This document shows, piece after piece, positions 1 to 33,053 of a stretch of DNA of 33,053 nt. Within the stretch, counting starts at the first letter, position 1. Every line of letters begins with the position of its first letter. Position numbers and translations under genes: made by a program. Source of the stretch: a virus (taxonomy: Duplodnaviria; Caudoviricetes); the IMG/VR virus record IMGVR_UViG_3300048599_000810, positions 1 to 33,053 of that record; one strand, written 5' to 3'. The notes under the pieces were generated by a model. That model had not been told where the DNA came from. It did not search any database and saw nothing but the letters and a program-made list of their open reading frames with translations.

Positions 1-1560
1 ATGAGTACGTTCTCGATGCCATCCCGCAGGTGCGCAAGCGGCGAGCAGCCCCGCAAGAACCCGGTCATCCGCTGCGCCATTTACACCCGCAAGAGCAGCG
101 AGGAGGGCTTGGAACAGGAGTTCAACTCGCTCGACGCCCAGCGTGAAAGCGGCGAGGCGTACATCGCCAGCCAGAAGGCCGAGGGGTGGGTCTGCCTGCC
201 AGACAAGTACGACGACGGCGGCTACACGGGCGGCAACATGGAACGCCCCGCGGTGCAGCGCCTTATGGCCGACATTGATGCGGGCAAGGTGGACTGCGTG
301 GTGGTCTACAAAGTGGACCGTCTCAGCAGGTCGCTTATGGACTTTGCCCGCATGATGGAGGTCTTCGACCGCAAGAAGGTTTCGTTCGTCTCGGTCACGC
401 AGCAGTTCAACACAACGCACTCGATGGGCCGCCTGACGCTGAACATCCTGCTCTCGTTCGCCCAGTTCGAGCGGGAGATCATCTCCGAGCGCACCCGCGA
501 CAAGATCGCGGCCACCCGCCGCAAGGGCAAGTGGTTCGGCGGCAAGCCCATCCTCGGGTACGACGTTGTGGCCGGGAAGCTCGTCGTCAACCGCGACGAG
601 GCGTTCCGCGTGCGCGAGATCTTCGCGATCTACGTCGACACCCGCTCGGTGCGCCAGACCACGCTGGAGGCGGTGCGGCGGGGATGGACCACCAAGGGCT
701 GGACGCAGAAGGACGGCAAGCGCGTCGGCGGGCTTCCGCTCACCAACCCCTACGTGCACCGCATCCTCACCAGCGTGTCGTACCTGGGCAAGGTGCAGCA
801 CCACGACCAGATCTACGACGGCGAGCAGGAGGCCATCATCGATCCGGCGCTGTGGAAGCGGGCCGCCGCGATCCTGGAAGCCAACGGGCGCGACAAGGGC
901 AGCGATGTCCGCAACGTTCACAGCGGCCTGCTCAAGGGGCTTGTTCGCTGCTGCAACTGCGACAAGCCGATGGCGCACACGTTCACGACCAAGTCCGGCA
1001 AGCGGACCTACCGCTACTACGTCTGCCACGTCGCCCAGAGCAGCGGCTACCACGCATGCCCGTCCAAATCCGTGCCCGCGGAGCAGATCGAGTCGTTCGT
1101 GGTCGACCGGCTCCAGGCGCTCGGCCGCGACCGCGAACTGGTGAGCATGATCTTGGACCGCGCTCGGGCCGAATCTCGCGATGTGCTGGAGCAGCTCAAG
1201 GACCGCAAGACGACGCTCGAGCGCGAACTGCGGTGGCTGGCCAGCGACGAGCGGCGCGCGGGGGCCGCGAGCGACGCCGACCGCCTCGCGGACCTAGCCG
1301 AGCGCCAGCGCCAGATCGCCGAGCAGGTCCGCGAGATCGAGGTCGACATCGAGGAGGCGGCCCGCGACGAACTCCGCCGCGACGAGGTCGACGCCGCGTT
1401 CGCCGAGTTCCGGCCGCTGTGGGACCAGCTCAACACGCGCGAGCGGACCGAGCTTCTTCGATCCGTCATCAAGAGCGTCGAGTTCGACGGCAAGGCCGGC
1501 GAGGTCACGCTGGTCTTCCACCCCGAGATGTCCCGCCTCGCCGAGGAGAACGCGCCATGA
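1..1560 (+). CDS. Large serine recombinase (integrase)
   Basis: Resolvase catalytic motifs CAIYTRKSS and VVYKVDRLSRS, FAQFEREIISER helix, recombinase domain, zinc ribbon (CCNC...YYVC...C) and C-terminal coiled coil. Confidence 0.95.
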   Translation: MSTFSMPSRRCASGEQPRKNPVIRCAIYTRKSSEEGLEQEFNSLDAQRESGEAYIASQKAEGWVCLPDKYDDGGYTGGNMERPAVQRLMADIDAGKVDCVVVYKVDRLSRSLMDFARMMEVFDRKKVSFVSVTQQFNTTHSMGRLTLNILLSFAQFEREIISERTRDKIAATRRKGKWFGGKPILGYDVVAGKLVVNRDEAFRVREIFAIYVDTRSVRQTTLEAVRRGWTTKGWTQKDGKRVGGLPLTNPYVHRILTSVSYLGKVQHHDQIYDGEQEAIIDPALWKRAAAILEANGRDKGSDVRNVHSGLLKGLVRCCNCDKPMAHTFTTKSGKRTYRYYVCHVAQSSGYHACPSKSVPAEQIESFVVDRLQALGRDRELVSMILDRARAESRDVLEQLKDRKTTLERELRWLASDERRAGAASDADRLADLAERQRQIAEQVREIEVDIEEAARDELRRDEVDAAFAEFRPLWDQLNTRERTELLRSVIKSVEFDGKAGEVTLVFHPEMSRLAEENAP

Positions 1561-2033
1561 GCCACGCCGACCGCGCCACGTACAAGGTTCAGTTCGACAA
1601 CGGCCGCACCGCCAACCGGCAGGCGCGAGTAGGGTCGGCACCGGCGCTGCCGCCGCCCGGGCCGGCGCGCGTCCCCCGCGTAGCCAGGCTTATGGCGCTG
1701 GCGATACGGTTTGATGGGCTGGTGCGCTGCGGGCAGGTGAAGGACTTCGCCCAGATCGCGCGGCTCGGGTACGTCACGCGCGGGCGGCTGAGCCAGATCA
1801 TGGACCTGACGAACCTCGCTCCGGACATTCAGGAGGAATTGCTGTTCCTCGAGCCGGCTAAAGCTGGCAAGGACGCGGTCACCGAGCGGCACCTGCGGCC
1901 GATCACCCGGCACACGGAATGGGCCTCCCAGCGGCGGCTCTGGCGGACGCTCATCAAGCGGGAAGAAGCGGTCGCGCCGCCACCCCCATGCGGGGTTGTT
2001 GCCACCCGGTCAAGAGTGGCGAAAGTGCTGTAA
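1557..2033 (+). CDS. Recombinase-associated small HTH-like protein
   Basis: ATGA overlap with the integrase stop. Motif ALAIRFDGLV...AQIARLGYVTRGRLSQIMDLTNLAPDIQEELL resembles proteins found after this recombinase type. Confidence 0.8.
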   Translation: MSHADRATYKVQFDNGRTANRQARVGSAPALPPPGPARVPRVARLMALAIRFDGLVRCGQVKDFAQIARLGYVTRGRLSQIMDLTNLAPDIQEELLFLEPAKAGKDAVTERHLRPITRHTEWASQRRLWRTLIKREEAVAPPPPCGVVATRSRVAKVL

Positions 2034-2172
2034 ATCATGCGTTTTGTGGACCGCCTGAGGTAAACCTGTCGGACCCTGACAAATACCTTTTTTCAGCATG
2101 TTGTTTGGTCTACACTCGGGTTAACCGCCCCGGGTGGAATCCGGGGCTTCCTCGTAGGCGGAGACCGGATTT
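2034..2172 (+). promoter_or_regulatory. AT-rich putative promoter region with GC hairpin
   Basis: AT-rich intergenic stretch, TACACT -10-like hexamer at 2111-2116, stem GCCCCGG/CCGGGGC at 2127-2147, GGAG before ATG 2173. Confidence 0.35.
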
Positions 2173-3339
2173 ATGAGCAGCCTTTCGTTTCGTCGGTTTA
2201 CAAGCGCGTACGCGCTGCGGGAAGTCGACCCCGCCGTCCTGATCGACTTCATGCGGCCGCACGCCGCGTTCCTTGCGGCGAGCGGCGTCATGCTGCCGAC
2301 CGACCCGGCGCACCTCGACATCGAGCGCGTCGAGATCGCCCTGCTGACCAACATCGGCGGTCTCCCGGTCGAGCTGGTGGACGCCCTTTGGCACCTGCAC
2401 GAAATGGCCACGCCGCTCGGCATGGAATCGCTGCTGGCCGCCGCGCAGGTTGCTGGGCTCGCGCTGCCGCTCGACCACCTCTCGCCGGCGGACATCGCGG
2501 CGCGGGTCTGGGTCGAGAACCCCGACCTGGTGCGGCGCTGCCACACCGAGATCTCCGTCTCGCGCCGGCGCTCGTTCGAGACGTTCGTCCCCGCGCCCGG
2601 CGCGACGCTCGCGTGGGCGACACCGGGGCCGGACCGTCTGGCGGCGCTGGAGGGGGGCGTCGTCGCGTGGTACGCGGCCCACCGCCGCGGCCCGGGGGCG
2701 CGGGTGCTCTTCTTCGACCACGGCGACGAGGTGCGTTTCCTTGTGCGTCACGGCGGCCCGTACCGCCGCGAGGGGAGCCTTGACGAGGGCCGGCCCGGGT
2801 GCGTTCGCTACCGCCCGATGGCCCACGGCCTGATCGTCTTCGACCGGCGGACGTGGGAGCTGCGCATCAACGCGGGGACCAAAGGCGAGTCCATCGCCTA
2901 CCGCCAGCTCATCGGCCAGCACATCTTCGGCCGCGCCGACATGTTCCCCGCCGACCCCGACCGCTACGACTTGGAGCCGCTGCGTGCACTCGGCCGACGG
3001 AGTCTGGTCTGCACGCACATCACGGGCCTGGCGTCGGTGCGGCTGGTCGAGCTCACGATGTACGTGGGCGGCCCGTTCCACCGCCGCAAGGTGGAGAGGG
3101 CTGACGACGTGCTGCTGGCGCTCGAGCACGCCCGCGAGTCGATTCCGGACGATGCGCTGCTCAGCGCCGCAACGTTCGAGGTGCGGTTCACCGACGGCCG
3201 CAAGCCCAGGCCGGTCACTATCCGGCATGGCAACAAGGCGACGTACACACGCGACACCGACGCCGATCTCATCGAGGCGTTCCTGCGCGGCGGAGGCTTT
3301 GTGAAGGGAGGCGGCCATGCGCTTGTGGCAGTCGCTTGA
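2173..3339 (+). CDS. Hypothetical prophage protein (388 aa)
   Basis: Long ORF with GC3-biased codons and an RBS; overlaps the next gene. No recognised domain. Confidence 0.8.
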   Translation: MSSLSFRRFTSAYALREVDPAVLIDFMRPHAAFLAASGVMLPTDPAHLDIERVEIALLTNIGGLPVELVDALWHLHEMATPLGMESLLAAAQVAGLALPLDHLSPADIAARVWVENPDLVRRCHTEISVSRRRSFETFVPAPGATLAWATPGPDRLAALEGGVVAWYAAHRRGPGARVLFFDHGDEVRFLVRHGGPYRREGSLDEGRPGCVRYRPMAHGLIVFDRRTWELRINAGTKGESIAYRQLIGQHIFGRADMFPADPDRYDLEPLRALGRRSLVCTHITGLASVRLVELTMYVGGPFHRRKVERADDVLLALEHARESIPDDALLSAATFEVRFTDGRKPRPVTIRHGNKATYTRDTDADLIEAFLRGGGFVKGGGHALVAVA

Positions 3340-4342
3340 GCGGGTGCAGGGCTGGGCCGGCGTGCGGTCGGTCTGGCGCGAGCACATGGGTGACGAGTTG
3401 CAGTTCCTCCAGCCGTTGTTGCGGCCAATGGAGGAACTCGCCATGTCGGTGCCGTGGCCCGGCACGATCGAGGGCCGCCAGGTGGTGGTCCACGACGAGG
3501 ACGACATCGTCGCGGTCGATCCCGAGACGTGCGAATCCGCGCCGATTCGGCGCGACGACATCGTGCTGTGGCAGCTCGATGCGGACACGCTCTTCCGGGG
3601 CGTGGCGGCGGCGCTGGGCCTCGCGGGCACTCCCTCGTCGGTCGGCATGGGCAACCGCCTGTGGTGGCTGGGCGACTACGTGCCCGTCGAGGGCGAGCGG
3701 TTCCCGGTGTACCTCGCGACAACCCGGGACGCGCAGACGCTGCTCCGCAGCGCCGGTCACATCTCGGCGCTCTCGCAGCGGCCGTTTGTGCTTGTCACGC
3801 CTACGCGGGCCGGCGCAAGCGAAGAGCTCAACCGCGTGGTGGAGGGACGGTCGTCGACGTGGATCACGCTCGCCGAGACGCTCTCGTGGCAAGGCGAGGG
3901 AGTGTTCGAGCCCAAGCAATTGCTCGCGGACTCGCTTGGCGGATTTACCGCCCGCCACGTCAAGGTTGCCGCCGTGCGTTCCGAATCGCCGAGGTTCGCA
4001 ACGCCCGCGGGGGCGCGGTGGTCGGATGTGCGGATCCGATTCACCGATGCGCACACGGTGTCCGTGACCGTCAAAACTCAGACCGGGGTCTTTGATTTCG
4101 CCTCGATGGGCATGGGCGTGGCCAGGACACGCAAGCCCGACGTCCAGTGGGCCTTGCTCTACGCGTTCGCCAAGGGGCGAGGAACCTTGGACTGGCGGAG
4201 CCCGGAGGCGTCTCCCAAGAACCAGAAGCGCCGCGAGCGGCTCGCCGAGAAGCTCCAGGCCTTCTTCGGCATCTCAGGCGACCCGATCCGGATCGAAGGC
4301 AATGGCTGGGCGACGCTGTTCCGCCTCGAGACCGACCATTGA
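3317..4342 (+). CDS. Hypothetical protein with possible C-terminal winged-helix DNA-binding domain
   Basis: GGGAGG RBS. C-terminal QWALLYAFA...QKRRERLAEKLQAFFG...DPI...GW pattern resembles an OmpR-type wHTH tail. Confidence 0.75.
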   Translation: MRLWQSLERVQGWAGVRSVWREHMGDELQFLQPLLRPMEELAMSVPWPGTIEGRQVVVHDEDDIVAVDPETCESAPIRRDDIVLWQLDADTLFRGVAAALGLAGTPSSVGMGNRLWWLGDYVPVEGERFPVYLATTRDAQTLLRSAGHISALSQRPFVLVTPTRAGASEELNRVVEGRSSTWITLAETLSWQGEGVFEPKQLLADSLGGFTARHVKVAAVRSESPRFATPAGARWSDVRIRFTDAHTVSVTVKTQTGVFDFASMGMGVARTRKPDVQWALLYAFAKGRGTLDWRSPEASPKNQKRRERLAEKLQAFFGISGDPIRIEGNGWATLFRLETDH

Positions 4343-4488
4343 CGCCATCGACATGTCGATGAGGGCGAATCGGATTTCTCAAAGTTCTTTGGTGGCATGC
4401 ACGGTGCGCAACCCGCTGGATTCCAGCGGGTTGCTTCGCTTTTGGGGCTGCCCCTCGGCCTGAATCTGCGGCCGCCATCGACAAGTCG
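4343..4488. promoter_or_regulatory. Pair of operator-like sites
   Basis: Perfect palindrome CATCGACATGTCGATG at 4346-4361. CGCCATCGACATGTCG (4343-4358) recurs with 15/16 identity at 4473-4488. Confidence 0.5.
4408..4444 (+). terminator. Perfect inverted repeat, intrinsic-terminator-like
   Basis: GCAACCCGCTGGA-T-TCCAGCGGGTTGC (13-bp arms) followed by TTCGCTTTT. Confidence 0.55.
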
Positions 4489-4594
4489 CCAGTTGGGGAC
4501 GACAGGCCCGCATCACCCATCACCGCCCCGGCGAGCACCAAGCCGGACCTGTCGCTCCCCGGGGCCTTCTGGCCATGCCAGGAAGGTCCGGCCC

Positions 4595-5116
4595 ATGTCG
4601 ACTCGCGCCATCGATCCATCCACCCTCAAGTTCGCCAAGTCCCTCGTTCGCATCAAGGCCAGGCAACTCCTCCGCGTCATCCGCGATCCCGCGACGAGCA
4701 GTCAGCAGGACCTGGAGCAGGACCTGCTCCTGGAAGTGGTCGTCCGCTGGCCCGGCTTTGATCCCAATCGCGGCAACGCCGAGGCGTTCGTCGAGAGCGT
4801 CGTCCGCGCCAAGCTCTGCAAGATGCTCCGCGACGCCAAGCGGGCCAAGCGGGTGCAAGGCCCGACCGTCAGCGCCGACGGCGGCGACGCGATCGATCCC
4901 GCCGACGATCTTCGCGTCCTGTGCATCCGCATGGATGTCGAGACTGTCGTTGGCAAGCTCGACGCCGTTAAGCGCAGCGTGTGCGATCAGCTGCTCCGCG
5001 AGTCAGTGAGCGAGGCGGCGCGCCAGCTCCGCACGCCGCGCTCCACACTGGAGTACGCGGTTAACAGCGTGCGCGATCGCTTCGAGAAATCAGATGTTGA
5101 TCAGTATTTCTCGTGA
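4595..5116 (+). CDS. Phage-encoded sigma-70/ECF-like sigma factor
   Basis: Region-2-like DLEQDLLLEV...FDPNRGNAEAFVESVV and region-4-like HTH SVSEAARQLRTPRSTL. Confidence 0.8.
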   Translation: MSTRAIDPSTLKFAKSLVRIKARQLLRVIRDPATSSQQDLEQDLLLEVVVRWPGFDPNRGNAEAFVESVVRAKLCKMLRDAKRAKRVQGPTVSADGGDAIDPADDLRVLCIRMDVETVVGKLDAVKRSVCDQLLRESVSEAARQLRTPRSTLEYAVNSVRDRFEKSDVDQYFS

Positions 5117-5124
5117 ACACGTCC

Positions 5125-5154
5125 CGCGACGGGTTAGGTGCTCTATGGCAGCAC
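5125..5154 (+). promoter_or_regulatory. Conserved motif copy 1, putative phage promoter of the replication operon
   Basis: CGCGACGGGTTAGGTGCTCTATGG (5125-5148) is identical to 18342-18365. Intergenic, just before the gene at 5184. Confidence 0.7.
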
Positions 5155-5183
5155 CGCGTTCCTTGCCGCCCTCGGAGATCACC

Positions 5184-5516
5184 ATGAACACCACGCCCCG
5201 CACTGTCTACCGATTCGAGTTCGTGCACCGCGTCGACATCGACGAAGTCGAGCAGACCCTCGCTTTGTCCATCCTGGCCGTCGGGTGCCTGCAGGGCGAG
5301 GCCGCCGTTCGCCTCGACGCGGGCTACGCCATCGACCGAGACCGCCGTGTGATCGTCGTCGACGGCGACACGGAGACCGGGCGGGCGGTGACCCGTGTCT
5401 TCACCGGCTTCTGCATCCACGAGTACGGCGACGACGCCTTCAGCGTGCGCAGACCCGGCGACAAGAGCCCACGCGGCGGTGCTGCCGCCCAAGTCCCTGT
5501 GAGCGCGGTGGCGTGA
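5184..5516 (+). CDS. Hypothetical phage protein (110 aa)
   Basis: GGAG RBS and ATG 5184; plausible coding sequence (VYRFEF...EAAVRLDAGY...EYGDDAFSV). Confidence 0.8.
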   Translation: MNTTPRTVYRFEFVHRVDIDEVEQTLALSILAVGCLQGEAAVRLDAGYAIDRDRRVIVVDGDTETGRAVTRVFTGFCIHEYGDDAFSVRRPGDKSPRGGAAAQVPVSAVA

Positions 5517-5635
5517 GCCGCCGCACAAGCACCATCTCCTCCGACCTGCCGCTCGTGCGGCTTGGCCAGGGCGCGTACACCCGCGACATCTGGCCCGAAG
5601 ACCTCGACCCCTCAATCCCCAAGCACGGAGTTCGC

Positions 5636-6451
5636 ATGCCCGCAACCGCAACCCCCCACACCCTCATGAACCAGATCAGCAAGGGCCGCAAGGCCCAGCC
5701 CCGCCGCGTCATGCTCTACGGCACGCACGGCATCGGCAAGAGCACGTTCGGCGCGATGGCCGAGTCACCCATCTTCGTGCCTACCGAGGACGGGCTGGCC
5801 GACATCGACTGCGAGTCGTTCCCTCTGGCCAAGAGCCTCGGCGACGTGATGGCGGCGCTGGAGTCGCTGTACTCCAGCGACCACAAGTACAAGAGCGTCG
5901 TCATCGACAGCCTCGACTGGCTCGAGCGCCTGATCTGGGCCGAGGTGTGCGCCGACGAGAGCGTCGAGAACATCGAGAAGATCGGGTACGCCAAGGGGTA
6001 CACCTTCGCCGTCGACAAGTGGCGGATGGTGCTCGGGGCGCTCGACGCCCTCCGCAGCGATCGCGGCATGACGATCGTGCTGATCGCGCACGCCAAGATC
6101 GAGAAGTTCGAGAACCCCGAGACCGTGCCGTACGACCGCTACTCGCCGCGCCTGCACAAGCTGGCCAGCGCGCTGGTGCAGGAATGGGCCGACGAGGTGC
6201 TCTTCGCCACGTACAAGGTCCACACCGTCAAGGTGGCCGAGGGGTTCAACCAGGCCAAGCACAACGGCATCGGCACCGGCGAGCGGATCATCCGCACCGT
6301 CGAGCGCCCGGCCCACGTCGCCAAGAACCGCCTGGGTCTGCCCGACGAGTTGCCTCTCGACTACCGCGTGTACGGCGCGTTCGCCCGTGGCGAGAACCCC
6401 TTCGCGGAGGCGGCCACCGCTGCGCCGGCATCCGATGCCGCCACCGCCTGA
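5636..6451 (+). CDS. AAA_24 family ATPase (Sak4-like recombination protein)
   Basis: Walker A YGTHGIGKS, Walker B VVIDSLDWLE, AKNR motif; followed by an SSB-like gene. Confidence 0.88.
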   Translation: MPATATPHTLMNQISKGRKAQPRRVMLYGTHGIGKSTFGAMAESPIFVPTEDGLADIDCESFPLAKSLGDVMAALESLYSSDHKYKSVVIDSLDWLERLIWAEVCADESVENIEKIGYAKGYTFAVDKWRMVLGALDALRSDRGMTIVLIAHAKIEKFENPETVPYDRYSPRLHKLASALVQEWADEVLFATYKVHTVKVAEGFNQAKHNGIGTGERIIRTVERPAHVAKNRLGLPDELPLDYRVYGAFARGENPFAEAATAAPASDAATA

Positions 6452-6503
6452 TCCCCATCCATCGCACACCCCCTCTCGCACCCCTGCACAAGGAACCTGA
6501 CCT

Positions 6504-6965
6504 ATGGCCAATCTGAACAACTTTGACGCTTCGCAGGTCGACCCGTCCGTCGCGCTCGACCCACTCCCCGCGGGCAAGTATGTCGCCGTCATCTCGGAGT
6601 CGGAGCTCAAGCCGACGAAGACCGGCGTCGGCAAGTACCTCCAGCTGACCTTCCAGATCATCGACGGCGAGTACAAGGGCCGTCTGGTCTGGGCGCGGCT
6701 GAACCTCGAGAACAAGAGCGAGATGACCGTCAAGATCGCCCGCGGAGAACTCTCGGCGATCTGCCGCGCTCTCGGGGTCATGCAGCCCAAGGACTCGGTC
6801 GAGCTCCACAACGTCCCGCTGGAGATCAACGTCGGGCTGAAGAAGCGCGACGACAACGGCGAGTTCACCAACGTCATCAAGGGCTACGGCAAGAAGGGCG
6901 GCTCGCCGGCACCACGCCCAACCGCTAGCGCCGGCCCGGGGAGCACGCCGCCCTGGAAGCGCTAA
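6504..6965 (+). CDS. DUF669 family protein (SSB-like)
   Basis: PLPAGKY...YLQLTFQIIDGEYKGRLVW pattern, PPWKR tail, position after the AAA_24 gene. Confidence 0.85.
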   Translation: MANLNNFDASQVDPSVALDPLPAGKYVAVISESELKPTKTGVGKYLQLTFQIIDGEYKGRLVWARLNLENKSEMTVKIARGELSAICRALGVMQPKDSVELHNVPLEINVGLKKRDDNGEFTNVIKGYGKKGGSPAPRPTASAGPGSTPPWKR

Positions 6966-7333
6966 CCCCATCAACTCCACCCGGTCGCGTCCTTGAGCTC
7001 CCGTACCCGCCCAGCGTGAACCACATCTGGCGGCGGATGGGCTCAAGGACCGTGCTGAGCCGCGAGGGGCGGCGCTATCGCGCACGCGTGTGCGCCGCCC
7101 TCGCGGGGATGCGGGTGGTGCGGATGAACGGGCGGCTGCAAGTGCGTGTCACCGTCTGCCCGCCCGACCACCGCCGGCGCGACCTGGACAACGTGCAGAA
7201 GGCTCTGCTCGACGCGCTGGCTAAGGGTGGCGCGTACCGCGACGACTCGCAGATTGATCGACTGTTCATTGAACGTGGCCCGGTGACGCCGGGCGGCAAG
7301 GTGCTCGTGGAACTCGCAGAGATCTCCGCATGA
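6953..7333 (+). CDS. rusA: RusA family Holliday junction resolvase (start uncertain, CTG proposed)
   Basis: LELPYPPSVNHIWR N-terminal motif and catalytic RRDLDNVQKALLDAL...DDSQI. Confidence 0.85.
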   Translation: MEALTPSTPPGRVLELPYPPSVNHIWRRMGSRTVLSREGRRYRARVCAALAGMRVVRMNGRLQVRVTVCPPDHRRRDLDNVQKALLDALAKGGAYRDDSQIDRLFIERGPVTPGGKVLVELAEISA

Positions 7334-7611
7334 ACGTCCCCTGTCCAGCCTGCGGCAGTACTCAGCCCCGCCGAGGGTTCTGCTGTGAATCGTGCCACGC
7401 CTCATACATGTCCGAGCAGCGGCACCAGTGGAATCAGCCCGCAACCGGGAAGTCCCGCCAGAGCGAGGAGGCCGTGTACGAGCGGATGCCGGCGTTCGGC
7501 TGGTCATCGTCAACGTCGCGCCCCGCACGCCCGGACCCGTGTTGGGAGACGGACGAGCAGATTGGCTCGTGGTCCCGCTGTGTGCGGGCTCTTGAGGAGG
7601 GACTGGACTGA
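7330..7611 (+). CDS. Small Cys-rich (zinc-finger-like) hypothetical protein
   Basis: CPAC...CCESC; coupled by ATGA upstream and TGATG downstream. Confidence 0.6.
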   Translation: MNVPCPACGSTQPRRGFCCESCHASYMSEQRHQWNQPATGKSRQSEEAVYERMPAFGWSSSTSRPARPDPCWETDEQIGSWSRCVRALEEGLD

Positions 7612-9302
7612 TGCAGTTGAGGCCCTACCAATCCGAAGCCATCGCCGCGGTGTACGAGCACCTGCGGACCCGCGACGACAACCCGTGCGTGGTGATTCCC
7701 ACGGGCGGAGGCAAGACGCCCGTGATTGCGACGATTTGCCGCGACGCCGTCGGCCACTGGGGCGGCCGCGTGGTGCTGCTGGCGCACGTGAAGGAACTCC
7801 TCGAGCAGGCGGCCGACAAGCTCCGCGTCATCGCGCCCGACGTGCCGATGGGCATCTACTCGGCGGGGCTGAAACGCAAAGACCTCGGCTACGCCGTCAC
7901 GATCGCGGGCATCCAGAGCATCTGGAAGAAGGCCTGCGATCTTGGCCCAGTGGATCTGATCATCGTCGATGAGGCCCACATGGTCCCCGCCGAGGACGAC
8001 GGGATGTACCGGCAGTTCATCGCCGACTCCAAGGTGGTCAATCCGAACGTTCGCATCATCGGGCTGACCGCGACGCCGTACCGCATGAAGTCCGGCTCGA
8101 TCTGCGCCGCCGAGAACATCCTCAACCACGTCTGCTACGAGGTCGGCGTCCGCGAGCTGATCGTGCAGGGCTTCCTGTCGCCGCTCAAGACCAAGGCCGG
8201 GCTCCAGAAGATCAGTACCGACGACCTGCACGTCCGCGCCGGCGAGTTCGTGGCCAGCGAGGTCGAGGACCTCATGGACAAGGAGGGGCTCGTCGAAGGT
8301 GCGTGCGCGGAGATCGCCGCCCATACCAAGGACCGCAGCGCCACGCTGATCTTCTCGTCAGGCATCCGCCACGGGCAGCACATCGTCGATGTGCTCAAGG
8401 CCAAGCACGGCGTCGAGTGCGGCTTCGTCACGGGCGACACCCCGGACGGCGTCCGCAGTGCGATCCTGAACCGCTTCCGCGCTGGCGAACTCAAGTACCT
8501 CTGCAACGTCAACGTGCTCACCACCGGCTTCGATGCCCCGCACATCGACTGCGTGGCGCTCGTGCGTCCGACGATGTCGCCGGGCCTGTACTACCAGATG
8601 GTGGGCAGGGGCTTCCGGCTTCATCCGGGCAAGGCCGACTGCCTCGTGCTGGACTTCGGCGGCAACGTGCTTCGGCACGGACCCGTCGACGCGATCCGCA
8701 TCTCTACTGATGATCGTGGCGACGGCGAAGCGCCCGCCAAGGAGTGCCCGAACTGTCAGGCGCTCATCGCGGCGGGATACCAGACGTGCCCGCAGTGCGG
8801 TCATGTTTTCCCTGAGCCCAACAAGCAGCAGCACGAAGCGAAGGCCAGCACCGAGGGCATCCTGAGCGGCCAGACCTCACGCGAGGATCACCAGGTCAGC
8901 GAGACCACGTACCACGTGCACTACAAGCGGCACGACCCGTCCGCGCCGCTGACGATGCGCGTTGAGTACCGCGTCGGCTTCAACCGCTTCTTCCGCGAGT
9001 GGGTCTGCTTCGACCACACCGGTTACGCGCGCACGAAGGCGGAGGCCTGGTGGCGGGCCCGCTCCGTCGAGCCGGTGCCCGGCGGCACGGAGGAAGCGGT
9101 TGATATGGCCAAGGCTGGGGCGCTCGCGCCGACGCTCTCCATCACCGTCGAGAAGAAGGCCGGCGACCAGTTCGAGCGTGTCACGCAGCATGTTCTCGGC
9201 AACAAGCCGCCGCGCCTGGATAGCGACGAGGGCCTGCCGGCGCGGCCGCCGGAGCCCGCGGGCATGACGTACGGCATCCCCGAAGACGAGATCCCCTTCT
9301 GA
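7611..9302 (+). CDS. SF2 DEAH helicase (RadD/YejH-like) with zinc finger
   Basis: LRPYQ, PTGGGKT, DEAH, TATP, QMVGRGFR, and CPNC...CPQC. Confidence 0.93.
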   Translation: MQLRPYQSEAIAAVYEHLRTRDDNPCVVIPTGGGKTPVIATICRDAVGHWGGRVVLLAHVKELLEQAADKLRVIAPDVPMGIYSAGLKRKDLGYAVTIAGIQSIWKKACDLGPVDLIIVDEAHMVPAEDDGMYRQFIADSKVVNPNVRIIGLTATPYRMKSGSICAAENILNHVCYEVGVRELIVQGFLSPLKTKAGLQKISTDDLHVRAGEFVASEVEDLMDKEGLVEGACAEIAAHTKDRSATLIFSSGIRHGQHIVDVLKAKHGVECGFVTGDTPDGVRSAILNRFRAGELKYLCNVNVLTTGFDAPHIDCVALVRPTMSPGLYYQMVGRGFRLHPGKADCLVLDFGGNVLRHGPVDAIRISTDDRGDGEAPAKECPNCQALIAAGYQTCPQCGHVFPEPNKQQHEAKASTEGILSGQTSREDHQVSETTYHVHYKRHDPSAPLTMRVEYRVGFNRFFREWVCFDHTGYARTKAEAWWRARSVEPVPGGTEEAVDMAKAGALAPTLSITVEKKAGDQFERVTQHVLGNKPPRLDSDEGLPARPPEPAGMTYGIPEDEIPF

Positions 9303-11542
9303 TGGCCAGCACCCATACGCACAACCTGCTCGACGCGGCCCGGTGGTACCGGTCGCGCGGCTACGCGCTTATTCCGGTGCCGGCGTCCACCAAGGTCCCT
9401 GTGCTGGTGGGCTGGCAGGAACTGCGACTGACCGATGAGGACCTGCCCCGCCACTTCAACGGGAACGGCAACCTTGGCCTGCTCCTGGGCGAGCCGAGCG
9501 GATGGCTGGTCGATGTCGATCTCGATTGCGACGAGGCGGTGGCGCTCGCGCCCGAGTTCTTGCCGCCCACGGGCGCGAAGTCGGGCCGCCCCGGCAAGCT
9601 CGCGTCGCACTGGTGGTACGTCTGCGAGGGGGCCAAGACGCGCAAGCACCAGGACCCGGTCTCCAAGAAGATGATCGTGGAACTGCGGAGCACCGGCGCG
9701 CAAACGGTCGTCGGCCCGAGCATCCACCCCAGCGGCGAGCCGTACGACCCGGTCGAAGGCGAGCCCGCGGTGATCGACCACGCGGAGCTGGCGGCAGCGG
9801 TTACGGCGCTTGCCGAGGCTGTCCTGGAGCGTCGCGGGCGCAAGTCACGTTGTCTTGACCAGCGATCACCGCTCTTCAAGTCGGCTTCACCAGCGATCCC
9901 GTGTGAGCACATCGAACGCCGCGCCGCGGCGTACCTCGACCGCATCCCGCCGGCGATCTCGGGCTCGGGCGGCCACGGCCAGACCTATGCGGCCGCGACG
10001 GCGATGGTGCACGGGTTCGGGCTTGATCCCCAAGCGGCGTTTAGCCTGCTGTGGGACCGGTACAACCCGCGATGCGAGCCGCCGTGGTCGGAGAAGGAAC
10101 TTCGCCACAAGGTGACCGACGCCGCCAGTAAGCCGCACGACCGGCCCTTCGGCTGGCTTCGTGATACAGGCCCCGCCGAGGCGAGCGACGTCGATCTCTC
10201 TGGCTTGGTCGTGCGAGGTCGCGCGCCGGTGGCCGACGCGATTTCGTCGCCCGCGCCGGAGGATCCCGGCCTTCTGCCGCCCGAGGCCCTGCGCGTGCCC
10301 GGCTTCGTCGGCGAGGTGATGGACTACTGCCTCGCCACCGCGCCCTACCCGAGCCAGACGCTGGCGTTCTGCGGGGCGTTGGCGCTGCAGGCGTTCCTGG
10401 CGGGCCGCAAGGTCCGCGACCCCGGCGACAACCGCACCAACATGTACCTGCTCGGCCTCGCGCATTCCTCCTCCGGCAAGGACTGGCCCCGCAAGATCAA
10501 CGCCCGCGTGCTCCAAGCCGTCAGCCTCGGCACCGGGCTGGGCGACCGGCTCGCGTCGGGCGAGGGCGTGCAGGACGCGATGCAGTCCACGCCGACGATG
10601 CTGTTCCAGACCGACGAGATCGACGGCCTGCTGCAGTCGATCAACCGCGCCCGCGACGCCCGCTTCGAGTCGATCATGGGGACGCTGCTGACGATGTACT
10701 CTGCGTCCAACTCGATCTTCCCGATGCGCCGCAAGGCCGGGCAGAACGAGCCGGGCGTCATCGATCAGCCGTGCCTGGTGCTGTTCGGCACGGCGATCCC
10801 GAACCACTACTACGCCGCGCTCTCCGAGCGCATGCTCACCAACGGGCTCTTCGCGCGCATGCTCATCCTGGAAGCCGGCCCGCGCGGGGCTGGCCAGGAG
10901 CCGACCGTCAGCGAACTGCCCGAGCGCGTTCTCGCTGCGGCCAAGTGGTGGTCGGACCTGCGCACCGGTCCGGGCAACCTCGCCAACGCCCACCCCACGC
11001 CGCGGGTGGTGCCGCACACCGACGAGGCCCGAGCGCTGCTCGTTGAGCTGCGCAAGGCTGCCGAGCAGGCGTACGGCGAAGCCGAGGGCCGGCGCGATGC
11101 TGTCGCGACGACGGTGTGGGGGCGGGCCAGCGAGCAGACCCGCAAGCTGGCGCTGATCTACGCCGTCAGCGAGAACCACGCCGAGCCCGCGATCGGCGTC
11201 GAGGCGGTGCGGTGGGCGTCGCGCCTGGTGATGCACCAGACCAGGCGGATGCTGTTCATGGCCGCCAACCACGCGGCCGAGACGCCCTTCGACGAGCTCG
11301 CGCTGCGCGCGATGCGGAAGATCCGCGAGGCACCCGAGCGGTCGCTGCCGCACAGCGTGCTGCTCAAGCGGATGAAGATGGACTCCCGCTCGTTCCACGA
11401 TCTCATCGACACGCTCGTGCAGCGCGGCGACGTGCTGGCGGAGTCGGCGGCAACGACCGGTCGGGCAGCCCTGATCTACCGATTGGCCGAGAAGGAAGGT
11501 GAAGGAAGGGTGAAAGAAGAGGGGTCAAAATGCGGGTTGTAG
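9302..11542 (+). CDS. Bifunctional primase/polymerase with PriCT-like and DUF3987-like helicase domains
   Basis: NLGLLLG...LVDVDLD...SHWWY...ELRS...PSIHP Prim-Pol motifs, PPWSEKEL PriCT-like segment, P-loop AHSSSGKD and DEID. Confidence 0.88.
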   Translation: MASTHTHNLLDAARWYRSRGYALIPVPASTKVPVLVGWQELRLTDEDLPRHFNGNGNLGLLLGEPSGWLVDVDLDCDEAVALAPEFLPPTGAKSGRPGKLASHWWYVCEGAKTRKHQDPVSKKMIVELRSTGAQTVVGPSIHPSGEPYDPVEGEPAVIDHAELAAAVTALAEAVLERRGRKSRCLDQRSPLFKSASPAIPCEHIERRAAAYLDRIPPAISGSGGHGQTYAAATAMVHGFGLDPQAAFSLLWDRYNPRCEPPWSEKELRHKVTDAASKPHDRPFGWLRDTGPAEASDVDLSGLVVRGRAPVADAISSPAPEDPGLLPPEALRVPGFVGEVMDYCLATAPYPSQTLAFCGALALQAFLAGRKVRDPGDNRTNMYLLGLAHSSSGKDWPRKINARVLQAVSLGTGLGDRLASGEGVQDAMQSTPTMLFQTDEIDGLLQSINRARDARFESIMGTLLTMYSASNSIFPMRRKAGQNEPGVIDQPCLVLFGTAIPNHYYAALSERMLTNGLFARMLILEAGPRGAGQEPTVSELPERVLAAAKWWSDLRTGPGNLANAHPTPRVVPHTDEARALLVELRKAAEQAYGEAEGRRDAVATTVWGRASEQTRKLALIYAVSENHAEPAIGVEAVRWASRLVMHQTRRMLFMAANHAAETPFDELALRAMRKIREAPERSLPHSVLLKRMKMDSRSFHDLIDTLVQRGDVLAESAATTGRAALIYRLAEKEGEGRVKEEGSKCGL

Positions 11543-11654
11543 ACACATACACACACTTCTTTCTCTCTTTCACCTTCTTACCCCCACCCCCGCGTGCGCG
11601 TATGTATGTGTCTGCGCGACCCCGGGGGGTGAAAGGTGAAAGAAGGGTAAGAAG
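11491..11654. repeat. Purine/pyrimidine-skewed direct and inverted repeats, putative replication origin
   Basis: GGTGAA(A/G)G repeats; inverted pairs AGACACATACA (11541-11551)/TGTATGTGTCT (11603-11613) and CTTCTTACCC (11574-11583)/GGGTAAGAAG (11645-11654). Confidence 0.55.
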
Positions 11655-11744
11655 CCCCCTGCCGACCACGCGATGCAGGTGGCGTGCCAGGCCGCGCCTA
11701 GCGGGAGCCTTACAGCCGGAGTCCGAACGGAGGCGGGGAGGGGG

Positions 11745-11920
11745 CAATAGGTACTCCGCCGGGGGGGACCGGTCTCGAAACGCCCGCGGGAACAGCCGCA
11801 AGTATCGGGTCAGTTTGTTGTAGCCGTCCGCGTGCCGGAACGCCGCCCGGCGGGGGTTGGTAGCCCGACCCCCAAGGAACGCGACGTGGGCCAACGTGGG
11901 CGGACCCGTGGCCAACGGGC
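11745..11920 (+). other. Putative cos-like packaging site
   Basis: AGGTACT...CGCGGG layout resembles lambda cosQ-cosN; CGTGG(G)CCAACG repeats at 11885 and 11907; noncoding DNA at the start of the packaging arm. Confidence 0.35.
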
Positions 11921-12089
11921 GGCGTCCGTAGCGGGCTAGACACGGGCGGAACTCCGCCACCAACGGACGGGCCCGACTGCCCGAGCGATCCAGCCAACCA
12001 GCGATCCACCGAACCTCGGACCTGCCGCATGTGCGGCTGGCCACCACGACGCCACGCACGCCGCCTCGGCGCGCACGACGGAGATCGCT

Positions 12090-13466
12090 GTGAACATCGA
12101 AACCCTTCCCATCGACGCGGTCCACGAATACGACCGCAACCCCCGCACCATCAACGACGCCGCCATCGACGCGGTGGCCAAGAGCATCCAGGCCTTCGGG
12201 TTCAAGGTGCCGATCCTGATCGACGCCGACGGCGTGATCATCGCCGGTCACACGCGGCTCCGCGCCGCGCGGAAGCTCGGGCTCAAGGAGGTGCCGACCA
12301 TCCGCGCCGCCGATCTGACGCCGGAACAGGTCAAGGCGCTGCGCATCGCCGACAACAAGGTCGCCACGCTGACATCGTGGGACATGGAACTCCTGCCGCT
12401 GGAGCTGGCCGACCTCAAGGGCGTGGACTTCGATCTCGCGCTGCTCGGCTTCAGCGCCGAGGACCTCAGCGCCATCATGGCTCCCGCCGGCAATGAGGGC
12501 CTCACCGATCCCGACGACATTCCTGGGCAGCCCGACGCCGCGACGACGGTGCCCGGCGACATCTGGGTGCTCGGCAACCACCGGCTGATGTGCGGGGACT
12601 CGTCCAAGCCCGAGGACCTGGATCGTCTGCTTGATGGCCAACCGATCCATCTCGTCAACACGGACCCGCCTTACAACGTGAAGGTCGAGCCGCGTTCGAA
12701 CAACGCGATCGTCGCAGGGCTGAGTTCATTTGCGCTTGGGAAGAAGGCCAACGCCGACGAGCACGATCAGCAGAGCGCTGATCTCAACCGCTACCCGGAG
12801 AAGAGCCGCGCCACGCACAAGAAGCTCCGGGCCAAGGACCGGCCGCTCGCCAACGACTTCGTGTCCGATGACGAGTTCGACCGGCTGCTCGCGGCGTGGT
12901 TCGGGAACATCACCCGCGTGCTCATCCCCGGCGGCACGTTCTACATCTGGGGCGGGTATGCCAACTGCGGCAACTACCCGCCGGTGCTCAAGCGGTGCGA
13001 GCTTTACTTCGCGCAGGCGATCATCTGGATCAAGGAGCACCCGGTCCTGACCCGCAAGGACTTCATGGGCAATCACGAGTGGTGCTTCTACGGCTGGAAG
13101 GAAGGCGCTGGGCACCGCTTCTTCGGCCCGGCCAACGTGCCGGACACGTGGTCGATCAAGAAGGTCAACCCGCAGAGCATGGTCCACCTCACCGAGAAGC
13201 CCGTCGAACTCGCGCGGCGGGCGATCGAGTTCTCGTCGCGCCCCGGCGAGAACGTGCTCGATCTCTTCGGCGGCAGCGGCTCCACGCTCATCGGCGCGGA
13301 GATGACCGGGCGGCACGCGTTCCTCATGGAGCTCGACGCGCTCTACTGCGATGTCATCGTGCAGCGCTGGGAGAAGTTCACGGGCCGCAAGGCGGAGCGG
13401 CTTCCGGCAAAGGGTGCGGCCGAAGAGAAAGCCGCGACGAGCGTCGCGGCTGGGAGCAAGGCGTGA
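12090..13466 (+). CDS. ParB-N domain fused to N6/N4 DNA methyltransferase
   Basis: NPRTIN...IIAGHTRLRAA ParB/Srx domain; TDPPY motif IV preceding DLFGGSGST motif I (beta order). Confidence 0.93.
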   Translation: MNIETLPIDAVHEYDRNPRTINDAAIDAVAKSIQAFGFKVPILIDADGVIIAGHTRLRAARKLGLKEVPTIRAADLTPEQVKALRIADNKVATLTSWDMELLPLELADLKGVDFDLALLGFSAEDLSAIMAPAGNEGLTDPDDIPGQPDAATTVPGDIWVLGNHRLMCGDSSKPEDLDRLLDGQPIHLVNTDPPYNVKVEPRSNNAIVAGLSSFALGKKANADEHDQQSADLNRYPEKSRATHKKLRAKDRPLANDFVSDDEFDRLLAAWFGNITRVLIPGGTFYIWGGYANCGNYPPVLKRCELYFAQAIIWIKEHPVLTRKDFMGNHEWCFYGWKEGAGHRFFGPANVPDTWSIKKVNPQSMVHLTEKPVELARRAIEFSSRPGENVLDLFGGSGSTLIGAEMTGRHAFLMELDALYCDVIVQRWEKFTGRKAERLPAKGAAEEKAATSVAAGSKA

Positions 13467-13474
13467 TGAACGCC

Positions 13475-13741
13475 TCACTCGTCGAGGTTCGGGAGCGGGC
13501 CGTCGGCCGCTTCGTCCCATTCAAGGGCGTAGCGCTCGGCGATGTCCTCGAGGTCGTGCTCGGTGAGGTAGTCGGCGGTCTTCCGCTCTTGGCAGGCCGC
13601 GACGGCTCGGGCGAGGTCCGTCCACTCCTCGATCGTGACCATCCGGTCCTGCCGCGCTCCGAGCAGGTAGAGCGCGGCCTGCAGCACGGCATCGAGTTGG
13701 GCTTGGGTCGGCGCGGGCTGCGGGGCGGGGGTGGCGCTCAT
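13475..13741 (-). CDS. Small acidic hypothetical protein
   Basis: 88 aa ORF, GGGAG RBS, 3 nt after the HARE-HTH gene. Confidence 0.75.
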   Translation of the reverse strand: MSATPAPQPAPTQAQLDAVLQAALYLLGARQDRMVTIEEWTDLARAVAACQERKTADYLTEHDLEDIAERYALEWDEAADGPLPNLDE

Positions 13742-13744
13742 GGT

Positions 13745-14284
13745 TCAGGCTCCCTTCCCCGCGACAAAGACGCCGCGTTCGTGCTTCTTGAACCGCGCGG
13801 CGGAGCCCTTGGCGGCGATCTCCCGGATGATGGCGGCGTAGAGCGTGGCCTCGGGCGTCTTCCCGCCGGGGCTCGTCCACAAGCCCTTGGCCTCCATCGC
13901 GGCGATCATCTCCTTGGCCCGCATCGGCACTTCGCTCGCGGCGAGCACTTGTGCGGCGGCGTCCAGAGCGCTCACACGCTTGGCCTTGGGTTCCTTCACG
14001 GCCTTGAGCGTCTTGGGGGCCTTCTCCCCCTTCGCCTTCTTGCCCTTGGCGGCCGCGCCGAGGTTCGCGTTGTTGGCGACCTCCTTCGCGGTGGGGACCT
14101 CGTGGTCCTGCTTCCCGTCCGCCAGCCGGTCGTTGATCTCCGCGAGCGCCGCCTTGCGGAGGCGCTCGGTCTTGGCGGACGCCGTGGCGGGCGGAGCGCT
14201 CTTCGCTGCCTTGCGGGCCTTCCACGCGTCGCTCATCTCGTTCTTGACCTTGCCCATGTTCTTGATCGTGCCTTTGCGAGCCAT
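13745..14284 (-). CDS. HARE-type winged HTH protein with Lys/Ala-rich N-terminus
   Basis: [23 protein letters not shown]...[16 protein letters not shown]...RFKK...GVF; AAGGAG RBS. Confidence 0.85.
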
Positions 14285-14383
14285 TTGAAACTCCTTCTGT
14301 CTGGTGCGGAATCCCGTCGCACGCTGCGGCGGGAAAGCGTGGCCGTCGCGGTTTCCCGCGACGCCGCGTGGGCGGGGTGGGGG

Positions 14384-14668
14384 TCAGCAGCCAGCGACGC
14401 GCTCCATCTCGTTGAGCACCTCGTGGACCATCGAGTTGGTGGCGGCGGCTTGGCCCCGGCGGTCGGTCCCGTAGACCTCCTTGGCGACCTCGGTCGCTTT
14501 CGCATAGCGGCTCTCCCGGTTCTCGTCGCGTGCGATGTGCGCGATGCAGATGTCCTGCCTCCCCGCGTGGCGCGTGTGCTGTTCGATGGTCACCTCCGCT
14601 CCGCGCTCGGTGCGGCTGATCTTCACGTCCTTCTCGATGCCTTCGATCACGATCGTTCTGATGTTCAT
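14384..14668 (-). CDS. Hypothetical protein (94 aa)
   Basis: AAGGAG RBS, GC3-biased codons. Confidence 0.75.
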   Translation of the reverse strand: MNIRTIVIEGIEKDVKISRTERGAEVTIEQHTRHAGRQDICIAHIARDENRESRYAKATEVAKEVYGTDRRGQAAATNSMVHEVLNEMERVAGC

Positions 14669-14698
14669 GGCGGTGCTCCTTGCGCTTGGTGGTTCTGG

Positions 14699-14962
14699 TC
14701 ACTCGGCGTCGTTCAGAAAGGCCTCGACGTGCTCGGGGTCCATGTTGCTGAGGAACCCGACCAGGTCGATCAGATCGCTGCGGACCTTCCCGAGGCTTCC
14801 CGCGAAGCCCCAGTTGCGTGGGTCGGCCTTGGCCCCCTCCGCGTGCTTGTCGAGTTCCATCTGCAGCACGTCCATCAGGCGGGCGATGTCGTTGCGGCGT
14901 GCGGCGTACGTCTCGGCGGCGGTGGGTTCGGCCTTGGTGGTCTTGGGGGTGCGCTTCGTCAT
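14699..14962 (-). CDS. Hypothetical helical protein (87 aa)
   Basis: AAAGGAG RBS; ...DPRNWGFAGSLGKV... motif. Confidence 0.78.
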   Translation of the reverse strand: MTKRTPKTTKAEPTAAETYAARRNDIARLMDVLQMELDKHAEGAKADPRNWGFAGSLGKVRSDLIDLVGFLSNMDPEHVEAFLNDAE

Positions 14963-15022
14963 GGTCGTGCTCCTTTGGGTTGGTGGTCTCTGGTAAACAG
15001 CGAAGCCCGCATTACGCGGGCT

Positions 15023-15373
15023 TCAGGTCGTCGGGTGGTTGTCGTTCTTGCGGTCCCAACTCGTCGTGTCTTTCGGCTGGCCGACCGCCCGGAGGTAGTC
15101 GACCAACTCGTCGGCGGCCCAGGTGTCGCCGTCGATCGCGTCGTGCTCGTTGGGTGCGTCGGTATCGCGGTCGATCTCGAAGAGGCGGAAGCCGCCGAGC
15201 GACCCGGGGCGTGGTCCCCAATGGCCGTCAAGGTGGCGGCCGCGTCCTGCGGGGACCGTCGCGATGTTCCAGGTGCGCCCGTCGGGCGTGTGGATCTCGA
15301 TCGCGGGGATGTGGAACCCGCTCTTGGCCAGGGTCTTGGCGAGGTCGATCGTGGTCTTCGTGGTCGCGTTCAT
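15023..15373 (-). CDS. Hypothetical protein (116 aa)
   Basis: GGAG RBS before ATG 15373; first gene of the leftward cluster. Confidence 0.75.
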   Translation of the reverse strand: MNATTKTTIDLAKTLAKSGFHIPAIEIHTPDGRTWNIATVPAGRGRHLDGHWGPRPGSLGGFRLFEIDRDTDAPNEHDAIDGDTWAADELVDYLRAVGQPKDTTSWDRKNDNHPTT

Positions 15374-15428
15374 GTTCGTGGTCTCCGTCGCGTGCGGGGG
15401 GTGCGTTGTTCCCGCTCGCGTATGACAC

Positions 15429-15457
15429 ACATTGGCCGGCTGATGGGGAACAGGCAA
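15429..15457 (-). promoter_or_regulatory. Weak sigma-70-like promoter for the leftward cluster
   Basis: Minus strand TTGCCT-N17-CAATGT. Confidence 0.3.
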
Positions 15458-15492
15458 GGCGTTAAACGCTCATTTCTCGATGATTCTGCGAC

Positions 15493-15526
15493 ATGTGGGC
15501 AACTGCGTCCGCGATGTGGGCAACTG
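15493..15526. repeat. 13-bp direct repeat, 21-bp period
   Basis: ATGTGGGCAACTG at 15493-15505 and 15514-15526 in the divergent intergenic region. Confidence 0.7.
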
Positions 15527-15543
15527 TGCGCGGGAGGTCCGCG

Positions 15544-15813
15544 ATGACTCCCGAACACGCGCCTAGTTCCGGGCCACCAGCGGGCGGACAGGGAATGTCC
15601 CGGCTAAACCCTGCGGCGATGGCGGTGGCCGACGCCGCGCGCGTGCTTACGCGCCTGGGCGGCAAGCCCGTCACCGAGGACATGCTCGAAGCCGATATCG
15701 ACGCGGGAGCGCCGACGAACGCGGACGGCAGCGTGAACCTCGTGCACTACGCGGCATGGCTCGTCAAGGACATGGCCACGCGCAGCGGAACCGGAGGTGC
15801 CGGTGGCGATTGA
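15544..15813 (+). CDS. Putative terminase small subunit (Nu1-like wHTH)
   Basis: GGAGG RBS, directly upstream of TerL; ...GAPTNADGSVNLVHYAAWL wing motif. Confidence 0.65.
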   Translation: MTPEHAPSSGPPAGGQGMSRLNPAAMAVADAARVLTRLGGKPVTEDMLEADIDAGAPTNADGSVNLVHYAAWLVKDMATRSGTGGAGGD

Positions 15814-18088
15814 CCCGCGCAAACTCAAGCCCGGCGAACTCGCGCGGCTGCTCAACAGCACGCCCCTGGGCGAGGTGATCAGCGAGCGCCAGCTCCACCG
15901 GCATCGCACGCGCGCGGGGTTCCGCGTCGCCGCCGATGGGGACGCTGGCAAGGTCGACCTGTTCCGTTACGTCGCCTGGCTCGTGATCACTCGGCACGAG
16001 GCGATTGCGGAAGCCGCTCGCGAGCCCGAGGGCCTGACCGGCTACGAGGCGATGAAGGAGCGTGCCCGGCTCCGCAACGCGATGCTCTCACTCTCGGGGC
16101 GCGACATCGGCGACTTGCCGCCGGTCGCTGATGCTGGTCGCAAGGAGAGAGCCGCGCGGGACTTCAGGTACTTCTGCGAGGCGTACTTCCCTCAGACGTT
16201 CCACCTGAAGTGGTCTGACGACCACCTCAAGGTCATCGGCAAGATCGAGCAGGCGGTGCTCGAGGGCGGGCTCTTCGCGATGGCGATGCCACGCGGTTCG
16301 GGCAAGACCTCGCTCTGCGAAACCGCCTGCCTGTGGGCGCTGGTGTACGGGCACCGCGACTTCGTGGCGCTCATCGGGTCCGACGAGGAGCACGCGGCCG
16401 ACATGCTCGAATCGATCAAGGTCGAGCTGGAGAGCAACGAGATCTTGGCCGGCGACTTCCCGGAGGTCTGCCACCCGATCCGTTCACTCGAGGGCATTCA
16501 CCAAAGGGCGTCGGGGCAGCTGTTCCAGGGCAAGCAGACGCACATCGGCTGGACCGCCCGCGAGGTCGTGCTGCCGACGATCGCCGGGTCCGAAGGGTCG
16601 GGTGCCATTATCCGCGTCGCGGGAATCACCGGTCGCATCCGCGGCATGAAGCACAAGCGGGCCGACGGCACCTCGGCCCGTCCGTCGCTGGTGCTCATCG
16701 ACGACCCGCAGACCGACGAGAGCGCCCGCTCGCCGTCGCAGTGCGCCAACCGCGAACGCATCCTCGCCGGCGCGATCCTGGGATTGGCCGGGCCCGGCAA
16801 GAAGATCGCGGGGCTCATGACGCTGACGGTGGTGCGCCCCGACGACCTTGCCGACCGCATCCTGGACCGCGACCAGCACCCGCAGTGGCAGGGCGAGCGG
16901 ACCAAGATGGTGTACGCCTTCCCGACGCGAGATGCGATGTGGCAGCGGTACGCCGAGCTACGCGCCGACGGGTTCAGGAACGATCGCGGCATCGCCGAGG
17001 CCACTGCGTTCTACAAGCAGCACCGCACCGCAATGGACGAAGGTGCCGCGATCGCATGGCCGGAGCGGTTCAACCACGACGAACTGTCGGCGATCCAGCA
17101 CGCGATGAACCTCAAGCTGCAGGACGAGGCGGCGTTCTTCGCCGAGTACCAGAACGAGCCGCTGCCCGAGATCCAGTCCGCTGACGACCTGCTCACCCCC
17201 GACCAGATCGCCGCGAAGCTCAACGGCCATGCTCGGGCGGAGATCCCGCTGGGGTGCTCGCGGCTGACGATGTTCATCGACGTCCAGGGCAAGGCGCTGT
17301 TCTACCTCGTGGCCGCCTGGGAGGACGACTTCACGGGCTATGTCATCGACTACGGCACCGAGCCCGACCAGAAGCAGGGGTACTTCACGCTCCGCGACAT
17401 GCGCCGCACGCTCGGGGCCGAGTCGCCCCGTGCCGGCGTTGAGGGGGCGATCTACGCGGGCCTCGAGCGTCTGGCCGAAACGCACTTGGCCCGCGAGTGG
17501 CGGCGGGACGACGGGGCGATGGTCAGGATCGATCGCTGCGTCATCGACGCGAACTGGGGCTCGTCGACAGACGTGGTGTACCAGTTCTGCCGCCAGAGCC
17601 CGCACGCGGGCGTGCTCATTCCGAGTCACGGCCGATACGTGGGCGCGAGCAGCATCCCGTTCAGCGACTACAAGCGCAAGCGCGGCGAGCGGATCGGCCT
17701 CAACTGGCGCGTGCCGGTGGTGACCGGCAAGCGGAGCGTTCGGCACGTTCTCTTTGACACGAACTACTGGAAGTCGTTCGTGCATGCACGCCTCGCGGTA
17801 CCGATGGGCGACCCCGGGTGCCTGTCGCTCTTTGGGAGCAGGCCCGAGCCGCACCGTCTGCTGGCCGAGCATCTCTGCAGCGAGTACCGCGTGAAGACCG
17901 AGGGTCGCGGCCGCACCGTCGACGAGTGGAAGCTGCGGGTGGAAGGCCTCGACAACCACTGGCTGGACTGCTTGGTCGGCACCGCCGTCGCGGCGTCGAT
18001 GCACGGCGCTGTGCTGTTCGGCACCGATCACAAGGTCGTCGCGCGGCCCCGGCTGAAGCTCTCGGAGCTGCGGGGGAAGACATCATGA
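15803..18088 (+). CDS. Terminase large subunit (GpA-like) with N-terminal wHTH-like extension
   Basis: Walker A MPRGSGKT, Walker B LIDDPQ, nuclease motifs MFIDVQ and DNHWLDC; upstream of the portal. Confidence 0.9.
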   Translation: MAIDPRKLKPGELARLLNSTPLGEVISERQLHRHRTRAGFRVAADGDAGKVDLFRYVAWLVITRHEAIAEAAREPEGLTGYEAMKERARLRNAMLSLSGRDIGDLPPVADAGRKERAARDFRYFCEAYFPQTFHLKWSDDHLKVIGKIEQAVLEGGLFAMAMPRGSGKTSLCETACLWALVYGHRDFVALIGSDEEHAADMLESIKVELESNEILAGDFPEVCHPIRSLEGIHQRASGQLFQGKQTHIGWTAREVVLPTIAGSEGSGAIIRVAGITGRIRGMKHKRADGTSARPSLVLIDDPQTDESARSPSQCANRERILAGAILGLAGPGKKIAGLMTLTVVRPDDLADRILDRDQHPQWQGERTKMVYAFPTRDAMWQRYAELRADGFRNDRGIAEATAFYKQHRTAMDEGAAIAWPERFNHDELSAIQHAMNLKLQDEAAFFAEYQNEPLPEIQSADDLLTPDQIAAKLNGHARAEIPLGCSRLTMFIDVQGKALFYLVAAWEDDFTGYVIDYGTEPDQKQGYFTLRDMRRTLGAESPRAGVEGAIYAGLERLAETHLAREWRRDDGAMVRIDRCVIDANWGSSTDVVYQFCRQSPHAGVLIPSHGRYVGASSIPFSDYKRKRGERIGLNWRVPVVTGKRSVRHVLFDTNYWKSFVHARLAVPMGDPGCLSLFGSRPEPHRLLAEHLCSEYRVKTEGRGRTVDEWKLRVEGLDNHWLDCLVGTAVAASMHGAVLFGTDHKVVARPRLKLSELRGKTS

Positions 18089-18273
18089 ACCCACGCCCCG
18101 CACCCAAGCCCGTCACGCCGGGTTCGCCCAAGGGCATCTGCTGCCCCGCGTGCGGGTGCAGGCATTTCGAGGTGCTCTACACCCGCGCAACACCCGCGGG
18201 CACGATCCGCCGCCGCCGCCAGTGCCGCCACTGCGGGCGTCGGATCACCACGTCCGAGCGGGTTGGGGCATGA
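18085..18273 (+). CDS. Small zinc-ribbon protein (NrdR N-terminal/Ogr-like)
   Basis: CPACG...TR...IRRRRQCRHCGRRITTSE; ATGA overlap with TerL. Confidence 0.8.
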   Translation: MNPRPAPKPVTPGSPKGICCPACGCRHFEVLYTRATPAGTIRRRRQCRHCGRRITTSERVGA

Positions 18274-18341
18274 ACATCCGGTCAGGTTCTACCGGTGGAA
18301 CGAACTTGCACATTCTGGACGCAGGATTCGGGATTGCGGCG

Positions 18342-18371
18342 CGCGACGGGTTAGGTGCTCTATGGAGGCAC
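18342..18371 (+). promoter_or_regulatory. Conserved motif copy 2, putative phage promoter of the head/tail operon
   Basis: 24/24 identity with 5125-5148 (28/30 extended); overlaps the GGAGG RBS of the gene at 18379. Confidence 0.7.
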
Positions 18372-18378
18372 AACGCCC

Positions 18379-18591
18379 ATGCCCGATCCCTCGCCCACTT
18401 CCGATCTTGAACAGGCCGTCCGCGAGAACGCGGTCCAGCCCGCGAAGGCGTCGGTGGACGGCCAGTCCGTCGAGCAGCAGCCGCTGAAGGACCAACTCGA
18501 TGCCGTCCGCTTCTTCGCGTCCAAGGACGCCGCGAAGAAGCCAGGCATCGGGATCAAGTTCGCCAAGCTCGTTCCGCCCGGTTCCGCCTGA
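18379..18591 (+). CDS. gpW-like head completion protein
   Basis: 70 aa between terminase and portal (lambda gpW position); ASVDGQSVEQ hairpin motif. Confidence 0.65.
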   Translation: MPDPSPTSDLEQAVRENAVQPAKASVDGQSVEQQPLKDQLDAVRFFASKDAAKKPGIGIKFAKLVPPGSA

Positions 18592-18603
18592 CCCCGCTCC
18601 CCC

Positions 18604-20172
18604 ATGCTCAAGACCATCGCCAACATCCTGAGCCGGGCCACGCGGGGAAGCACTCCCAGCGATCTCTCCCCCTCCTCCGCACCCGCGCGAGGCTCGCATG
18701 GACGCGGGCCGCGTGCGGGGAGCGGAGCCCGCCGCCTTGTCGTCGCCAAGTTCGACTCGGCCAAGACCACCCCGGAGAATCGCAAGCATTGGGCCAACGC
18801 CGATGGCCTCTCGCCCAACGCCGCGATCAACCCGGAGGTGCGGCGCGTCCTCCGCAACCGCGCCCGCTACGAGGTCGCCAACAACTCGTATGCCAAGGGC
18901 ATCGTCCTCACTCTCGCCAACGACACCATCGGCACCGGTCCCCGGCTGCAGATGCTCACTGAAGACGCCGATGCGAACGCCCGCATCGAGGATGCGTTTG
19001 ATCAGTGGTCGCGGGCGGTCGATCTGCCCGGCAAGCTCCGCACCATGCGGCTGGCCCGCGCCGAGAGCGGCGAAGCGTTCGCGCTGCTGGTCAGCAACCC
19101 CGGCATCGGTTCACCTGTCTCGCTGGACCTCAAACTCATCGAGGCGGATCAGGTTTGTACGCCGTTGCTGCGGCGTGGCCGCAACGACGAGATCGACGGC
19201 ATCGCGCTGGATCAGTGGGGCAACCCGTCTGCCTACCGCGTGCTCAAGCGGCACCCCGGTGACAGCGGAGTGTTCCGCACGCCGTTTGATGACCTCGCTG
19301 TGTATGACACATTTCCCGCCGCTTCGGTCGTCCACTACTTCCGCGCCGATCGGCCCGGCCAACTCCGCGGCATTCCCGACATCACGCCGGCGCTCCCGCT
19401 GTTCGCGCAGCTCCGCCGGTACACCTTGGCGACCATCGCGGCCGCCGAGACCGCCGCCAACTTCGCCGCCGTCATCTACACCGACAGCCCCGCCAACGGC
19501 GAGGCCGATCCGCTGGAGCCGATGGACGAGGTGGAACTCGAGCAGCGTCTCGCCACCGTGCTTCCGGGCGGCTGGAAGCTCGGCCAGGTGCATGCCGAGC
19601 AGCCGACGACGACGTTCGGCGAGTTCAAGCGCGAGATCCTCAACGAGATCGCCCGCTGCCTGAACATGCCGTTCAACGTCGCGGCTGGCAACTCCTCCGG
19701 GTACAACTACGCCAGCGGTCGCCTCGACCACCAGGTGTACTACAAGAGCATCCGCGTCGAGCAGCACCACCTGCAGCTTGCCGTGCTCGATCGCATCCTG
19801 AAGGCGTGGCTCAACGAGGCCGTGCTTGTCGAAGGTCTGCTCCCGCAGTCCCTGCGAACCATCGCCGCCACGCTGCCCGAGCACGCGTGGTTCTGGGATG
19901 GCGTCGAGCACGTCGATCCCGCCAAAGAAGCGAACGCCCAGGCCACCCGACTGGCCAACCACACGACCACGCTCGCCGCGGAGTTCGCCCGGCAAGGCCG
20001 CGACTGGGAGCAGGAGCTCCGCCAGCGTGCCAAAGAGCTCACGCTCATGAACGAACTCGGCCTAGCACCGGCAACGGCGCAGACCGCTGCGCCGGCCGCG
20101 AACGCGCCCGCAGAGGACCCCGATCCCGCAGACCAAGTAGATGAGGAGACCGCCAGTGCCAGCCACCGCTGA
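18604..20172 (+). CDS. Portal protein, lambda family
   Basis: LRNRARYEVANNSYAKG, RPGQLRGIP, YNYASGRLD and HVDPAKEANA motifs. Confidence 0.93.
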   Translation: MLKTIANILSRATRGSTPSDLSPSSAPARGSHGRGPRAGSGARRLVVAKFDSAKTTPENRKHWANADGLSPNAAINPEVRRVLRNRARYEVANNSYAKGIVLTLANDTIGTGPRLQMLTEDADANARIEDAFDQWSRAVDLPGKLRTMRLARAESGEAFALLVSNPGIGSPVSLDLKLIEADQVCTPLLRRGRNDEIDGIALDQWGNPSAYRVLKRHPGDSGVFRTPFDDLAVYDTFPAASVVHYFRADRPGQLRGIPDITPALPLFAQLRRYTLATIAAAETAANFAAVIYTDSPANGEADPLEPMDEVELEQRLATVLPGGWKLGQVHAEQPTTTFGEFKREILNEIARCLNMPFNVAAGNSSGYNYASGRLDHQVYYKSIRVEQHHLQLAVLDRILKAWLNEAVLVEGLLPQSLRTIAATLPEHAWFWDGVEHVDPAKEANAQATRLANHTTTLAAEFARQGRDWEQELRQRAKELTLMNELGLAPATAQTAAPAANAPAEDPDPADQVDEETASASHR

Positions 20173-22099
20173 ATCCGCCAAGATCCTGTCCGCGCTCACG
20201 CTGACCGCGACGGCCGACATCTCGTTCACCGCTGCTGCGGAAGGTCAGAGTGCACCGCTGCCTCGTTTCAAGATGGTCGCGTACACGGGTGGCGCGATGC
20301 GTGTCGCGGGCTGGCGGCACCCCGTCGTGATCGATCTCGCAGGCCTGGCGGTCCCGTCGCAGGCACGTCCCATCCGCTTCGGGCACGACCCGCTCTCGGG
20401 CGTCGGTCACACCGACGCGATCCGCGTCGAGGCCGGGCAACTCGTCGCCACGGGCGTGATCTCGCGTGACACGAGCGCCGCCAAGGAAGTAGTCGCTTCC
20501 AGCCGGAACGGCTTCCCCTGGCAGGCCTCCGTCGGCGCGAGCGTCGAGGAGTTTGAGTTCATCAAGGACAACCAGAAGGCGACGGTCAACGGCCAGGAAC
20601 TCACCGGCCCCGTCAACGTCGTCCGCAAGGCCACGCTCGGCGAGATCAGTTTCGTGGATCTCGGCGCAGACGGCCGCACCAGCGCGAGCATCGCCGCGCG
20701 TCAGAACAAGGAGCCCAGCGTCATGGCCGACGACCCCACGACTTCCAATCCCACCCCGTCCCCAATCATCGCCACCGAGCAGACGCCCGAGCAGGTGCGA
20801 GCTGCAGCCCTTGCCGAGACCGCCCGCATCGCCGCCGTCCGCAAGGTCTGCGGTGGCAAGCACAGCGAGATCGAAGCCCAGGCCATCCGCGACAACTGGG
20901 ATGCCACGCGCACCGAGCTCGAGGTCCTGCGTGCCAGCCGACCCAAGGCTCCGGCCATCCACGCGTCCGACACCAGCGTCACCAGCGAGGTCCTCGAAGC
21001 CGCGTGCTTCCAAAGCGCCAAGCTCGAAGGCATCGAGAAGGTCTGCTCCACGCAGGCACTCGAGATCGCCGCCAAGCGGTTCCAGGGCGGGCTGGGCCTG
21101 CAGGAACTGCTCTTCGAAGCCGCCATCGCCAACGGCTACACGGGCCGCACGTTCCGTGACAGCCGCCGTGTGCTCGAGGCCGCGTTCGGTCGTGGCATCG
21201 AGGCGGGCATGACCACCATCGACGTCGGCGGCATCCTCTCCAACGTCGCCAACAAGTTCCTGCTGGAGGGCTTCTTCAGCGTCGAGCGCGTCTGGCGGAG
21301 CATCTGCGCCGTCCGCAACGTCAGCGATTTCAAGACCGTCACCAGTTACCGCCTGGTCGGCAAGGACCAGTACGAGCAGGTCGCCCCCGGCGGCGAGCTC
21401 AAGCAGGGCACGCTCGGCGAGGAAACGTACACCAACAAGGCCGACACCTACGGCTTGATGCTCTCGATTGATCGCCGCGACATCATCAACGACGATCTCG
21501 GGGCCATCACCACGGTTCCCCGTAAGCTCGGTCGTGGCTCGGGCCTGAAGATCAACGACGTCTTCTGGACGGCGTTCATGAACAACGCCGCGTTCTTCAG
21601 CGCCGGCAACAAGAACTTCGTGTCGGGTGCGGACACCGCCCTCGGCATCGACGGCCTCACCAAGGGCGAGGTTGCCTTCATGGACCTCGTGGACTCCGAC
21701 GGCAAGCCAACGGGCGTGATGCCCGCGATCATGCTGGTGCCGACGGCGCTCTCGGCGATGGGCACGCAGCTCTACAAGAGCGTCGAGCTCCGGGACACGA
21801 CCGCGAACACCAAGTTCCCCGTCGCCAACCCGCACCAGGGCAAGTTCCGCATCGAGGTCAGCCGCTACCTCTCCAACGCGCTCTACACCGGCAACTCGGC
21901 CAAGGCGTGGTATCTCCTCGCGGACCCCAGCGACCTCCCGGTCATCGAGATGGCGTTCCTCAACGGCCAGGAAGCCCCGACCGTCGAGACGTCCGACGCG
22001 GACTTCAACATGCTCGGCATCCGGATGCGTGGTTACCACGACTTCGGCGTCAACCTGCAGGACCCGCGCGGCGGCGTGAAGAGCAAGGGCGAGGTGTAA
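20156..22099 (+). CDS. Prohead protease-scaffold-major capsid fusion
   Basis: N-terminal protease-like (AYTGG...H...WQASVG...EISFV), linker, then capsid-like C-terminus (TYGLMLSIDRRDIINDDLGA...FLNGQEAPTVE...DFGV). Confidence 0.88.
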   Translation: MPATAESAKILSALTLTATADISFTAAAEGQSAPLPRFKMVAYTGGAMRVAGWRHPVVIDLAGLAVPSQARPIRFGHDPLSGVGHTDAIRVEAGQLVATGVISRDTSAAKEVVASSRNGFPWQASVGASVEEFEFIKDNQKATVNGQELTGPVNVVRKATLGEISFVDLGADGRTSASIAARQNKEPSVMADDPTTSNPTPSPIIATEQTPEQVRAAALAETARIAAVRKVCGGKHSEIEAQAIRDNWDATRTELEVLRASRPKAPAIHASDTSVTSEVLEAACFQSAKLEGIEKVCSTQALEIAAKRFQGGLGLQELLFEAAIANGYTGRTFRDSRRVLEAAFGRGIEAGMTTIDVGGILSNVANKFLLEGFFSVERVWRSICAVRNVSDFKTVTSYRLVGKDQYEQVAPGGELKQGTLGEETYTNKADTYGLMLSIDRRDIINDDLGAITTVPRKLGRGSGLKINDVFWTAFMNNAAFFSAGNKNFVSGADTALGIDGLTKGEVAFMDLVDSDGKPTGVMPAIMLVPTALSAMGTQLYKSVELRDTTANTKFPVANPHQGKFRIEVSRYLSNALYTGNSAKAWYLLADPSDLPVIEMAFLNGQEAPTVETSDADFNMLGIRMRGYHDFGVNLQDPRGGVKSKGEV

Positions 22100-22102
22100 G
22101 CC

Positions 22103-22576
22103 ATGCCCGTGCAGGGAAGCACAGGCGCTGGGGGGCTCGGCGGCGAGCTCCCCAGCGAACTCGGAAGCGGCATCGATCAGCACTCGGGCATCGACACCGA
22201 TGGCCCACCAACAGATGGAGGTTCAGGAATGGCTTCAGGACCAGCAAAGTTCGTTCAGGAAGGCGGCTCGATCGACTACACCCCGGGTGCCGACGTGCTC
22301 GTCGGCGCGGTGGTGGTGCAGGCCGACCTCATCGGCGTCACGCAGGCACCGATCAAGGCGGGCCAGTTGGGGTCAATCGCCGTCACCGGCGTCTTCGACT
22401 TCAACAAGGCGGTCGGCGCGGGCAGCGCCATCCCCGCGGGCACGCTCACGTACTGGGATGCGGCCGCCCAGAACGCCACCAAGAACGCGGCCGCCGGCGC
22501 GAACAAGCTGATCGGCAAGGCGGTGAAGGCCACCGTCGACGCCGACACGATCGTTCGCGTTCGCCTGCAGCAATAA
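22103..22576 (+). CDS. DUF2190 family capsid decoration/cement protein
   Basis: FVQEGGSIDYT...GVFDFNK...YWD...IGKAV...VRVRL; directly after the capsid gene. Alternative start at 22229. Confidence 0.85.
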   Translation: MPVQGSTGAGGLGGELPSELGSGIDQHSGIDTDGPPTDGGSGMASGPAKFVQEGGSIDYTPGADVLVGAVVVQADLIGVTQAPIKAGQLGSIAVTGVFDFNKAVGAGSAIPAGTLTYWDAAAQNATKNAAAGANKLIGKAVKATVDADTIVRVRLQQ

Positions 22577-22586
22577 GGAGTTCGGC

Positions 22587-22964
22587 GTGGGCGACCTGCT
22601 CGATCGCGGCGCGGCCTTCCTCGATGCCCAGCGTCACCAGCACCTCTCGCGCCCTGTCCTCTACCGGCGTGGCACGGACGAGAAGGAAGTCCAGGCCACC
22701 ATCGGCAAGACCGAGTTCGAGCAGGCCGACGACGCGGGCCTCATCCACCGAGTGGAGTCGCGGGATTTCCTCGTGCGGACGGGGGATCTGGACCTGGGCG
22801 CGGGCCCGATCCTCCCGCGGGCGGGCGATCAGGTGCGAGAGGCGGTCGGGTTGAGCGTGTTCGTGTACGAGGTCAATGCGCCGGGAGGGCAGCCGCCGTT
22901 CCGGTACAGCGACCCGTACCGCAGGGTTCTTCGGGTTCACACCAAGCACATCGCAACGGAGTAA
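22587..22964 (+). CDS. Head-tail joining (head closure) protein
   Basis: AAGGAG RBS, GTG start; beta-rich with a PRAGDQV motif; position after decoration protein. Confidence 0.65.
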   Translation: MGDLLDRGAAFLDAQRHQHLSRPVLYRRGTDEKEVQATIGKTEFEQADDAGLIHRVESRDFLVRTGDLDLGAGPILPRAGDQVREAVGLSVFVYEVNAPGGQPPFRYSDPYRRVLRVHTKHIATE

Positions 22965-22966
22965 CG

Positions 22967-23260
22967 ATGGCAGAAGGCAACGGACAGAACGGCAGTGCTC
23001 GGTGGGCCGGCGTGGTCGTCACCGTCGTGCTCGCGGCGGGCGCGATGACCATCCAATGGGGCGTGGTCACCACCAAGCTCCAGCAGGTGGAGAAGCGGCT
23101 CGACGAGTTCATCGGCGAGGCCCGCAGCATCCGCGCTCAGTACGCCGAGATGGAACGCAAGATCTGGTTCCTGGAAGGCAAGCTGTCAGGGCTGACTTCC
23201 AACTCGCCGCGCCAGACCGTGCCAACGACGGGCTCGCCTGTGATTGGAGGCGGCCCGTGA
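22967..23260 (+). CDS. Small membrane protein with coiled coil (holin-like candidate)
   Basis: One hydrophobic helix WAGVVVTVVLAAGAMTIQWGVV followed by heptads. Confidence 0.65.
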   Translation: MAEGNGQNGSARWAGVVVTVVLAAGAMTIQWGVVTTKLQQVEKRLDEFIGEARSIRAQYAEMERKIWFLEGKLSGLTSNSPRQTVPTTGSPVIGGGP

Positions 23261-23688
23261 GCACGATTGCCGCCCTCGCCGACGCCGTCGCGGCGCACGT
23301 GAGCGCCGGGTCCTTCGGGCAGCCGGTCACGGCCGTCCGCATGTTCCAGCCTGCGTTCACGCTGGAGGACCTCAAGGACCTGCGTGTATCGGTTGTCCCC
23401 CGCACGCTGCAGATGTCGCCGGTGACGCGGGACAGCCTGGCCATCGAGTACGTCGTGGATGTGGGCGTGCAGAAGAAGCTCCCCGCCGACGGGGCGGACG
23501 CGGCGATCGACGAACTGCTCGTGCTGGTGGAGGCGATCGCGGATCACCTGCGTTTCAAACGGATGGAGGGCTTCCCCGACGCGGCGTGGGTCGGGATCAG
23601 CAACGAGCCGGTGGTGTCGAGCGAGGCGCTCGAACAGCACCGGGTGTTCACGAGCGTCCTGAGTGTGACATACCGCGAGCGGAGGTAG
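23257..23688 (+). CDS. Tail terminator-like protein
   Basis: GTGA overlap, GGAGG RBS, 143 aa, ends in SVLSVTYR; precedes the tail tube. Confidence 0.7.
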   Translation: MSTIAALADAVAAHVSAGSFGQPVTAVRMFQPAFTLEDLKDLRVSVVPRTLQMSPVTRDSLAIEYVVDVGVQKKLPADGADAAIDELLVLVEAIADHLRFKRMEGFPDAAWVGISNEPVVSSEALEQHRVFTSVLSVTYRERR

Positions 23689-23691
23689 CGC

Positions 23692-23949
23692 GTGAGGAAT
23701 GCCATCATCTTCAAAGTCGATCTGGACGGCGGCGACAAGCCGCTGTCGGCGACGAAGCTCGTGGCGACGTTCACGCTCACGGCATCGCACAAGAACACGC
23801 AGGACCTGCTGTTGTCTGACGGCAAGACGGATCCGATCGATGTCGCGCCGGGCACGCAGTACTACTTCGAACGGGTCAACCTGGCGGACATTCTGGTCAA
23901 GAGCAAGGGCGGCGAGACGGTCTTCGTGGTCGGCCACAGCGCCGAGTGA
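23692..23949 (+). CDS. Hypothetical beta-rich protein (85 aa)
   Basis: GGAGG RBS, GTG start, fills the operon gap. Confidence 0.7.
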   Translation: MRNAIIFKVDLDGGDKPLSATKLVATFTLTASHKNTQDLLLSDGKTDPIDVAPGTQYYFERVNLADILVKSKGGETVFVVGHSAE

Positions 23950-23961
23950 AAGGAGTCAGCG

Positions 23962-24390
23962 ATGGCAATCAAGCTCGGCATGGAAGCCGCCCTGAAGTAC
24001 AAGACGGGCGGCCAGGCAGGCGCAGGCGCATGGACGGCACTCGGCAACACACGAGACGTGACGCTGAACCTCGAAGCGGGCGAGGCGGATGTGACCACAC
24101 GAGCCAACAGCGGCTGGCGGGCAACGGTCGCCACGCTCAAGGAAGCGATCGTGGAGTTCGAGATGGTCTGGGACACCGGCGATGCCGGGTTCACCGCGAT
24201 CAAGAACGCCTTCTTCAACAACGACCCCATCGGCCTCCAGATCCTCGACGCGGCCGCGGGCCAGGGCCTGCAGGCGGACTTCTCGATCACCAACTTCAGC
24301 CGCAGCGAAGCCCTCGAAGAGGCCATCACGGTTTCGGTGACCGCCAAGGTCACGTACTCGGCGACGGCACCTTCATGGATCGGCTCGTAA
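23962..24390 (+). CDS. Major tail tube protein
   Basis: DVTLNLEAGEADVTTRANSGWRATVATLKEA; AAAGGAG RBS. Confidence 0.85.
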   Translation: MAIKLGMEAALKYKTGGQAGAGAWTALGNTRDVTLNLEAGEADVTTRANSGWRATVATLKEAIVEFEMVWDTGDAGFTAIKNAFFNNDPIGLQILDAAAGQGLQADFSITNFSRSEALEEAITVSVTAKVTYSATAPSWIGS

Positions 24391-24403
24391 ACCCGGCGGC
24401 GAA

Positions 24404-24447
24404 GTCGGTGCAACAGGTGTTCAACGGCTGTTCAACCGCTGTGCAAC
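24404..24447. repeat. Four tandem 11-bp repeats ending in CAAC
   Basis: GTCGGTGCAAC, AGGTGTTCAAC, GGCTGTTCAAC, CGCTGTGCAAC in the tube-chaperone intergenic gap. Confidence 0.75.
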
Positions 24448-24474
24448 CGGCACAGCGTCTCAACGGAGGCACGG

Positions 24475-24981
24475 ATGCGTCAGTTCAAGGACAACGCGGG
24501 TCGGACCTGGACGGTGGACATCAACGTCGCCACGCTCAAACGCGTGCGCGGGCTCACGGGCGTCGACCTCATGCAGGTCATCGAGGGGACGCTCATCGAG
24601 AAGTTCATCCGCGACCCCGTGCTCTTGTGCGACGTGGTTTACGCCGTGTGCAAGCCCGAGGCAGACGCCGCCAAGGTCTCCGACGAGGAGTTCGGCAAGG
24701 CGATGGCGGGCGACGCGATCGAGGCCGCGACGGGCGCGGTGCTGGACGAACTCATCAGTTTCTGCCCGAGCCCGAGGGACCGGGCCAACCTCGGGCGTGT
24801 GCTCCAGGCCACGAACCGCGTTCTCGACAAGGCCCGCGACCTGACGGAGAAGCGGATCGAGACGCTGACCAGCGAGAGCGAGCTGGACAAGCTCGTGAAC
24901 CGGATGGTCCCCGAGCCGCTGACGCCTGGAAGTTCGTCTACCAGTGCGCCGGAGCTCTCGGCCTCGACCCCGGGCCCCTGA
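24475..24981 (+). CDS. Tail assembly chaperone (gpG-like)
   Basis: Between tail tube and tape measure; low-complexity C-terminus overlaps a -1 frame ORF. Confidence 0.75.
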   Translation: MRQFKDNAGRTWTVDINVATLKRVRGLTGVDLMQVIEGTLIEKFIRDPVLLCDVVYAVCKPEADAAKVSDEEFGKAMAGDAIEAATGAVLDELISFCPSPRDRANLGRVLQATNRVLDKARDLTEKRIETLTSESELDKLVNRMVPEPLTPGSSSTSAPELSASTPGP

Positions 24982-25223
24982 CGCTCCGCGAGCTGATGGC
25001 CATGCTCGATGGCCGCCAGCGCCACGACTGGTCGATCGCCGCCGCCGTCATGTCCGTGGTGGCTAACACCGCACGCGATCCCAGGCGATCCCGCCTTCTC
25101 AAGCCAGCCGACTTCGACCCGTTCCACAAGCCATCCCGGCCCGTCAAGGTTGACGTGTCGGTCCTCAAAGACGTGTTCATCGACCGCCGCATGCCGGAGG
25201 TCGCCAAGGAGACTCGTGCATGA
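24909..25223 (+). CDS. gpT-like -1 frame extension of the chaperone (start approximate)
   Basis: AWKFVYQCAGALGLDPGPLTLRELMAM...DFDPF in the -1 frame; ends in an ATGA overlap. Confidence 0.6.
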   Translation, partial: PRAADAWKFVYQCAGALGLDPGPLTLRELMAMLDGRQRHDWSIAAAVMSVVANTARDPRRSRLLKPADFDPFHKPSRPVKVDVSVLKDVFIDRRMPEVAKETRA

Positions 25224-25711
25224 AGAGCCTGACCACCCGCCATTACGTCTATCTCGGTGCCCTGATCCTGCTGGCGCTCGTGCTCGCGTCGTGCGCCGGC
25301 CTGGACCTTGGCGACATCGTCAAGGTCAAGACGCCCAACACCATCCAGCAGACCACCGGCCTGCCGTCGACGCTGAGCCTCAACGAGGCCGAGCTTGAGT
25401 ACCAGAACTGGTTCAACCTCACGCAGACGACTGGCGCGCAGTGGAAGGGCAACATCGAAAAGGCCGGTGAGATCCGCGGGCTGCTCGGCCAACTCACGCT
25501 CTCGGCCCTCGACACCGTTGGCCCCACCGTCGCGGGCCTGCCCGTGCTCGGGCCCGCGCTGCCGGCGCTCACCGGCATCGTCGGCCTGTTCATCGGGTCG
25601 GGCCGTCTCCGCAAGGAGAAGGAGGCGTCGTTCAACAAGGGCCTGGAGAAGGGCAGCGGCCTCGCCGGCACCGGCGGTGGCAACGGCGGCTCGGCTGGGA
25701 GTGGTGCGTGA
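25220..25711 (+). CDS. Lipoprotein with C-terminal hydrophobic segment
   Basis: Signal peptide with lipobox LASC; second hydrophobic stretch LPVLGPALPALTGIVGLFIG followed by RLRKEK. Confidence 0.75.
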   Translation: MKSLTTRHYVYLGALILLALVLASCAGLDLGDIVKVKTPNTIQQTTGLPSTLSLNEAELEYQNWFNLTQTTGAQWKGNIEKAGEIRGLLGQLTLSALDTVGPTVAGLPVLGPALPALTGIVGLFIGSGRLRKEKEASFNKGLEKGSGLAGTGGGNGGSAGSGA

Positions 25712-26145
25712 TCACCATGCGGATCAAAGACATGTTCTTCGACCGCCACGTCGTCATGGCGGCGGTCAACAACGCCAAGCGGAAGGTGCTCAGCAAGGCC
25801 GGCGCGTTCATCCGCACGGCGGCCAAGACGAGCATCCGCAAACGCAAGGGCTCGGCTCCGCCAGGGGCCCCGCCCTATTCGCACGAGGGCAGCCTGCGTC
25901 GGCTGATCCTCTTCGGGTACGACAAGCCCAACGACTCGGTCGTCGTTGGGCCGGTGGGATTCAAGAAGAGCGAGGCACCGAGCGCTTTGGAGCATGGCGG
26001 CGAAGTCATCGTGCTTCGCAGACGCGGCGGCAAGCTCACATCGCAGAAGGTCAAGATCGCGCCGCGGCCGTACATGGCCCCGGCGCTGGAGAAGGAGCGG
26101 CCCAACCTGCCGCTCTTGTGGCGGAACTCGATCAAGAAAGGGTGA
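25708..26145 (+). CDS. Basic tail completion/neck protein (HK97 gp10-like)
   Basis: Very basic; SAPPGAPP...GSLRRLI, LEHGG and RPYMAPAL motifs. Confidence 0.7.
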   Translation: MITMRIKDMFFDRHVVMAAVNNAKRKVLSKAGAFIRTAAKTSIRKRKGSAPPGAPPYSHEGSLRRLILFGYDKPNDSVVVGPVGFKKSEAPSALEHGGEVIVLRRRGGKLTSQKVKIAPRPYMAPALEKERPNLPLLWRNSIKKG

Positions 26146-26151
26146 TTGAAC

Positions 26152-28146
26152 GTGGCCGATACGCGGGGCATCCGAGCCGGGCGAGCCTTCATTGAGCTAG
26201 GCGTCAGCGACAAGCTGTCCGCCGGGCTCAAGGCGGCCCAGAAGAAGCTCGAAGCCTTCGGCGCGGGGCTCCGGTCCATCGGCACGAAGATGGCGGGCAT
26301 CGGTGTCGCGGCGATCACGGCGCTGCTCGGCACCGCGAAGGTGTTCAGCGACTCGGGCGATGCGCTCGACAAGATGAGCGCTCGCACCGGCGTGAGCGTT
26401 GAGGCCCTGTCGGAGCTCGGTTACGCGGCCGACCTCTCCGGCACGGATATGGAGACGCTGGAGAACGGCCTCCGCGTTATGCAGAAGACGCTGACGGAGG
26501 CGTCGCAGGGTTCGAAAGGGGCAAACGAGGCACTCGCACGGCTTGGGCTGACCGTGCAGGACCTCGCGAAGCTCTCCCCTGACGAGCAGTTCAAGCTGCT
26601 GGCCGACCGGATCTCACAGATCCAAGACCCGGCGCTCCGGGCCGCGATGGCGATGGAGCTCTTCGGCAAGGCCGGGACCAAGCTTCTTCCGCTGATGGCC
26701 GACGGGGCCGCGGGCATCAACGAGATGCAGGAGCAGGCGCGCAAGCTCGGGCTCACGGTCAGCACTGAGACCGCTCGCGATGCTGCGGAACTCAACGATG
26801 CCCTCGGCACGCTCTGGAAGGTCCTCAAGCAGGGCGTGTTCACCATCGGCGGGGCGCTTGCGCCCACAATCAAGGACCTCACGGAGCGGATCACCCGCAT
26901 CGTCGTGAGCGCCACGGCCTGGGTGAAGGCGAACAAAGAGACGGTGGTCTGGGCGCTCAAGGTCGCGGCGGCGGTCGCCGTCGCGGGGATTGCCATCGTC
27001 GGCCTGGGCTACATCATCTCTGGCATCGGCGCGGCGCTTGGCATCGTGGCCGCCGTCATCGGCGGGATCGGCACGGCGTTCAGCCTGATCGGGGCCGCGA
27101 TCGGCGCGATCCTCACGCCGGTCGGCCTGACAATCGCCGCGATCGTGGCGCTCGGCGGCACACTGCTGGTCGTCACCGGCGCGGGCGGCGAGGCACTGTC
27201 GTGGCTCGCGGAGAAGTTCACCGAGCTGCGAGACTGGGTCGGCAAAGTGGTCGGCGGCATCTCCGACGCCCTCGCCGCCGGCGACATCGCACTCGCAGCC
27301 GAGATCCTGTGGCTGTCTCTGAAGGTCATCTGGCAGCAGGGCGTGGCGGCGCTGAACAAGGCGTGGCTGGGCGCGAAGGAGTTCTTCGTCTCCACGGCGT
27401 ACTCCATGTGGTACGGGGCGCTCGCCGCCGCGGAGATCGTGTTCCACGCGCTCGAGGTCGCGTGGATCGAGACGACTGCGTTCCTCTCCAAGACCTGGAC
27501 CAACTTCGCCACGGGCTTCCAGATGATCTGGGAGGAGGCATCGTCGTGGGTCGCAAAGCGGATGCTGGAGATTCAAGGCCTGTTCGATGACGGGCTGGAT
27601 GTTGAAGCCGCCAAGAAGGCGGTGGACCAGCAACTCGAGTCCCGGCTCGTCGAACTGGAGAACGCTGCCCAACAGTCGGTGACCGCCCGAGACAAGGAAC
27701 GCGAGGCCCAGCGTCGCGACGCCGCCGCGCTGCATGAGGCGACACTCGCAGGCATTGGCCAGGACTTCGAGAACGCCCAGGAGGCCCTGCGCAAGGACAC
27801 GGCCGCAGGACTCGCCGAGTCGCAGGCCGCTCTGGACGCTGCGAAGCAGAAACTCGCCGCTGCAATCGAAGAAGCCCGCAAGAAGCGCGAGGCCGCCGAT
27901 GCCGAGAAGGGTCCCGGTCGCCCGCAGCGGGATCTGATGGCCGACTTCGAGGACCGGCTGCCGGGACTCGGCGCGGCCATCGGCAAGGGCATCAGCGTCA
28001 CGGGCACGTTCAGTTCCGCGGCCGTCTCAGGCCTCGGCACCGGTGGCGATGCCGCCGAACGCACAGCCACCGCGACTGAGGCGACGGCCAAGAACACCAA
28101 GCGTCTGCTGGATGCCAGCGTGGACAACGGAATGCGGTTCGCCTGA
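26152..28146 (+). CDS. Tail tape measure protein
   Basis: Long Ala-rich helical protein, AMELFGKAG motif, hydrophobic middle and spaced Trp/Phe repeats. Confidence 0.9.
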   Translation: MADTRGIRAGRAFIELGVSDKLSAGLKAAQKKLEAFGAGLRSIGTKMAGIGVAAITALLGTAKVFSDSGDALDKMSARTGVSVEALSELGYAADLSGTDMETLENGLRVMQKTLTEASQGSKGANEALARLGLTVQDLAKLSPDEQFKLLADRISQIQDPALRAAMAMELFGKAGTKLLPLMADGAAGINEMQEQARKLGLTVSTETARDAAELNDALGTLWKVLKQGVFTIGGALAPTIKDLTERITRIVVSATAWVKANKETVVWALKVAAAVAVAGIAIVGLGYIISGIGAALGIVAAVIGGIGTAFSLIGAAIGAILTPVGLTIAAIVALGGTLLVVTGAGGEALSWLAEKFTELRDWVGKVVGGISDALAAGDIALAAEILWLSLKVIWQQGVAALNKAWLGAKEFFVSTAYSMWYGALAAAEIVFHALEVAWIETTAFLSKTWTNFATGFQMIWEEASSWVAKRMLEIQGLFDDGLDVEAAKKAVDQQLESRLVELENAAQQSVTARDKEREAQRRDAAALHEATLAGIGQDFENAQEALRKDTAAGLAESQAALDAAKQKLAAAIEEARKKREAADAEKGPGRPQRDLMADFEDRLPGLGAAIGKGISVTGTFSSAAVSGLGTGGDAAERTATATEATAKNTKRLLDASVDNGMRFA

Positions 28147-28167
28147 TCAGAAAGGAGGTCATCGCTC

Positions 28168-28986
28168 GTGCCGGTTGAGGTCTTTGAGAAGTTCGAGAGC
28201 CGCCGCTCCACCAAGGCGAACCAAGTCTCGCAGTCCTCTGCGGAGCTCGGGTACATCGTGCGCGGCACCGCGGATGATCTCGTCGCCCGCAACGCGGCGC
28301 AGACCGCCTCGCCCGCGACCTACGACAGTCTGGCCCGGCAGAACGTCCAGATCGAACCGCTTGGGCCGCAGCTCTGGGACGTGACCGTCCGCTACGGCTC
28401 CAGCGATAGCGGCGGGAACCCCACGCCCAGCGAGGCTTCATTCAACTTTGAGACCGGCGGCGGCACGCAGCACATCACCCAGAGCAAAGACACGGTCCAG
28501 GCGCGGGCGGCATCCGGATCGACCGCGCCGGACTTCGGCGGCGCGATCGGCGTGACCGCCGACGGCGTTGACGGCGTGGATATCACCGTGCCCGTGTACC
28601 AGTTCTCTGAGACGCACTACTTCTCCGATGCGCAGGTGACCGGAGCGTACAAAGGCGCGATCTTCAGTTGCACAGGCAAGACGAATGCTGGCGGGTTCAA
28701 GGGCTTTGCTCCCGGCGAGGTGCTGTTCCTTGGGGCGACAGGCTCGAAGCGCGGGGATGGGCCCGACGACGACTGGGAGATCACCTTCCGGTTCGCCGCC
28801 AGCCCCAACCAGACCGGTCTCTCGGTCGGCTCCATCACCGGCATCAACAAGAAGGGGTGGGAGTACCTCTGGGTCCGCTACGCCGACGCGGAGGACACCG
28901 GGTCCGGCGCGATCATCAAGAAGCCCATCGCCGCCTACGTCGAGCGCGTGTATGACGACGCCAACTTTGGAGCCCTGGGGATCTGA
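28168..28986 (+). CDS. Tail tip protein (distal tail/hub-like)
   Basis: AAAGGAGGT RBS, follows tape measure, beta-rich (GEVLFLGA...WEITFRF...KKGWEYLWV). Confidence 0.7.
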   Translation: MPVEVFEKFESRRSTKANQVSQSSAELGYIVRGTADDLVARNAAQTASPATYDSLARQNVQIEPLGPQLWDVTVRYGSSDSGGNPTPSEASFNFETGGGTQHITQSKDTVQARAASGSTAPDFGGAIGVTADGVDGVDITVPVYQFSETHYFSDAQVTGAYKGAIFSCTGKTNAGGFKGFAPGEVLFLGATGSKRGDGPDDDWEITFRFAASPNQTGLSVGSITGINKKGWEYLWVRYADAEDTGSGAIIKKPIAAYVERVYDDANFGALGI

Positions 28987-28998
28987 ACCCCATCAATC

Positions 28999-30033
28999 AT
29001 GCCTGACGACCTGCGCAAAGTCCGATCTGGTGATCCCCTCCGCCTCCCCGCGGGCGCGTACAACGCGTTCGTCGATGCGGCAGTTGACCTGCGCCGACGT
29101 CAGGGCCGTGGCGAGGCAGTCGCCGGCCCGCTCTTGGAGTCGGCCCAGCGCGGCATCGTGCTGGTGCGCAACGACTCGGGCGAGGAGATCGAGCCGTACC
29201 ACGCGCTGGCGATCACCGGCGTGCTCGTCGAGCCCGGCGAGGATGACCAGGAACGGACATTCCAGAGCCGCACGCCGCTGACGGGCGACATCGCCACCGA
29301 GGAAACGGCAGGTCCCGCGTTTGTCGTCGCGCTGCAGCCGATCAAGCCCAACAAGCTCGGGCGGTGCGTACTGACCGGCGTGACGGTGGCGCGGGTGTTC
29401 ATCACCAACGAGACGGACACAACCTGCGAGCTGGCGGCCGACGAGACGGTGCTGGCCAGCACGCCCATGGGTGGCATCCCGATCCTCTGGAAAGAAGATG
29501 GCACCGGCGAGAAGTGGGCGGTCCTTGAACTCGGCCGCCCATCGCCCGGACGTGTGACCGCGATCCTCGGCGCGGCTCAGGCGATCCCCACCGAACGCAA
29601 CCGCTGGCGCTACCCGTGGGTGGAAGCCCAGATCGACGGCAACCCCGGCAGCGAGACCTATCTCCGGTACGTGCCCATCGAAGGCGGTCTGTCGTCGCAG
29701 CTCGCAAGCGGCGGTGAAGACCCCACGCGGCTGGCGCTGAACCGGTTCGAGGCCCACCACATGAATGACTCCGAGCCCGGCTCTGGGTTCGGCGGCCTGC
29801 TCGGGCTGGGACCGGTGTGCGAGTTGCCGGGTGTGCTCCCCAAGTGTCCGCCCGCACGGTCGCTCAAACCCAAGCTCGTGCCCATTCCCGACGGCGTGTG
29901 CGTGCAGCTGACCTGCGAGCGCAACAGCAAGGGCAAGCCGGTGTGGGTCTTCGAGGCCATGAGCCTCATCGAAATCGCCGACCCCGCCGACGAGGACCGC
30001 AAGTTCAACCTCTACATCGGAGGTGCCGAATGA
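28999..30033 (+). CDS. Putative tail-associated protein
   Basis: 344 aa ORF in the tail operon; middle segment resembles the DUF2190-type pattern (VALQPIKPNKLGRCVLTGV). Confidence 0.65.
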   Translation: MPDDLRKVRSGDPLRLPAGAYNAFVDAAVDLRRRQGRGEAVAGPLLESAQRGIVLVRNDSGEEIEPYHALAITGVLVEPGEDDQERTFQSRTPLTGDIATEETAGPAFVVALQPIKPNKLGRCVLTGVTVARVFITNETDTTCELAADETVLASTPMGGIPILWKEDGTGEKWAVLELGRPSPGRVTAILGAAQAIPTERNRWRYPWVEAQIDGNPGSETYLRYVPIEGGLSSQLASGGEDPTRLALNRFEAHHMNDSEPGSGFGGLLGLGPVCELPGVLPKCPPARSLKPKLVPIPDGVCVQLTCERNSKGKPVWVFEAMSLIEIADPADEDRKFNLYIGGAE

Positions 30034-30623
30034 CCACCCCCCCGTCCCCAACCACACTCGACACACGCCGCGAGAAGGAGCGGGCCAAATACGTGGCGCT
30101 GGCCGCCAAGCCCGGCTCGACGTACGGCTCGACCAACCACGGCAAGCTTGCTGTTCCGATCATCCAAAAGCTCAAGCCGAGGGTTGTGGTGGACTTCGGA
30201 TGCGGCCGCAACGACCTCGTGCGTGATCTGCGCCGGCTGGGGATCGACGGCCTGGGTGTGGACTTCGCGTTCCCGGATGCCGACCTCGTGCGCCCGATGC
30301 ACAAGACCGCGCTGCACGCGGGTGTCGCGGATGTCGTCACGAGTTTCGATGCACTCGAGCATCTGCTGCCTGAGGATGTAGACGCGGTGCTCGCGGAGAT
30401 GCGCCGTGTGGCCAAGCCGCGCGGCTACTTCGTGTTCTCGATCTGCACCCGACCCAGCAAGACCACCGTCGCCGGCGAAGGTCTGCACCCGACGGTGCGC
30501 TCGCTCGATTGGTGGCTCGACCGCATCGGGCGTGTCGCCACCGTGATCAACCCGCGGGCAGAGCGTCGGTTCATCGTCGGGCGCTTCAAGGGCGGAAGTG
30601 ATGGGGGGTGCTGTGGTGCGTGA
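30030..30623 (+). CDS. Class I SAM-dependent methyltransferase (non-DNA type)
   Basis: VVDFGCG, GVDF, FDALEHL and EMRRVAKPRG motifs; ATGA overlap. Confidence 0.88.
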   Translation: MTTPPSPTTLDTRREKERAKYVALAAKPGSTYGSTNHGKLAVPIIQKLKPRVVVDFGCGRNDLVRDLRRLGIDGLGVDFAFPDADLVRPMHKTALHAGVADVVTSFDALEHLLPEDVDAVLAEMRRVAKPRGYFVFSICTRPSKTTVAGEGLHPTVRSLDWWLDRIGRVATVINPRAERRFIVGRFKGGSDGGCCGA

Positions 30624-31512
30624 GAACCAGTCTGACATTGCGGCGCTCCAGGCCGGGCTGAAGGCGCGAAAGCCGTCGCGAGATGGCCTTCGCCTCTACA
30701 CCGCCGACTTCGACTCCGTGTCGCTCGGCGGGTTCTACCGCGGGCGTTCGGCCTTCTTGATCCTGTCGGGCCCATCGCTCACGCAGATCGACCTCGCCGC
30801 GCTCAACAAGCGCGGCATCGTCACGATGGCCGTGAACAACGCCTGGGCGGTGCATCGCCCGACGCTGTGGACCTGCGTTGACGATCCCGGCCGCTTCATC
30901 GATACCGGCTGGAAGGACCCTGGCATCTTGAAGTTCGTGCCCACGTGCATGTGGGACAAGCGGCTCCGCATCCAGGGCGCTGACGGCGTGATGCGCAACA
31001 GCGCGTTCAGGGTCCGGCAGATGCCCAGCGTCATGTTCTTCCGCCGCGCGGATCACTTCGACCATGAGCGGTTCCTGACTGGAGATAGCGTCCCGTGGGG
31101 AAACGACGCCAAGAACCCAGACTCTTTGGGCATCACCGGCAAGCGCTCGGTCATGCTCGTGGCACTCCGCCTCTTGCACTACCTCGGCTTCAGCACGGTG
31201 TACCTGCTGGGCTGCGACTTCAAGATGGCCGAGGACCGCAAGTACGCTTTCGCCGAGAACCGGGCTGCGAACGCGATCCGGCACAACAACGTGCTCTATG
31301 ACTCGCTGGCACGGCGCTTCGAGGCTCTCAAGCCGCACTTCGAGAAACACCGCTTCCGCGTGGTGAACTGCTCGCCGGGCAGCGAACTGCAGGTCTTCGA
31401 GCGCATGGAGTTCGCCGACGCCGTCGCGGCCGCGTCGGCCGAGTGCGGCAAGCCGGTAAACACGCAGGGCTGGTACGAGCCGAATGTGAAACCCCAGGAG
31501 GCCGCACGATGA
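30616..31512 (+). CDS. Maf/DUF115 (MptE-like, CstII-like fold) putative glycosyltransferase; start between 30598 and 30616
   Basis: LILSGPSL...MAVNN...CVD...SVMLVALRLLHYLGFSTVYLLGCDF...VVNCS signature. Confidence 0.75.
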   Translation: MRENQSDIAALQAGLKARKPSRDGLRLYTADFDSVSLGGFYRGRSAFLILSGPSLTQIDLAALNKRGIVTMAVNNAWAVHRPTLWTCVDDPGRFIDTGWKDPGILKFVPTCMWDKRLRIQGADGVMRNSAFRVRQMPSVMFFRRADHFDHERFLTGDSVPWGNDAKNPDSLGITGKRSVMLVALRLLHYLGFSTVYLLGCDFKMAEDRKYAFAENRAANAIRHNNVLYDSLARRFEALKPHFEKHRFRVVNCSPGSELQVFERMEFADAVAAASAECGKPVNTQGWYEPNVKPQEAAR

Positions 31513-33053
31513 GCGACGGCCCCACCCGCTACTACCTCTATATCCCGGTCTGGGCTACGGGCCGCGCCCCGCAGGGCGGCGGCTCGAGCAACTACTCGAC
31601 GCCGTCGGAGTCGCCAGACTCGTCGTACAGCACGTACTCAACGCCCACCAGCACGCCGAGCATGCCGCCGAGCTACTCGACGACCGGCGATGTGATCTAC
31701 ACAACCGGGCCGGGCGGCACGCCGACGCTGACGTTCTACACCACCGATGCGTTCACCAGCAACACGCCGGGCACCACGCAGACGCCATCGAGCAGCGGGC
31801 CGATGTCATCGAGCGGTTCGGGAAGCACGCCGACGAGCGACACCCCGAGTTCCATGTCTTCGAGCTCCTCGGGCTCGAGCATGAGCAGCTCCGGCGGCGG
31901 CAGTTCGTCGGGAATGAGCTCATCGGGCGCTTCGTCCGGCATGAGTTCCGGGGCGTCCAGCGGCATGTCGTCGGGGGCGAGTTCCGGCATGTCCTCGGGC
32001 GGGTCCTCTGGAGGATCGTCCGGAGGGGGCAGTTCGGGCGGCGGTTCGTCGGGCGGGGGCGGGTCCAGTGGCGGCGGGAGCGGTCCAGGCGGCTCGGGTC
32101 CCGGAGGCTCCGGCCCTGGCGGTTCTGGGCCGGGAGGGTCGGGCCCTGGGGGAAGCGGGCCGGGTGGTTCTGGTCCCGGTGGCTCGGGGCCGGGTTCCAA
32201 CTGCGTGCTGGCGGGAACGCCTGTGCGGCTGGCCTCGGGCCAGACCGTGCCGATCGAGCATCTCAAGCCGGGCGACCGGGTCGCGGCGCTGGACGTGGCG
32301 GGCCTGGATCGCGATGTGCCGTGGCGAGCGCAGTACCAATGGCTGCGTCAGCGAGCCGAAGCGGTGCTCACGCCGGTCATCGGTTCCGTGGCCAGCGTGA
32401 AGATCGGCACGCACGACGGGTTCGTCACCATCAACGGTCGCCTGCGGCTCACGCCCGAGCACCCGGTGCTCCTGCGCCGCGGCGATGAGGTCGGGTTCGT
32501 GTCGGCGGAGTTCGTACTCGTCGGCGATTATCTCGTACGGCACGACCTCAGCGAAGAGCGCGTCGAGACGATCAGCCGCGCCGGCGATCGCATCACCACA
32601 GTCGCGGTCCATGTGCCCGGCCTCAACGTGTTCCTGGCCGACGGCGTGTGGGTCCACAACGACATGCCCGCGACGCAGGCGACCGGGTCGGGATCGGCCT
32701 CTGGATCAGGGTCTGGCTCTGGCTCGGGATCAGGGTCTGGCTCTGGCTCGGGATCAGGCTCCTCCAGCGGCAGCGGGTCGGGTTCCGGCAGCGGCAAGTC
32801 CAGCGGCTCGTCTATGTCGAGCTCTGGAAGTTCTTCAGGATCTGGCAGCTCATCTGGTTCATCGAGCGGCAGTGGAAGCGAAAGCGGTTCCGGCCCGCCC
32901 GGTTCCGGCTCAGGCTCCGGCAGCGCCCAGCAGTCGGTGGCGCTCGGCGAGGGCGCGTCGTCGTTCATCGAGGGAGGCATCGAGGGCGTGCCGCCCGCCA
33001 AGTGGCAGCAGAGTGGATTGAGCAGTGGCATCGAAGAGGAGGTGAAGGCGTGA
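31509..33053 (+). CDS. Ser/Thr/Gly-rich protein with central Hint (bacterial intein-like) domain
   Basis: ATGA overlap. Hint domain 32202-32660: CVLAGTPV, IEHLKPGDRV, TPEHP and terminal VHN. Flanked by low-complexity tracts. Confidence 0.88.
   Translation: MSDGPTRYYLYIPVWATGRAPQGGGSSNYSTPSESPDSSYSTYSTPTSTPSMPPSYSTTGDVIYTTGPGGTPTLTFYTTDAFTSNTPGTTQTPSSSGPMSSSGSGSTPTSDTPSSMSSSSSGSSMSSSGGGSSSGMSSSGASSGMSSGASSGMSSGASSGMSSGGSSGGSSGGGSSGGGSSGGGGSSGGGSGPGGSGPGGSGPGGSGPGGSGPGGSGPGGSGPGGSGPGSNCVLAGTPVRLASGQTVPIEHLKPGDRVAALDVAGLDRDVPWRAQYQWLRQRAEAVLTPVIGSVASVKIGTHDGFVTINGRLRLTPEHPVLLRRGDEVGFVSAEFVLVGDYLVRHDLSEERVETISRAGDRITTVAVHVPGLNVFLADGVWVHNDMPATQATGSGSASGSGSGSGSGSGSGSGSGSGSSSGSGSGSGSGKSSGSSMSSSGSSSGSGSSSGSSSGSGSESGSGPPGSGSGSGSAQQSVALGEGASSFIEGGIEGVPPAKWQQSGLSSGIEEEVKA
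32082..32198 (+). repeat. (GPGGS)x7 plus GPGS coding repeat
   Basis: Seven 15-bp units with identical peptide and different codons. Confidence 0.9.
32703..32758 (+). repeat. Exact 24-bp tandem repeat (2.3 copies) in a GS tract
   Basis: GGATCAGGGTCTGGCTCTGGCTCG twice plus GGATCAGG. Confidence 0.9.

Follow-up and report, generated by a model that had tools for sequence, protein, structure and literature searches.

A conserved stop-free antisense frame across an inverted gene cassette of planctomycete prophages and its possible role as a ribosome bridge

In a 33,053-nt stretch of a Caudoviricetes genome (IMG/VR record IMGVR_UViG_3300048599_000810; the whole stretch is called here the window), a rightward methyltransferase gene is separated from the terminase genes by five leftward genes, and the + frame across the insert (13466..15547) comprises 693 codons with 0 stops in the ORF analysis of the window. 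The phage is of a dsDNA prophage type, with terminase, portal and capsid genes. Sequence comparisons with relatives confirmed that the stop-free frame is a real, conserved feature of a planctomycete prophage family. We suggest, with a probability of about 0.63, that it is a translated spacer across a swappable leftward cassette, the peptide itself being immaterial. The features concerned are as follows.

12090..13466, + strand: ParB-N/DNA methyltransferase gene (PF02195 and PF01555, phrog_498); its stop overlaps the start of the bridge ORF
13430..13451, − strand: possible terminator of the leftward cassette, hairpin with U-rich tail; a weak candidate, as the scan found 3 sites with 3.2 expected by chance
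13463..15547, + strand: bridge ORF, GTG 13463 or ATG 13466 to a TGA that overlaps the following ATG; 693-694 codons, antisense to the cassette with codons aligned
13475..13741, − strand: g1, 88 aa, function unassigned; third positions most variable
13745..14284, − strand: g2, 179 aa, Lys/Ala-rich N-terminal part and HARE-HTH domain (PF05066, E 2.5e-8)
14384..14668, − strand: g3, 94 aa, ORF with function unassigned
14699..14962, − strand: g4, 87 aa, phage family without assigned function (phrog_14596, E 1.5e-4; unnamed viral clusters)
15023..15373, − strand: g5, 116 aa, ORF with function unassigned; other families take its place in relatives
15429..15457, − strand: putative leftward promoter read from the sequence, TTGCCT, 17 nt, CAATGT, within the 170-nt gap
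15528..15560, + strand: predicted hairpin in which the GGGAG ribosome site pairs with codons 2-3 of the gene that follows (MFE and centroid structures)
15544..15813, + strand: putative small terminase gene, 89 aa, so called from its position before the GpA-type large terminase
15797..18088, + strand: large terminase gene, GpA type (PF20454, phrog_38)

Each of the five minus-strand ORFs runs from ATG to TGA and has a Shine-Dalgarno-like motif upstream. An earlier note on this DNA had placed them in one register, with gaps of 3, 99, 30 and 60 nt, and had described the codon-aligned + frame as open over 693 codons, through the leftward genes, the spacers and the 170-nt promoter gap; recomputation gave the same results. 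The single register follows from the GC-richness of these genes, in which no antisense frame other than the codon-aligned one can stay open. The + frame in fact opens further upstream, at 12872, which gives 891 codons, 198 lying within the methyltransferase gene. At the left junction, TGATG lies at 13464-13468 with GGGAG 9 nt upstream of the ATG at 13466; the methyltransferase stop also shares bases with an in-frame GTG at 13463 (GTGA). At the right junction the TGA of the frame, at 15545-15547, shares bases with the ATG at 15544, as had been stated before. For the window alone the chance probability was ~1.6e-4, computed before adding end-coupling as the product of the shared register (1/81), the openness of the genic part (0.30) and that of the non-genic part (0.043). 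A single window from a large scan could be luck, and it is the relatives that decide the matter.

Close inserts were defined as distinct inserts with a methyltransferase identity of at least 75% (n = 113, the window included); all counts are plain tallies over related, non-independent inserts. These inserts span 1.5-3.8 kb and show 84 lengths and 32 gene orders. Despite this turnover the codon-aligned + frame was stop-free in 113/113, with 3-39 stops in each other frame, and among all distinct inserts it was stop-free in 117/124. One coupled ORF led from the methyltransferase stop to the putative small terminase start in 109 of the 113 close inserts and in 16 of 34 distant loci. Two ORFs were needed in 9 further distant loci, the second starting 1 base before the stop of the first in 5 of these, and 9 of the 34 required at least three steps or had no relay. 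The close inserts without a one-step coupled ORF were four (L035, L191, L202 and L045), with no relay of any kind in L045.

Both ends of the frame were conserved as well, with the stop/start overlap (NTGA or TGATG) kept in 97/113 close inserts on the left and 107/113 on the right. The ATG-and-GGGAG start described in the earlier note is present, but the place of GTG 13463 holds a start codon in 97/113 close inserts vs. 76/113 for the ATG at +2, and is the likelier start; the codon itself varies between GTG, ATG and TTG. Seven frame-changed inserts bear a new GGAGG and an ATG at +16. The bridge ended at +1 in 107 and at +20 in 6 of the 113. The g2-g3 and g3-g4 spacers take 9 lengths each, every one a multiple of three, and the g2 family was in register in 112/112 calls among relatives. 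Whole segments are swapped, the length of the bridge ranges from ~500 to 1,260 codons, and bridges are present also in loci of 55-61% GC. An IS110-like insertion in one relative (L031; family assigned by eye from the translation) is open in an alternative frame, with 0 stops vs. 9 and 21. The earlier note had pointed to relatives as the place to look for persistence of register, openness and coupling at both ends; all of these persisted through gene turnover, and the matched controls described below failed.

Results showed that, as far as codon usage tells, the + frame is kept open by selection against stop-making codons. TCA, CTA and TTA, which correspond to + strand stops, are absent from the cassette genes and are used in the flanks: TCA occupied 0/77 cassette serine columns vs. 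58/159 in the flanks, and CTA 0/80 vs. 68/193 (p about 1e-12 for the TCA/CTA comparison). ACA, GCA, CCA and GTA do occur in cassette genes. SoFic genes were antisense-stop-free in 14/14 cassette copies vs. 1/24 elsewhere. A single bridging ORF was found in 0/66 DUF3489-type inserts, which have the same layout, and the same phages showed no relay over their upstream non-coding gap in 65/71 and in all three length classes. TCT (antisense AGA) was found in 3/77 cassette columns vs. 45/159 in the flanks, with other codons depleted at similar p, so that there is only a hint of rare-codon avoidance in the bridge frame.

The same comparisons showed little constraint on the bridge peptide. The leftward genes are about as variable at synonymous sites as the flanks are, with a slight dip in four-fold divergence for g3-g5 (0.27-0.30 vs. 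0.35 for the methyltransferase and 0.44 for the large terminase), and first positions of bridge codons vary like synonymous sites (0.26-0.32). No third-position excess was seen in the non-overlapped tail, which encodes 94 different peptides across 107 loci. No family or homologue of the bridge ORF was found with Pfam, PHROG and NCBIfam profiles and homologue searches, nor any among candidates of 381-1213 aa. Thus neither purifying selection on the protein nor homologues of stable length, both marks of a functional antisense protein gene, were observed.

We propose that a ribosome that has finished the methyltransferase would start again at the overlapping start codon, cross the cassette and terminate at the first codon of the putative small terminase gene. 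The rightward lytic transcript would come from upstream of the methyltransferase, pass the cassette and reach the terminase genes. Ribosome cover, which presumes transcription-translation coupling in Planctomycetota, would protect the otherwise untranslated RNA, 1.5-3.8 kb in length, against Rho and nucleases and may help RNA polymerase to survive head-on traffic. The terminating ribosome might then unfold the hairpin that covers the ribosome site of the terminase, and reinitiate. The best reading of the sequences is that the bridge would guard against polarity and couple terminase translation across a noncontiguous operon; it may also silence the cassette. Rho_N was detected in 3/3 host-type genomes. 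The insert's + strand is rich in U, yet its G outnumbers C (731 vs. 663), unlike a classical C-rich Rho site. The RNA data, from four runs, consist of unstranded contigs from at most 2 samples, and the runs hold records of up to 60-195 kb, suggesting DNA. The DUF3489-type phages, which have the same layout without a bridge, speak against it, and the 550-nt gap upstream of the methyltransferase is not bridged, so ribosome cover is not needed everywhere.

The region of the 15528..15560 hairpin had no significant z-score, but the ribosome-site hairpin is conserved in relatives. The label of small terminase given in the earlier note holds by position before the large terminase; 15544-15813 had no Pfam, PHROG or NCBIfam match, and the PDB profile search returned nothing below E 0.06. 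A structural lead (TM 0.61 to a cluster with 11% Phage_Nu1) was under the tool's threshold. A repeated 24-mer of the phage occurs only at 5125 and 18342, with none before the terminase. On the leftward side, the upstream hexamer block of the putative promoter is kept in 98/113 close inserts; the sigma-70 consensus scan did not call this site and found 0 promoters. An Rfam search of 11400-16000 gave five matches, all far under the gathering score. No defence annotation was found for the five core cassette genes, and the cargo of some relatives includes SoFic (363 bits), a PDC-S31 match and a Doc/MazE-type pair.

The simplest alternative, that GC3 bias leaves in-register antisense frames open by chance, draws on a GC3 of about 0.9, on TTA, CTA and TCA making up only ~0.5% of codons in the + genes of the window, and on the genic part being open at p 0.30. 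Yet the flanking genes use TCA and CTA at a like GC3 (0.89-0.90), the SoFic, DUF3489 and upstream-gap controls all fail, the variable spacers are all multiples of three, and bridges occur at 55-61% GC too; with the openness in relatives, the codon absence and the SoFic contrast, we rejected chance as having a negligible probability. A readthrough polyprotein of the five leftward genes, with the open + frame as a by-product, would suit the five window stops, all TGA in one frame. It was likewise rejected, and is hardly credible, as relatives have TAA, TAG and stacked stops between the genes; each gene also has its own ribosome site and ATG, and neither the open promoter gap nor the missing TCA and CTA would be accounted for. 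That the frame extends the methyltransferase C-terminus through frameshifting or stop readthrough is very improbable, although it is open for a median of 595 nt back into that gene and in L035 and L045 the bridge lies in the methyltransferase's own frame, directly after the stop. How far the frame stays open upstream differs between loci, from 0 to >3,000 nt, with no more than 13-49 nt in several of them; the frame offset varies too (103, 8 and 2 inserts across three offsets), and start codons stand at the junction in 109/113; on these grounds a deep frameshift fusion was rejected.

A true overlapping gene with a functional protein, which the earlier note had kept as its alternative, would fit the ribosome site, the operon-type overlaps at both ends and the somewhat lower four-fold divergence of g3-g5. 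We hold it improbable in view of the bridge's range in length with swapped segments, first positions as variable as synonymous sites, the patternless tail, the free synonymous variation and the lack of any family or homologue found. Another reading, unlikely in our estimate though still to be reckoned with, accepts translation of the frame and sees its main selected job in silencing the leftward cassette on induction: the ribosome-coupled rightward polymerase would win collisions and shut off lysogeny or defence genes harmful to the lytic cycle of the phage itself. Such a role agrees with the bridge and differs in the selected output only. It is favoured by the defence-type cargo of relatives, by the S. 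aureus phage 80alpha, described as switching its Tha defence via a noncontiguous operon (PMC11087260), and by an E. coli construct reported to repress the opposite gene up to 38-fold (bioRxiv 10.1101/2020.09.23.310730). Silencing alone, however, accounts neither for a frame that terminates on the following start codon in 107/113 inserts nor for the conserved ribosome-site hairpin, and the five core genes carry no defence annotation. The ribosome bridge, one of the two readings of the earlier note, is supported by the relatives and failing controls and is favoured over the true overlapping gene.

No description of such a bridge was found in the largely open-access literature searched. On balance we regard it as probable that the "bridge ORF" is a new, sequence-free class of genetic element, one that carries the ribosome-polymerase couple across an exchangeable inverted accessory or defence cassette, keeps the packaging genes expressed, silences the cassette, filters entry to in-register genes and insertion elements without TCA, CTA and TTA, and has spread across planctomycete prophages. 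More cautiously, it could be labelled a variant of the noncontiguous operon; we prefer the new class, as the ORF itself, taken as a selected element, was not found in print. An atlas of noncontiguous operons presents as a puzzle that transcription must persist over long untranslated antisense stretches (PMC11034616). The bridge, if true, would be a different answer, namely to fill the stretch with a disposable ORF, and would explain how noncontiguous operons work where transcription and translation are coupled. It would also amount to a hidden rule on which genes may enter an accessory hotspot. Its signature (shared register, no TCA/CTA/TTA, overlaps at both ends) can be scanned for; annotation pipelines drop such shadow ORFs.

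The DUF3489 layout of Acidithiobacillus phage AcaML1 and Ralstonia phage YO164_3 has the same order of methyltransferase, leftward cassette and terminase, including an HTH-like gene in the cassette, but its registers are mixed. Noncontiguous operons such as S. aureus menEC and phage 80alpha cI/tha-ith (PMC11034616, PMC11087260) resemble the present locus in that same-strand genes flank opposite-strand genes with their own (here inferred) promoter, in a temperate phage and, in some relatives, with defence-type cargo. The crossed region there is described as untranslated and explained by runaway transcription in Gram-positives (PMC11034616), whereas here, where co-transcription is itself a supposition, it is one conserved ORF coupled at both ends that forces 3-7 modular genes into one register. 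In ambigrammatic narnaviruses a long opposite-strand ORF is reported to be kept with an apparently non-functional peptide, translation being its proposed function (PMC8316113, PMC8155312). A selected open ORF with an unconstrained peptide was likewise found here, and the bridge, if true, would be the natural bacterial-virus counterpart, with translation and not the product selected. Narnaviruses are, however, eukaryotic RNA viruses with one such ORF per segment, opposite the RdRp or Robin ORF, whereas the bridge belongs to a bacterial dsDNA prophage, extends over several genes with their spacers and a promoter, and connects two operon genes on either side. In E. coli, long antisense transcripts are reported to have increased 6.5-fold with a translated antisense ORF, and the interference to have nearly disappeared once silent antisense stops were present (bioRxiv 10.1101/2020.09.23.310730). 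This engineered "interfering ORF" is alike in that a translated antisense frame sustains the processivity of RNA polymerase and represses the gene on the other strand, both being properties of the E. coli construct. It is synthetic, covers a single gene and has no coupled downstream gene, whereas the bridge would be its natural multi-gene form.

In the window, the insert (the stretch from the methyltransferase end to the small gene) carries five leftward ORFs, g1-g5 (the cassette; 13475-15373, − strand), crossed by a rightward codon-aligned antisense frame, the bridge. The open frame is real, conserved and under selection, and its function is one we infer. As the earlier note had described, the five ORFs share one register (spacing 3, 99, 30 and 60 nt), and the + frame stays open from 13466 to 15547; its stop-free stretch actually begins at 12872. 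Each of the five ORFs has a ribosome site. The claimed ATG at 13466 (+) does overlap the methyltransferase stop, as does an in-frame GTG at 13463, which is the better-conserved start. For the window alone, the chance of this arrangement is about 1/81 (register) x 0.30 (genic part open) x 0.043 (non-genic part open). In the alignment of relatives, third positions are more variable than first and second positions in 5/5 leftward genes, and therefore these genes are real.

The 33-kb virus window holds a temperate-phage gene set by family and profile matches (serine recombinase, sigma-like gene, helicase, primase) and further encodes a ParB-methyltransferase, a GpA-type large terminase, portal, capsid and tail tube. 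A large ORF at 31443-33053 (+) contains Gly/Ser/Pro repeats and matches a Hint domain weakly. The small gene (15544-15813, +) is a putative small terminase, labeled from its position. In several genomes, querying with it gave weak second matches in frames of 759-789 aa, lying about 200 nt downstream, and the large terminase (15797-18088, +) may have at its N-terminus a domain resembling the small gene. Close relatives lie mostly within genomes named as Phycisphaerales or other Planctomycetota. Further features used below are:

4397-5116: sigma-like phage gene
5125-5148 and 18342-18365, + strand: 24-mer in two identical copies, upstream of the replication operon and of the head operon
11542-12090: non-coding gap (about 550 nt) in which DNA blocks are strongly conserved across relatives

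Locus searches returned 335 loci; with the window, 251 contained two anchors, the methyltransferase end and also the small gene (loci too short for both were dropped), giving 124 distinct inserts, which are not independent of one another. The antisense frame was stop-free in 117 of them, including 113/113 close inserts (methyltransferase identity of at least 75%; none excluded), and the 7 with stops have identities of 63-72%. The close inserts measure 1,506-3,793 nt, with 84 different lengths and 32 gene orders, so that openness despite gene turnover, proposed earlier as a check, was borne out, as was the spacing: g3-g4 and g2-g3 spacers show nine lengths each, every one a multiple of three. 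When genes were called in all three minus frames of the close inserts, the six largest families (112, 106, 83, 78, 54 and 52 members) fell entirely in register, and calls out of register look like shadow ORFs.

The codons TCA, CTA and TTA, stops on the + strand, were absent from 33,206 cassette-gene codons of 59 loci, vs. 178, 30 and 2 in 45,468 codons of the flanking + genes. Counting by alignment column, which lessens the effect of relatedness, gave TCA in 0/77 cassette vs. 58/159 flanking columns and CTA in 0/80 vs. 68/193; GC3 is equal in both, about 0.9. The cargo of the cassette differs between loci; SoFic, a PDC-S31 match, a Doc/MazE-type pair and DUF6900 are among it. All 14 SoFic copies in cassettes, several near-identical, lack an antisense stop (0 in 5,662 codons); elsewhere just 1/24 lacks one (92 stops in 8,811 codons), and still only 1/15 at GC3 of at least 0.80. 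TCT (AGA on the + strand) occupies 3/77 serine columns in g1-g5 vs. 45/159 in flanks, a possible avoidance of rare codons within the bridge frame. One locus has about 1.9 kb inserted in the promoter gap (in the window, the 170 nt between g5 and the small gene), with a + oriented 390-codon transposase-like gene (IS110-like by eye) that the bridge passes in an alternative frame with 0 stops.

A start codon at −1 overlaps the methyltransferase stop in 97/113 close inserts (GTG 86, ATG 6, TTG 5). The remaining 16 have ATG at +2 (4), ATG at +23 (1), no start (4) or a new GGAGG and ATG at +16 fitting their shifted frame (7). The overlap with the small-gene start was likewise recovered, an ATGA-type junction closing the frame in 107/113; in 6 it stops 20 nt inside the small gene. 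If ribosomes may restart up to about 20 nt from a stop, a relay crosses the insert in one step in 109/113 close inserts, in two steps in two (L035, L191) and in three in one (L202), and fails in L045. There the frame is open over 3.7 kb in the methyltransferase's own frame directly after its TGA, and no start is coupled to that stop; this may reflect an assembly slip, readthrough or decay. The distant loci number 34: the scans gave 11, and a further 40 regions gave the 23 in which a methyltransferase end could be identified. In these, with a lenient end window, the relay took one step in 16, two in 9, three in 2 and four in 4, and failed in 3. In 5 of the 9 two-step loci the long ORF starts 1 base before the stop of the first + ORF; therefore the coupled start shifts with gene content.

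Selection is on openness and the two junctions, rather than on the product. Four-fold sites of the leftward genes coincide with first positions in the bridge's codons; their divergence is 0.27-0.38, compared with 0.35 for the methyltransferase, 0.33 for the small gene and 0.44 for the large terminase, and g3-g5 dip slightly. Within the promoter gap, where the + frame alone could code, third positions are no more variable than first ones, and 107 loci yield 94 distinct bridge tails. The peptide gave no family, and no homologue in a search spanning 381-1213 aa.

Phages of Acidithiobacillus and Ralstonia share this layout, their leftward gene being of the DUF3489 type (82 loci, 66 distinct with both anchors). 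None of the 66 has an antisense frame that is stop-free across the full insert, although one 706-nt insert is open when its final 135 nt are disregarded; relays took one step in 0/66 and two in 3/66, and 54/66 were not spanned. The three two-step coupled relays (L398, L404, L373) are partial or convergent bridges, or chance. GC in these controls is 0.56-0.67, slightly below the window's, yet planctomycete loci at 55-61% GC are bridged. Within the same phage family, the primase-methyltransferase gap of about 550 nt occurs in all three length classes, 65/71 without a relay. The Rfam search of 11542-12090 returned no match; this gap might serve as a packaging site or promoter, or give rise to a structured RNA.

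We infer, with a probability of roughly 0.63, that the bridge is a translated spacer, which would carry ribosomes, and hence polymerase, over the cassette and hand the ribosomes on to the terminase start. This reading draws on the following. In E. coli the trailing ribosome shields RNA from Rho and antisense transcription is suppressed by Rho (PMC13323073); also in E. coli, an ORF running antisense across an opposing gene kept polymerase processive and repressed the gene it crossed, an effect nearly abolished by silent stops in the ORF (bioRxiv 10.1101/2020.09.23.310730). Rho_N was found in 3/3 host-type genomes. The 24-mer, likely a promoter for the phage's own sigma-like factor, occurs in the window only at 5125 and 18342, and therefore expression of the terminase genes seems to require a transcript begun upstream of the cassette; the copy about 2.8 kb beyond the small-gene start is also kept in 6 relatives whose sequence extends that far. 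Finally, the small-gene ribosome site is predicted to pair with codons 2-4 (0.78 vs. 0.43 after synonymous recoding), which are identical in 112/113 close inserts, while the folding z-score around this site was not significant.

Against the translated spacer stand the unbridged gap of about 550 nt upstream of the methyltransferase, the excess of G over C on the + strand of the insert, and the minority of loci missing a one-step bridge. The chief rival holds that the bridge mainly serves to shut off the cassette; we consider silencing unlikely in that role, and it may operate alongside the translated spacer. Hairpins in the spacers between leftward genes, at 14285-14383 (z −3.2) and 14963-15030 (z −2.95), fold better than shuffles and are possible processing or pause sites.

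A search of the openly accessible literature showed no account of such a bridge ORF. In gene arrangement, the layout is that of a noncontiguous operon; published descriptions treat the region crossed in such operons as untranslated (PMC11034616, PMC11087260). The narnavirus reverse ORF follows the same logic as the bridge, which is not itself a member of that group (PMC8316113, PMC8155312).
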